A stretch of 64,000 bases of DNA from an uncultured Bacilli bacterium. Its GTDB lineage: Bacteria; Bacillota_I; Bacilli_A; RF39; UBA660. The stretch is from positions 3,921 through 67,920 of the forward strand of contig CAKOTD010000003.1 in assembly GCA_934120015.1 (NCBI GenBank), in the 5' to 3' direction. The notes below the pieces were generated by a model. That model had not been told where the DNA came from. It worked only from the letters and a program-made list of their open reading frames with translations, and did no database searches. The translations under genes and the position numbers were made by a program. Below, piece by piece: positions 1-64,000 of this stretch (the first letter of the stretch is position 1; every line of letters starts with the position of its first letter).

Positions 1-400
1 GAAGGAATTAATAGTGTTGATAACATTCATAAAGTTATGTTACATTTTAAATTAAATATACTTAGTCACAATGATAGTGACTTAAATTTAAATGACTTTT
101 TACTGCTTTTTAGTAACAACGACAGATGCTGTAGTTGCCATGGCTGAAAAAATTGCTGGAACAGAAGATGGATTTGTTAAGATGATGAATGATAGGGCAA
201 AGGAGCTTGGTTTAAATGATACTAGTTTTAAAAATCCTCATGGGTTAGATACAGCTAATCATTATTCTAGTGCCTATGATATGATGCTTATTGCTAAAGA
301 ACTTGTTAAGCATGATGAGGTTTTAAAATATACTTCTATTTACGAGGATTATTTACGACAAAATACAGATAAACAGATTTGGCTTGTTAATACAAATAAA
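1..400 (+). pseudogene. 5' part of a PBP5-type D-alanyl-D-alanine carboxypeptidase gene. It enters the window mid-gene, has a frameshift near 124, and is cut by the island at ~400.
   Basis: Frame 1 (1-123) reads ...DLNLNDFLLLFSNND, the SxN motif region. Frame 2 (125-400) continues DAVVAMAEKIAGTEDGFVKMMNDRAKELGLNDTSFKNPHGL...QIWLVNTNK. The family consensus resumes only at 9112. Confidence 0.75.
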
Positions 401-587
401 GTCGTGTACTAAAAATGCTATAGTGAAAAATTACTATAGTGTTTTTTATTTATAAATAAGAATTTTATTAAGAACTAACATACAAAATAAATTTGTTTGT
501 AAGTGAATATTACTATAGTGTTTTGGAATATTTGAATAACATAATCGTATAATTAGATGAATGAGTTAGAAAAAAGGAGGTTGATAT

Positions 588-692
588 ATGACTTGTTTAT
601 CTAAAAACATTAGTTTAGAGATTATGAAGTTTTTCTTAAATACTAGTGTTCCAAAAATTTTAAGTGAAAGGAAAGGTATTGCTTCTAATTAG
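588..692 (+). CDS. Possible 34-aa ORF upstream of the recombinase (MTCLSKNISLEIMKFFLNTSVPKILSERKGIASN)
   Basis: AAGGAGG lies 7 nt upstream of the ATG. No recognisable domain, and the ORF is short. Confidence 0.25.
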   Translation: MTCLSKNISLEIMKFFLNTSVPKILSERKGIASN

Positions 693-711
693 GAAGGAGT
701 GATATTAACTT

Positions 712-2142
712 ATGCAGACAGCAATTTATTGCAGGGTATCTACTGAAGAACAAGCTACTGAAGGATTTAGTATTCATGCTCAAAAAGATAAATTAACTAA
801 ATATGCAGAAAGTAATGATTGGGATATAGTAGATTACTATGTTGATGATGGTATAAGTGGTAAAAATTTAACTGATAGGAAAGAAGTATCAAGACTAATT
901 GAGGATGTAAAGAAAGGAAAAATAAATAATGTTTTAATATACAAACTAGATAGACTTACTAGAAGTGTTAAAGACCTTATTTATTTAATAGAACTATTTG
1001 ATAGTCATAATTGTACTTTTAACTCTCAAACAGAGAAAATAGATACTTCAAATGCTGTTGGAAGAATGTTTGTTAAGATTATTGGAATATTTGCAGAATT
1101 TGAAAGAGAAAATTTAGCAGAAAGAGTTACTTTTGGATATGAACAAAAAACTAAAGAAGGTAATTATACTAATTGTAATGGTGTTTTTGGCTATGATTAT
1201 TTAGTCGGTAAAGGAAAACTTAAAGTTAATAAAAATGAAGCAATTTATGTTAAGAAAATATTTAATTGGTATTTAGATGGTGAATCCATGGTTAAAATTG
1301 CTAAAAAGTTAAAAGACTTAAATGTACCAACTAAAAGAGGGGGACATTGGAATCAGTCAACTATTTATTCGATACTTACTAATCCTCTTTATATTGGAAA
1401 TGTAAGGTATGGAGTAGGAAGAAAAAATGGCTTTGAAGTAAGTGGTAAGAACATAACGCCTATAATTAACGAAGACTTATTTAATAGTGTTAGCAATTTA
1501 ATGAAGAAAAGAAAGAAATTTCATAATAAGAAATACTCTTCTGACGATACTTATTATTTTAGAGTCTTAAGATGTAGTTTATGTGGAGGGAAATATCATG
1601 CTAGGCAACAACTTCAAAGTGGTAAAAAGTATATTACTTATCAGTGTAATGGGCATAACAATAATAGTTGTAATGCTCCAGGATTTTCTCATCTTAAAAT
1701 AGAAAATGCATTTATTAATTATTTAGAAAATATTAAAGATTTAGAATTTGATAAAAGTATTTTAAGAAAAGAAAAAAAGATAATAGAAAACAATGATACT
1801 TTAGATTTACAAGAACAAATTGAAAAATTAAATAAAAAGAAAAAAGATATGACAGAATTATTTAGTACTGATGAAATTGATTATGATACTTTTAAAGAAG
1901 TAAAAAGTGTAATTGATTCTAAATTGGAAGTGTTAAATAATGAGTTAGATAAAATTAATAAATATTCAAATGAAGAAGATCTAACTAATGAAGAAATTAT
2001 TAAAGAAGTTATAGTTAATTTAAAAAATAATTTTATTCATTTAAACAATCATGAAAAGAAAATGTTTCTAGAAAGATTTGTTAAAGAAATAAAAGTAAGA
2101 AAGGAAGATAATGATGTAATAATTGATGAAGTAATATTTTAA
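712..2142 (+). CDS. Large serine recombinase (resolvase N-domain + recombinase domain + zinc ribbon + coiled coil)
   Basis: IYCRVSTEEQ catalytic-Ser motif, YKLDRLTRS, GRMFVKIIGIFAEFEREN, and the Cys cluster CSLCGG...YQCNGH..NSC. Confidence 0.93.
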   Translation: MQTAIYCRVSTEEQATEGFSIHAQKDKLTKYAESNDWDIVDYYVDDGISGKNLTDRKEVSRLIEDVKKGKINNVLIYKLDRLTRSVKDLIYLIELFDSHNCTFNSQTEKIDTSNAVGRMFVKIIGIFAEFERENLAERVTFGYEQKTKEGNYTNCNGVFGYDYLVGKGKLKVNKNEAIYVKKIFNWYLDGESMVKIAKKLKDLNVPTKRGGHWNQSTIYSILTNPLYIGNVRYGVGRKNGFEVSGKNITPIINEDLFNSVSNLMKKRKKFHNKKYSSDDTYYFRVLRCSLCGGKYHARQQLQSGKKYITYQCNGHNNNSCNAPGFSHLKIENAFINYLENIKDLEFDKSILRKEKKIIENNDTLDLQEQIEKLNKKKKDMTELFSTDEIDYDTFKEVKSVIDSKLEVLNNELDKINKYSNEEDLTNEEIIKEVIVNLKNNFIHLNNHEKKMFLERFVKEIKVRKEDNDVIIDEVIF

Positions 2143-2144
2143 AT

Positions 2145-2170
2145 GGTTCACTTAGATGTGAGCCTTTTTA
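2145..2170 (+). terminator. Intrinsic terminator after the recombinase gene
   Basis: GGTTCAC/GTGAGCC stem followed by a T-run. Confidence 0.55.
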
Positions 2171-2226
2171 TATGGAATAGTTTTAATTTAGAAAGGTAGA
2201 TGATTTAATGAAAAATTTTAAAGGAA

Positions 2227-2775
2227 GTGTTTATTATAGATAAATATGTTTTGGTATATGCTTATGTACCAGAGCATTTTTTATCTAGAAAGGATTTATC
2301 TTATTTAGATAAATTAATTTATATAAGAATAGTAGGTTTTTGTAGGAATGATAAATACAATAATACTTGTTTTGCTAGTAATGGTTATTTTGCTAATTTA
2401 TTTGGAGTTAAGCCAAAGGCAATATCTGTTACGATAAAAAAGTTAAAAGATTTAGATTTAATAAATGTTAAATATATTAGAAATGAAAATCTTGTTAAAC
2501 AAAGAAGTATTACTCTAAAAAGAAATGTATGGAATCAAATAAGTAATAACGAAGTAGTAAATAAGGAAGAAGAGATTACTTATATGAAGGAATATAATAA
2601 TAAGATAAATAATAATAAAGAAATATTTAATAAAATTATATCCTATGATACAGATGGTGTTATGCTATGGCATGGTAAAAGATGTGAATCAGTAGAACCT
2701 ACTGAAGAAGAAAGAAAAGAAATGGAAGATTTATTAAGTGAATTTAGAGATGGTGATGATTTGACAAATGAATAA
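2227..2775 (+). CDS. Helix-turn-helix protein of mobile-element type (possible replication or regulatory protein)
   Basis: The wHTH-like segment GYFANLFGVKPKAISVTIKKLKDLDLINV. The GTG start is uncertain. Confidence 0.5.
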   Translation: MFIIDKYVLVYAYVPEHFLSRKDLSYLDKLIYIRIVGFCRNDKYNNTCFASNGYFANLFGVKPKAISVTIKKLKDLDLINVKYIRNENLVKQRSITLKRNVWNQISNNEVVNKEEEITYMKEYNNKINNNKEIFNKIISYDTDGVMLWHGKRCESVEPTEEERKEMEDLLSEFRDGDDLTNE

Positions 2776-2803
2776 ACAAATATTAAAATTAAATAAAGAA
2801 TAG

Positions 2804-2848
2804 AAAGTGCTAGTACAGACTTTTATGTTTTGTATTAGCACTTTTTTC
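2804..2848 (+). terminator. Intrinsic terminator
   Basis: AAAGTGCTA...TAGCACTTT stem followed by TTTT. Confidence 0.55.
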
Positions 2849-3245
2849 TTTGATGAAAGAGAGGTGTTCATAAAAATATAATATGTCGAAGTCCATCCAT
2901 AGTTTTTACTAGTATGGTAGTAAGTTGGATTATTCTATGGATTGAATTTTACTAGAAAAATAAAGGATAAAAAAAGATTTATGGATGAATTCTTCCATAA
3001 TTTATGGTTGATTTTGCAAGTGCAAAATAAGATTTGATAGCATTGTTTGTCCTTTATTTATGGGAAATAAATAAGAATATGCTATCAATTCCTTTATCCT
3101 GCTTCAAAAATAATCCTAAAAAAATAGAAAGAAAAGGTGATGTGTATCGGGTTATTCCCTAAAAGAAAGGAAAATTATTATTGTTAAAAATTAGATTAAA
3201 TATATTATGTAAGGAGTTATTTATAGTTTAAGATAGGAGATTAGT

Positions 3246-3776
3246 TTGAGAGAAGAAACTATCTTAAATTACCAAAACTTAGTATATAAAATATTATCTC
3301 ATTATAGAAATTTATATAATTATAATAAAGACTTTGAAGAAGATTATTTTCATGATGGTATGGTAGCTTTAATACAAGCATACGATACATATAAAGATGG
3401 TAATAATGTTAAATTTATAACATATGCATCAAGATGTATTCATAATAAGTATAAAGATATATTTAAAAAGAAATCTTTTAATGAAGAACCATTAGATTTA
3501 CAAATAAAAGATGATTTATACTTGCTTGATATTATTCCATCAAAAGAAGAAAAGATTCTGGATATGTTAATAAAAAAAGAAACAAAAGAAGAATTAGAGT
3601 ATTCATTAAATAATTTAAGTAATGATGATAACTTTATTATATGTAGTTTGTATGGTATTAAAACTAAAAAAATAACTCAAAAGAATTTAGCAAAGATACT
3701 TAATTGTACTCAAAGTTGTATTGCTAAAAAACATAATAAAATATTAAATCTAATTAAAGGATACTTAGAATATTAA
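3246..3776 (+). CDS. Sigma-70 family (group 4-like) RNA polymerase sigma factor
   Basis: Region 2-like FITYASRCIHNKYKDIFKK and region 4 HTH QKNLAKILNCTQSCIAKKHNKILNLIK. TTG start. Confidence 0.7.
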   Translation: MREETILNYQNLVYKILSHYRNLYNYNKDFEEDYFHDGMVALIQAYDTYKDGNNVKFITYASRCIHNKYKDIFKKKSFNEEPLDLQIKDDLYLLDIIPSKEEKILDMLIKKETKEELEYSLNNLSNDDNFIICSLYGIKTKKITQKNLAKILNCTQSCIAKKHNKILNLIKGYLEY

Positions 3777-3802
3777 TTCTAGGTATTTTTTTTAACTATT
3801 TA

Positions 3803-3851
3803 TTGTCTATTTTTAATATTAGTGCTATAATGAATATGAAAATGATTTTCA
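3803..3851 (+). promoter_or_regulatory. Promoter TTGTCT-N17-TATAAT followed by a 7-1-7 Fur-family box, TGAAAATGATTTTCA
   Basis: -35 at 3803-3808, -10 at 3826-3831, palindrome at 3837-3851 just downstream of the -10. Same architecture as Fur/Zur/PerR boxes. Confidence 0.6.
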
Positions 3852-3865
3852 AATTGGGTGATTTA

Positions 3866-4270
3866 ATGAGTAATAGAGAAAATTATAATACAAAACAGAA
3901 GGAACTAATAAATAATTATATAAAAAATATGAATGATTTATTTAGTTCAAAAGAACTTTATGAAAAAATGAAGAATGATAATCTAAATATTGGGCTTACA
4001 ACAATATATAGACATTTGGAAGAATTAGAAAAAAATAATGTCTTAAAGAAGATATATAAAAATGGAATTGCAAAATATCAATATTTAGAATGCTGTGAAT
4101 GTGATAATCATTTCTACTTAAAATGTGATAAGTGTGGTGCTGTTACTCATGTTGACTGTGACTGTATTAATGATTTTACTAATCATGTTTTAAAGAACCA
4201 TTCATTTAAAGTAAAAAATGATAATATAATAATTACAGGATTGTGTAATAAATGTAAAAACAAAAGATAG
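3866..4270 (+). CDS. zur: Fur-family metalloregulator, probably Zur
   Basis: The wHTH segment LTTIYRHLEELEKNNVLKKI and paired CxxC motifs (CDKCG, CNKC). It lies next to a zinc importer. The ORF-track start at 3803 overlaps the promoter, so the ATG at 3866 is preferred. Confidence 0.75.
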   Translation: MSNRENYNTKQKELINNYIKNMNDLFSSKELYEKMKNDNLNIGLTTIYRHLEELEKNNVLKKIYKNGIAKYQYLECCECDNHFYLKCDKCGAVTHVDCDCINDFTNHVLKNHSFKVKNDNIIITGLCNKCKNKR

Positions 4271-4281
4271 GAGGAATTTTT

Positions 4282-4578
4282 ATGAGTAGCAAAAGAATAT
4301 ATAAATTTTTAGTTATTAGTTTATTAGTATCAATAATACTAAATTTTTGCTTTTTACTAAAAAATTATAATCATGACTGCACTCATACTGAAGATTGTCC
4401 TATATGTATATTAATTCATCAAACTGAAGATAACTTAAAAAATCTAGGTTTAGGTTTTGGTGGAGTAACCATAGTCTTATTGTGCATAATTTTGATAAAA
4501 AATGTTTATTATAAGAATTATAAATATAATATTATAGATTCCACATTAGTAGGTCTAAAAGTGAGGTTAAATGACTAA
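4282..4578 (+). CDS. Small two-TM membrane protein with an HDCTHTEDCPIC metal-ligand-like motif
   Basis: Hydrophobic segments flank a His/Cys cluster. RBS AGGAGG is present. Confidence 0.5.
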   Translation: MSSKRIYKFLVISLLVSIILNFCFLLKNYNHDCTHTEDCPICILIHQTEDNLKNLGLGFGGVTIVLLCIILIKNVYYKNYKYNIIDSTLVGLKVRLND

Positions 4579-4618
4579 AATCCATCTTTAGAATAGTAAA
4601 TTAAAGATGGAGGATATA

Positions 4619-5590
4619 ATGAAAAAAATAAGTAAAATATTATTAGTTTTTGTTGTGGCTGTTTTTAGTATAGTAAGTTTAACAGGATGCAATAAAAATA
4701 AAGACAATGAAAATAAACTAACTATTGTAACTACAAATTTTCCAAGCTATGATTTTGCTCGTGCTGTAGTAAAAGATAACAAAGATGTAGAATTAAAAAT
4801 GTTATTAAAGCCAGGTGCTGAATCTCATGATTTTGAACCAACACCACAAGATATTATTGATATAAAGAATAGTGATTTGTTTATTTATACTGGTGGTGAA
4901 TCAGATGAATGGATTAGTGATATTTTAGATGACATTGATACTGATAAGACTAAAGTAATTAAAATGATGGATTTAGTAGATGTTAAAGAAGAAGAAATAG
5001 TAGAGGGTATGGAAGATGAAGAACATGAAGAAGAGGAAGAACATCATGATGAAGAAGAAGTAGAATATGATGAACATGTTTGGACTAGTCCAGTAAATGC
5101 TATTAAAATTGTAAATGCATTAAGAGATGAAGTAGTATCTATTGATAATGATAATAAAAAAGTATATGAAGATAGTGCTAAAGAATATACTGACAAGTTA
5201 GAAAAAATTGATAATGAATTTAAAGATATAGTTAAAAATGCTAAAAGAAAAGAAATAATATTTGGAGATAGATTTCCACTTCGTTATTTTGTAGATGAAT
5301 ATAATCTTAAATATTATGCTGCTTTTCCAGGATGTTCTGCTCAAACTGAAGCAAGTGCAAAAACAATATCTTATTTAGTTGATAAGGTAAAAGAAGATAA
5401 AATACCTGTAGTATTCCATATAGAATTATCAAATGGAAAAATAGCTGAAGCAATCAGCAAAGAAACAGGTGCTAAAGTATTAGAATTTAATACTGCTCAT
5501 AATATTTCACAAAAGGATTTTGATGCTGGTGTAACTTATGTAGATATTATGGAAGAAAATACTAAAGTTTTAAAAGAAGCTCTTAACTAA
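4619..5590 (+). CDS. znuA: Zinc ABC transporter substrate-binding lipoprotein (cluster 9, ZnuA/AdcA type)
   Basis: Lipobox LTGC and an acidic/His-rich loop EDEEHEEEEEHHDEEE typical of zinc-specific binding proteins. GGAGG lies 5 nt upstream of the ATG at 4619. Confidence 0.88.
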   Translation: MKKISKILLVFVVAVFSIVSLTGCNKNKDNENKLTIVTTNFPSYDFARAVVKDNKDVELKMLLKPGAESHDFEPTPQDIIDIKNSDLFIYTGGESDEWISDILDDIDTDKTKVIKMMDLVDVKEEEIVEGMEDEEHEEEEEHHDEEEVEYDEHVWTSPVNAIKIVNALRDEVVSIDNDNKKVYEDSAKEYTDKLEKIDNEFKDIVKNAKRKEIIFGDRFPLRYFVDEYNLKYYAAFPGCSAQTEASAKTISYLVDKVKEDKIPVVFHIELSNGKIAEAISKETGAKVLEFNTAHNISQKDFDAGVTYVDIMEENTKVLKEALN

Positions 5591-6270
5591 TGAGTTTAAT
5601 AGATATTAAAAATCTATCTTTAGGATATGATGGTAATATCGTCCTTAAAAATGTTAATTTAAAAATAGAAGAAAATGCGTTTTTGTGTGTAGTAGGTCCT
5701 AATGGCTCAGGTAAATCTACTTTAATAAAAGGAATACTTGGGCTTATAAAACCTATTTCTGGTACTATTACTTTTAATAATCTTAAGCAAAATTTTATAG
5801 GATACATGCCACAAGAAACAAAGGTAGATTCTAATTTTCCAGCATCAGTTTTAGAAATTGTATTATCTGGAACTTTAAATAAAAAGAGCATGAGTTTATT
5901 TTATACAAAAGAAGATAAAAAGTTAGCTATTAAAAACTTAAAAATACTTGGTATTGAAAACTTAAAAAACAAACACTTTTCAGAACTTTCAGGTGGACAA
6001 AGACAAAAAGTTTTACTTGCAAGAAGTCTTTGTGCTACTTCAAAATTACTTATACTTGATGAACCCTCTAATAACCTTGATAGTAAATCAAAGAAAAACT
6101 TATATGATATATTAAAAGATTTGAATAAGAACTATAATATAACAATTATAATGATTACTCATGACTTAGATCATAACAATTTAATTGGCAATAAAATACT
6201 TTCTTTAAGAGAAGATGACATTTTTTATGGAACAACAGAAGATTTTATAAAGAAGGTGCATCATGAGTAA
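5590..6270 (+). CDS. znuC: Zinc/metal ABC transporter ATP-binding protein
   Basis: Walker A GPNGSGKST, signature LSGGQRQ, Walker B LLILDEP. Confidence 0.88.
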   Translation: MSLIDIKNLSLGYDGNIVLKNVNLKIEENAFLCVVGPNGSGKSTLIKGILGLIKPISGTITFNNLKQNFIGYMPQETKVDSNFPASVLEIVLSGTLNKKSMSLFYTKEDKKLAIKNLKILGIENLKNKHFSELSGGQRQKVLLARSLCATSKLLILDEPSNNLDSKSKKNLYDILKDLNKNYNITIIMITHDLDHNNLIGNKILSLREDDIFYGTTEDFIKKVHHE

Positions 6271-7084
6271 TATATTTGATATGTTTTCATATTCGTTTAT
6301 GGTTAGAGCATTTATTGTAGGATTATTAATTTCTTTATGTGCATCATTAATTGGTTCATCTTTAGTTTTAAAGAGAAACTCTATGATAGGAGATGGACTA
6401 TCTCATGTTGGATTTGGTGCGTTTGCTATTGCTACTATAATGGGATTTGCCCCTTTAGAATTTGCTATTCCCATTGTTATAATCGTATCCTTCTTTATCT
6501 TAAAATTAAATGATAGTAGCAAAGTGCACGGGGATTCTATGATTGCATTAGTATCAAGTAGTTCCCTTGCTATTGGAACATTTGCTATTTCTGTAACAAA
6601 GGGAGTAAATACTGATATAAATAATTATTTATTTGGAAGTATCTTATCAATAAATAGTCATGATGTAGTTATAAGTGTAATCTTAACAATATTAGTAATT
6701 TTATTATATATTCTTTCTTACAATAAAATATTTGCTATAACATTTGATGAAAAGTTTGCTAAATCAATAGGGATTAAAACAAATATTTATAATATGATTT
6801 TTGCAAGTTTATGTTCAATAGTAGTAGTTCTAGGTATGAGACTTATGGGTTCACTTTTAATATCAAGTTTAATTATTTTTCCAACACTATCCTCAATGCA
6901 ATATTTTAAAACATTTAAAAGTGTTGTCATATCAAGTATTGTTATAAGTATAATATCATTTAGTGTAGGACTTGCTTTATCATTTGTAAATGAGTATCCA
7001 ACTGGTTCTACAATTGTAATTATTAATCTAATTATCTTCTTTATATTTAAAATAATTTCATTCTTAAAGATAAGGAGAAAATGA
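6263..7084 (+). CDS. znuB: Zinc/metal ABC transporter permease (ABC-3 family)
   Basis: Polytopic membrane protein overlapping both neighbouring genes. ABC-3-like sequence DGLSHVGFGAFA. Confidence 0.82.
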   Translation: MSNIFDMFSYSFMVRAFIVGLLISLCASLIGSSLVLKRNSMIGDGLSHVGFGAFAIATIMGFAPLEFAIPIVIIVSFFILKLNDSSKVHGDSMIALVSSSSLAIGTFAISVTKGVNTDINNYLFGSILSINSHDVVISVILTILVILLYILSYNKIFAITFDEKFAKSIGIKTNIYNMIFASLCSIVVVLGMRLMGSLLISSLIIFPTLSSMQYFKTFKSVVISSIVISIISFSVGLALSFVNEYPTGSTIVIINLIIFFIFKIISFLKIRRK

Positions 7085-8100
7085 TGGATATAATAAAAAA
7101 TATTTCAATAATATTTATTTCAATCTTTTTTGAAAGTTTGCCATTTCTACTTTTAGGTTCTTTAATATCTTCGGTAATAGAAAGATATGTTAGTAATGAT
7201 ACAATGGCAAAATTAATACCCAAGAATGTAGTTTTAGGTTCTTTTATGGGAATATTTTTAGGATTTTTCTTACCAGCTTGTGATTGTGCAGTTATTCCTG
7301 TATCAAAAAGACTTATTAAGAAAAAAGTACCACTTAATGTAGCAATTTCATTTATGCTTGCTTCTCCAATTATAAATCCTGTTGTATTACTTTCAACATA
7401 TTCAGCATTTTATAGAACTAATCCCCAGATATTTTGGTTAAGATTAATTCTAGGAATAGGAATTGCCTTTATAATTGGTGTTGTAATGGGACTTATATTT
7501 AAAGGTAAAGTTACTATTAATAATAGCGATGAAAATGAAGAATGCTGTTGTCATCACCATGAGCATAATCACGAATGCCCTCATCATCACGAACATGAAC
7601 ATGATCACGGTGAAATAGATGATGATTTTAAAGATTTAATGGTTAATTGTGATATAGAAGAAGTTCATGAGGAAAGAGAAGAAAAACGATCATTAAAAAA
7701 AGACATATTATTTATATTCAAACATACTGCTTATGATATGTTTGATGTTGTAAAATATTTAATGTTTGGTGCTGTTATTGCAAGTTTAGTTCAAGTATTA
7801 CTTCCAAGACAAATATTACTTATGTTTAATGAGAATAGAATACTTGCTATACTAGTTTTAATGCTTTTTGCTTACTTAATATCTCTTTGTTCTACATCTG
7901 ATTCATTTGTAGGTAAATCACTTCTTAATTCATTTGGTATTACTCCTATAATGGCTTATCTTTTATTAGGACCAATGATAGATATAAAAAATACAATAGT
8001 ATTATTTGGTAATTATAAAAAGAGTTTTGTTATTACTTTAATACTACTTATATTTATAACCATATTTATATCTTGTGTTCTTATGGGAGGCTTATTATGA
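7081..8100 (+). CDS. Permease (YraQ/ArsP-like) with a cytoplasmic Cys/His-rich loop
   Basis: Polytopic protein with the loop ECCCHHHEHNHECPHHHEHEHDHGE. ATGA overlap with znuB. Confidence 0.65.
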   Translation: MMDIIKNISIIFISIFFESLPFLLLGSLISSVIERYVSNDTMAKLIPKNVVLGSFMGIFLGFFLPACDCAVIPVSKRLIKKKVPLNVAISFMLASPIINPVVLLSTYSAFYRTNPQIFWLRLILGIGIAFIIGVVMGLIFKGKVTINNSDENEECCCHHHEHNHECPHHHEHEHDHGEIDDDFKDLMVNCDIEEVHEEREEKRSLKKDILFIFKHTAYDMFDVVKYLMFGAVIASLVQVLLPRQILLMFNENRILAILVLMLFAYLISLCSTSDSFVGKSLLNSFGITPIMAYLLLGPMIDIKNTIVLFGNYKKSFVITLILLIFITIFISCVLMGGLL

Positions 8101-9020
8101 GAAAGCGTTTTTTAGGAATAATTTGTTTAATATATGTAGCATTAATTCTTTATGTTAAATTAACTGGTAATTTAGGCAATTATTTAGCACCTCAAATGCA
8201 AAAATACATAATTTGGTCAGTAGTTCCACTTTTAATAATCGGACTTGTGATATGTTTAAATAATCATATTTCATATAAGCTTAAGTTTACTGACATAGTA
8301 TTGTTATTACCAATTGCTATGATTATATTTGCAGGAGATGGAAGATTAACTGCTAGTCTAGCAAATAATCGTAATACATTATATAAAGACACAAGTAATA
8401 AAGTGATTTCTAGTGATGAAGAAAAAACGAATAATAAAGAAGAGTCAAATACAAGCCAAGAAGAACAAACAAATGAAGAGACAAGTAAAGAAGAGAATAA
8501 CACTGGAGAAAACAATAATGAGGAAATAGTAACTCCTGAACCTAAATATGATTTTTCTACAGTTGACTTTGATGTAGTAGATGCAAGCTATTCAATGCTT
8601 AATGCAATATTGACTTATCCAGATATGAATGGATATGATATTAATTATTTTGTTGGTAAAAAAATTAGAGTAAGAGGTTTTGCAGTAAAAAAATTACAGT
8701 ATATGCCAACTGGTTATTTCTCTATTGGAAAGTATATTATAAATTGTTGTGCTGCAGATGCTGGGTTTGGAGGCTTTTTTGCAAAATATGATTTAAATAA
8801 AATAAAAGAGAATACATGGTATGAAGTGGAAGGGGTCTTTGATAAAATTAAAGACAATGATGGATATAATACACTTGTTATTAATGTAATAAATATTAAA
8901 AAAATAGATGGAAGTAAAGAAGAGCAGTATGCTTACCCTTGTTATTCTTATGATGATGGAAGTTGTTCTGCCTTAAACAATTATGATTTTGGAGAAAATA
9001 AATATGATATTCAAAATTAA
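8097..9020 (+). CDS. Partner subunit of the two-component permease (TIGR03943-like membrane protein with a Cys-containing C-terminal domain)
   Basis: Three N-terminal TM segments, a low-complexity linker and a C-domain with the CCAADAGFGG motif. ATGA overlap with the preceding permease. Confidence 0.55.
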   Translation: MRKRFLGIICLIYVALILYVKLTGNLGNYLAPQMQKYIIWSVVPLLIIGLVICLNNHISYKLKFTDIVLLLPIAMIIFAGDGRLTASLANNRNTLYKDTSNKVISSDEEKTNNKEESNTSQEEQTNEETSKEENNTGENNNEEIVTPEPKYDFSTVDFDVVDASYSMLNAILTYPDMNGYDINYFVGKKIRVRGFAVKKLQYMPTGYFSIGKYIINCCAADAGFGGFFAKYDLNKIKENTWYEVEGVFDKIKDNDGYNTLVINVINIKKIDGSKEEQYAYPCYSYDDGSCSALNNYDFGENKYDIQN

Positions 9021-9055
9021 CATATAAATGAATTTGTAATTTTTCTATTTTCATG

Positions 9056-9086
9056 GTATCATTTCATCAAGAAGTGATACTTTTTT
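9056..9086 (+). terminator. Intrinsic terminator at the right end of the island
   Basis: 9-bp stem GTATCATTT/AAGTGATAC followed by TTTTTT. Confidence 0.6.
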
Positions 9087-9111
9087 ACTATAGCAATATT
9101 CATATACAATT

Positions 9112-18269: not shown

Positions 18270-20219
18270 ATGGAAGAAAAGAAAAGTTTTTTTAACAAGT
18301 TTAAGATGCCTATTATTATAGGAATAAGTGCTGTTTTAGTTATTTTAATAATCTTACTTGTAGTACTTAACAAGGGTGGTAAGAAAAATTTAGCTAAAAT
18401 AGATAAAAAGGAAGATATTGCAAAGGTAAGCAATTTACTAAGTGTAAAATATGATGATATTGCATGTGTAAGTGGATGTGAATATTTTATAGCTTTATCA
18501 GGAGATGAACTAACTGGTAAAATTGATTTTTTAGACAAAAGTGGTAATAAAAAAGGTAATTTGGATTTATCAAAAATGGATCCAAAGTTAGTAGCAACTT
18601 TAGATATTGAAGAAATGACAGATAGTTATTATATTGTAAGTTATTCTGATTTAAAGGACTTTGATACAAAATATGCTGCTTATTCATATAACGGAAAACA
18701 ATTGATGACAGGAAGTGATATGGAAGCACTTACTGATAGTTATTTCCTAGTTACTATAGATGTTTTTGATACTGAAAAAGATATAATATATACATCAAAA
18801 GGTAAAGAAGCTTATAACGATGTAAAAAGTGTATATGTATATAATAATGAATATATTACATTTAAACAAAATGATGTAAGTAAGATAGTGGATAATAATG
18901 GTAAAGAGTTATTAAGTGGTTATAAATTATCAGATGCAATTATGGATGAAAATGATAATATTAAATACCTAATTGTTAAGAGTGATAGTGATAATGTTTA
19001 TAATTATTATGATATAAAGAGTAACTCTAAAAAAGGAGATGCTTTTACTAGTTATAGAAAAGATGAAAACAAAGTAATAATTACTAAAGATGTTAATTCT
19101 GAGAGAAAACAATTTGTTTTAGATGATAATGGAATGCAAAGTGAATATAAAGATGAAGATAATGATAGTGATGTTGATGTCAAAGATAATTATTATGAAG
19201 AAGTGAAGAATAACTTTGATAGTGAAAAATATCCGGCATTTGCTAAGGTTATTAAATCTGCAGATCAAAAATATATTTTAGTAAATGGTGAAGAAAATAA
19301 CTTTGGAATATTAAATGTTGATACAAGTGAATTTACTGAACTTGGTAAATATAAAGAAAATAGTAGCAAGAGATTAACTATAACTAATTTAAATAGTTCT
19401 GATAAATCTATTAATTCAATATTTGTTATAGAATGTTCAACTTACTATTGTGATTTTGATCAACAATATGTATATGATTTTTCTACTAATAAATTATTAA
19501 TTTCCCGTGGTCAGGATGAAACAAAGATTGATGATTTGTGCATATATGATGATGGATATATGGTAGTAGAAAATGAATATTCTTCTAATGAAGACTCTAG
19601 TATGTATATTTTATATGATAAAGATATGAATAAAATCTTAGAAAGTGATGATGATATTCAACTTATTGACAAATCTTTAAAATATTATACATATATATCT
19701 TCACTATATGGTAGTGTTAATTTATATAGCGTTAAAGACAGCAAGGTTTTAAATACAAATGGTAGCAAGTTATATGATATTGATTATATGACATTTAATG
19801 GTGAAAAGGTTTATTACTTCAATTCTGATAATAAATTAAATATTTTAAATTCTGATAATACTATTAGTAGTATTGAAGGTTCATTCAGGAAAAGTGACGA
19901 TGTTGGGTTATATTTAGTAGGAAATGATGGTAAAAAATTAATATATCATAATATGCTTACTGGTCAGTCTTCTAGTTATGAACTTAAGGAAAATGAATCT
20001 AATAATAGTTCTAATGCAACAGAAATGGTTCCATATAGAAATACTTATTTTATTAATAATTCGTATGATGTTTATATGAAAGTTGTAGGTTCTAATGGAA
20101 AGGATTTAATTAATAAAAAAGGATTACAAATATATAAAATTAAGAAAAAAGATAATGGAAGTGTAGTTATATTTGTAAAAGATAAAAATGATAAAATAGG
20201 TGCTTATATAGCTGAATAA
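18270..20219 (+). CDS. Membrane-anchored extracytoplasmic protein, function unknown
   Basis: Single N-terminal TM (IIIGISAVLVILIILLVVL), then 600 aa rich in D/N/K/Y that look beta-rich. Confidence 0.6.
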   Translation: MEEKKSFFNKFKMPIIIGISAVLVILIILLVVLNKGGKKNLAKIDKKEDIAKVSNLLSVKYDDIACVSGCEYFIALSGDELTGKIDFLDKSGNKKGNLDLSKMDPKLVATLDIEEMTDSYYIVSYSDLKDFDTKYAAYSYNGKQLMTGSDMEALTDSYFLVTIDVFDTEKDIIYTSKGKEAYNDVKSVYVYNNEYITFKQNDVSKIVDNNGKELLSGYKLSDAIMDENDNIKYLIVKSDSDNVYNYYDIKSNSKKGDAFTSYRKDENKVIITKDVNSERKQFVLDDNGMQSEYKDEDNDSDVDVKDNYYEEVKNNFDSEKYPAFAKVIKSADQKYILVNGEENNFGILNVDTSEFTELGKYKENSSKRLTITNLNSSDKSINSIFVIECSTYYCDFDQQYVYDFSTNKLLISRGQDETKIDDLCIYDDGYMVVENEYSSNEDSSMYILYDKDMNKILESDDDIQLIDKSLKYYTYISSLYGSVNLYSVKDSKVLNTNGSKLYDIDYMTFNGEKVYYFNSDNKLNILNSDNTISSIEGSFRKSDDVGLYLVGNDGKKLIYHNMLTGQSSSYELKENESNNSSNATEMVPYRNTYFINNSYDVYMKVVGSNGKDLINKKGLQIYKIKKKDNGSVVIFVKDKNDKIGAYIAE

Positions 20220-20253
20220 AGAGAAATAGAGAATTTTATTTCTCTTATTTTTT
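20220..20253 (+). terminator. Intrinsic terminator
   Basis: AGAGAAATA...TATTTCTCT stem followed by a T-run. Confidence 0.65.
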
Positions 20254-20254
20254 G

Positions 20255-20283
20255 TTGACTTACGAAAATATGTTCTATATAAT
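20255..20283 (+). promoter_or_regulatory. recG promoter TTGACT-N17-TATAAT
   Basis: Near-consensus hexamers with 17-bp spacing, 19 bp upstream of the recG ATG. Confidence 0.6.
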
Positions 20284-20301
20284 AATTATGAAGGTGATAA
20301 G

Positions 20302-22296
20302 ATGTTAGAATTAAGTGATATTAGAGGACTAGGTATTGCTGGTATAGCTAATCTAAAAAAACTAGGTATTAACAAATTAGAAGATTTAATTACATTTTAT
20401 CCATATAAATATAATTTAATTAAAAGAAGTGATATTAGTAGTTTAAATCAAGATGATAAGATTATTATTGATGGGAGACTAGAAAGTATTCCAAATGTAT
20501 ATTTTATAAATAGAAAAATGGACAAAATGACATTTAGAATTAATACTGGAAAAGTATTAATAAGTGTTGTTATTTTTAATAGAAGGTTTTTAAGAAATAG
20601 ATTATTAGTTAATACAGAAATTACTATAATTGGCAAATATGATAAGATGCATAATACCATAGTAGCAAGTGATATAAGATTTGGACTTCTCGGAAATGAA
20701 GCTAAAATAGAACCTGTGTATCATTTAGTATCCGGTATAACAAATAAAAAAATAGAGAATTATTTGTCACAAGTGTTTAATAGTAATATAAATATCAAGA
20801 ATAATATTCCAATTTATTTTATTCAAAAATATAATTTTCAGGATAAGATAAATACTATTAAATGCTTACATTTCCCAACTAGTTTAGATTTATTAAATAG
20901 AAGTATTGTTCAGCTAAAATATGAAGAATTATTTATATTTATGTTAAAAATGTCATATTTAAAAGATAGAAGAAAAAATCTTAATGGAATTAAAAGAGAT
21001 ATTTCATATAAAGATGTAGGCAAATTTATTAATTCTTTATCATTTAAATTAACAACTGATCAAACTATAGCAATAGAACAGATATACCAAGATATGATAA
21101 GTGATAAGATTATGAATAGATTGTTGCAAGGGGATGTTGGTAGTGGAAAAACTATAGTTTCCTTTTGTGCTATATACATGAATTATTTAAGCAATTATCA
21201 AAGTACTTTAATGGCTCCAACAGAAATACTTGCGGTGCAGCATTATAATAATATAAAAAAGGTATTTGAAAACTATAATATAAAAATAGAACTTATCACT
21301 GGTAAAACAAAGATGCAGGAAAAAAGAAAAATATATGAAGAATTAGAAAGTGGAAGAATTGATGTTTTGATTGGAACCCATGCTCTACTTAATGAAGAAA
21401 TAAGGTATAAAAAGTTAGGCTTAGTTATTACTGATGAGCAACATCGCTTTGGTGTTAATCAAAGGGGAATATTAAAAGATAAAGGAAATAATCCTGATAT
21501 TTTATATATGAGTGCAACACCAATACCAAGGACGTATGCACTTACTCTATATGGTGATATGGATATATCAAATATTAAAACTATGCCCGGTGGTAGAAAG
21601 ATAGTTGAAACATATGTAAAAAAAGAAGAGGAAATAAAAGATGTGTTAATGATGATGTATGGTCAACTAAGGGAAAATCATCAAATATATGTAGTTGCTC
21701 CATTAGTAGAAGAAAATGAAAATAATGATATGGAAAATGTTAATGATTTATATGATAAAATGAATAGAGCCTTTGGTAAAAAATATAACATTGGGATATT
21801 ACATGGAAAGTTAAAAAATAGTGAAAAAGAAGATATTATGAATAGATTTAAAAATAATGAAATTCAAGTATTGGTAGCAACTACTGTTATAGAAGTTGGC
21901 ATAGATGTTGGTAATGCTACTATGATTGTTATATTTGATGCTTATAGGTTCGGATTATCTACTCTTCATCAATTAAGGGGAAGAGTTGGTAGAAATGACT
22001 TACAATCTTATTGTATATTAGTAAGTGATAGAGAAACAAAAAGATTACAAATATTAAGTGAGACTAATGATGGATTTAAGATTAGTGAAGAGGATTTTTT
22101 ATTAAGAGGTAGTGGAGATATTTTTGGTGTAAGGCAAAGTGGAGATATGAATTTTAGATTATCTAATATTAAGAAAGATTATAAGCTACTTTTAAAGGTT
22201 AAAGATGATGTAGAATATTTTATGAATAATGAGGTTAATAAGTTTGAAAATATGTATTTTACAGAGTTGATGAATGCAACTATTAATTTGAATTAA
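20302..22296 (+). CDS. recG: ATP-dependent DNA helicase RecG
   Basis: Wedge/OB N-domain, GDVGSGKT, DEQHRFG, LHQLRGRVGR. Confidence 0.94.
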   Translation: MLELSDIRGLGIAGIANLKKLGINKLEDLITFYPYKYNLIKRSDISSLNQDDKIIIDGRLESIPNVYFINRKMDKMTFRINTGKVLISVVIFNRRFLRNRLLVNTEITIIGKYDKMHNTIVASDIRFGLLGNEAKIEPVYHLVSGITNKKIENYLSQVFNSNINIKNNIPIYFIQKYNFQDKINTIKCLHFPTSLDLLNRSIVQLKYEELFIFMLKMSYLKDRRKNLNGIKRDISYKDVGKFINSLSFKLTTDQTIAIEQIYQDMISDKIMNRLLQGDVGSGKTIVSFCAIYMNYLSNYQSTLMAPTEILAVQHYNNIKKVFENYNIKIELITGKTKMQEKRKIYEELESGRIDVLIGTHALLNEEIRYKKLGLVITDEQHRFGVNQRGILKDKGNNPDILYMSATPIPRTYALTLYGDMDISNIKTMPGGRKIVETYVKKEEEIKDVLMMMYGQLRENHQIYVVAPLVEENENNDMENVNDLYDKMNRAFGKKYNIGILHGKLKNSEKEDIMNRFKNNEIQVLVATTVIEVGIDVGNATMIVIFDAYRFGLSTLHQLRGRVGRNDLQSYCILVSDRETKRLQILSETNDGFKISEEDFLLRGSGDIFGVRQSGDMNFRLSNIKKDYKLLLKVKDDVEYFMNNEVNKFENMYFTELMNATINLN

Positions 22297-22305
22297 AAAT
22301 TGTTC

Positions 22306-22335
22306 TTGACAACAAATAATGTTTCAATATATAAT
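22306..22335 (+). promoter_or_regulatory. Consensus promoter TTGACA-N18-TATAAT directly after the recG stop
   Basis: -35 at 22306-22311 and -10 at 22330-22335. No ORF follows. Confidence 0.6.
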
Positions 22336-22341
22336 TATAAT

Positions 22342-22434
22342 AGCGTGATAGTAGTCACGCAGAAGTACTAACGGCTTAATTGTTAGTACTAAAAACCCCC
22401 TGAAGGACCTCGAAAGAGGTCCATTTTGTTTGTT
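22342..22434 (+). ncRNA. Candidate ~90-nt small RNA with three hairpins (unidentified family), upstream of the Abi_2 HEPN gene
   Basis: Hairpins GCGTGA-TAGTAG-TCACGC (22344-22360) and GTACTAAC-N9-GTTAGTAC (22365-22389), plus the terminator GGACCTC-GAAA-GAGGTCC followed by ATTTTGTTTGTTT (22405-22434). No coding potential. Confidence 0.5.
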
Positions 22435-22556
22435 TGAATTTAAAAAAGTTTAGAGTAGTAACATAAATAATTAAATGAATTTGTATAAGTTTGATAAAAA
22501 TTATTAAGTTTGGTATCTAAGTTGTACTTTTTAATTAAAATACCACAATCAATTGA
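22396..22556 (+). repeat. Direct repeat copy A (~161 bp), starting at the sRNA terminator
   Basis: The first 63 nt are identical to 23991-24053, with progressive divergence after that. Confidence 0.9.
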
Positions 22557-22649
22557 CTTCTGTGGTAAATTATTAAAATTTTATTAAATGTTCATAATAT
22601 ATCGGAATTATTATGATATACTATATGTACTGATAAGAAGGTGAAGTAC

Positions 22650-23657
22650 ATGGATAATAATACTAAAAATTTAATTTTTTTAAGACCTATGATGAATATA
22701 TCAGAAATGGTTCCATATTTAAAACAAAAAAATATAAAATTTGATTTGATTTCTGAAGAAGATGCGGAAACTTATTTAAAATACAATAATAATTATTATA
22801 ATGTAACTGCATATAAACATAATTTTCAAAAATATCCATCTCCTGCTGGAAAATATGAAGGACTATATCAAGATTTAGATTTTGTATATTTAAAGGATAT
22901 GGCAATTATTGATCATAGCACAAGATTATTATTATTTAAAATGATAATTGATATTGAACATTATTTAAAAATAAAAATATTAAATACAATAGAAATGATA
23001 CAAGAAGAGGATGGATATAAAATAGTTAATTTGTATTTGGAAAAAGATTTCAACGATGAAAAGTTTCCTAAAAGAGTTCATAATAGTATTTTTAAAAAGG
23101 TAGGTAATGAGTATTATCAAAAAATATTTTCCAAATATGATGTTGATAAAGATAAAAAGTTAGAAAATATACCAATATGGGAATTCCTTGAAATTATTAC
23201 ATTCGGTGAATTAGTTAATTTTTATGATTTTTACACTAAAGAATATAATTTAGTTGATGAAAATAGAGATGTATATATATTGAGGGATATTGTAAAATTA
23301 AGAAATGCTGTTGCACATAATACATGTGTATTAAGTGAATTAAATAAGAAAGATAATGATTATCCGGCATCATATAAAATTGTGCAATATTTAAAAGATT
23401 GTAATATAGGAAAAGTAACAAGAAATAATAAGCTTAGTAACTCAAGAATTAGGCAAATTACATATACGCTTTATATGTTTAATGAAATAGTAACAAGTGA
23501 TGGTATAAAAGAAAATGTAAATAAAGAAATAAATAAATTATTTTTTGATAGAATAATTTTACACAAAGAATATTATAATAATAATGAACTATTAAAGTCA
23601 ATATATTCATATTTCAAAAATATAATTGAAAAAAATTATGTGAATGTTGATAAATAG
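22650..23657 (+). CDS. Abi_2 (AbiD/AbiF-type) abortive-infection protein with a HEPN Rx4H motif
   Basis: YLKDMAIIDHSTRLLLFKMIIDIEHYLK, ITFGELVNFY, and LRNAVAH (23301-23318). The ATG at 22650 has a better RBS than the GTG at 22641. Confidence 0.8.
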   Translation: MDNNTKNLIFLRPMMNISEMVPYLKQKNIKFDLISEEDAETYLKYNNNYYNVTAYKHNFQKYPSPAGKYEGLYQDLDFVYLKDMAIIDHSTRLLLFKMIIDIEHYLKIKILNTIEMIQEEDGYKIVNLYLEKDFNDEKFPKRVHNSIFKKVGNEYYQKIFSKYDVDKDKKLENIPIWEFLEIITFGELVNFYDFYTKEYNLVDENRDVYILRDIVKLRNAVAHNTCVLSELNKKDNDYPASYKIVQYLKDCNIGKVTRNNKLSNSRIRQITYTLYMFNEIVTSDGIKENVNKEINKLFFDRIILHKEYYNNNELLKSIYSYFKNIIEKNYVNVDK

Positions 23658-23658
23658 T

Positions 23659-23688
23659 TTGACATAAATATATATTTTATGATATATT
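23659..23688 (+). promoter_or_regulatory. Outward-facing promoter TTGACA-N18-(TG-n)-TATATT immediately after the abi stop
   Basis: -35 at 23659-23664 and extended -10 at 23680-23688. It reads into ~870 bp with no convincing ORF. Confidence 0.5.
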
Positions 23689-23694
23689 ATTTAT

Positions 23695-23755
23695 GCAAGA
23701 AAAAAACGTTAAATCGTTTTTGCAAGGGCACTATCTAACGGTGGAGCCCTATTTT
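23695..23755 (+). ncRNA. Candidate short structured transcript, which may instead read through to the terminator at 24000-24029
   Basis: AAAAACG-TTAAAT-CGTTTTT hairpin, then GGGC...GCCC followed by TATTTTTA. Confidence 0.3.
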
Positions 23756-23990
23756 TATGCATAAAATTGAATTTATAGAATAAAAAATTGGAAAAACTTT
23801 TAGATAAATATTTGTAGAACGAGAATCTTAAAAACTTCAGTTTATAAATTTTCTAGATACCAAAACTAGATACTAAATATCAAAAATAAAGTTATTTTTA
23901 TAAACTGTAATAAATTGTGATAAAAGAAAAAGCCTTATTTTGTAATACTTTAACTATTTGTTAAATTGTTACGAACTGATAATAATATTT

Positions 23991-24155
23991 CCCCCTGAAG
24001 GACCTCGAAAGAGGTCCATTTTGTTTGTTTGAATTTAAAAAAGTTTAGAGTAGCAACATAAATAATTAAATAAATAAATTTGTATAAGTTTAATAAAGAT
24101 TACTAATTTTGGCATCTACGTCATGGTCTTTAATTAAAATGACACAATTAATTGA
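23991..24155 (+). repeat. Direct repeat copy B (~165 bp), including a second copy of the terminator hairpin
   Basis: Aligns with 22396-22556. Terminator GGACCTC-GAAA-GAGGTCC at 24000-24017. Confidence 0.9.
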
Positions 24156-24530
24156 AATATTACTATAATGTAGAGCAAGTTTTGTTAAATAGTATAATAG
24201 ATAAATAATAATTGGATTAAAATACATAAATGAAAATGTTGAAAAGGTAAATTTGTCAAGAAAAGTATTTCAATGTTATCATTATCAAAATAGTGAGATG
24301 ATATAATTTTGGCGGAACTCAATTTATGGGAGAAAAATTTGTGTATTTTGATGAATAAAACGATAATTAACAAAATGAATAGTAAGTAAAATTTTACCTC
24401 TATTCAGTGTGGAATTTACTTTTACAAGTGAGTTTAACATTTAATTTTCGACAATATTTGATACTAATTGTTCCAAAATGGAAATTATATGTTATAATAT
24501 ATTTATGTAAAAGACTAGAGGGATAAGTCT

Positions 24531-25046
24531 ATGGAAAAAAGGAAGTCAATAGATATTATTATAGGTTCAAATATGGGTAAGTTGAGAAACAAATTTAATT
24601 TAACCCAAAGGGAAATTTGTTGTGCAGTTGGGGTTAATGCATCGACCTATAAACATTATGAACTTGGTGATAGAATGGTACCTATTAGTGTATTGCAAGA
24701 TTTGGCTAAATTTTATAAAGTATCTACTAATTATTTTTTTGGAAATATGTTAGACTTATTAGATAAAGAATCTAATTATACTTTGACGGTTGTTGATAAT
24801 ATGGATTCCAAACAAATAGATAAGTTTTATAAGCAATTTGAAGAGAAAATACAAATAAGAGTTAGATTTAGAATAAAGAATTTGAGATTAGAAAACAATA
24901 AATCACAAAAAGATATAGCAGAGTATTTAGAAGTTGATTTATCTACTTATAACAAATATGAAAAAGGGCGTAGAAAAATAAATAATGAAGTAATTAAAAA
25001 TTTGGCTGAATATTATGATGTATCAGTAAGTGATATAATTGATTAA
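24531..25046 (+). CDS. XRE-family regulator with two HTH_3 domains (candidate controller of the R-M operon)
   Basis: Two Cro/C1-type HTH units: LTQREICCAVGVNASTYKHYELG and KSQKDIAEYLEVDLSTYNKYEKG. Confidence 0.8.
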   Translation: MEKRKSIDIIIGSNMGKLRNKFNLTQREICCAVGVNASTYKHYELGDRMVPISVLQDLAKFYKVSTNYFFGNMLDLLDKESNYTLTVVDNMDSKQIDKFYKQFEEKIQIRVRFRIKNLRLENNKSQKDIAEYLEVDLSTYNKYEKGRRKINNEVIKNLAEYYDVSVSDIID

Positions 25047-25099
25047 TAATTGACGTTATATCTTGGGTTAATGTCACATCGGCACTAGGAGGAAGTAAT

Positions 25100-26218
25100 A
25101 TGAAAGGATTATCATTATTTGCTAATGTAGGTATTGCAGAGACGTTTTTAGACAAGTTAGGTATTAACATTGTATTAGCAAATGAATTATTAGAAAATAG
25201 ATGTAAATTTTATAAGCATTGTCATCCAGATACTAGAGTTATATGTGGAAATATTACAGATCTAGATACTTATAATATGGTAATTAGTCTTGCAAGAAAA
25301 GAGAATATAGAATTTATAATAGCTACACCGCCATGCCAAGGAATGAGCTTAGCTGGAACGAAAGATCCGCTTGATCCAAGAAATTCATTGGTTAAATACG
25401 CTATAGATGCAATTTTAGATATTAAACCTAAATATGCATTACTTGAAAATGTTGTTCAGCAATTGAAGACACCAATTGAATATGAAAACGAAACTCTTTT
25501 AATTCCTGAATATATAAGAAGAAGATTAGAAAATGATTATTACATAAATAAAAATCAAATAATAAATTCTATGGATTATGGTGTTCCACAGAATAGACAA
25601 AGAGCAATATTCTTATTTTCGAGAAAAGATACAAACATTAAATGGGAATTTCCTAAAAAACATGAAAAAGTTGTTACATTAAAAGAGGCCATAGGTGATT
25701 TACCATCTCTTGATCCTTTAATTAAGGAAGAAAATATGAGACATATTTTCCCCGAATATGAATTAAAAAGACAAAAAGGGCTGCTTGTAAGTAAATATCA
25801 TTATTCAAAGATGGCACCATGGAGGCAAGTTGAGGCTATGATGCATACAGCGACTGGTAAATCAGCTTTTGAAAATGATTTTTATTATCCTAAAAATATA
25901 GATGGAAAAAAGATTAAAGGAGGAGCCTATACATATATGAGAATGGATTGGAATAAGCCTGCACCAACAGTGACGATGTATAATGGCTCAATCTCTTCTT
26001 TTACTAATGTTCATCCAGGAAGAAGACTTAGTGATGGGACGTATAGTGATGCTAGAGTATTATCACTATATGAATTGTTTATCGTAACATCTCTGCCTAA
26101 AGATTGGAATCCACCAGAATGGGCAAGTGAAAATTTTATAAGGCAAGTAATTGGTGAGGGAATTCCACCATTGTTAATAAAGGAAATAGTTAAAACAATT
26201 ATGGAGGAGGTTAAATGA
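25100..26218 (+). CDS. DNA (cytosine-5) methyltransferase, LlaJI M1-like
   Basis: PPCQGMS (motif IV), LLENV (motif VI), QNRQRAIF (motif VIII). Paralogous to the next gene. Confidence 0.88.
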   Translation: MKGLSLFANVGIAETFLDKLGINIVLANELLENRCKFYKHCHPDTRVICGNITDLDTYNMVISLARKENIEFIIATPPCQGMSLAGTKDPLDPRNSLVKYAIDAILDIKPKYALLENVVQQLKTPIEYENETLLIPEYIRRRLENDYYINKNQIINSMDYGVPQNRQRAIFLFSRKDTNIKWEFPKKHEKVVTLKEAIGDLPSLDPLIKEENMRHIFPEYELKRQKGLLVSKYHYSKMAPWRQVEAMMHTATGKSAFENDFYYPKNIDGKKIKGGAYTYMRMDWNKPAPTVTMYNGSISSFTNVHPGRRLSDGTYSDARVLSLYELFIVTSLPKDWNPPEWASENFIRQVIGEGIPPLLIKEIVKTIMEEVK

Positions 26219-27318
26219 TGAAGGCAGTCTCTTTATTTGCAAATGTTGGTATAGCAGAAACATATTTTAAAGATATCAATATAGATGTGATTGTTGCAAA
26301 TGAATTACTTGAAGACAGAGCAAAGTTCTATAAACATTTATATCCCTCTACAAATATGATAGTTGGTGATATAACCAGTAAAAAAATATTTGATGAAGTT
26401 GTTAACTGTACTATTAATGAGAATGTTGATTTACTGATTGCCACTCCGCCGTGTCAAGGTATGAGTGTTGCCGGGAATAGAGATCCATATGATGAAAGGA
26501 ATACTTTAATAAAATATGCAGTTGATTATGCATTAATTATAAAGCCAAGATATATATTTTTTGAAAATGTTATTCAACAGTTGAAAACGCCTATTGAATA
26601 TCAAAATATAATAATGTCTATACCAGAATATATTGAAAAGCGTTTGGGGAAAGAATATTTTATTAATGATGAGAAAGTTATTAATGCAATGGATTATGGG
26701 GTCCCTCAAAATAGAAAAAGAGCAATATTTCTTTTAACAAGAAGGGATCAAAGTAAAAGATGGATATTCCCTGAAAAGGATGGTCACATCATTACATTGA
26801 AAGAAGCAATTGGAAATTTACCATCTCTTAATCCAATAATTAGAGAAAAAGATTTTAGATATAAACTTAATACAAGCAATATTAAATTATTTCATCCATG
26901 GCATAAACCACCAACTCATGCATGGAGACATGTAGAGTGTATGATTCATACTCCTACAGGACACTCTGCATGGGAAAGTAAGGAATATTGTCCTAAAAAA
27001 GTTGATGGGACACCATCGAAAGGATATAATACAACATATCATAGAATGGATTGGGACAAGCCAGCTCCCACTGTAACTAGATATAATGGAGTGATGGGAT
27101 CTCAAATGAATGTTCATCCGGGTAGGAAGCTTAAAGATGGAACATACAGTGATCCAAGAGTTTTAACTATTTATGAATTAATGAAAATTTCTTCATTACC
27201 AGATGATTGGAATCCACCTGAATGGGCAAGTGATAATCTTATAAGATATGTAATTGGTGAAGGTATACCACCGCTAATGGTAAAAAAAATAATGGAACAA
27301 ATTTCAAAGGAGGATTGA
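26215..27318 (+). CDS. DNA (cytosine-5) methyltransferase, LlaJI M2-like
   Basis: PPCQGMS, FFENV, QNRKRAIF. 4-nt overlap with M1. Confidence 0.88.
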   Translation: MMKAVSLFANVGIAETYFKDINIDVIVANELLEDRAKFYKHLYPSTNMIVGDITSKKIFDEVVNCTINENVDLLIATPPCQGMSVAGNRDPYDERNTLIKYAVDYALIIKPRYIFFENVIQQLKTPIEYQNIIMSIPEYIEKRLGKEYFINDEKVINAMDYGVPQNRKRAIFLLTRRDQSKRWIFPEKDGHIITLKEAIGNLPSLNPIIREKDFRYKLNTSNIKLFHPWHKPPTHAWRHVECMIHTPTGHSAWESKEYCPKKVDGTPSKGYNTTYHRMDWDKPAPTVTRYNGVMGSQMNVHPGRKLKDGTYSDPRVLTIYELMKISSLPDDWNPPEWASDNLIRYVIGEGIPPLMVKKIMEQISKED

Positions 27319-27319
27319 A

Positions 27320-29239
27320 ATGGAAAAATGGATTTTTGTAAATAATATTACTAGTCTTGATAAATTATATTGTTTAACTAAAACTATAAAGGAAAATGTA
27401 ATTACCGAAGATAATCATGCAAGAATGTTAATGGATGCACTTAATGAGAATGGTGCAAATAGGACTGAGGCAAATAGTCATCCTATTAATTATGCTTTGT
27501 TTTATAATATGGTTTATTTAGATAACCATATTTATAAACTTACTTCTGATGGAAACAGTTTGTTAGATAATTACAATAAAATTTTGGATGATAAAAAATA
27601 TAAAGCAGAATTTTTCTTTATGCTTTTGATGAAAATAAAATACCCTAATATAGCAGTAGAAACTTCAGATATATATGATATTCATCCATTTTATATAATC
27701 TTTAAATTATTATGTGAAAATAGATTGGATTATGGTATTACAATAGATGAGTTTGAAAACATTTTATCTGTTGCACATAAAGATACTGATTATGAAAAAT
27801 TAGTAAATATAATAGAAAAATATAGAAATGGTGAAAATGTTGAATTAAACTGTGAGAAAATAGCACAAGTTCCAACTGTAGTTGCTGGATGGTGTAATCA
27901 GTTTAATGTCTTGAAAAGGGAAGGTGAAAGAATAGTGTTATCAGATGATTTAAAATCAATGTTACCATTTTTATCAGATGAAAAAAATGTAACTATATTA
28001 CCTTTTAATTATAAATTTATTGAATTTGTTGTTAAGAAATATCTTTTTGATGGACATTCTATGGCAACTATAGAAAATGAATATTATAATGAAACTAATC
28101 GAAGAGGTTTTTTGGTTAAGGATGTGTTGGATTACTATCAAATAAATTTTGAACAAAACAAAGGAATGTATAATAATAAAAGTATAGAATTTGTTTGCTC
28201 ATTATTAGACATACAATCAGATGATAGGTATATAACAATAAGCAATATAATTAAAGGTCTAGAACAAAATGATAATGAATATGAGAAAAAATTTGAAAAT
28301 AATGTTGATGATATAGATAGAGTTACCGGTGGGTATAATAAGATATATTATGGGGTACCGGGTTCAGGAAAAAGTTATCAGGTTGGAGAAGTTTTTAATA
28401 GTGATAATTATTATGTAGAAAGAACTACATTTCATCCGGAATACACAAATAGTGACTTTGTTGGTCAGATTGTTCCAATGGTAAAAAATAATAAAGTAAA
28501 ATATGATTTTCATCCTGGAGCATTTACTAATGCTTTAGTATATGCTTTAAAACATAAGCTTGAAAGAGTTTGTCTAATTATTGAAGAAATTAATAGAGGA
28601 AATTCTTCTGCCATATTTGGTGATATCTTTCAATTGTTAGATAGAGATGAGTCAGGTAAAAGTAAATATGCTATATTTAATGGACCGCTTAGAGATTATC
28701 TTTTAGAAAAGGGAATAAGCGTTTCTGAAATATATATTCCTTCCAATATGTGGATTGTAGCAACTATGAATACTAGTGATCAAAATGTATTTACATTAGA
28801 TACTGCATTTAAAAGAAGATGGAAAATGGAATATATTAGAAATGTATTTGCAGACAATGAGAAGTCAAGAGAATTGAGAAATAAAATAATTCAGGTAAAT
28901 GATAAATATCCAAATGTAACTTGGGAAAAATTTGTTACTAAAATTAATAAACATATAATATCTGATGTATCAGGAATAAATGGTGAGGATAAGCAATTAG
29001 GAATGTATTTTGTATCTGTCGAAGAAATAAATAATCAAAAAGAATTCGCTGAAAAGATATTATCTTACTTATGGGATGATGTTGCAAAATTGAATACCCA
29101 ATATTGGTTTGGAGCTATATCATCTTACGATGAATTGCTCGAGGCATATAATAAGAACTATTTGGATGTGTTTAATTTACTTTTTGAAGACGAAATCAAA
29201 GAAAATGATGCCTATACGATAAGAGCAACAGAGGAATAA
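27320..29239 (+). CDS. McrB-like AAA+ GTPase restriction subunit (LlaJI R1-like) with an N-terminal DNA-binding region
   Basis: GVPGSGKS Walker A, IIEEINRGN, MNTSDQ...LDTAFKRRW (McrB signature). Confidence 0.85.
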   Translation: MEKWIFVNNITSLDKLYCLTKTIKENVITEDNHARMLMDALNENGANRTEANSHPINYALFYNMVYLDNHIYKLTSDGNSLLDNYNKILDDKKYKAEFFFMLLMKIKYPNIAVETSDIYDIHPFYIIFKLLCENRLDYGITIDEFENILSVAHKDTDYEKLVNIIEKYRNGENVELNCEKIAQVPTVVAGWCNQFNVLKREGERIVLSDDLKSMLPFLSDEKNVTILPFNYKFIEFVVKKYLFDGHSMATIENEYYNETNRRGFLVKDVLDYYQINFEQNKGMYNNKSIEFVCSLLDIQSDDRYITISNIIKGLEQNDNEYEKKFENNVDDIDRVTGGYNKIYYGVPGSGKSYQVGEVFNSDNYYVERTTFHPEYTNSDFVGQIVPMVKNNKVKYDFHPGAFTNALVYALKHKLERVCLIIEEINRGNSSAIFGDIFQLLDRDESGKSKYAIFNGPLRDYLLEKGISVSEIYIPSNMWIVATMNTSDQNVFTLDTAFKRRWKMEYIRNVFADNEKSRELRNKIIQVNDKYPNVTWEKFVTKINKHIISDVSGINGEDKQLGMYFVSVEEINNQKEFAEKILSYLWDDVAKLNTQYWFGAISSYDELLEAYNKNYLDVFNLLFEDEIKENDAYTIRATEE

Positions 29240-29240
29240 A

Positions 29241-30515
29241 ATGACATTTTCTGATAGAGTGATTTTTAAAAATAGTTATGAGGAAAACAATTTTGTTGGA
29301 TTAAAATATAAAAAGGACAAAATAAATATATATTTACCAGTTGGTTATGATAAGAGTGAATTTATAACTGAACAGGAATTAAGTTCTACTCAAAAAGTTG
29401 ATTTGTTATTATTATTAAAAACTATTTCATTGGTAAAAAACTCAAATAATGAAATGGATTATTTGGGTGGAAATATTGGTGAGAATATAGAAGTGCCATT
29501 TAATTCTTTTATATGGATGATTAATGATTATTTTAACAATGGTTTATATTATGAAATGGAAAAAAAATATTCTCAGAAAGGTCATGGTAAAATCAATTGG
29601 AAAAGAACTCTTAATTCTGAACATTATTTTTCAGACGATAATGTTATTTATATTAATCCTTATTATGAATCAAGTATTCAAAAAAATAATTTAATTACTG
29701 AACTTAATAATTATTGTTTGCACAAAAGTGTTTATTATATTGGCTTCCTTTTTGGCAATATTATATTACCAGAGTGCCATTTAAAATCATTTAACGTCAA
29801 TAATAATATTAAATATTATTTGGATTTAATTAATAAGGAATTAGTTAGAACATTTAATGATAGAAAGAAACTTCTTCTAATACATATAAAAAAAATATTA
29901 AAAATGAGTTCTGATGATAGTTTTGAAAAGCAACTAACATATGGAACTAGAAGATATGAATATGCATGGGAAAAGATGGTTAATAATACAATTGGTTCAA
30001 AAATAGATATAAGCAAATATTTTCCAAATGCCTATTGGAATATTTTGGGGAAAAAGTTTGAGGACTGTTCTAAATTAAGACCGGATTCATTATATATTGA
30101 TAGAAAAAATAATAAAATATATATAATGGATGCTAAATACTATAAGTATGGTATAACTGGTAATATTTCTGATTTGCCTCATACAGATTCAATTCAAAAA
30201 CAAATAACATATGGAGATCATATTTCAAATAACTATAATTTATATGGTTTTGAGAAAGAAAATATATTTAATACCTTTATTTTACCATTTAATAAAAATC
30301 AACAACCTTTTGTTTCACACGATAGTATCTGTTATATTGGTTTTGCAAATAGTGCATGGCGTGATAAAAAGGAAGTATATAATTATGAAAGAATATCATT
30401 ATTACTTATTGATATGAAGTATATGATAGATTGTTTTTATCAAAAAGAAAAAATTGATTTACAAAATTTAGTTAAGCTAATTGAAAAGGCTAGCAAAGAA
30501 CATATACAAGTTTAA
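29241..30515 (+). CDS. McrC-like / LlaJI R2-type restriction endonuclease subunit
   Basis: Follows the McrB-like gene with a 1-nt gap. PD-(D/E)xK-like IMDAKYYKY. Confidence 0.75.
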   Translation: MTFSDRVIFKNSYEENNFVGLKYKKDKINIYLPVGYDKSEFITEQELSSTQKVDLLLLLKTISLVKNSNNEMDYLGGNIGENIEVPFNSFIWMINDYFNNGLYYEMEKKYSQKGHGKINWKRTLNSEHYFSDDNVIYINPYYESSIQKNNLITELNNYCLHKSVYYIGFLFGNIILPECHLKSFNVNNNIKYYLDLINKELVRTFNDRKKLLLIHIKKILKMSSDDSFEKQLTYGTRRYEYAWEKMVNNTIGSKIDISKYFPNAYWNILGKKFEDCSKLRPDSLYIDRKNNKIYIMDAKYYKYGITGNISDLPHTDSIQKQITYGDHISNNYNLYGFEKENIFNTFILPFNKNQQPFVSHDSICYIGFANSAWRDKKEVYNYERISLLLIDMKYMIDCFYQKEKIDLQNLVKLIEKASKEHIQV

Positions 30516-30606
30516 AGTATATGTTTTTGGTTATATTAAATGAATTGTAATATGTAATAGTAATTTTATTTAATTTGCGTTATAATTATTTGGAGGTGTT
30601 AAAAAT

Positions 30607-30837
30607 ATGTTTGATAAGTTTGGAATTGAAATAACTATTGGTACTATAATAATTGTTTTATTTATCTTATATTTTATTATTAAGTGGGCTGTAAAAAATG
30701 GTGTAAAAGAAGCATATGAGGATATTACAGGTAAAGAAACTTATGAAGATAAACAAATAAGAAAACAAAAAGAAGAAATAAAACAAGGAATTATTGAAGT
30801 AAAAGAAAAATTAAAGGAAAAAAAGCAAGATAAATAG
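30607..30837 (+). CDS. Small membrane-anchored protein with a charged coiled tail
   Basis: One TM (ITIGTIIIVLFILYFIIKWAV) plus a K/E-rich tail. RBS GGAGG. Confidence 0.5.
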   Translation: MFDKFGIEITIGTIIIVLFILYFIIKWAVKNGVKEAYEDITGKETYEDKQIRKQKEEIKQGIIEVKEKLKEKKQDK

Positions 30838-30889
30838 TGCACTTAAAAGAAGTGCTCTTTTACTATATAAATATGAAAGTAGGATAAAT

Positions 30890-31633
30890 ATGGATGAATT
30901 TATAAATTTAACTTTAGATAATTTAGATAGTGAACATATATGTTGTATTATAAGAAACAAAAAGTCTCATCCGGGTATTGAGGCAAAAAAAAGATGGCTT
31001 TCCGAGCGTTTAAAAGAGGGACATGTATTTAGAAAATTAAATGCTAAAGGTGTTGTGTTTATAGAGTATGCTCCACTTGAAAAGGCATGGGTACCTATTA
31101 TTGGTGATAATTATTATTATATATATTGTTTATGGGTAATTGGTGAATTTAAAGGGAAAGGTTATGGAAAGGCATTAATGGAATATATAATTGATGATGC
31201 TAAGAAAAATAAAAAATCTGGAATTTGTATGCTTAGTAATGTAAAACAAAAGCACTGGTTATCTGATTCTTCTTTTGCTAAGAAGTATGGGTTTAAGGTT
31301 GTTGATAAAACAGTTAATGATTACGAATTACTTGCTTTATCCTTTGACGGAACCGTACCAAAATTTAGTAGTAGTATAAATAGTATGAAAATAGATAATG
31401 AGAATTTAACAATATATTATGATATGCAGTGCCCTTATATATATCAAGAGATTGAAACAATACGTAGTTATTGTAAAGATAATAATATTCCATTAAATTT
31501 AATAGAAGTTGATACACTTAATAAAGCTAAAGAATTACCTTGTGTATTTAATAACTTTAGTATATTTTATAAAGGAAAGTTTGTAACTGTAAATTTGTTA
31601 AATATTAATGATATAAAGAAAATATTAAATTAA
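30890..31633 (+). CDS. GNAT N-acetyltransferase with a YoaP-like C-terminal domain
   Basis: GEFKGKGYGKALMEY acetyl-CoA motif. The C-domain has QCPY. Confidence 0.75.
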   Translation: MDEFINLTLDNLDSEHICCIIRNKKSHPGIEAKKRWLSERLKEGHVFRKLNAKGVVFIEYAPLEKAWVPIIGDNYYYIYCLWVIGEFKGKGYGKALMEYIIDDAKKNKKSGICMLSNVKQKHWLSDSSFAKKYGFKVVDKTVNDYELLALSFDGTVPKFSSSINSMKIDNENLTIYYDMQCPYIYQEIETIRSYCKDNNIPLNLIEVDTLNKAKELPCVFNNFSIFYKGKFVTVNLLNINDIKKILN

Positions 31634-31635
31634 GA

Positions 31636-31895
31636 TATGCCCAAGATATTATTGAAGTTGATGAACAATTTATATCAAATGACAAAATTAAATTTATGAA
31701 ATTAAAACCTGTAATGGCAGCTTGTATATATCATAGAGGTGCATAGAATTAGGAAAAGCATATGGAAATCTTTTGAAGTATATTGAGGAAAATAATTATG
31801 AAATTATTGAATGTCCAAGAGAATGTTATATTGATGGTATTTGGAATAAAGAAAATCCAAATGAATGGTTAACAGAAATACAAATTCCTGTTTAA
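31636..31895 (+). pseudogene. Remnant of a GyrI-like (MerR/AraC effector-binding) domain gene
   Basis: ...KLKPVMAACIYHRGA-stop-...GKAYGNLLKYIEENNYEIIECPRECYIDGIWNKENPNEWLTEIQIPV. There is an in-frame stop and no start codon. Confidence 0.6.
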
Positions 31896-31981
31896 AAAAT
31901 ACTAAAACAATTTGGTATCTACATTATATAATTTAATGAGAAGTGTGATATAATATGTTTAGAAAATAAGAGGTGTTAAAA

Positions 31982-32623
31982 ATGTACACTAAAATAAAAA
32001 AATTAATAATTACGAATTATATATGGATTATTTTCTTTATATGTTTAATTATTTTCTTGGCTCTTGCAGAGGATGTTTTTAATCGTGATATAATGAATGG
32101 AGATATTATTGGTTATGATTTTATATCACATTATTTAATAAATGATTTTACTACCCCTATAATGAAAGCAATTACTTGGTGTGGTGGTGCAATATGTTTA
32201 GTTTTGTTAACTATTATATTGTTTATTTGTTTAAAGAATAAAAGAGATGGTATTTTAATTGGTATAAATTTGGTTACTATTACAATATTAAATCAAATTT
32301 TTAAGTTTATTCTTCAAAGACCAAGACCAGAGGGTTATAGAATTATAAATGAAACTGGTTATAGTTTTCCATCAGGACATTCTATGATAAGTATGGCTTT
32401 TTATGGTTTTTTGATATATTTGATTTATCAAAATGTCGTTAATAAATATATAAAATGGACTTTAATTATATTTTTAACATTTCTAATTATATCAATAGGT
32501 ATTAGTAGAGTATATTTGGGAGTTCATTATACAAGTGATGTTTTAGCTGGCTTTTTAGTATCTATTTCTTATTTAATATTATATATTAGGATTATTAATG
32601 TTTTGTTAAAGAAAAAAGCGTAA
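31982..32623 (+). CDS. PAP2-family phosphatase (undecaprenyl-diphosphatase-like)
   Basis: KFILQRPRP, PSGHS, SRVYLGVHYTSD motifs. Confidence 0.88.
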   Translation: MYTKIKKLIITNYIWIIFFICLIIFLALAEDVFNRDIMNGDIIGYDFISHYLINDFTTPIMKAITWCGGAICLVLLTIILFICLKNKRDGILIGINLVTITILNQIFKFILQRPRPEGYRIINETGYSFPSGHSMISMAFYGFLIYLIYQNVVNKYIKWTLIIFLTFLIISIGISRVYLGVHYTSDVLAGFLVSISYLILYIRIINVLLKKKA

Positions 32624-32643
32624 TTTGAAAAGGTGATTTATTT

Positions 32644-33153
32644 ATGCCAATTATTGATATTTTAATATTAATATTTATTTATTTTTGTTATCTTTATAAA
32701 AGATGGAAATTAAAAGGAAAGGATGCATTATTTGTAAGAACATTAATGTATATATATTTAATATTACTAATTTATGTGACATTAATGCCTATAGTTACAT
32801 CATTACCATTTCTTTTTAATCATCCCTATATTCCAATGAATCTAAATATTTTTGATGACCTAATAAATGGGAGAGGAGATTATTTTAGACAAATTATTTT
32901 AAATATTATAATGACAATTCCTTTTGGTTTTTTATTTCCAATAATAAATAAAAAAAGTATGTTTTTGAAAACTATTTTATGTACATTCTTATTAAGTTTA
33001 TGCATTGAATTGTTGCAACCATTAATTGATGGTGCTAGATCATCAGATATTACAGATTTAATAACTAATACTATAGGTGGTGCTGTTGGATATGTATGTT
33101 TCTTGCTATTTAGACCAGTAGTTAATAAATTCATGGAGAGGTTAAGAAGATAA
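32644..33153 (+). CDS. VanZ-family membrane protein
   Basis: 4 TM segments and ELLQPLIDGARSSDITDLITNTIGG. Confidence 0.8.
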   Translation: MPIIDILILIFIYFCYLYKRWKLKGKDALFVRTLMYIYLILLIYVTLMPIVTSLPFLFNHPYIPMNLNIFDDLINGRGDYFRQIILNIIMTIPFGFLFPIINKKSMFLKTILCTFLLSLCIELLQPLIDGARSSDITDLITNTIGGAVGYVCFLLFRPVVNKFMERLRR

Positions 33154-33290
33154 TTATATATAACAGATTTATCTGTTTTTTTTGTCAAAAATTTTTGAAA
33201 TTTAAAAAAAAAAACTTACACAAAAAATTTTTTTGTGATACAATTATCAAGTCTTTAAAGATTATTTATTTTGGAGAAAAGAGGAGTAGT

Positions 33291-35258
33291 ATGAAAGAAT
33301 TAAATTTAGGAAAAGATAAAATAAATAAGTTACTATTATCTTTTGCTATACCATGTGTTATAAGTATGCTGATAAATTCTGTCTATAATATCGTAGACCA
33401 AATATTTATTGGTAAAGGCGTTGGAACTCTTGGAAATGCGGCAACCAATGTTATCTTTCCACTTGTTATTATTTTTAATGCAATTGCAGGACTAATAGGA
33501 AATGGTGCTGCTGCTAATTTATCACTTAAATTAGGTGAAAATGATAAGAAAAATGCATCTAAAAGTATAGGTCAAGCTATAACTTTATCATTTCTTGTTT
33601 CAATTATTATTAGTATAATTACTTATATATTTTTACCAAAATTAGTCTATTTATTTGGATGTACTGATAGTGTTTATAATTATGCTATAGAATATGGAAA
33701 GATTATTGTTATAGGTGCACCATTTATGATAGTTTATTCATCATTTTCAAGTATTATTAGAGCTGATGGTTCACCAAAATATTCTATGATAATGCTTGTG
33801 ATAGGGGCTATTATCAATATAATATTAGATCCAATCTTTATTTTTACTTTTAATATGGGTGTAAAGGGAGGAGCTATTGCTACCGTAATTGGTCAAGTTG
33901 TTTCATTTATAATTGCTTGCCTTTACCTTAAAAAGGTAAAATCTGTTAAATTAACAAAAAATGATTTTAAGATAGATAAAAGTGTAGTTAAGATTCTGTC
34001 ACTTGGTCTTTCATCATTTATAACACAAGCAACGATTTTAGTATTATTTGTTTTTATGAATAATATTATGACTAAACTTGGAGCAAAAACAAAATTTGGA
34101 GAAGATATACCACTTTCAGTATATGGTGTAATATCTAAAATAAACAGTTTATATATTTCTACCGTTCTTGGAATATCTATAGGGGCACAACCTATTATTG
34201 GCTTTAATTATGGGGCTGGTAATGAATTTAGAGTAAAAGAAACCATAAAAAAAGTTTTATTTATTAATTTTATTGTTGGTATATTATTTAATTTAATGTT
34301 TTTATTATTTCCAAGACAGTTAGCTGGTATATTTATATCTGCAAATGATCCATCATATAATCTATTTATGGAATTTGCTACTTTAATGTGTCATAGTTTT
34401 TTATTAGTTATTGCTTTAAATGCACTAGAAATGACAACAAGTATTGTTATTCAATCACTTGGAAATGTTGTAAAATCAACAGCTGTAACATTTATTAGAC
34501 AAATAATATTATTAATACCTATATCTTTATTATTAGCCTTTATTTTTAATAAAGGAATATATGGGGTATTATATGCAGGATGTATTGCTGATATATTGTG
34601 TTTTATAATTACAATCTTTATTTTAAAGTCAGAGTATAAAAAACTTGGCATAGTACCCAGTGAAAACAATGAAAGTGATAAAAACGATAATTTATCATAT
34701 AAAGGAAAACATATTGTTATTACTATATCAAGAGAATATGGATCAGGTGGTAGATTTGTAGGTAAAATAGTTGCTGAAAAATTAGGAGTTCCATTTTATG
34801 ATAAAGAATTAATATCTATGTCAGCAAAACAATCTGGTCTTTCAGAAACTTATATTAAATCAATTGATCAAAGAAAAAAATCTGCAAGTTATATTAATAA
34901 TAATGATGATAGATTATTTATTGCTGAGCAAAAAGTTATTGAAAAATTGGCTAAATCTTCTTGTGTTATAGTGGGTAGGTGTGCTGATTATATTTTAAGA
35001 GATAAAAAAAATGTTGTTAAGGTTTTCTTATATAGTGATGATTTATCTAAAGAAAAAAGAGCTGTTAAATATTATGGATTAAATAAAGATGTAGCACTAA
35101 AAGAAATAGGTAAGATAAATAAAGATAGGGCTAAACATTATAAATTCTATACAGGAAGAGATTGGATGAACTTTAATAACTATGATATATCACTTAATGT
35201 TGATAAATACGGTGTAGAAAAAACTGCAAATAATATTATAGAAATTGTAAGAGGATAG
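33291..35258 (+). CDS. MATE efflux transporter fused to a C-terminal cytidylate-kinase-like domain
   Basis: 12-TM MATE core (~aa 1-450 from the ATG at 33291), then ITISREYGSGGRFVGKIVAEKLGVPFYDKELI (P-loop-like CMK-like family). RBS GGAGAAAAGAGGAG. Confidence 0.8.
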   Translation: MKELNLGKDKINKLLLSFAIPCVISMLINSVYNIVDQIFIGKGVGTLGNAATNVIFPLVIIFNAIAGLIGNGAAANLSLKLGENDKKNASKSIGQAITLSFLVSIIISIITYIFLPKLVYLFGCTDSVYNYAIEYGKIIVIGAPFMIVYSSFSSIIRADGSPKYSMIMLVIGAIINIILDPIFIFTFNMGVKGGAIATVIGQVVSFIIACLYLKKVKSVKLTKNDFKIDKSVVKILSLGLSSFITQATILVLFVFMNNIMTKLGAKTKFGEDIPLSVYGVISKINSLYISTVLGISIGAQPIIGFNYGAGNEFRVKETIKKVLFINFIVGILFNLMFLLFPRQLAGIFISANDPSYNLFMEFATLMCHSFLLVIALNALEMTTSIVIQSLGNVVKSTAVTFIRQIILLIPISLLLAFIFNKGIYGVLYAGCIADILCFIITIFILKSEYKKLGIVPSENNESDKNDNLSYKGKHIVITISREYGSGGRFVGKIVAEKLGVPFYDKELISMSAKQSGLSETYIKSIDQRKKSASYINNNDDRLFIAEQKVIEKLAKSSCVIVGRCADYILRDKKNVVKVFLYSDDLSKEKRAVKYYGLNKDVALKEIGKINKDRAKHYKFYTGRDWMNFNNYDISLNVDKYGVEKTANNIIEIVRG

Positions 35259-35280
35259 ATTAAAAACTATTCTTTTTTTC

Positions 35281-35327
35281 TTGACAATTGAGTATCTATT
35301 CAACTATAATTGAATATAGTTGAATAG
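35281..35327 (+). promoter_or_regulatory. cad promoter TTGACA-N18-TATAAT overlapping a perfect 13-bp inverted repeat (ArsR/SmtB operator)
   Basis: CTATTCAACTATA (35296-35308) and TATAGTTGAATAG (35315-35327). Confidence 0.7.
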
Positions 35328-35353
35328 GCGTTCAACCGAAAGAAGGCAAATTA

Positions 35354-35734
35354 ATGGAAAAGAAAGAGTTAATATGTGATTGTAATATCATTCATAAAGA
35401 TGCAGTAGAACTTGCATTAAAAAATAAGCCAAAGCTTAATGAACTAGAAAATTTATCTGAATTATTTAAAATACTTGGAGATCAAACAAGAATAAAAATT
35501 CTTTGGACTTTAGATAATCATGAGATGTGTGTTTGTGATATTGCAAATGTTTTAAATATGACAAAATCATCTATTTCTCATCAGTTATCAACGCTTAGAC
35601 AATCTGGTATTGTTAAGTATAGAAAGGTTGGAAAAGAAGTATATTATATGTTAGATGATGAACATATTAGAAAATTGTATGAAATTGGGTTAGAGCACAT
35701 TGACCATAAAATGGAAGGAGATATAAATGAATAA
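35354..35734 (+). CDS. cadC: ArsR/SmtB-family metal-sensing repressor (CadC-like)
   Basis: ELFKILGDQTRIKILW, CVCDIA metal site, SHQLSTLRQSGIV. Confidence 0.85.
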   Translation: MEKKELICDCNIIHKDAVELALKNKPKLNELENLSELFKILGDQTRIKILWTLDNHEMCVCDIANVLNMTKSSISHQLSTLRQSGIVKYRKVGKEVYYMLDDEHIRKLYEIGLEHIDHKMEGDINE

Positions 35735-37772
35735 ATTTAGATATAGTATTAATAATTTAGATTGTGCAAATTGTGCAAGAGAAATAGAAGAAATGTTAAA
35801 TAAACATAAAGATTTTAGAAATGTTTCAGTGAATTTTAATACATGTAAAATTTCTTATGAATCTGATAAAAATTATAGTTTGGAGCAACTAAATAAAATT
35901 ATAAAAAAGGTAGAACCTGATGCTTATATTACTAAAAATGATGATATAAAAGAAAAAAAAGAATTTCATTTTAGTACTTTAATTATTGCTTTAATAATAG
36001 GTGTGGGTGCTCATTTATTATCACTACCGGACTTTATTAAAATAGGATGTTATATTATGTCGTATGGTTTACTTCTTTATAAAATAGTTATAAATGCATT
36101 TAAATTACTTATTAAAGGTAAGGGAATAAATGAGAATGCTTTAATAAGCATATCTTGTATAGGCGCTTTAATTATAGGAGAGATAATGGAAGGGCTAATG
36201 GTTATTACTTTATATATTATAGGTAAAATATTGGAAGAAAAAGCCATTAATAATTCAAGGAAATCTATTAAAAATCTACTTGACATAAAGGCACCATTTG
36301 CTAATAAAAAAGTTAATAATGAAATTATAAGTGTTATGGTGGAGGATGTTCAAGTTGATGATATACTTATAGTAAAAAAAGGTGAAAGGATTCCTGTTGA
36401 TGGAGTAGTCGTAAAGGGAGAAAGTGTACTTGATGCATCTGCTTTAACTGGAGAAAGTGAATTAGTTAATGTTAATGTTGGTACTGAAGTTTTATCAGGT
36501 AGTATAAACATGGGTAATGTAATAGAAATGAAAGTTACTTCATTGTTTGAGAATTCTACAGTATCTAAGATTCTTAATTTATTAGAAAGTGCTACAGATA
36601 AGAAAACAAAAACAGAAACTATAGTTTCAAAAATAAGTAAAATATATACGCCAGTTGTATTAGTGCTAGCACTATTGATTATAATCTTACTTCCACTAAT
36701 TTCTAATATACCTATTAAAGATAGTATATATCGTGGACTTACTTTTTTAGTAATTTCTTGTCCATGTGCAATTGCTATATCTGTACCTCTTTCTTATTTT
36801 ACAGGAATAGGTGTTGCAAGTATAAATGGAATATTAATTAAGGGAAGTAATTATTTAGATAATTTAAGTGATACAAGTAGTATTATTTTTGATAAGACTG
36901 GAACATTAACAAATGGTGCATTCACTGTGTCAAAGATTGAAATAAGTGATAAATGGAAAAAAGAATATTCATTAGATGAAATAATTAATATTCTTGTAAA
37001 AGGAGAATCATTTTCTAACCATCCAATTGCAAAATCAATTTTAAAGTTAAAAGATGATGAAATTGATAATAGTGATATAAAAGATTATGAAGAGATTACT
37101 GGTAAAGGAGTTTCATTTAAATTTAATAACAAGAAAATATTTATTGGAAGTAATAAATTATGTAATTGTGATAATGATGTAATGCTTCATTTGAATATTG
37201 ATGGAGAACATGTTGCTTCAATTTTTATTGATGATGGAATAAAAGAACATGCTAAAGAAGTCATTAAGATGCTTAAATCTTACAATATTAAGACATATAT
37301 GTTTACTGGAGATAAGAAAGATATAGCTCTTGATATTGGTAATAAAATTGGTATAGATGAGATAAAATATGAAATGCTTCCTCAAGATAAATTTGAAAAC
37401 TTTGAATTAGTAAGTAAAAATAATAAGATTACTATTTTTGTTGGGGATGGAATTAATGATGCTCCAGTTTTAAAAAGGGCAGATATTGGGATTTCTATGG
37501 GTGGTGTAGGAACTGATTCAGCAATAGAAGCTAGTGATGTAGTACTAATGAATGATAGATTAGATCGTATACCACTTGCTATAGATATTTCTAAATATAC
37601 AAAAAAAATTATTAAACAGAATTTGTTGTTTGCTATGATAATAAAAGTTATAACTTTATTACTTAGTGTATTAGGTTTTGCAAATATGTGGATGGCTGTT
37701 TTTGCAGATACTGGAGTTACATTACTTACAATTTTAAATACACTTAGAATAATGAAAAAATATAGAAATTAA
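35727..37772 (+). CDS. cadA: Heavy-metal (Cd/Zn/Co) translocating P1B-type ATPase
   Basis: N-terminal CANC HMA domain, CPC in the TM6 region, DKTGTLT, GDGINDAP. Confidence 0.92.
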   Translation: MNKFRYSINNLDCANCAREIEEMLNKHKDFRNVSVNFNTCKISYESDKNYSLEQLNKIIKKVEPDAYITKNDDIKEKKEFHFSTLIIALIIGVGAHLLSLPDFIKIGCYIMSYGLLLYKIVINAFKLLIKGKGINENALISISCIGALIIGEIMEGLMVITLYIIGKILEEKAINNSRKSIKNLLDIKAPFANKKVNNEIISVMVEDVQVDDILIVKKGERIPVDGVVVKGESVLDASALTGESELVNVNVGTEVLSGSINMGNVIEMKVTSLFENSTVSKILNLLESATDKKTKTETIVSKISKIYTPVVLVLALLIIILLPLISNIPIKDSIYRGLTFLVISCPCAIAISVPLSYFTGIGVASINGILIKGSNYLDNLSDTSSIIFDKTGTLTNGAFTVSKIEISDKWKKEYSLDEIINILVKGESFSNHPIAKSILKLKDDEIDNSDIKDYEEITGKGVSFKFNNKKIFIGSNKLCNCDNDVMLHLNIDGEHVASIFIDDGIKEHAKEVIKMLKSYNIKTYMFTGDKKDIALDIGNKIGIDEIKYEMLPQDKFENFELVSKNNKITIFVGDGINDAPVLKRADIGISMGGVGTDSAIEASDVVLMNDRLDRIPLAIDISKYTKKIIKQNLLFAMIIKVITLLLSVLGFANMWMAVFADTGVTLLTILNTLRIMKKYRN

Positions 37773-37792
37773 ATTTAGTATTTACAAAGGTT

Positions 37793-38716
37793 GTGATTAG
37801 TGTGAGATATAAGAAAGTAAAGAAGGTTTTAATTTTTTGGTGTTTATTTATAGGTATTGGGGCTTTATACGGAGGATTAAATATGTTATTTGATCCAACA
37901 GGAAAATCTCTTAAAATGGATGAATTGTTACCATATTTTAAAACGCTACCATTTAGTAATATATTATTTAAAAATTATATGTTTTCTGGTATATCATTAA
38001 TAGTTGTGAATGGAATAACCAATTTAGTAGCTGCCTACTTTCTTATTAAAAATAAAAAAATAGGTATTATATTAGGTACTATATTTGGTTTTACATTAAT
38101 GTTATGGATTATTATTCAATTTATTATTTTTCCTATGAATATATTATCAATTTCTTATTTTGTATTTGGAGTGTTGCAACTAATATCTGGATATATAACT
38201 TATGTTTTTTATATGCAAGAACAGTTTTCTTTTGATGCAAATAAGTATCATAATATTGGTAAAAATAAGGAAAGCATAGTTGTTTATTTTTCAAGAATGG
38301 GGTATACAAAATGGATTGCGTATGAGAAAGCAAATAGGATAGGAGCCGATATACTGGAAATAAAAACAAAAGAGAAAACTGATGGAACACTAGGTTTTTG
38401 GTGGTGTGGAAGATATGGTATGCATAAGTGGAATATGAAAATAGAAGAATTACCAATTAATTTACAAGATTATCAAAATGTAATCATAGTATCACCAATA
38501 TGGGTTTTTAGTATATGTGCACCAATAAGAGAATTCTGCTATCAAAATAAAAATTATATTAATAATGCTCAATATATATTTACCCATTTTATGAATTGTA
38601 GTTTTAAAAATGTAGCAGATGAACTCGATAAAATAATAAATAAAAAAAGAGATAAATTTACTTCTATTTGTATTAGATTGGGTAAAGTAAAGTCATATAG
38701 AACCTTTGAAAAATGA
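37793..38716 (+). CDS. Membrane protein with a C-terminal flavodoxin-like domain
   Basis: 4 N-terminal TM segments, then IVVYFSRMGYTKWIAYEKANRIGADILEI (flavodoxin-fold start). Confidence 0.6.
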   Translation: MISVRYKKVKKVLIFWCLFIGIGALYGGLNMLFDPTGKSLKMDELLPYFKTLPFSNILFKNYMFSGISLIVVNGITNLVAAYFLIKNKKIGIILGTIFGFTLMLWIIIQFIIFPMNILSISYFVFGVLQLISGYITYVFYMQEQFSFDANKYHNIGKNKESIVVYFSRMGYTKWIAYEKANRIGADILEIKTKEKTDGTLGFWWCGRYGMHKWNMKIEELPINLQDYQNVIIVSPIWVFSICAPIREFCYQNKNYINNAQYIFTHFMNCSFKNVADELDKIINKKRDKFTSICIRLGKVKSYRTFEK

Positions 38717-38751
38717 GTTGGTATATCGGTTTAATTGTTATAAAGTAAGAA

Positions 38752-38788
38752 AAACAAATCATTACAAATCATTGATGATTTGTTTTTG
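38752..38788 (+). terminator. Intrinsic terminator
   Basis: 11-bp stem AAACAAATCAT/ATGATTTGTTT followed by TT. Confidence 0.65.
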
Positions 38789-38811
38789 TGTATTAATAAA
38801 TTTATAATAGA

Positions 38812-38840
38812 TTGACACGCGTACATATGTACTCTATAAT
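38812..38840 (+). promoter_or_regulatory. Perfect consensus promoter TTGACA-N17-TATAAT with the 12-bp palindrome GTACATATGTAC in the spacer
   Basis: -35 at 38812-38817, palindrome at 38821-38832, -10 at 38835-38840. Confidence 0.65.
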
Positions 38841-38905
38841 AATAGTGAAAGAGCAAAATTATACAACTATATAATTATAATTTAATAGAAACGGAGCATA
38901 ATCTA

Positions 38906-39109
38906 ATGAGTAAGTATGAACCATTATGGAGTTATTTAAAAAAGAATCAAAAAGAAAATTATAAGTTGAGTTATGAAGAAATAAAAAATATTTTAGGGTT
39001 TGAAATAGATCATTCATTTTTAAAGTATAAAAAGGAGTTAAAAGAGTATGGTTATGAAGTTTTAAAGATATCAATGAAAGATAAATATGTTGAATTTAAG
39101 AAAATATAA
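38906..39109 (+). CDS. 67-aa conserved-looking hypothetical protein
   Basis: MSKYEPLWSYLKKN...LSYEEIKNILGFEIDHSFLKYKKE. RBS ACGGAG. Driven by the consensus promoter. Confidence 0.5.
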   Translation: MSKYEPLWSYLKKNQKENYKLSYEEIKNILGFEIDHSFLKYKKELKEYGYEVLKISMKDKYVEFKKI

Positions 39110-39120
39110 AATTTTATATA

Positions 39121-39411
39121 TTGAAAAAAGATTCTGAGAATGAATATATTAATTTAAGTTTAGAAAATATAGATAAAGAACATATTTGTTGTGCTATTAG
39201 TGATTCCAAACATCAAATAGGTGTTAATAATAAAGAAGCGTGGATTAAGGATAAGTTAAAGGATGAAGATGTATTTAGAAAACTAAATGTAAGGGATAAA
39301 ACATTTATTGAATATGATCCTATTGAAATAGCATGGGTACCTATAATAGGTAAAAATTATGAGTATATTTATTGCTTATTGGTAGCTGGTAGTTTTAAGG
39401 GAAAATTATGA
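39121..39411 (+). pseudogene. Truncated paralogue of the YoaP-like GNAT gene (N-terminal ~95 aa only)
   Basis: Aligns with residues 1-95 of the 30890-31633 product (INLSLENIDKEHICC...AWVPIIGKNYEYIYC) and stops at the GNAT core. Confidence 0.7.
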
Positions 39412-39693
39412 TATTGCTATATATATTAATTTAGATAAAAATAAAAGATTAGAAAGAGTAAAAAGTCGTTCTTTTGAACTATTTAAAGAAAGAATACTTG
39501 AAGGTTATATTATAGAAAACAAAAATTTTGGAATTATGTTTATAGTAGGGATGAAAAAGAGATATTAAAATGGTTTGAATCCTTAAGTTGTAGGAAGATT
39601 ATAATAGATGGAAGTAACTCTTTAAATGAAAATATTGAGCTGGTTATGCAAATAATTAATAAAGTAGATATATGTAAAGAAAATTATAAATAG
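39412..39693 (+). pseudogene. Frameshifted remnant of a small AAA/shikimate-kinase-like ATPase gene
   Basis: Two frames read IYINLDKNKRLERVKSRSFELFKERILEG and RDEKEILKWFESLSCRKIIIDGSNSLNENIELVMQIINK. Confidence 0.5.
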
Positions 39694-39743
39694 TAGAATA
39701 ATACTTAATTATGGTATATAATTATTCTAGGAGGCGTTTTAGA

Positions 39744-40808
39744 ATGGAAAATAAAAAAAATAAGAAGTGGTTTATTGTTTTAATTTTAATTATTATATTA
39801 CTTATATTTCTAATATTTTATTTATTATTTGGAAGAAAAAAGTCTTTTACAGTTACTTTTGATACAGTAGGAGGTACACCAATTAGTAATATTATAGTTA
39901 AAAATAATGAAGTAATTAAATTGCCAGATGAGCCAGTAAAGGAAGGATTTACATTTATTGGATGGACTGATAATAATGGTAATATGATAACAAACGGGAC
40001 AAAGTTAACAGAAGATATTACATTAAGAGCTTTATGGATAGATAATAATGCTGAAACTATTGTTATTACATTTGATACAGATGGCGGAAATGAAATAGGA
40101 AGTATTACTATGGCAAAAGATGGTAGTATTATCCTTCCAGTAAATCCAATAAAAGAAGGATATATTTTTGGTGGATGGATAGATGAAAATGGTAATATTA
40201 TTTCATCAAATATGACTACTACTAATAGTACTACTTTGAAAGCATACTGGATTAAAAAGAATGCTAAAACATCAACTATTACATTTGATACAGATGGTGG
40301 AAATAATATTGATAATATTTTAGTTGAAAATGATAAAATAATTGTTTTACCTGTAAATCCAACAAAAGATGGTTATGTTTTTGATGGATGGGTTGATACT
40401 GATGGAAACACTATCACAAAAGATACTATTATAAATAAAGATATAACTATTAAAGCTATTTGGAAAGAACCATATACTTGTCCAAATGATTGTGATCCAG
40501 TAGAAAATGGAAGTAAATGTGTGAAGGAAACAACAACGGATATGATTATTGTTTCTGGGTGTCCTTCTGGATATAGAATGAGCAATGGGAAATGTACAGG
40601 TACAAGATATGCTGCCAATAATGGCTCAAATGGCTGGGAATGCAATAATAGTGGTGACTATATGTATACTGAAGAAGATGGTTTTGGAGCTATGATGTGG
40701 TGTGTACCAACAACAAGTGTAAAAACTGGAAAAGAATGTCCAGATGGTTATACACAAGATGGAAGTATTTGTAAGAAAATTGAAACAATAGACTGCGTAG
40801 CAAATTAA
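39744..40808 (+). CDS. Membrane-anchored surface protein with three Listeria-Bacteroides (InlB B-type) repeats and a Cys-rich C-domain
   Basis: Three copies of (T)FDT.GG..I......(D/N)..I.LP..P.K.G(F/Y).F.GW.D..GN. GGAGG RBS before the ATG at 39744. Confidence 0.8.
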   Translation: MENKKNKKWFIVLILIIILLIFLIFYLLFGRKKSFTVTFDTVGGTPISNIIVKNNEVIKLPDEPVKEGFTFIGWTDNNGNMITNGTKLTEDITLRALWIDNNAETIVITFDTDGGNEIGSITMAKDGSIILPVNPIKEGYIFGGWIDENGNIISSNMTTTNSTTLKAYWIKKNAKTSTITFDTDGGNNIDNILVENDKIIVLPVNPTKDGYVFDGWVDTDGNTITKDTIINKDITIKAIWKEPYTCPNDCDPVENGSKCVKETTTDMIIVSGCPSGYRMSNGKCTGTRYAANNGSNGWECNNSGDYMYTEEDGFGAMMWCVPTTSVKTGKECPDGYTQDGSICKKIETIDCVAN

Positions 40809-40925
40809 ATATTAATAGAAAATATTGATAAAATTCATACAACTACTTTGGGTATTAGTAGAATTAAAAGAAATTTAAAATTAGATAATGTTGATATAAT
40901 AGAAAATTATAAAGAAATGGTTTGA
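40809..40925 (+). pseudogene. DUF3781-like gene fragment (N-terminal part, no start codon), copy 1
   Basis: ENIDKIHTTTLGISRIKRNLKLDNVDIIENYKEMV-stop. Confidence 0.6.
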
Positions 40926-41034
40926 AAATTTTTTTAACTATAAAAATAGGATTTTTCCTATTTTTTCTTTTTCTTTTACTTGAAAAAATATATATAATAT
41001 GTTATTATACTAGGCAATCAAGGAGGATTATTAT

Positions 41035-42282
41035 ATGTTAACAAATGAGGAGTTAGATAAAAAAATTTTAGGATTAGAACAATCTGAAAAAGAAAGAATA
41101 GAAGAAGAAATAAAGAAAGAAGAAGAAAGAATTATAAATTCTAAAGATTCCAAAGCTATATATTTATTTGCTAGGAATGTTGAAGGATCGCATATAGATA
41201 AATTAGAAGATGCTATAATAGCAACAGGTGACGCTGGATATATATATTCCTTTGCTTTTTTAGATGGAGCACATATAGAAAAATTGGAGGATGCTATAAT
41301 AGCAACAAAAAAATCACCAAAAAAAGCCCTTTATATATATGAATTTGCTAGGGATATTAAAGGAGCGCATATAGACAGGTTAGAAGATGCTGTAATAGCA
41401 ACCAAAACTGTATATATATATTTATTTGCTAGGGATATTAAAGGAGCTCATATAGAAAAATTAGAGGATGGTATAATAGCAGCTGGTGATAACTTATATA
41501 TATGTGAATTTGCAAAAGATATAAAAGGAGCGCATATAGACAAATTAGAAGATGCAATAATAGCAACTGGTGATGCCCAATATATATATGAATTTGCAAA
41601 AAATATAAAAGGAACACATATAGACAAATTAGAGGATGGTATAATAGCAAAAGGTGATGCCTACTATATATATTCATTTGCTAAGGATATAAAAGGAGCG
41701 CATATAGACAAGTTAGAGGATGGTATAATATCAACCAAAAAAGCCCAATATATATATGAATTTGCTATGGATATAAAAGGAGCACATATAGACAAATTAA
41801 GGGATGCTATAATATTAATAGGTAATCTTGAATATATTTCTAAATTTTTCAAACTTGCATATATAAAGGCAGATGAAAGGGAATTATATTTGGTACTATC
41901 AAAAAGATTTGATTTAGAAACTATTGGAATAACATTTGCTGACTCATTTGCAAATAAACTATATTTTAAGAAAAAAGAAGATACATTAAAATATTTAATA
42001 AAAAATAGAGAATTAGATATTAATAAACTTAGATTAAGAATATATTTTGATTGGTTGAATAATCCTAATTCAACAAAAGAAGATTTAGAAAAATGCAATG
42101 AAGAATATATTAGATATGTATCTATGTTTTATGGTGAAAAAAATAAAAATGAAGAAACAAAAGAAAATTCAGAAAAAAATAATGAACAAGGAAAAACTCT
42201 TGTTAAGACAAAAAAAATAATGAACAAGGAAAAACTCTTGTTAAGACAAAAAAATAAATGGATAAGGAAAAAATATCAATAA
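41035..42282 (+). CDS. Tandem-repeat protein, paralogue 1 (about eight ~29-aa repeats + conserved C-domain; 3' end frameshifted by a 38-bp duplication)
   Basis: Repeat consensus GDA.YIY.FAKDIKGAHIDKLEDAIIAT. GGAGG RBS. Confidence 0.8.
   Translation: MLTNEELDKKILGLEQSEKERIEEEIKKEEERIINSKDSKAIYLFARNVEGSHIDKLEDAIIATGDAGYIYSFAFLDGAHIEKLEDAIIATKKSPKKALYIYEFARDIKGAHIDRLEDAVIATKTVYIYLFARDIKGAHIEKLEDGIIAAGDNLYICEFAKDIKGAHIDKLEDAIIATGDAQYIYEFAKNIKGTHIDKLEDGIIAKGDAYYIYSFAKDIKGAHIDKLEDGIISTKKAQYIYEFAMDIKGAHIDKLRDAIILIGNLEYISKFFKLAYIKADERELYLVLSKRFDLETIGITFADSFANKLYFKKKEDTLKYLIKNRELDINKLRLRIYFDWLNNPNSTKEDLEKCNEEYIRYVSMFYGEKNKNEETKENSEKNNEQGKTLVKTKKIMNKEKLLLRQKNKWIRKKYQ
41140..41840 (+). repeat. Coding tandem repeat array (period ~84-90 bp)
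   Basis: Reiterated ...CATATAGACAAATTAGAGGATG.TATAATAGCAAC.GGTGATGC... units. Confidence 0.85.
42179..42254 (+). repeat. 38-bp perfect tandem duplication at the 3' end of paralogue 1
   Basis: ATAATGAACAAGGAAAAACTCTTGTTAAGACAAAAAA(A) occurs twice (42179-42216 and 42217-42254). Confidence 0.85.
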
Positions 42283-42376
42283 AATTCATACAACTCCTTT
42301 AGGTATTAGTAGAATTAAAAGAAATTTAAAGTTAGACAATGTTGATATAATAGAAAATTATAAAGAAATGGTTTGA
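42266..42376 (+). pseudogene. DUF3781-like gene fragment, copy 2
   Basis: GKNINKIHTTPLGISRIKRNLKLDNVDIIENYKEMV-stop. The upstream ATG at 42258 is out of frame. Confidence 0.6.
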
Positions 42377-42484
42377 AAAAATTTTAACTATAAAAATAGG
42401 ATTTTTCCTATTTTTTCTTTTTCTTCTACTTGAAAAAATATATATAATATGTTATTATACTAGACAATCAAGGAGGATTATTAT

Positions 42485-44176
42485 ATGTTAACAAATGAGG
42501 AATTAGATAAAAAAATATTAGAATTTAAGGAATTTAAAGAAAAAGAAGAAGAAAAAATTATAAACTCTAAAGATCCAAAAAAAATATATAGCTTTGCCAA
42601 AGATGTAAAGAAAGGAAAAGATATCGACAAATTAGAAGATGCAATAATAGCAACAGGTAATGCTGTATATATATATGACTTTGCCAAAGATATAAAGCAA
42701 GGAAAAAATATAGACAAATTAGAGGATGCCATAATAGCAACAGGTAATGCTGTATATATATATGACTTTGCCAAAGATATAAAGCAAGGAAAAAATATAG
42801 AGAAGTTAGAGGATGCTATAATAGCAATAGGTGGTGCTTATTATATATATCACTTTGCCAAAGATATAAAGCAAGGAAAAAATATAGAGAAATTAGAGGA
42901 TGCAATAATAGCAACAGGTGATGCCGAATATATATATAGATTTGCCAAATATATAAAGAAAGGAAAAGATATCGACAAATTAGTGGATGCAATAATAGCA
43001 ACCAAAAATGCCGAATATATACTTGAATTTGCAAGAAATGTAAAAGGAGCACATATAGACAAATTAGAGGATGCAATAATAGCAACAGGTGATGCCGAAT
43101 ATATATATAACTTTGCTATGTGTATCAAAGGAGCCAATATAGGCAAATTAGAGGATGCTATAATAGCAATTGGTGCTGCCAAACATATATATGACTTTGC
43201 TTGTTTAAATGGAGCCAATATAAAAAAATTAGAAGATGCTATAATAGCAACAGGTAGTCCTGGAGATATATATGGCTTTGCAAAATATGTGTCTAGAGCC
43301 CATGTAAAGAAATTAGAAGATGCCATAATAGCAACAGGTGATGCCGAATATATATATGCCTTTGCCAAAGATATAAAGGAAGGAAAATATATAAAGAAAT
43401 TAGAAGATGCTATAATAGCAATAGGTGATGCCGAATATATATATATATTTGCCAAAGATATAAAGAAAGGAAAAGATATCGACAAATTAGAAGATGGTAT
43501 AATAGCAACAGGTAATGCTTATTTTATATATTACTTTGCCGAAGATATAAAGCAAGGAAAAGATATAGGCAAATTAGAGGATGCAATAATAGCAATAGGT
43601 GATGCTACATATATATATCTATTTGCCAAAAAAATAAAGGAAGGAAAAGATATAGACAAATTAGAGGATGCTATAATAGCAATAGGTAATGCCGAATATA
43701 TGTATAAATTTGCAAGGGATGTAAAGGGAGCCCATATAGACAAATTAAAAGATGCTATAATATCAATAGGTAATATTAAATATATTTCTGAATTTTTTGA
43801 GCTCGTGAATATAAATACAAATAAAATAGTATTATATTTGGTACTATCAAAAAAATTTGATTTAAAGCGTATTGGTGAAAAAGTTAAAGAATCGTTTTTT
43901 AATAAATTATATTTTGGTAAAAAAACTGACACTTTAGAATATTTAATGGAAAATAGAGAGTTAGATATTAATGAAATTAGATTAAGAATATATTTTGATT
44001 ATTTGAGTAATTTTAATTCAACAAAAGAGGATTTAGAAAAATGCAATGAAGAATATATTAGATATGTATTTATGCTTTATGGTGAAAAAAATAAAAATGA
44101 AGAAGCAAAAGAAAATTTAGAAAAAAGTAATGAACAAGGAAAAAGTCTTGTTAAGACTAAAAAAATAAATGGATAA
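42485..44176 (+). CDS. Tandem-repeat protein, paralogue 2 (about 15 repeats + conserved 125-aa C-domain)
   Basis: Same N-terminus (MLTNEELDKKIL) and C-domain as paralogue 1. The upstream 200 bp is nearly identical to 40830-41034. Confidence 0.85.
   Translation: MLTNEELDKKILEFKEFKEKEEEKIINSKDPKKIYSFAKDVKKGKDIDKLEDAIIATGNAVYIYDFAKDIKQGKNIDKLEDAIIATGNAVYIYDFAKDIKQGKNIEKLEDAIIAIGGAYYIYHFAKDIKQGKNIEKLEDAIIATGDAEYIYRFAKYIKKGKDIDKLVDAIIATKNAEYILEFARNVKGAHIDKLEDAIIATGDAEYIYNFAMCIKGANIGKLEDAIIAIGAAKHIYDFACLNGANIKKLEDAIIATGSPGDIYGFAKYVSRAHVKKLEDAIIATGDAEYIYAFAKDIKEGKYIKKLEDAIIAIGDAEYIYIFAKDIKKGKDIDKLEDGIIATGNAYFIYYFAEDIKQGKDIGKLEDAIIAIGDATYIYLFAKKIKEGKDIDKLEDAIIAIGNAEYMYKFARDVKGAHIDKLKDAIISIGNIKYISEFFELVNINTNKIVLYLVLSKKFDLKRIGEKVKESFFNKLYFGKKTDTLEYLMENRELDINEIRLRIYFDYLSNFNSTKEDLEKCNEEYIRYVFMLYGEKNKNEEAKENLEKSNEQGKSLVKTKKING
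42566..43800 (+). repeat. Coding tandem repeat array (period ~87 bp; several consecutive units nearly identical at the DNA level)
   Basis: GNAVYIYDFAKDIKQGKNIDKLEDAIIAT is repeated almost verbatim three times (about 42650-42900). Confidence 0.85.
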
Positions 44177-44382
44177 GAAAAAAATATCAATAAAATTAAT
44201 AGTCTCCTTTGAATGTCAGTAGAATTAAAATAAATTTAAGGTTAGATAATATTGATTCAATAAATTAGAGAAATACTCTTATTTATAAAAATTGTAAGAA
44301 TTGATATTGTGAAATTGATAATATAAAAATGATGATTAATACATATAGTTATACAATTATAACTGCACATATTATAAAGTAA
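44169..44382 (+). pseudogene. Degenerate full-length DUF3781-like gene (internal stops and frameshift)
   Basis: ATGGATAAG start, a recognisable ...VELK...LDNIDS... region, and the C-terminal INTYSYTIITAHIIK-stop. Confidence 0.6.
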
Positions 44383-44430
44383 ACAAGTCATAAAATATGA
44401 TTTGTTTTTTTGTATATAATAAAAAAAGAC

Positions 44431-44461
44431 TTGACTTAGAGTATACTCTAAGTATTATGAT
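44431..44461 (+). promoter_or_regulatory. MerR-type promoter TTGACT-N19-TATGAT with a perfect 18-bp palindrome in the spacer
   Basis: CTTAGAGTATACTCTAAG at 44435-44452. The 19-bp spacing is the MerR-family hallmark, and a MerR gene lies in the operon. Confidence 0.7.
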
Positions 44462-44487
44462 ATAGTTGTGTAAGAGAGGATGATAAA

Positions 44488-46254
44488 ATGATAAAGATAT
44501 TAAATAAAATTAATGAAGTAAGTGATTTAAAAAAACTAAATTATGAAGAATTAAATTTACTATCAAGTGAAATAAGGGAAGTTTTACTAAAAAAATTAAG
44601 TATACATGGTGGCCATTTTGGACCTAATTTTGGAATGGTTGAGGCAACAATTGCTCTACATTATGTTTTTAATTCACCTATTGATAAAATTGTTTATGAT
44701 GTATCACATCAAAGTTATACACATAAAATTTTAACTGGTAGAAAAGATGCCTTTCTTTATGAAGAAAAATATGATGATGTAACAGGATATACTGATCCAG
44801 ATGAAAGTTGTCACGATTTCTTTAAAATAGGTCATACTTCTACATCTATTAGTTTAGCATCAGGTCTTGCTAAAGCAAGAGATTTAAATGGTGATAATTA
44901 TAATGTAATTGCGGTTATAGGAGATGGCTCTTTAGGTGGTGGAGAAGCCTTAGAAGGGCTTGATTTTGTAGGTGAGCAAAAGAGTAATTTTATAATTATT
45001 GTAAATGATAATGATATGTCCATTGCTGAAAATCATGGTGGATTATATAAAAATTTAAGAGAGTTAAGAGATAGTAAAGGTAGTAGTAGTTGTAATCTTT
45101 TTAAAGCCATGGGTCTTGATTATGTCTATGTTGATGATGGTAATGATATTGATAAATTAATTGAGACTTTTAAAAAAATTAAAGATATAGATCATCCAAT
45201 AGTTGTTCATATTAATACTATGAAAGGAAAAGGGTATAAATTTGCTGAGGATGATAAAGAAAATTGGCACTGGACTATGCCATTTGATATAGAAACTGGT
45301 AAAGTAAAGATGACTTTTGATGGTGAAAATTATGGAGATTTAACGGGTAAGTATTTATTAGATAAAATGAAAAGTGATAAAAAGGTTGTTGCTATTGTAG
45401 CAGGTGTTCCAACAAATATAGGTTTTACAAAAGAAAGAAGAATAGAAGCCGGGGATCAGTTTATTGATGTTGGCATTGCTGAGGAACAGGCTGTTGCTCT
45501 TGCATCAGGTCTTGCTAAAGGTGGGATGAAACCTGTATTTGCTACACATTCAAGTTTTATGCAACGTACCTATGATCAATTATCACAAGATTTATGTATT
45601 AATAATAATCCAGCAACTATCTTAGTTAATACAGCATCTATATATGGAATGAATGATATAACACATTTAGGACTTTATGATATATCATTTATATCTAATA
45701 TTCCTAATATGGTATATTTAGCTCCTACTTCAAAAGATGAATACTTATCTATGCTTGAATATAGTATTTCTCAAGATTCTCATCCTATAGCCATTAGAGT
45801 ACCATGTAATGGTGTTATAAAAGATAATCGAACAGTAGATACTGATTATAGTGATTTAAATAAATATAAAGTTGAAAAACAAGGAAGTAAGATTGCTATA
45901 CTTGCACTTGGTGATTTTTATCAATTAGGTGAGAGTGTTACTGATGAAATAAAAAATAAGTTAAATATAGAGCCTACTTTAATTAATCCAAGATTTATTA
46001 CTGGAACTGATAATGAATTACTTGAAAGTTTAAAGAAAAATCATGATATAGTTATCACATTAGAAGATGGTATATTAGATGGTGGATTCGGTGAAAAAAT
46101 TGCTAGATTTTATGGTGATAGTAATATGCTTGTTAAAAATTATGGTATTAAAAAAGCCTTTTATGATAGATATGATGTAAATGAGTTACTCAAAGCAAAT
46201 AGATTAACAAAAGAACAAATTGTTTTTGATATAACTAAATTATTAAATAAATAG
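44488..46254 (+). CDS. 1-deoxy-D-xylulose-5-phosphate synthase-like transketolase-family enzyme (588 aa)
   Basis: GGHFGPNFGMVEATIALHYVF, VIGDGSLGGGEALEGL (ThDP motif), and Pyr and C-terminal domains. Confidence 0.8.
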   Translation: MIKILNKINEVSDLKKLNYEELNLLSSEIREVLLKKLSIHGGHFGPNFGMVEATIALHYVFNSPIDKIVYDVSHQSYTHKILTGRKDAFLYEEKYDDVTGYTDPDESCHDFFKIGHTSTSISLASGLAKARDLNGDNYNVIAVIGDGSLGGGEALEGLDFVGEQKSNFIIIVNDNDMSIAENHGGLYKNLRELRDSKGSSSCNLFKAMGLDYVYVDDGNDIDKLIETFKKIKDIDHPIVVHINTMKGKGYKFAEDDKENWHWTMPFDIETGKVKMTFDGENYGDLTGKYLLDKMKSDKKVVAIVAGVPTNIGFTKERRIEAGDQFIDVGIAEEQAVALASGLAKGGMKPVFATHSSFMQRTYDQLSQDLCINNNPATILVNTASIYGMNDITHLGLYDISFISNIPNMVYLAPTSKDEYLSMLEYSISQDSHPIAIRVPCNGVIKDNRTVDTDYSDLNKYKVEKQGSKIAILALGDFYQLGESVTDEIKNKLNIEPTLINPRFITGTDNELLESLKKNHDIVITLEDGILDGGFGEKIARFYGDSNMLVKNYGIKKAFYDRYDVNELLKANRLTKEQIVFDITKLLNK

Positions 46255-46262
46255 GAGTGTTT

Positions 46263-46646
46263 ATGACAATAAAAGAAGTAAGTAATAAATATGATATTAC
46301 ACAAGATACAATTAGATATTATGAAAGAATAGGATTATTACCACCTGTTCCAAGAAATAAGGTTGGTATAAGAGAATTTGATGAAAAGTCTTGTAAATGG
46401 TTAGAATTTATAAAATGTATGCGATCAGCAGGGATGCAAATAGAGGCGTTAATAGAATATATGACTTTATTTAGACAGGGTAAAGATACTGCATCAGCGA
46501 GAAAAAATCTTTTACTTGAACAAAGGGAAATACTTGTTCAAAAACAGAAAGATATAAATAATACCCTTGAAAGACTTGATTATAAAATTAAATTATATGA
46601 AGAAATTGAAGAAGGAAAAAGAAAAGATTTTATGGAGGAGCCATAA
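46263..46646 (+). CDS. MerR-family transcriptional regulator
   Basis: TIKEVSNKYDITQDTIRYYERIGLLPP HTH and a coiled-coil dimerisation helix. Confidence 0.88.
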   Translation: MTIKEVSNKYDITQDTIRYYERIGLLPPVPRNKVGIREFDEKSCKWLEFIKCMRSAGMQIEALIEYMTLFRQGKDTASARKNLLLEQREILVQKQKDINNTLERLDYKIKLYEEIEEGKRKDFMEEP

Positions 46647-46665
46647 TAGAAAAGGATGATTTGAT

Positions 46666-46986
46666 ATGATAAAACAAACAGCTGGAAGAGATGCTTTAGG
46701 GGAATTTGCTCCTAATTTTGCTCACTATAATGATGACATTTTATTTGGAGAAAATTGGAATGATAGGGCAATTGATTTAAAAACAAGATGTATAATTACT
46801 GTTGTTGCTTTAATGTCTAGTGGAATAACAGATAATTCATTAAGATATCATTTAGAGAATGCTAAAAAATGTGGCGTATCAAAAGAAGAAATGGCAGGTA
46901 TTATAACACATACAGCCTTTTATGTTGGTTGGCCTAAAGGATGGGCTGTATTTAATTTAGCTAAGGAGGTTTATAAAGATGAATAA
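46666..46986 (+). CDS. Carboxymuconolactone decarboxylase (AhpD-like) family protein
   Basis: LDLKTRCIITVVALMSSG...HLENAKKCGVSKEEMAGIITHTAFYVGWP. Confidence 0.8.
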   Translation: MIKQTAGRDALGEFAPNFAHYNDDILFGENWNDRAIDLKTRCIITVVALMSSGITDNSLRYHLENAKKCGVSKEEMAGIITHTAFYVGWPKGWAVFNLAKEVYKDE

Positions 46987-47407
46987 AGAAGAATTTGATA
47001 AAGTAAATGTATTTGGATTAGGAAAGCCAAATGTTAATTTTGCACAGTATTTTATAGGAAATAGTTATTTAAATCCTTTAACTGAAGCAGGAAAAACACC
47101 ATTTCTTGCTAATGTAACATTTGAACCAGGTTGTAGAAATAATTGGCATATTCATCATGCTACAAGTGGTGGTGGTCAAATCTTAGTTTGTACAGCCGGT
47201 TATGGTATTTATCAAGAAGAAGGAAAAGATGCTATAGAATTAAAACCTGGTATGGTTATTGTTATACCTGCCAATGTTAAACATTTCCATGGTGCTAAAA
47301 AAGATAGTTGGTTTAGTCATATAAGTATTGAAGTCCAAGGTGAAAATACAAGTACTGAATGGTTAGAACCAGTAACCGATATGGAATATGATAGGTTAGG
47401 AGAATAA
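46979..47407 (+). CDS. Cupin-domain protein
   Basis: NNWHIHH...GGGQIL...IPANVKHFHGA cupin metal motifs. Confidence 0.8.
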   Translation: MNKEEFDKVNVFGLGKPNVNFAQYFIGNSYLNPLTEAGKTPFLANVTFEPGCRNNWHIHHATSGGGQILVCTAGYGIYQEEGKDAIELKPGMVIVIPANVKHFHGAKKDSWFSHISIEVQGENTSTEWLEPVTDMEYDRLGE

Positions 47408-47408
47408 G

Positions 47409-48239
47409 ATGAAATTAAATAATGGAGTAGAAATACCACAAATAGGTTTAGGAACATTTATGCTAAGTCCGAATGATGCTTTTAATTCTGTTAAAGTAGC
47501 ACTTGAAAATGGTTATAAATTAATTGATACAGCAAGTGCATATGTAAATGAAAAAGCCGTTGGAAAGGCCATTAAAATGTCTAATATAGATAGAAAAGAT
47601 ATCTTCGTTTCGACAAAGTTATGGGTAACTGAATATGAAAATGAAAGAGCAGTTGATGAAACACTTGAAAGATTAGGATTAGAATATATTGATTTATTGT
47701 TTATTCATCAGCCAGCAGGTAATTATTTAGCAGGTTATAAACTATTAGAAAAGGCTTATAAAGAGGGAAAAGTAAGGGCTATTGGTTTATCTAATTTTGA
47801 GGGAAAGTATCTTAATGAAATACTTTCTAATTGTGAAATAAGACCTCAGGTTATGCAAGTAGAGGCTCATCCATATTTTGTCCAAGAGGAACTTAGAAAG
47901 ACATTGGATAAATATGATATTAAATTAATGAGTTGGTATCCACTTGGTCATGGGGATTCTAATTTATTAAATGAAAATATTTTTACCACTTTAGCACACA
48001 AATATCAAAAAACACCATCACAAATAATCTTAAGATGGCATATAGATATGGGATTTATTGTTATACCAGGTAGTAAAAATGCACTACATATAAAAGAAAA
48101 TTTAGATGTATTGAATTTTGCACTATCTGATGATGATATGAATGAAATATCTAAAATAAATAAAAAACAAAGATATTATATACAAACAGAAGAAAATTTA
48201 AAACATTATCAAGAATTTAAACCAAAGTATGAAGAATAG
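47409..48239 (+). CDS. Aldo/keto reductase
   Basis: GLGTF, DTASAYVNE, LFIHQP, IPGSKN motifs. Confidence 0.9.
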   Translation: MKLNNGVEIPQIGLGTFMLSPNDAFNSVKVALENGYKLIDTASAYVNEKAVGKAIKMSNIDRKDIFVSTKLWVTEYENERAVDETLERLGLEYIDLLFIHQPAGNYLAGYKLLEKAYKEGKVRAIGLSNFEGKYLNEILSNCEIRPQVMQVEAHPYFVQEELRKTLDKYDIKLMSWYPLGHGDSNLLNENIFTTLAHKYQKTPSQIILRWHIDMGFIVIPGSKNALHIKENLDVLNFALSDDDMNEISKINKKQRYYIQTEENLKHYQEFKPKYEE

Positions 48240-48256
48240 AAAGGAATTAGATATAA

Positions 48257-48757
48257 ATGAAAAGTATAGTTATATATTTTAGTCGAACAGATGAAAATTA
48301 TATGAAGGATGGCATTAGAAAAATTGATAAAGGAAATACTGAAATAGTTGCTGAGAAGATTAGTAAATTAACAGGTGCTAGTTTATTTAAAGTTGAAACA
48401 GTAAATCCTTATCCATATAATTATTATGATTGTTGTGATGTTGCTAAAAAGGAATTAAATAATAATGAAAGACCAGAAATAAAAAATCATCTTACTAGTT
48501 TAGATGAATATGATACTATTTATATTGGTGGTCCTGTATGGTGGGGACATTATCCATGTGCTTTATTTACAGCCTTAGAAGAATTAAATTATGCTGGAAA
48601 AACAATAAAACCATTTTGTACTCATGAAGGATCTGGTTTAGGATCTATTATGGATGATGTTAAACAACTTTGTCCTAATGCCAATATCGAAAAAGGTTTA
48701 GAACTTAGAGGCAGTGATGTCTTAAATGCTGATGAAAAGATAGAAAAGTGGGTGTAG
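48257..48757 (+). CDS. Flavodoxin-family protein
   Basis: IVIYFSRTDENY...IGGPVWWG. Confidence 0.8.
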   Translation: MKSIVIYFSRTDENYMKDGIRKIDKGNTEIVAEKISKLTGASLFKVETVNPYPYNYYDCCDVAKKELNNNERPEIKNHLTSLDEYDTIYIGGPVWWGHYPCALFTALEELNYAGKTIKPFCTHEGSGLGSIMDDVKQLCPNANIEKGLELRGSDVLNADEKIEKWV

Positions 48758-48760
48758 TAT

Positions 48761-49237
48761 ATGAAGAAAATAGTAGTATATTATAGTTATACAGGTAATA
48801 CTAAAAAGATTGCTGATATGATAAAAGAAAAACTTAATTGTGATTTTTTAGAATTAACACCTAAAATTCCTTTTTCAACAGATTATCAAACGGTTGTAGA
48901 TGAATATCAAAATAATTCTATTGATAATAAAGAAGTAGAAATTAATGATATTAATATTAATTTAAATGATTATGAAGAAATAATAATTGGAACTCCTGTA
49001 TGGTGGTATACAATATCACCAGTTGTGGTTACTTTCTTAAAAAAATATGACCTAAGTGGAAAAGTAGTTATACCTTTTGCTACTAATGCAGGATGGCTTG
49101 GTAAAACATTTAAAGATGTCCAAAAATTATGTCCTAATTCTAAAGTAGAAAAAGAAATGAATATTGTTTTTAAAAGTTATAGTGATAATTTAAAAACAAA
49201 TATAAAGGATATAAATAATTGGATTGCTAGTTTATAG
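48761..49237 (+). CDS. Flavodoxin-family protein
   Basis: VVYYSYTGNTKKIA...IGTPVWWY. Confidence 0.8.
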   Translation: MKKIVVYYSYTGNTKKIADMIKEKLNCDFLELTPKIPFSTDYQTVVDEYQNNSIDNKEVEINDININLNDYEEIIIGTPVWWYTISPVVVTFLKKYDLSGKVVIPFATNAGWLGKTFKDVQKLCPNSKVEKEMNIVFKSYSDNLKTNIKDINNWIASL

Positions 49238-49259
49238 ATAGAGAAATCTATCTTTTCTG

Positions 49260-49309
49260 TTGACAAAATTTCATAATTAATGTATTATTGTATTATTCAT
49301 ATAATACAA
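49260..49309 (+). promoter_or_regulatory. Promoter TTGACA-N17-TATTAT (TG-extended) followed by a 9-4-9 perfect inverted repeat (YtrA/GntR operator)
   Basis: TTGTATTAT-TCAT-ATAATACAA at 49288-49309. Confidence 0.65.
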
Positions 49310-49328
49310 TTAGAAAGGAGATAAAAAT

Positions 49329-49694
49329 TTGGATTTCAAATTTGATAATAATATTCCTATCTATATTCAGTTAGTAGAAAATTTAAAAAAATATATAATA
49401 TCAGGAAAAATAAAACCAGGTGATAAACTTTTATCAGTTAGAGAACTTGCTTTAAAAACAAAGGTTAATCCTAATACGATGCAAAAAGCACTTACTGAAT
49501 TAGAAGATTTAAAACTTATTTATACCGAAAGAACAAATGGAAAATATGTAACACAGGATGAAAAAATAATAAATAAATTAAAAGATGAATATGCAAAAGA
49601 ACTTTCTTGTAAATATTTTCAAAATATGAAAGATATAGGATTTGATACTATTGATTCAATTGCTTATTTAAAAAAATTAGGAGGAGATAACTAA
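49329..49694 (+). CDS. GntR-family (YtrA subfamily) transcriptional regulator
   Basis: PIYIQLVENLKKYIISGKIKPGDKLLSVRELALKTKVNPNTMQKAL. TTG start with AAAGGAG RBS. Confidence 0.85.
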   Translation: MDFKFDNNIPIYIQLVENLKKYIISGKIKPGDKLLSVRELALKTKVNPNTMQKALTELEDLKLIYTERTNGKYVTQDEKIINKLKDEYAKELSCKYFQNMKDIGFDTIDSIAYLKKLGGDN

Positions 49695-50389
49695 TGGAGT
49701 TATTAGAGTGTATTAATTTAGAAAAAAATTATGGAAAGAAAAAAATATTAAAAGATATAAATTTAAAAATACCTAGAGGTAAGATAATTGGTTTACTTGG
49801 CAAAAATGGTACTGGTAAATCAACACTTATTAAATTAATGAATGATTTACTTATACCAACAAGTGGAGAAATACTTGTTAATGGTAAAAAAATAGGGACA
49901 GAAAGTAAAAGAATCATATCATATTTACCAGAGAGAACATATTTAGATAAATCAATGAAAATAAAAGAGATAATTACTTATTTTGAAGATTTTTATGATA
50001 ATTTTGACTCAGAAAAAGCTAAAAAATTATTAAAGGATTTAAATCTAGATGAAGATTTAAAATTATCAAAAATGAGTAAAGGTATGCAAGAGAAGTTGCA
50101 ACTAGTACTTGTTATGAGTAGAAAAGCCCAGTTATATATCTTAGATGAACCACTTGGAGGAGTAGATCCAGCAACTCGTGATTATATTTTAGATGTAATA
50201 CTTAATAATTTTGATGATAATGCTAGTCTTATTATTTCAACACATTTAATTTCAGATATTGAAAGAATACTAGATGAAGTGATTTTTATTGATAAAGGAA
50301 AAATAATATTAACTTCACCTTCAGATGAGTTAAGAGAAAAAGAAAATAGTTCAATTGATGAAATATTTAGGAGGATGTTTAAATGTTAA
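49694..50389 (+). CDS. ABC transporter ATP-binding protein
   Basis: GKNGTGKST, MSKGMQEK (degenerate signature), LYILDEP. Confidence 0.85.
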   Translation: MELLECINLEKNYGKKKILKDINLKIPRGKIIGLLGKNGTGKSTLIKLMNDLLIPTSGEILVNGKKIGTESKRIISYLPERTYLDKSMKIKEIITYFEDFYDNFDSEKAKKLLKDLNLDEDLKLSKMSKGMQEKLQLVLVMSRKAQLYILDEPLGGVDPATRDYILDVILNNFDDNASLIISTHLISDIERILDEVIFIDKGKIILTSPSDELREKENSSIDEIFRRMFKC

Positions 50390-51174
50390 AGAAATTACTT
50401 AAATATGATTTAAAAAGTATGTTTAAATTCTTAATTGTTTTTTATAGTTTATCTATCTTTTTTGCCATCCTTACGAGAATATTTTTAAATATAAATAATT
50501 CATTTATGATGAATATAATTGGTCAAATATGTAGTGGTACTACTATTGCTATGGTGGCCAATATTTTAATTAATAATACGATTCGTTTATGGGTTAGATT
50601 TAAAAATAATTTTTATGGAGATGAATCTTATTTAACACATACACTTCCAGTAGAAAAAAGAACTTTATATTTATCTAAAATAATAACTTCTATTATTACA
50701 TTATTAGTAAGTATTTTCGTAATTGTATTAACTTTATTTATAGCTTATTATAGTAAGGAAAATATTAATACTTTAAAAGAGTTTTTATTACCAATTACTA
50801 ATGTTTATGATAGTAATTTTATAAAATTATTAATATGTACATTATTTATCTTCTTTATTGAAATATTAAGTGCTATACAAGCAGGATATACTGGTATAAT
50901 TCTAGGACATAAAATGAATAATAATAAAACAGTTTTTTCGGTTATATATGGCTTTCTATCATATATATTGACACAAGTATTATGTTTGTTACTATTATTT
51001 ATAATTTCATTATTTAATAAAAATATTGCTAATTTATTTATGACAAATAGTGTTATTAGTATAGATATTTTAAAAATACTTTTTTATGTAGCAAGTTTAA
51101 TATATTTAATTCTTTTAACCGTTATTTATTTTATAAATGTAAAGATATTTAAAAAAGGAGTAAATGTAGATTAA
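50383..51174 (+). CDS. Polytopic membrane protein (probable ABC-2-type permease partner)
   Basis: Six hydrophobic segments. Overlaps the ATPase gene. Confidence 0.6.
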   Translation: MLKKLLKYDLKSMFKFLIVFYSLSIFFAILTRIFLNINNSFMMNIIGQICSGTTIAMVANILINNTIRLWVRFKNNFYGDESYLTHTLPVEKRTLYLSKIITSIITLLVSIFVIVLTLFIAYYSKENINTLKEFLLPITNVYDSNFIKLLICTLFIFFIEILSAIQAGYTGIILGHKMNNNKTVFSVIYGFLSYILTQVLCLLLLFIISLFNKNIANLFMTNSVISIDILKILFYVASLIYLILLTVIYFINVKIFKKGVNVD

Positions 51175-51297
51175 TATAAAAGAAATAGGTAAAAAATTTA
51201 AACCTATTTCTTTCTTTTTCTATACTTATATTACCACAATTTCCTTAATTTTTCAAGACTAGTATTTATATAGATATTGGTGTATTAAATATTAGAG

Positions 51298-51747
51298 GTG
51301 ATTTTTTTGAAGAATATAAGTTATATTGAAAGAATGCTTTTAAGTAATCAACAGCTTACAATTAATGAAATACTTAATTTAAATAAATTTACAGAAAAGA
51401 GGGGATTATTATTAAATGAAAAACAGGCTATTAGTTTAATTAATAATAGAAATAGATGTTTAAAAGAGTTAGGAAGAATTGAAATTGGTAGTGGTACTTT
51501 AGAAAGAATAATCTATACTTTTTATACTTCTAGTTATATAGATAAAGATAATTATTTAGAAATATTAGAGGAACTTACTAATATATTTTATCTATATCAA
51601 AATGAGTTTGATAATAAATTAACTGATGAGCAAATAATAGAATATATAAAAAAATCTTATGAAGAGTGTGGAACGATAGAATTGTTAGAGGGCTTATATC
51701 TTGAAAATTTAAGAGATAAATTATTAAATGGTGAAGCTTATGAATAA
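51298..51747 (+). CDS. Hypothetical protein (about 140-149 aa; start uncertain: TTG 51307 or ATG 51334 are alternatives)
   Basis: Long ORF overlapping the next gene by 20 nt. No motif recognised. Confidence 0.5.
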   Translation: MIFLKNISYIERMLLSNQQLTINEILNLNKFTEKRGLLLNEKQAISLINNRNRCLKELGRIEIGSGTLERIIYTFYTSSYIDKDNYLEILEELTNIFYLYQNEFDNKLTDEQIIEYIKKSYEECGTIELLEGLYLENLRDKLLNGEAYE

Positions 51748-53038
51748 TATAATAGATATTGAAAAATTAATTGAAGAGGAAATAGATACTAATAATTATA
51801 TAGAATCATTACTTAATTTATCTATTAAATATAAGTATATTACGGATGAGCAAAGAGATAACATAATATATAAATTTCTTATGATTATTTCCAAAACAAT
51901 AAAATTATATACAGGACAGTTAACTAGTTCTGTTCCTATTAGTCTTTTTAAAAATATAAGTAATTCTAATATGTATATAGTATCATTATATCTTAAAGAT
52001 AAAAGAATAAAGGAACAAATTAATATTTTAATAAGTGAAAGTGCTGATAATATATATAATCAAAGTATTAAATTTTTAGAAGAATATATTAATAAAACTA
52101 AGTTATTTTATAATGTCATTTTTATAAATAATATAGTACCTATAAATAATTATTTTTATAATAGTACATTAAAGGATGGGATTAAAAGTTTTTTTAAGTT
52201 ATATAACTTTTATGATGCTAAAAACATTATAATTACAGCTGATTATGAATGTCTAATAGGTAGACCTAATCTTTTTGGAATAGAGTTTATAAATAAGTAT
52301 TTAGAGTATATAAATTATGAAAATATTTTTTTAAGGAAATTTAACTATATAAAACAGGAAAATTTATTAAAAAAATTATATAGTAATTATGAAGATTTAC
52401 CGATTAATATATTTGAGATAATTTTTACTTTTTGTTTAGTATTAGAATATTTAAATAAGGATATATATGATTTAAATATTTTAGATATAGATGTAGAAAA
52501 AATATATAATGATGATAATTATATAAATAATTTAGATAAGGCTTATAATAATTTAAAAAACAAATGGAAATTTGATGATAAGACAAATAAATATTTAGAT
52601 AAATGCAAAGTAATCATTATTAATAAAATTATTTATCATTATAAAAATAATACACTTCATATATTATTAGGTGAAAAGGAAAGTAGAGTCATTAATTATA
52701 TAGTAAATCCTAAAATGTGTGATAAAAAATATAATGATTTAATTGTTTCTTTAAAGGAAGTACATGATAATGAAAGAATAAATATTATAAAGGAAAATAT
52801 AAATTCATTATTTGATATAGTTGATATTATAAGTGATATTGATTTTAATGATACTGAATTATTTTCTCTTTTTTCTAGCCTAAATATAATAGAAATAATG
52901 GTTTTAAAGAACTATTTTAAAGATATGGAAGATAGTTACATATTTAAAATACTAAATAGATATATAATGACTAAGAATATAAAGGAACAAAATATTATTA
53001 ATGAAAACTATATATATATAGAAATTCTTGTGAAGTAG
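51728..53038 (+). CDS. Hypothetical protein (436 aa), translationally coupled to the preceding ORF
   Basis: Long ORF predicted to be helical. No motif recognised. Confidence 0.55.
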   Translation: MVKLMNNIIDIEKLIEEEIDTNNYIESLLNLSIKYKYITDEQRDNIIYKFLMIISKTIKLYTGQLTSSVPISLFKNISNSNMYIVSLYLKDKRIKEQINILISESADNIYNQSIKFLEEYINKTKLFYNVIFINNIVPINNYFYNSTLKDGIKSFFKLYNFYDAKNIIITADYECLIGRPNLFGIEFINKYLEYINYENIFLRKFNYIKQENLLKKLYSNYEDLPINIFEIIFTFCLVLEYLNKDIYDLNILDIDVEKIYNDDNYINNLDKAYNNLKNKWKFDDKTNKYLDKCKVIIINKIIYHYKNNTLHILLGEKESRVINYIVNPKMCDKKYNDLIVSLKEVHDNERINIIKENINSLFDIVDIISDIDFNDTELFSLFSSLNIIEIMVLKNYFKDMEDSYIFKILNRYIMTKNIKEQNIINENYIYIEILVK

Positions 53039-53213
53039 GTAACTTTTTTGTTAAAATATGTCAAAATATGTTATAATATAAATGAAGAAGTGAGATTAAT
53101 TAATAAATATCTTGTGATATTTTAGTATCACGAGATAAGGAAGTAGTAAATTTATCAAATATTTTTATATCATAAAATATCTATTTTTATGATTGTTTGT
53201 ATAGGAGATTTAT

Positions 53214-53855
53214 ATGAAGATATTTAAAGGAAATAGGATAATCCTAGATTTGATAATTTGCATATGCTCATTGATAGGAATAATTTCTAATTTTTGTCTA
53301 TTTAAAACACCAATTGGATTATTATATTATACAATATTTAGTAATCTATTATGTTTTGTATTTTATAGTATTTCTATTATTAAAAAAATATTTACGGAAT
53401 TTAAACTGACAACAAACTATATAAAATTTAAAGGTTTGGTATTAGTTTCTTTAGTGTGTACATTCTTAATTTATAATTTTTTTATGGTTCCAACCGGACA
53501 AGTACATGCGTATGATGGACATTTTTTTGCATCTTGTTTTGTACATATAATTACACCTATTTTAGTTGTAGCCGATTGTATTGTTAATGGTAAGAGTAAG
53601 GTGCTTAAATATTCTTATATTTTGAATTGGACAGTAGCAATTACAATATATGGAATAATGGTAATTATATATCAGCATTTGGGTGGCCTTTTTCTTGAAG
53701 GACTAAATTATCCTTATTTTAATTTTAACTATGTAGAATATGGATATATAAATTGTTTCTTTATGAATTTTATAATAATTATTTTCTATGATATTATTTG
53801 TTTGTTAATTGTTTTAATAAATAGAAAAGTTATACGAGGGGGCAATAAAATATGA
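53214..53855 (+). CDS. Integral membrane protein (6 TM)
   Basis: Hydrophobicity pattern. ATGA overlap with the next gene. Confidence 0.6.
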   Translation: MKIFKGNRIILDLIICICSLIGIISNFCLFKTPIGLLYYTIFSNLLCFVFYSISIIKKIFTEFKLTTNYIKFKGLVLVSLVCTFLIYNFFMVPTGQVHAYDGHFFASCFVHIITPILVVADCIVNGKSKVLKYSYILNWTVAITIYGIMVIIYQHLGGLFLEGLNYPYFNFNYVEYGYINCFFMNFIIIIFYDIICLLIVLINRKVIRGGNKI

Positions 53856-55597
53856 ATAAGTATAAAAACACAAATTTAAAAATCTATGATTATATGAAAA
53901 AGGATAATGAAGCTTTTAGAGAAAATAAAGCATTAACTTATTTTGGAAGACAAATAGTCTATAATGAATTTTTAGATGCCATTGAAAAACTGGCAGTTTC
54001 ATTTAAGATGTTAGGTGTAGAAAAAGGGGATTATGTACCTATATGTTTACCTAATGTTCCACAAGGAGTAATATCTTTTTATGCATTAAATAAGATAGGG
54101 GCTATACCAAATATGATTCCTGTTTTAGCAAGCAAAGAAGAATTTAAACATTATTTAACTGAGGTCCCTGCAAGAAACTTTATAATGTTCAGAGATTTTT
54201 ATTCTAAAGTTAAGGATATTATTCCCAAAACATCAATTGAAAGAACAATTATTGCATCTCCATCTACATATATTCCTATTGATGCTTTAAAACAAATGGC
54301 TAGTATAAAAACTATAGCCCAATCTTGTTATTTTGATGCTCAAACTAAATTCTCATTTAGAAATAAATTAATGTCTTGGGATAAACTTATGCAACTATCT
54401 AATGGAGAAAAATATGTTCCAACTGAAAAATTTAATTTTAGTGATACAGCTTTGTTATCACATACAGGTGGTACAACAGGTATTCCTAAATCAGCAGAAT
54501 TTACAAATGAAAATTTTAATGCTATGGTTGAGCAATATCGTGTATTAACTGAATTATTTGAAAGAGGGGACAAGATTTTAACTGTTCTTCCTATGTTTAT
54601 AAATTATGGATTATGTAATAATATTCATATGCCGTTAAGTTTTGGTATTGAAACAATAATAGTACCGACCTTTGATCCAAAAGAGGCATTTGATTTATTT
54701 TTGAAGTATAAACCAAATCATTTTATGTGTGTTGCTCATTATTTTGAATATATGATGAATGATAAAAGGTTTGATGGATTGGACTTATCTTTTGTTAAAA
54801 CGGTTACATACGGTGGTGCACCATTAAGCCCAGAATCAAAGAAGAAATTTGATGAATTTTTAGAAAGTCATGGTGCCCATGGTGTTAAAATCCTAAATGG
54901 TTATGGAATGACCGAAAGTACATCAAGTATTGCATATGAACAAAAAATACTTGGCACAGATGAGTATAAATTATTCCAATTACCATATAGCAATATTAAA
55001 ATAGTTAATCCTGAGACTAGAAAAGAAGTTCAAATTGGTGAAGTTGGTGAATTATGTGCTGAAGGTCCAATTATTTTTAAAGGTTACTTGAATAATGAAG
55101 AAGAAACCAAAAATGTACTAAAAATTCATGAAGATGGTAAAACTTGGTTACATTCAGGTGATTTAGCCAAAATAAATGAAGATAGATCAATCGATATAGT
55201 TGGTAGATTAAAGAGAATTTATCCAACGATGGATACTACAAATGGTAATGTTGCTAAAATTTTTCCTGATAATATTGAAAATGTTATAAAAACGTGTGAA
55301 TGTGTCAATGAATGTGCAATAGATTGTAAACCTAATAAGGATAGAGTTAATGTTCCATTTGCATTTATAGTGGTAAAAGATGGATATTCAGAAGATGAAG
55401 CATTAGATATGATAAAAGAAAAATGTTTAGAATTAAATGCTTATTCTAGACCATACAATTTTATGTTTTTAAAAAGTCTTAATAAAACAGCTGGTGGAAA
55501 AGTAGATTATAAGTGTTTAATTAAGATGATACCAGATGATTATGGTGATTCAATAGAAGAAATTATATATACTAAGAATAATAGAAAGGTAAGATAA
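53852..55597 (+). CDS. Adenylate-forming enzyme (acyl-CoA synthetase / AMP-binding family)
   Basis: [12 protein letters not shown] (AMP motif), [27 protein letters not shown]. Confidence 0.88.
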
Positions 55598-55599
55598 AT

Positions 55600-57630
55600 A
55601 TGAATGGAAGTTTTTTTTGCCAAATAATTAGTTTAATATATATAATTTCAATATCCATTATATTTATTACTAAAAAGAAAATAAATTCAATTGAAAATAA
55701 GTTGTTTAAAAATATAATGGTTGTTAATCTTATAGGGTTAGTTATTGAAATTACATGTTTCTTATTAGGTTATTATAATGTTAAAAATATTATATTATGT
55801 AAAACTATGGTTAAGTTATATCTTATTTATCTTGTATCTTTTGTAATGATATTTACAATATATTTGCTTTATATTTCTTCAAAAACTAAAAATATAAACA
55901 AAGGTCAAAAAATTTTAAATATAATTTATTATATTATTAGTATTTTGTTATTAAGTATTTTGCCAATTAATTTAGTTAATAAAAATGGGGCTATTTATGC
56001 TAATGGATTAGCGGCAAATGCATCATATGCATTAATAGCTGTTTATATTGTTGTATGGTATGTTGTTTTATTTAAAAATTTTAAGACTATAAAAAATAAA
56101 AAGTATTTACCCTTATTTGTATTTTTAATAATTGGAACTATAGTTATGATTGCTCAAAAATTACACCCAGAATTATTGCTAATGACTTCTATGGAATCAT
56201 TTATCGTTTTTCTAATGTATCATACAATAGAAAATCCCGATTTAAAGATGATTGCAAAACTAGAATTTGCTAAAAATCAAGCAGAAAGAGCCAATCGTGC
56301 TAAAAGTGATTTCTTAAGTAGTATGAGTCATGAAATAAGAACACCTTTAAATGCAATAGTTGGATTATCCGAAGATATTGTAACATATAAAGATAAAGTT
56401 CCACCTGAAGTAGTAGAAGATTCAGAAGATATATTAAATGCATCACATACCCTTCTTGAAATAGTAGGTAATATTTTGGATATTAATAAAATTGAAAGTA
56501 ATAAAATGGAATTAGTAGAAAATACTTATAATTTTAGAGATGAAATAACAAAGATGTGTAAAGTTACGGCAACTCGTATTGGAGATAAACCGATAGATTT
56601 TAAATTAAATATTGCTGAAGATATACCATATGAATTAAATGGTGATAAAGGAAAAGTAAAAGAAGTAATAAATAATGTTCTTACTAACGCAATAAAATAT
56701 ACAAACGAAGGTGAGATTAACTTAACTATTAAATGTGTTAATGATTTAAATAAAAATATATCTAATTTAATGATTACATGTAGGGATACAGGAAGAGGAA
56801 TAAAGAAAGAAAATATAAGTAAATTGTTTACAAAATTTGAAAGATTAGATATAGAAAAAAATACCACTACTGAAGGAACAGGACTAGGACTTGCTATAAC
56901 AAAGGCTCTAGTTGATATGATGGGTGGAAATATAAATGTTCAAAGTCAGTTTGGACAAGGCTCTATTTTTATAATTAATTTACCCCAAAAAATAAGTAAA
57001 ATATCAAAACCAATGACTGAAGAAGAATTAATGGATACTGCTAGAAAATTATATTCAAATAAAATAGATACAACAATTATTAAAAATGATAGTAATATTA
57101 ATACATCTGATTATGGCAATAAAAAGATATTAATTGTAGATGATAATAAACTTAATATAAAGGTTGCTAAAAGAGCACTGCAAGACTTTAATTTTGAAAT
57201 AGATGAAGCAGAAGATGGAAGTATCTGTTTAGATAAAGTAAGTAGTGGAAAAGTTTACGATTTAATATTAATGGATATAATGATGCCAAATATGAGTGGT
57301 GAAACAGCTCTTAAAAAATTAAAAGAAAATAAAGATTTTAATACACCAGTAATTGCTTTAACAGCCGATGCTGTTGCAGGAGCAAAAGAAAAATATGTAA
57401 GTGAAGGATTTGCTGATTATATAGCTAAACCATTTAGTAGAGACCAAATAAAAGAAAAATTAGATAGTGTCTTTTTAAATAATATTAAGGAAATAAAAGA
57501 AGAAGTTGTAAGCTATACTTCAGATAATTCTACTAAACCAATAGACAATAGTGTAATACCAATAACAGATGAAGACATTGAAAGAATAAATAAGATACTT
57601 GAAGAAAAGAAAAATGAAAGAAAGGGTTAA
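55600..57630 (+). CDS. Hybrid sensor histidine kinase / response regulator with a polytopic N-terminal sensor
   Basis: About 7 TM segments, H-box [11 protein letters not shown] boxes ([14 protein letters not shown]), and a REC domain ([10 protein letters not shown]...LILMDIMMP...ALTA...KP). Confidence 0.9.
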
Positions 57631-57644
57631 TCTTTCATTTTTTT
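57614..57644 (+). terminator. Intrinsic terminator
   Basis: ATGAAAGA...TCTTTCAT stem followed by TTTTTT. Confidence 0.65.
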
Positions 57645-57874
57645 AAATTAAAATTAAAAAAAATGTTGACTTTTGTGAAAAAAAGTATTATTTTATAGAA
57701 AATATTATGAAAGGGATGAAGCTTATGATAGTACAAGGCAAAGTTTTTTGTTTCAAAAAAGATAATAGTTTGTCTAATGTATTATTTTGTCCTTTTGTGA
57801 GTTATTATGTTAAAGAAGTATAATGTTTTCTCTATGTGAAAATGTTATGCTTCTTTTTTATAGGAGGTGTTTTA

Positions 57875-64000: not shown

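Follow-up and report, generated by a model that had tools for sequence, protein, structure and literature searches.

A conserved structured RNA directly downstream of an Abi_2-family HEPN gene, a candidate type III-like RNA antitoxin

Toxins of the AbiF type rank among the commonest defence genes. An ncRNA encoded next to the gene neutralises AbiF toxins (PMC12373285; PMC12737573), and a locus in an uncultured Bacilli bacterium, where an Abi_2 gene stands between two promoter-like, well-folding stretches and is bracketed by direct repeats, raises the question which of the two putative RNAs, if either, is the partner of the protein. The window is the whole stretch of DNA that was analysed, 64,000 nt long; coordinates are positions within it and all listed features lie on the + strand.

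20302..22296, +, recG helicase gene (Pfam RecG_wedge, DEAD, Helicase_C, RecG_dom3_C), anchor of the conserved neighbourhood
22306..22335, +, RNA1 promoter TTGACA-N18-TATAAT, 12/12 match; TTGAC and TAxxxT kept in 10 homologous loci
22342..22434, +, RNA1, conserved recG-linked small RNA by fold (z = -6.5) and compensatory pairs (7/14)
22396..22556, +, direct repeat copy 1 (attL-like): sRNA 3' end from CCCCCUGAAGG, terminator, ~120 bp of cassette leader
22614..22649, +, abi promoter and 5' UTR: extended -10 TGATATACT at 22614-22622, UTR ~21 nt
22650..23657, +, abi gene, 335-aa Abi_2/AbiD-F family HEPN protein; motif codons 23301-23318
23659..23688, +, RNA2 promoter: TTGACA right after the abi stop, TG 23680-23681, TATATT 23683-23688
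23658..23699, +, P0 hairpin, 12 bp: arms 23658-23670 and 23688-23699, -10 in the loop
23695..23757, +, RNA2, predicted promoter-derived small RNA of ~63-65 nt, by covariation and model R1 (110 bits)
23845..23990, +, what remains of one arm of an integrative element: CTAGATAC twice (23853, 23866), immediately ahead of the second copy of the sRNA 3' end
23991..24155, +, direct repeat copy 2 (attR-like): displaced sRNA 3' end, terminator 24000-24017, diverged leader
24531..30515, +, defence cargo, LlaJI-type restriction-modification system: HTH controller, two C5 methyltransferases, AAA_5 (McrB-like) subunit, RE_LlaJI

The Abi protein and its gene

The assignment of the gene at 22650-23657 to Abi_2 was confirmed by Pfam PF07751 (82.4 bits vs a gathering cut-off of 25.6; E 6.7e-23), and PADLOC calls the product AbiD (E 2.2e-17). 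The heptapeptide LRNAVAH, which had been read as a HEPN motif, corresponds to R218-N219-A-V-A-H223 and agrees with the pattern R-[NHD]-x3-H. R218, N219 and H223 are invariant across 29-30 homologues, with identity down to 21%, in two alignments (A3 and A4). This RNxxxH motif aligns with RNQCAH of AbiFCd, to which the window protein is 25% identical, and with RNSCCH of PbAbiF. An AF2 model of the protein, for which the phiC2 protein row was left out of the alignment, had a pLDDT of 90.8 and a pTM of 0.89. When this model was compared with the PDB by Foldseek the sole significant match was 8vz6_A, PbAbiF bound to its ncRNA (E 2.9e-4, probability 1.00, TM 0.56/0.61), and the runner-up had an E of 1.6. 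A profile of the homologues reached the same entry among PDB sequences (E 3e-9); the single Abi sequence gave no match in the PDB at E <= 1. No close abi relatives were found in IMG/VR viral contigs. The abi product is therefore an Abi_2 member with the PbAbiF fold and the RNxxxH motif, and its role as an RNase is predicted.

An extended -10 (TGnTATAAT-like) lies ~30 nt ahead of the abi start codon in most of 73 loci, and so close to the gene it leaves no room for a 5' ncRNA. The leader of abi is ~21 nt long, and the layout of the abiF class, a 5' leader ncRNA with a premature terminator, was not found there.

RNA1 and the insertion site after recG

The promoter TTGACA-N18-TATAAT that the earlier note had placed at 22306-22335 scores 12/12, and the stretch of some 90 to 95 nt behind it does fold into three hairpins (MFE -36.3 kcal/mol, z = -6.5, 0/200 shuffles as good). 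These are hairpin 1 (22343-22360), hairpin 2 (22364-22390) and the terminator, of which both the stem at 22405-22422 and the U-run are there as described; a single-stranded C-rich tract, AACCCCCUGAAG, occupies 22393-22404. Compensatory changes were seen at 7/14 pairs in an alignment of 10 sequences. No Rfam family matched RNA1. With gathering thresholds Rfam found one tRNA only in the whole window, and Rfam/Infernal searches of the abi flanks at E <= 10 gave no credible family in 22200-24600 or 23640-23775.

It had been proposed that RNA1 (22342-22434) neutralises Abi, either by itself or jointly with the downstream transcript. RNA1 adjoins abi, appears to be promoter-driven and folds well, and the known AbiF ncRNAs sit upstream of their gene (PMC12373285). 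However, RNA1 homologues follow recG without abi nearby in three loci (L081, L083, L085), and of the 80 abi loci only 3-6 have RNA1, each of them at the same recG site, whereas more than 70 lack it. Moreover, the high-identity mobile segment begins inside RNA1, at 22392, so that the 5' two-thirds of RNA1 are host-owned, and a separate promoter lies ~30 nt ahead of the abi start codon. We consider it very improbable that RNA1 neutralises Abi; as the partner of abi it is ruled out by its distribution among loci. Homologues of recG stand upstream of the same sRNA in L001, L006, L047 and L081-L085. Judged by this distribution, RNA1 is a real conserved small RNA of recG and not the abi partner, and its 3' end is the insertion site.

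The direct repeats that had been noticed on either side of abi are real. The first 63 nt of 22396-22556 and 23991-24155 are identical and the rest is ~82% identical with a 4-nt indel, and a 33-mer from the repeat occurs exactly twice in the window vs 0 expected by chance. They had alternatively been read as marks of the insertion of a cassette at the 3' end of an sRNA gene, and the breaks in homology and the sites in relatives uphold this. High-identity homology to L003 and L006 begins at 22392-22393, and their recG, where present, is ~54% identical; abi itself reaches 95-98% identity in genomes with a recG of only ~54%. On the other side, homology with L001 and L002 stops at ~24022-24033, just past the copy-2 terminator. 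In L003, L004 and L070, segments homologous to the 23845-23990 arm stand ahead of displaced CCCCCUGA-terminator copies. L085 has the arm motif between its sRNA and a tyrosine integrase, a Phage_integrase ORF (E 1.8e-24) that abuts the sRNA, and an RE_LlaJI fragment is found at the same site. L083, a relative without the cassette, keeps recG and the sRNA, followed by unrelated sequence with no abi and no R1 match, and is thus an empty site. L001 has three repeat copies bounding two cassettes. No integrase was found between 22396 and 30515, nor a third repeat copy or an integrase further downstream in the window. A recG search for the window's own species gave five loci with 56-59% identity.

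All this fits an origin of the 160-bp repeats by duplication of the 3' end of the recG-linked sRNA on insertion into an integration hotspot. As in islands at the 3' ends of tRNA, tmRNA or sRNA genes, the direct repeats are made of the 3' end of the RNA gene, the repeat at the left junction restores the whole RNA gene, the defence cargo is variable, and a tyrosine integrase stands at the same site in one relative (L085) while the site is empty in another (L083). Unlike those islands, both the 1.6-kb unit and the whole island in the window are without an integrase, the repeat is 160 bp long and runs on, diverged, past its identical 63-nt core, and L001 has three repeat copies around two cassettes. 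The recG-linked sRNA would then be an insertion hotspot in uncultured gut Bacilli, with small defence cassettes gathering between copies of its 3' end.

The RNA downstream of abi

A conserved region, 23658-23757, begins at the abi stop codon and comprises TTGACA, an extended -10, the A/U-rich hairpin P1 and the G-rich terminator hairpin P2. RNA2 itself is predicted to run from a 5' GCAAG through P1 (23702-23708/23715-23721), the linker GCAAG (23722-23726) and P2 (23726-23735/23740-23749) to UAUUUUU (23750-23756). The second near-consensus promoter of the earlier note, at 23659-23688, holds up, with a score of 11/12 and TG ahead of the -10, and in 52 loci TTGAC, TG and T-A-n3-T are invariant with a spacing of 17-18 nt. 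What that promoter was thought to do has to be revised on two counts. It does not appear to read into ~870 bp, for the predicted transcript of ~63-65 nt has its own conserved terminator; and the terminator in the repeat, which the two transcripts were supposed to share, is not needed by RNA2, which has its own hairpin and U-run. The U-run ends at 23756, where conservation across the 52 loci drops sharply and homology between loci stops. P2 with its U-run is the only terminator after abi.

The pairing is supported by covariation. In an independent MAFFT alignment 94.9% of the cells pair, vs 38-60% in slid controls, 11 pairs are double-changed, and the covariation score is 0.257 vs at most 0.089 in the slid controls. 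After distant members were added, 19/29 pairs were compensatory and the score was 0.342 vs at most 0.112. Upstream of P1, pairs 13-37, 14-36 and 15-35 of P0 (alignment A1) had 18-19 double-sided changes each, and P0 was recovered by a single-sequence fold as well. Since P0 covers the RNA2 promoter, it would form only in transcripts reading through from abi. Distant relatives keep the RNA2 promoter where the P0 pairing is lost. An RNA from the minus strand or a palindrome at the DNA level was rejected for P0 and P2 because many of their G.U pairs would be A.C on the other strand; the many G.U pairs in P0 restrict it to the + strand.

The RNA2 region is not coding, and no Rfam family matched it. 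An ATG at 23693, kept in most loci, does open a frame of 23 codons, and the stretch after abi might on that account encode a 23-aa peptide, MQEKNVKSFLQGHYLTVEPYFYA, as a protein antitoxin. This is scarcely credible, because the frame varies from 6 to 29 codons across the 52 loci and stops at codon 10 in 13 of them, changes of 1-2 nt in loop length shift it, no Shine-Dalgarno sequence precedes it, and the substitutions track base-pairing and not codons. The small-peptide reading was rejected for this lack of frame conservation.

RNA2 keeps company with abi. Among 80 abi homologues of 68-98% identity, which made up the main sample, blastn found the RNA2 region after the abi stop in 77, and in L006 and L040, which are without it, the 3' end of abi is truncated or at a contig end. 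The covariance model R1 scored 110 bits in the window and, in all complete loci, 70-117 bits behind abi. No other part of the window matched it significantly, nor did the recG-only loci. Further out, RNA2 follows abi in 8/11 sampled homologues of 29-60% identity with a readable 3' flank; distant abi loci that have it include two phage records and a plasmid. The eight loci with an RNA2-like element at the abi stop are L088 (60% identity), L086 (42%), L090 (37%), L097 (32%), L180 (31%), L182 (30%), L094 (29%) and phage L096 (29.5%), with R1 scores of 17.6-61 bits, and such an element scored 22 bits in the Kurthia plasmid L185. The window has a single downstream copy; L068, L086 and L090 have two copies in tandem, with a promoter to each, and L079 has one extra copy. 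L179, a distant homologue from a high-GC organism, has no recognisable RNA2, and in B. anthracis pXO1 (L183) there is a promoter-driven RNA of a different shape.

Across these loci, then, the structured RNA that is strictly co-conserved with abi is the downstream one only. The earlier picture, in which an AbiF-type HEPN protein works with a structured ncRNA next to it, thus survives in its general form, with RNA2 and not the upstream RNA as the candidate partner.

The covariation of P0 implies that read-through transcripts from abi exist, and given transcription from upstream RNA2 could act purely in cis. It would then be a 3' UTR of abi, a terminator with stabilising or processing hairpins that set the mRNA level, and the toxin would be controlled otherwise, for example at the Shine-Dalgarno sequence GAAGGUG, which in the window and its nearest relatives sits inside a small stem (GUACU/AGUAC). 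Control by a stem around the Shine-Dalgarno sequence is reported for AbiD1. That P2 and its U-run are the sole terminator after abi agrees with such a role, as does the description of the S. aureus RNA RsaL as processed from the SA0355 3' UTR (PMC3386247). On the other hand, the invariant TTGAC, TG and TAnnnT persist at the correct spacing in distant clades without the P0 pairing, tandem second copies and orphan copies each retain their own promoter, and conservation of the GCAAG single-stranded tracts and of P1 in sequence goes well past the needs of termination. We regard an exclusively cis-acting RNA2 as unlikely, though it deserves some weight.

RNA2 is also short, apparently promoter-driven and terminator-ended, with conserved single-stranded tracts, as a base-pairing sRNA would be, whether type I-like or trans-acting, repressing abi translation or targeting phage or host mRNAs. 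Duplexes of RNA2 with the abi initiation region were, however, at the level of shuffled sequences (mean z -0.08 over 50 loci; z < -2 in 1), and antisense pairing with the abi start region was rejected on this result. RNA2 lies on the same strand as abi and 3' of it and is hence not a cis-antisense RNA. A base-pairing function seems to us distinctly unlikely.

Known systems and the proposed module

The Rfam model of the abiF motif, RF03085, had no match in 22200-24600 or 23640-23775 at E <= 10 and none in 31 scanned related loci with homologues of the window protein. In the same scan the positive controls were detected, phiC2 abiF with 37.6 bits and 10/10 loci of PbAbiF homologues with 38-58.5 bits, upstream of the gene. 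Conversely, R1 found nothing beside abiF in the phiC2 and PbAbiF loci, the best score in phiC2 being 19.6 bits at ~4.5 kb from abiF. By these scans the window locus is outside the described abiF-motif class. It shares with AbiF/AbiFr (PbAbiF, PDB 8VZ6; C. difficile AbiFCd-RCd22) an Abi_2-family HEPN protein of the same fold with RNxxxH, and a single protein gene without a protein antitoxin to which a short structured RNA is strictly linked. It differs in that the RNA comes after the gene and not before it, in that RNA2 has its own consensus promoter whereas the abiF RNA is a 5' leader with a premature terminator, in the sequence and structure of RNA2, which are unrelated to the 37-nt abiF hairpin, and in a protein that is ~35-45 aa longer at the C terminus. 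The abiF motif contacts PbAbiF and AbiFCd, and the lack of detectable similarity of RNA2 to it counts against RNA2 as a partner.

The classical type III toxin-antitoxin systems (ToxIN, AbiQ/antiQ, TenpIN) are similar in pairing an endoribonuclease toxin, predicted here, with an adjoining small structured RNA, and in their role in abortive infection, which is proposed here; the two tandem RNA copies of some abi relatives, each with its own promoter, are a further likeness. In contrast, their antitoxins are tandem repeats upstream that share the toxin promoter, with a terminator in between, and the toxin cleaves them into single units. No such upstream array with a shared promoter was found in the window, where one RNA gene with a promoter of its own lies downstream, and the fold is HEPN and not ToxN/Kid-like.

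A precedent for the layout is S. aureus Sau-5971/RsaL/srn_0880 (RF02397). It starts ~10 nt after the stop of the Abi_2 gene SA0355, which is 34% identical, and a -35/-10 pair reaches into the last part of the coding sequence. With RNA2 it has in common the tract UAUGCAAGAAAAA, an A-rich/U-rich hairpin behind it and then a terminator. Experiments have detected this sRNA, which is Northern-validated and highly expressed, and in the papers surveyed it is listed as an orphan sRNA or 3' UTR product and not as an Abi partner (PMC3386247, PMC5826253). RF02397 scores 117 bits at the equivalent S. aureus position and has no match in the window at E <= 10; R1, run on the sequence behind the S. aureus Abi_2 gene, matches nothing significantly on the + strand. 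The S. aureus RNA differs in Rfam family, in its first hairpin and in a much longer terminator stem.

The most likely explanation, to which we give a probability of about 0.6, is that abi and RNA2 are a two-part defence or toxin module in the hotspot, a type III-like toxin-RNA antitoxin pair with a new layout. We infer that abi, a predicted HEPN RNase of AbiF fold, would be transcribed from its own weak-looking promoter with the leader of ~21 nt and would be toxic, and that the near-consensus promoter directly past its stop would drive RNA2, whose sequence would double as the 3' UTR of read-through transcripts in which P0 folds over the internal promoter. By analogy with the known pairs, RNA2 would bind the Abi dimer and check its RNase, neutralising the toxin as a type III-like RNA antitoxin, and its strong separate promoter would keep it in excess. 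On phage infection RNA2 would be lost or displaced and the RNase freed. The module would have arrived by horizontal transfer into the 3' end of the recG-linked sRNA gene, which would account for the 160-bp direct repeats.

In the AbiF systems studied so far the RNA lies before the gene; its position after the gene here points to a second sort of RNA partner, as yet undescribed, for a large toxin family. In the literature surveyed no AbiF RNA partner other than the upstream abiF motif was described (downstream ncRNAs of some AbiF clades may figure in Zilberzwige-Tal et al. 2025, Cell), and the main text of Weinberg 2017 has no mention of abiF. More tentatively, and at somewhat less than even odds, a large clade of Abi_2/AbiF-fold HEPN toxins may rely on RNA antitoxins of a second class, not related to the abiF motif and encoded 3' of the toxin with a promoter of their own, sometimes in tandem. 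Such a clade would take in gut Bacilli, Clostridia phages, Kurthia and Campylobacter plasmids, the near-universal SA0355 of S. aureus and perhaps pXO1.

If this is the case, RsaL/Sau-5971, an abundant and long-orphan sRNA of S. aureus, would gain a testable function. Many Abi_2 annotations of a "single gene" would be two-part systems whose RNA half was overlooked, and cloning Abi_2 genes without the 3' flank would give toxic or misleading results. The promoter within the P0 hairpin would couple read-through of the toxin gene to the form of RNA that is made. According to citing papers, AbiF-type toxins have been proposed as ancestors of Cas13, and an effector gene followed by its RNA gene or genes would then be found in the lineage thought to have given Cas13. 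An effector-first layout with promoter-driven structured RNA genes would bear on how a toxin-RNA pair may have become a guide-RNA system.

The abi locus and its site of insertion

The features that the earlier note had claimed around abi, which encodes a 335-aa Abi_2/AbiD-F family HEPN protein, are present, and they are listed here together with the restriction-modification genes that follow.

Features of the abi locus in the window
22306-22335: first promoter, 12/12 match to the consensus
22342-22434: RNA1, small RNA after recG
22405-22422: terminator of RNA1, with an identical terminator at 24000-24017
22396-22556 and 23991-24155: direct repeat, first 63 nt identical, remainder ~82% identical with a 4-nt indel
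22650-23657, plus strand: abi
23659-23688: second promoter, 11/12 match with an upstream TG, beginning 1 base past the abi stop codon
23695-23757, plus strand: RNA2, predicted small RNA directly after abi
24531-30515: complete LlaJI-type restriction-modification system (double-HTH controller, two C5 methyltransferases, AAA_5 McrB-like subunit, RE_LlaJI)

The stretch between the first promoter and its terminator does form three hairpins (-36.3 kcal/mol, z = -6.5), and the assignment of the ORF to Abi_2 is borne out by Pfam (82.4 bits), by PADLOC, which calls it AbiD, and by the LRNAVAH motif. A 33-mer of the repeat occurs exactly 2 times in 64 kb where none is expected. The Rfam check of the region 22300-24160 gave no credible family, even at loose thresholds (E <= 10). 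The restriction-modification system follows the cassette, and L085, one of the compared loci, has a fragment of RE_LlaJI at this site.

Homologues of RNA1 were found directly 3' of recG in the window and in loci L001, L006, L047, L081, L082, L083, and L085. In every case the RNA has a promoter to itself and two hairpins that covary (7/14 pairs), the tract CAACCAAAACCCCCUGAAG is conserved, and the terminator varies. RNA1 thus described is an unannotated sRNA family of uncultured gut Bacilli that has a single-stranded C-rich tract (AACCCCCUGAAG) and no Rfam match. Its 3' end, where the repeat core is CCCCCUGAAGG, serves as an insertion site. In L083 the recG-linked sRNA carries no insert. In L085 a tyrosine-integrase ORF adjoins the sRNA, with the motif CTAGATACC...CTAGATACC. 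This motif is also at window positions 23853 and 23866, inside a 145-bp segment; in L003, L004, and L070 the counterparts of this segment stand ahead of displaced CCCCCUGA-terminator copies. The abi gene is 95-98% identical between genomes in which recG is only ~54% identical, and the block of high identity starts at 22392-22393 inside the sRNA and stops just past the second terminator; this contrast and these limits are evidence for horizontal transfer. L001 has the sRNA 3' end in three copies (3755, 5331, and 7525), which bound two cassettes, and successive small cassettes between such copies are also found in L003, L004, and L070. The cargo includes the abi gene as well as NT5C, an AAA ATPase, a reverse transcriptase of 393 aa, and unknown genes. 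The arrangement resembles an array, and no integrase lies within the cassettes. Thus, at this hotspot of insertion the repeats are att-like duplications, as in the alternative offered by the earlier note that they mark cassette insertion at the 3' end of an sRNA gene. Since no integrase was found in the window island, the element must be assumed to have decayed or to be mobilized in trans.

At unrelated genomic sites, in L027, L060, and 16 other loci, the abi-RNA2 module again lies between direct repeats, here made of local sequence and 30-325 bp long. The two loci examined have repeats of 248 bp with 99% identity (L027:3342-3589 and 5133-5380) and of 325 bp with 92% identity (L060:2033-2356 and 3570-3889), and each repeat consists of the 3' end of the upstream protein gene, duplicated along with the terminator. 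Upstream of recG, five loci have a conserved ~100-nt element, apparently a small RNA on the minus strand. It has a TTGACA promoter and the sequence GGUACCAAUUCG...GCUAGUAUCACACUAGCCAACCCC, its terminator includes UCAGGGGG, and the window lacks it.

Minus-strand element upstream of recG
L002:330-470, minus strand
L081:3272-3410, minus strand
L082:4355-4490, minus strand
L083:857-1000, minus strand
L085:4308-4450, minus strand

The RNA that travels with abi

Searching with the protein turned up hundreds of close abi homologues, and scanning genomes yielded 80 loci (68-98% identity) that belong to uncultured gut Bacilli and "Tenericutes" MAGs. Each non-coding piece of the window was compared with these loci by blastn. 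The upstream RNA, which had been suggested as the partner of abi, has to be given up in this role because it matches only L001, L002, and L006 among the 80 abi loci. The 116 bp from the abi stop codon on have a match immediately after abi in 77 of the 80, and whole-region alignments between loci nearly always stop at 23756. Therefore, the heritable unit is abi plus ~100 bp downstream. In every complete locus a covariance model built for RNA2, R1, scored 70-117 bits past the end of abi; it had no match in loci with recG only and nothing significant in the rest of the window.

Covariation, which the earlier note had proposed to look for in the RNA next to abi homologues, was found for RNA2 in a MAFFT alignment of 52 sequences. 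In this alignment TTGAC (-35), TG, and T-A-n3-T (-10) are invariant with a spacing of 17-18 nt, and conservation ends abruptly past UAUUUUU. RNAalifold predicted three helices, with which separate pair counts agree: P0, which spans the RNA2 promoter; P1, an A-rich/U-rich stem; and P2, a G-rich stem followed by a U-run. Pairing cells make up 94.9% as against 38-60% when the partners are slid by 1-3 columns, two-sided changes occur in 11 pairs as against 3-7 in the slid controls, and the covariation score is 0.257 as against at most 0.089. Once distant members were added, compensatory changes were seen in 19 of 29 pairs. The window sequence alone gives the same fold (z = -5.2), and because G.U pairs are frequent RNA2 is placed on the plus strand. 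We regard it as very probable that RNA2 is a genuine structured RNA with a functional tie to abi. A small peptide was considered and rejected: the 23-codon frame from 23693 is unconserved, its length varies from 6 to 29 codons, and it is thrown off by indels of 1-2 nt in the loops.

P0 joins the -35 box to the first bases of the predicted sRNA, and its covariation is strong: three of its pairs have 18-19 double changes each; therefore, transcripts entering from abi must exist. The promoter signature is the pattern expected for sigma-A recognition and is kept in distant relatives that have no evident P0 pairing. We conclude from the sequences that RNA2 is predicted to have two forms, a ~63-nt RNA derived from the promoter and a read-through form with P0 folded. 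Because of the analogy with the AbiF-ncRNA complex, the absence of a protein partner, and the strong separate promoter, we favor the reading that RNA2 is an RNA antitoxin that would act by binding the HEPN dimer (probability about 0.6). The main rival, that RNA2 is a purely cis-acting 3' UTR, has the transcripts entering from abi on its side and the separate promoter on the other, and we consider it rather unlikely. No support was found for control of abi translation through base pairing by RNA2.

Distant homologues and an S. aureus sRNA

In an exhaustive protein search 1241 representatives of Abi_2 were obtained (E <= 0.001), and the contigs of eleven distant ones were sampled together with public phage and plasmid records. 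With R1, at 17.6-61 bits over these distant positives, an RNA2-like element was found at the abi stop codon in L088 (Abi identity 60%), L086 (42%), L090 (37%), L097 (32%), L180 (31%), L182 (30%), and L094 (29%), in an Evtepia phage (29.5%), and in a Kurthia plasmid (32%). By eye it was recognized in L093 and in plasmids of Campylobacter fetus and Ligilactobacillus salivarius. In L068, L086, and L090 there are two copies in tandem with a promoter for each, and L079 and L012 have additional copies. No RNA2 was recognized after the Abi_2 gene of the high-GC locus L179; in L092 the promoter alone is visible because the contig ends soon after, and the contig of L181 stops just past the stop codon. 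On B. anthracis pXO1 (L183:1640-1840) TTGACT-N17-TATATT comes after an Abi family gene, and next to it a stretch rich in hairpins that closes with a terminator. This RNA has the position of RNA2 and another shape, and it may be another variant of the partner RNA.

In S. aureus the Abi_2 gene (L098:1474-2448, contig OR844992; 34% identity to the window protein) is followed 10 nt past its stop by sau-5971 (L098:2459-2554; RF02397, 117 bits), whose -35 and -10 elements overlap the end of the Abi_2 coding sequence. Sau-5971, also known as RsaL or srn_0880, is among the bona fide S. aureus sRNAs and was validated by Northern blot (PMC5826253). The literature compared has it either as an orphan among the sRNAs or as a product of a 3' UTR, and our literature search found no paper that ties it to an Abi gene. 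It has UAUGCAAGAAAAA in common with RNA2, whereas the covariance models of the two do not cross-match.

Relation to described AbiF systems

In the AbiF literature compared here the ncRNA is upstream of the gene, the C. difficile RCd22 has two abiF motifs within a terminated 5' leader, and the upstream regions of lactococcal AbiD/F genes are conserved (PMC12373285, PMC13064643). In the control phage phiC2 the Rfam abiF motif, RF03085, was 75 nt before abiF. The profile of the abi homologues matches PbAbiF (8vz6_A, E 3e-9), which is also the sole significant PDB match of the predicted Abi structure (pLDDT 90.8; TM 0.56/0.61), and Abi is 25% identical to AbiFCd of C. difficile. We recovered 80 PbAbiF loci and scanned 10 of them for RF03085 and R1: RF03085 is just ahead of the start codon in all 10 and R1 has no match in any of them, while RF03085 is in none of the scanned loci with a homologue of the window protein. 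The extended -10 of abi itself is ~30 nt ahead of the start codon, giving a leader of ~21 nt. From the PbAbiF match, the distribution of RF03085, and the leader length it follows that the window Abi and PbAbiF have family and fold in common but differ in the RNA partner and its position. Of the earlier proposal of an AbiF-type protein with an adjacent structured ncRNA, the family, the fold, and the linked RNA stand; the linked RNA is the downstream one only and is unlike the abiF motif.

In the short leader of abi (window 22629-22652) the Shine-Dalgarno sequence is enclosed by a small stem (GUACU/AGUAC), which is also seen in the closest relatives and has G.U variants in L004 and L007. This recalls lactococcal AbiD1, which is reportedly under translational control. 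In L011, L012, L013, and L026 a promoter and then a short GC hairpin with a U-run (GGGCGUGUUUUUGAUGCGUCCUAUUUUUUU) come just before the abi Shine-Dalgarno sequence, and this resembles a leader of the terminator type, present besides the downstream RNA2.

Relative to the AbiF literature compared here, RNA2 would be a second, unannotated class of RNA partner for a very common defense toxin, and its link to an orphan sRNA of S. aureus is a further point of interest.
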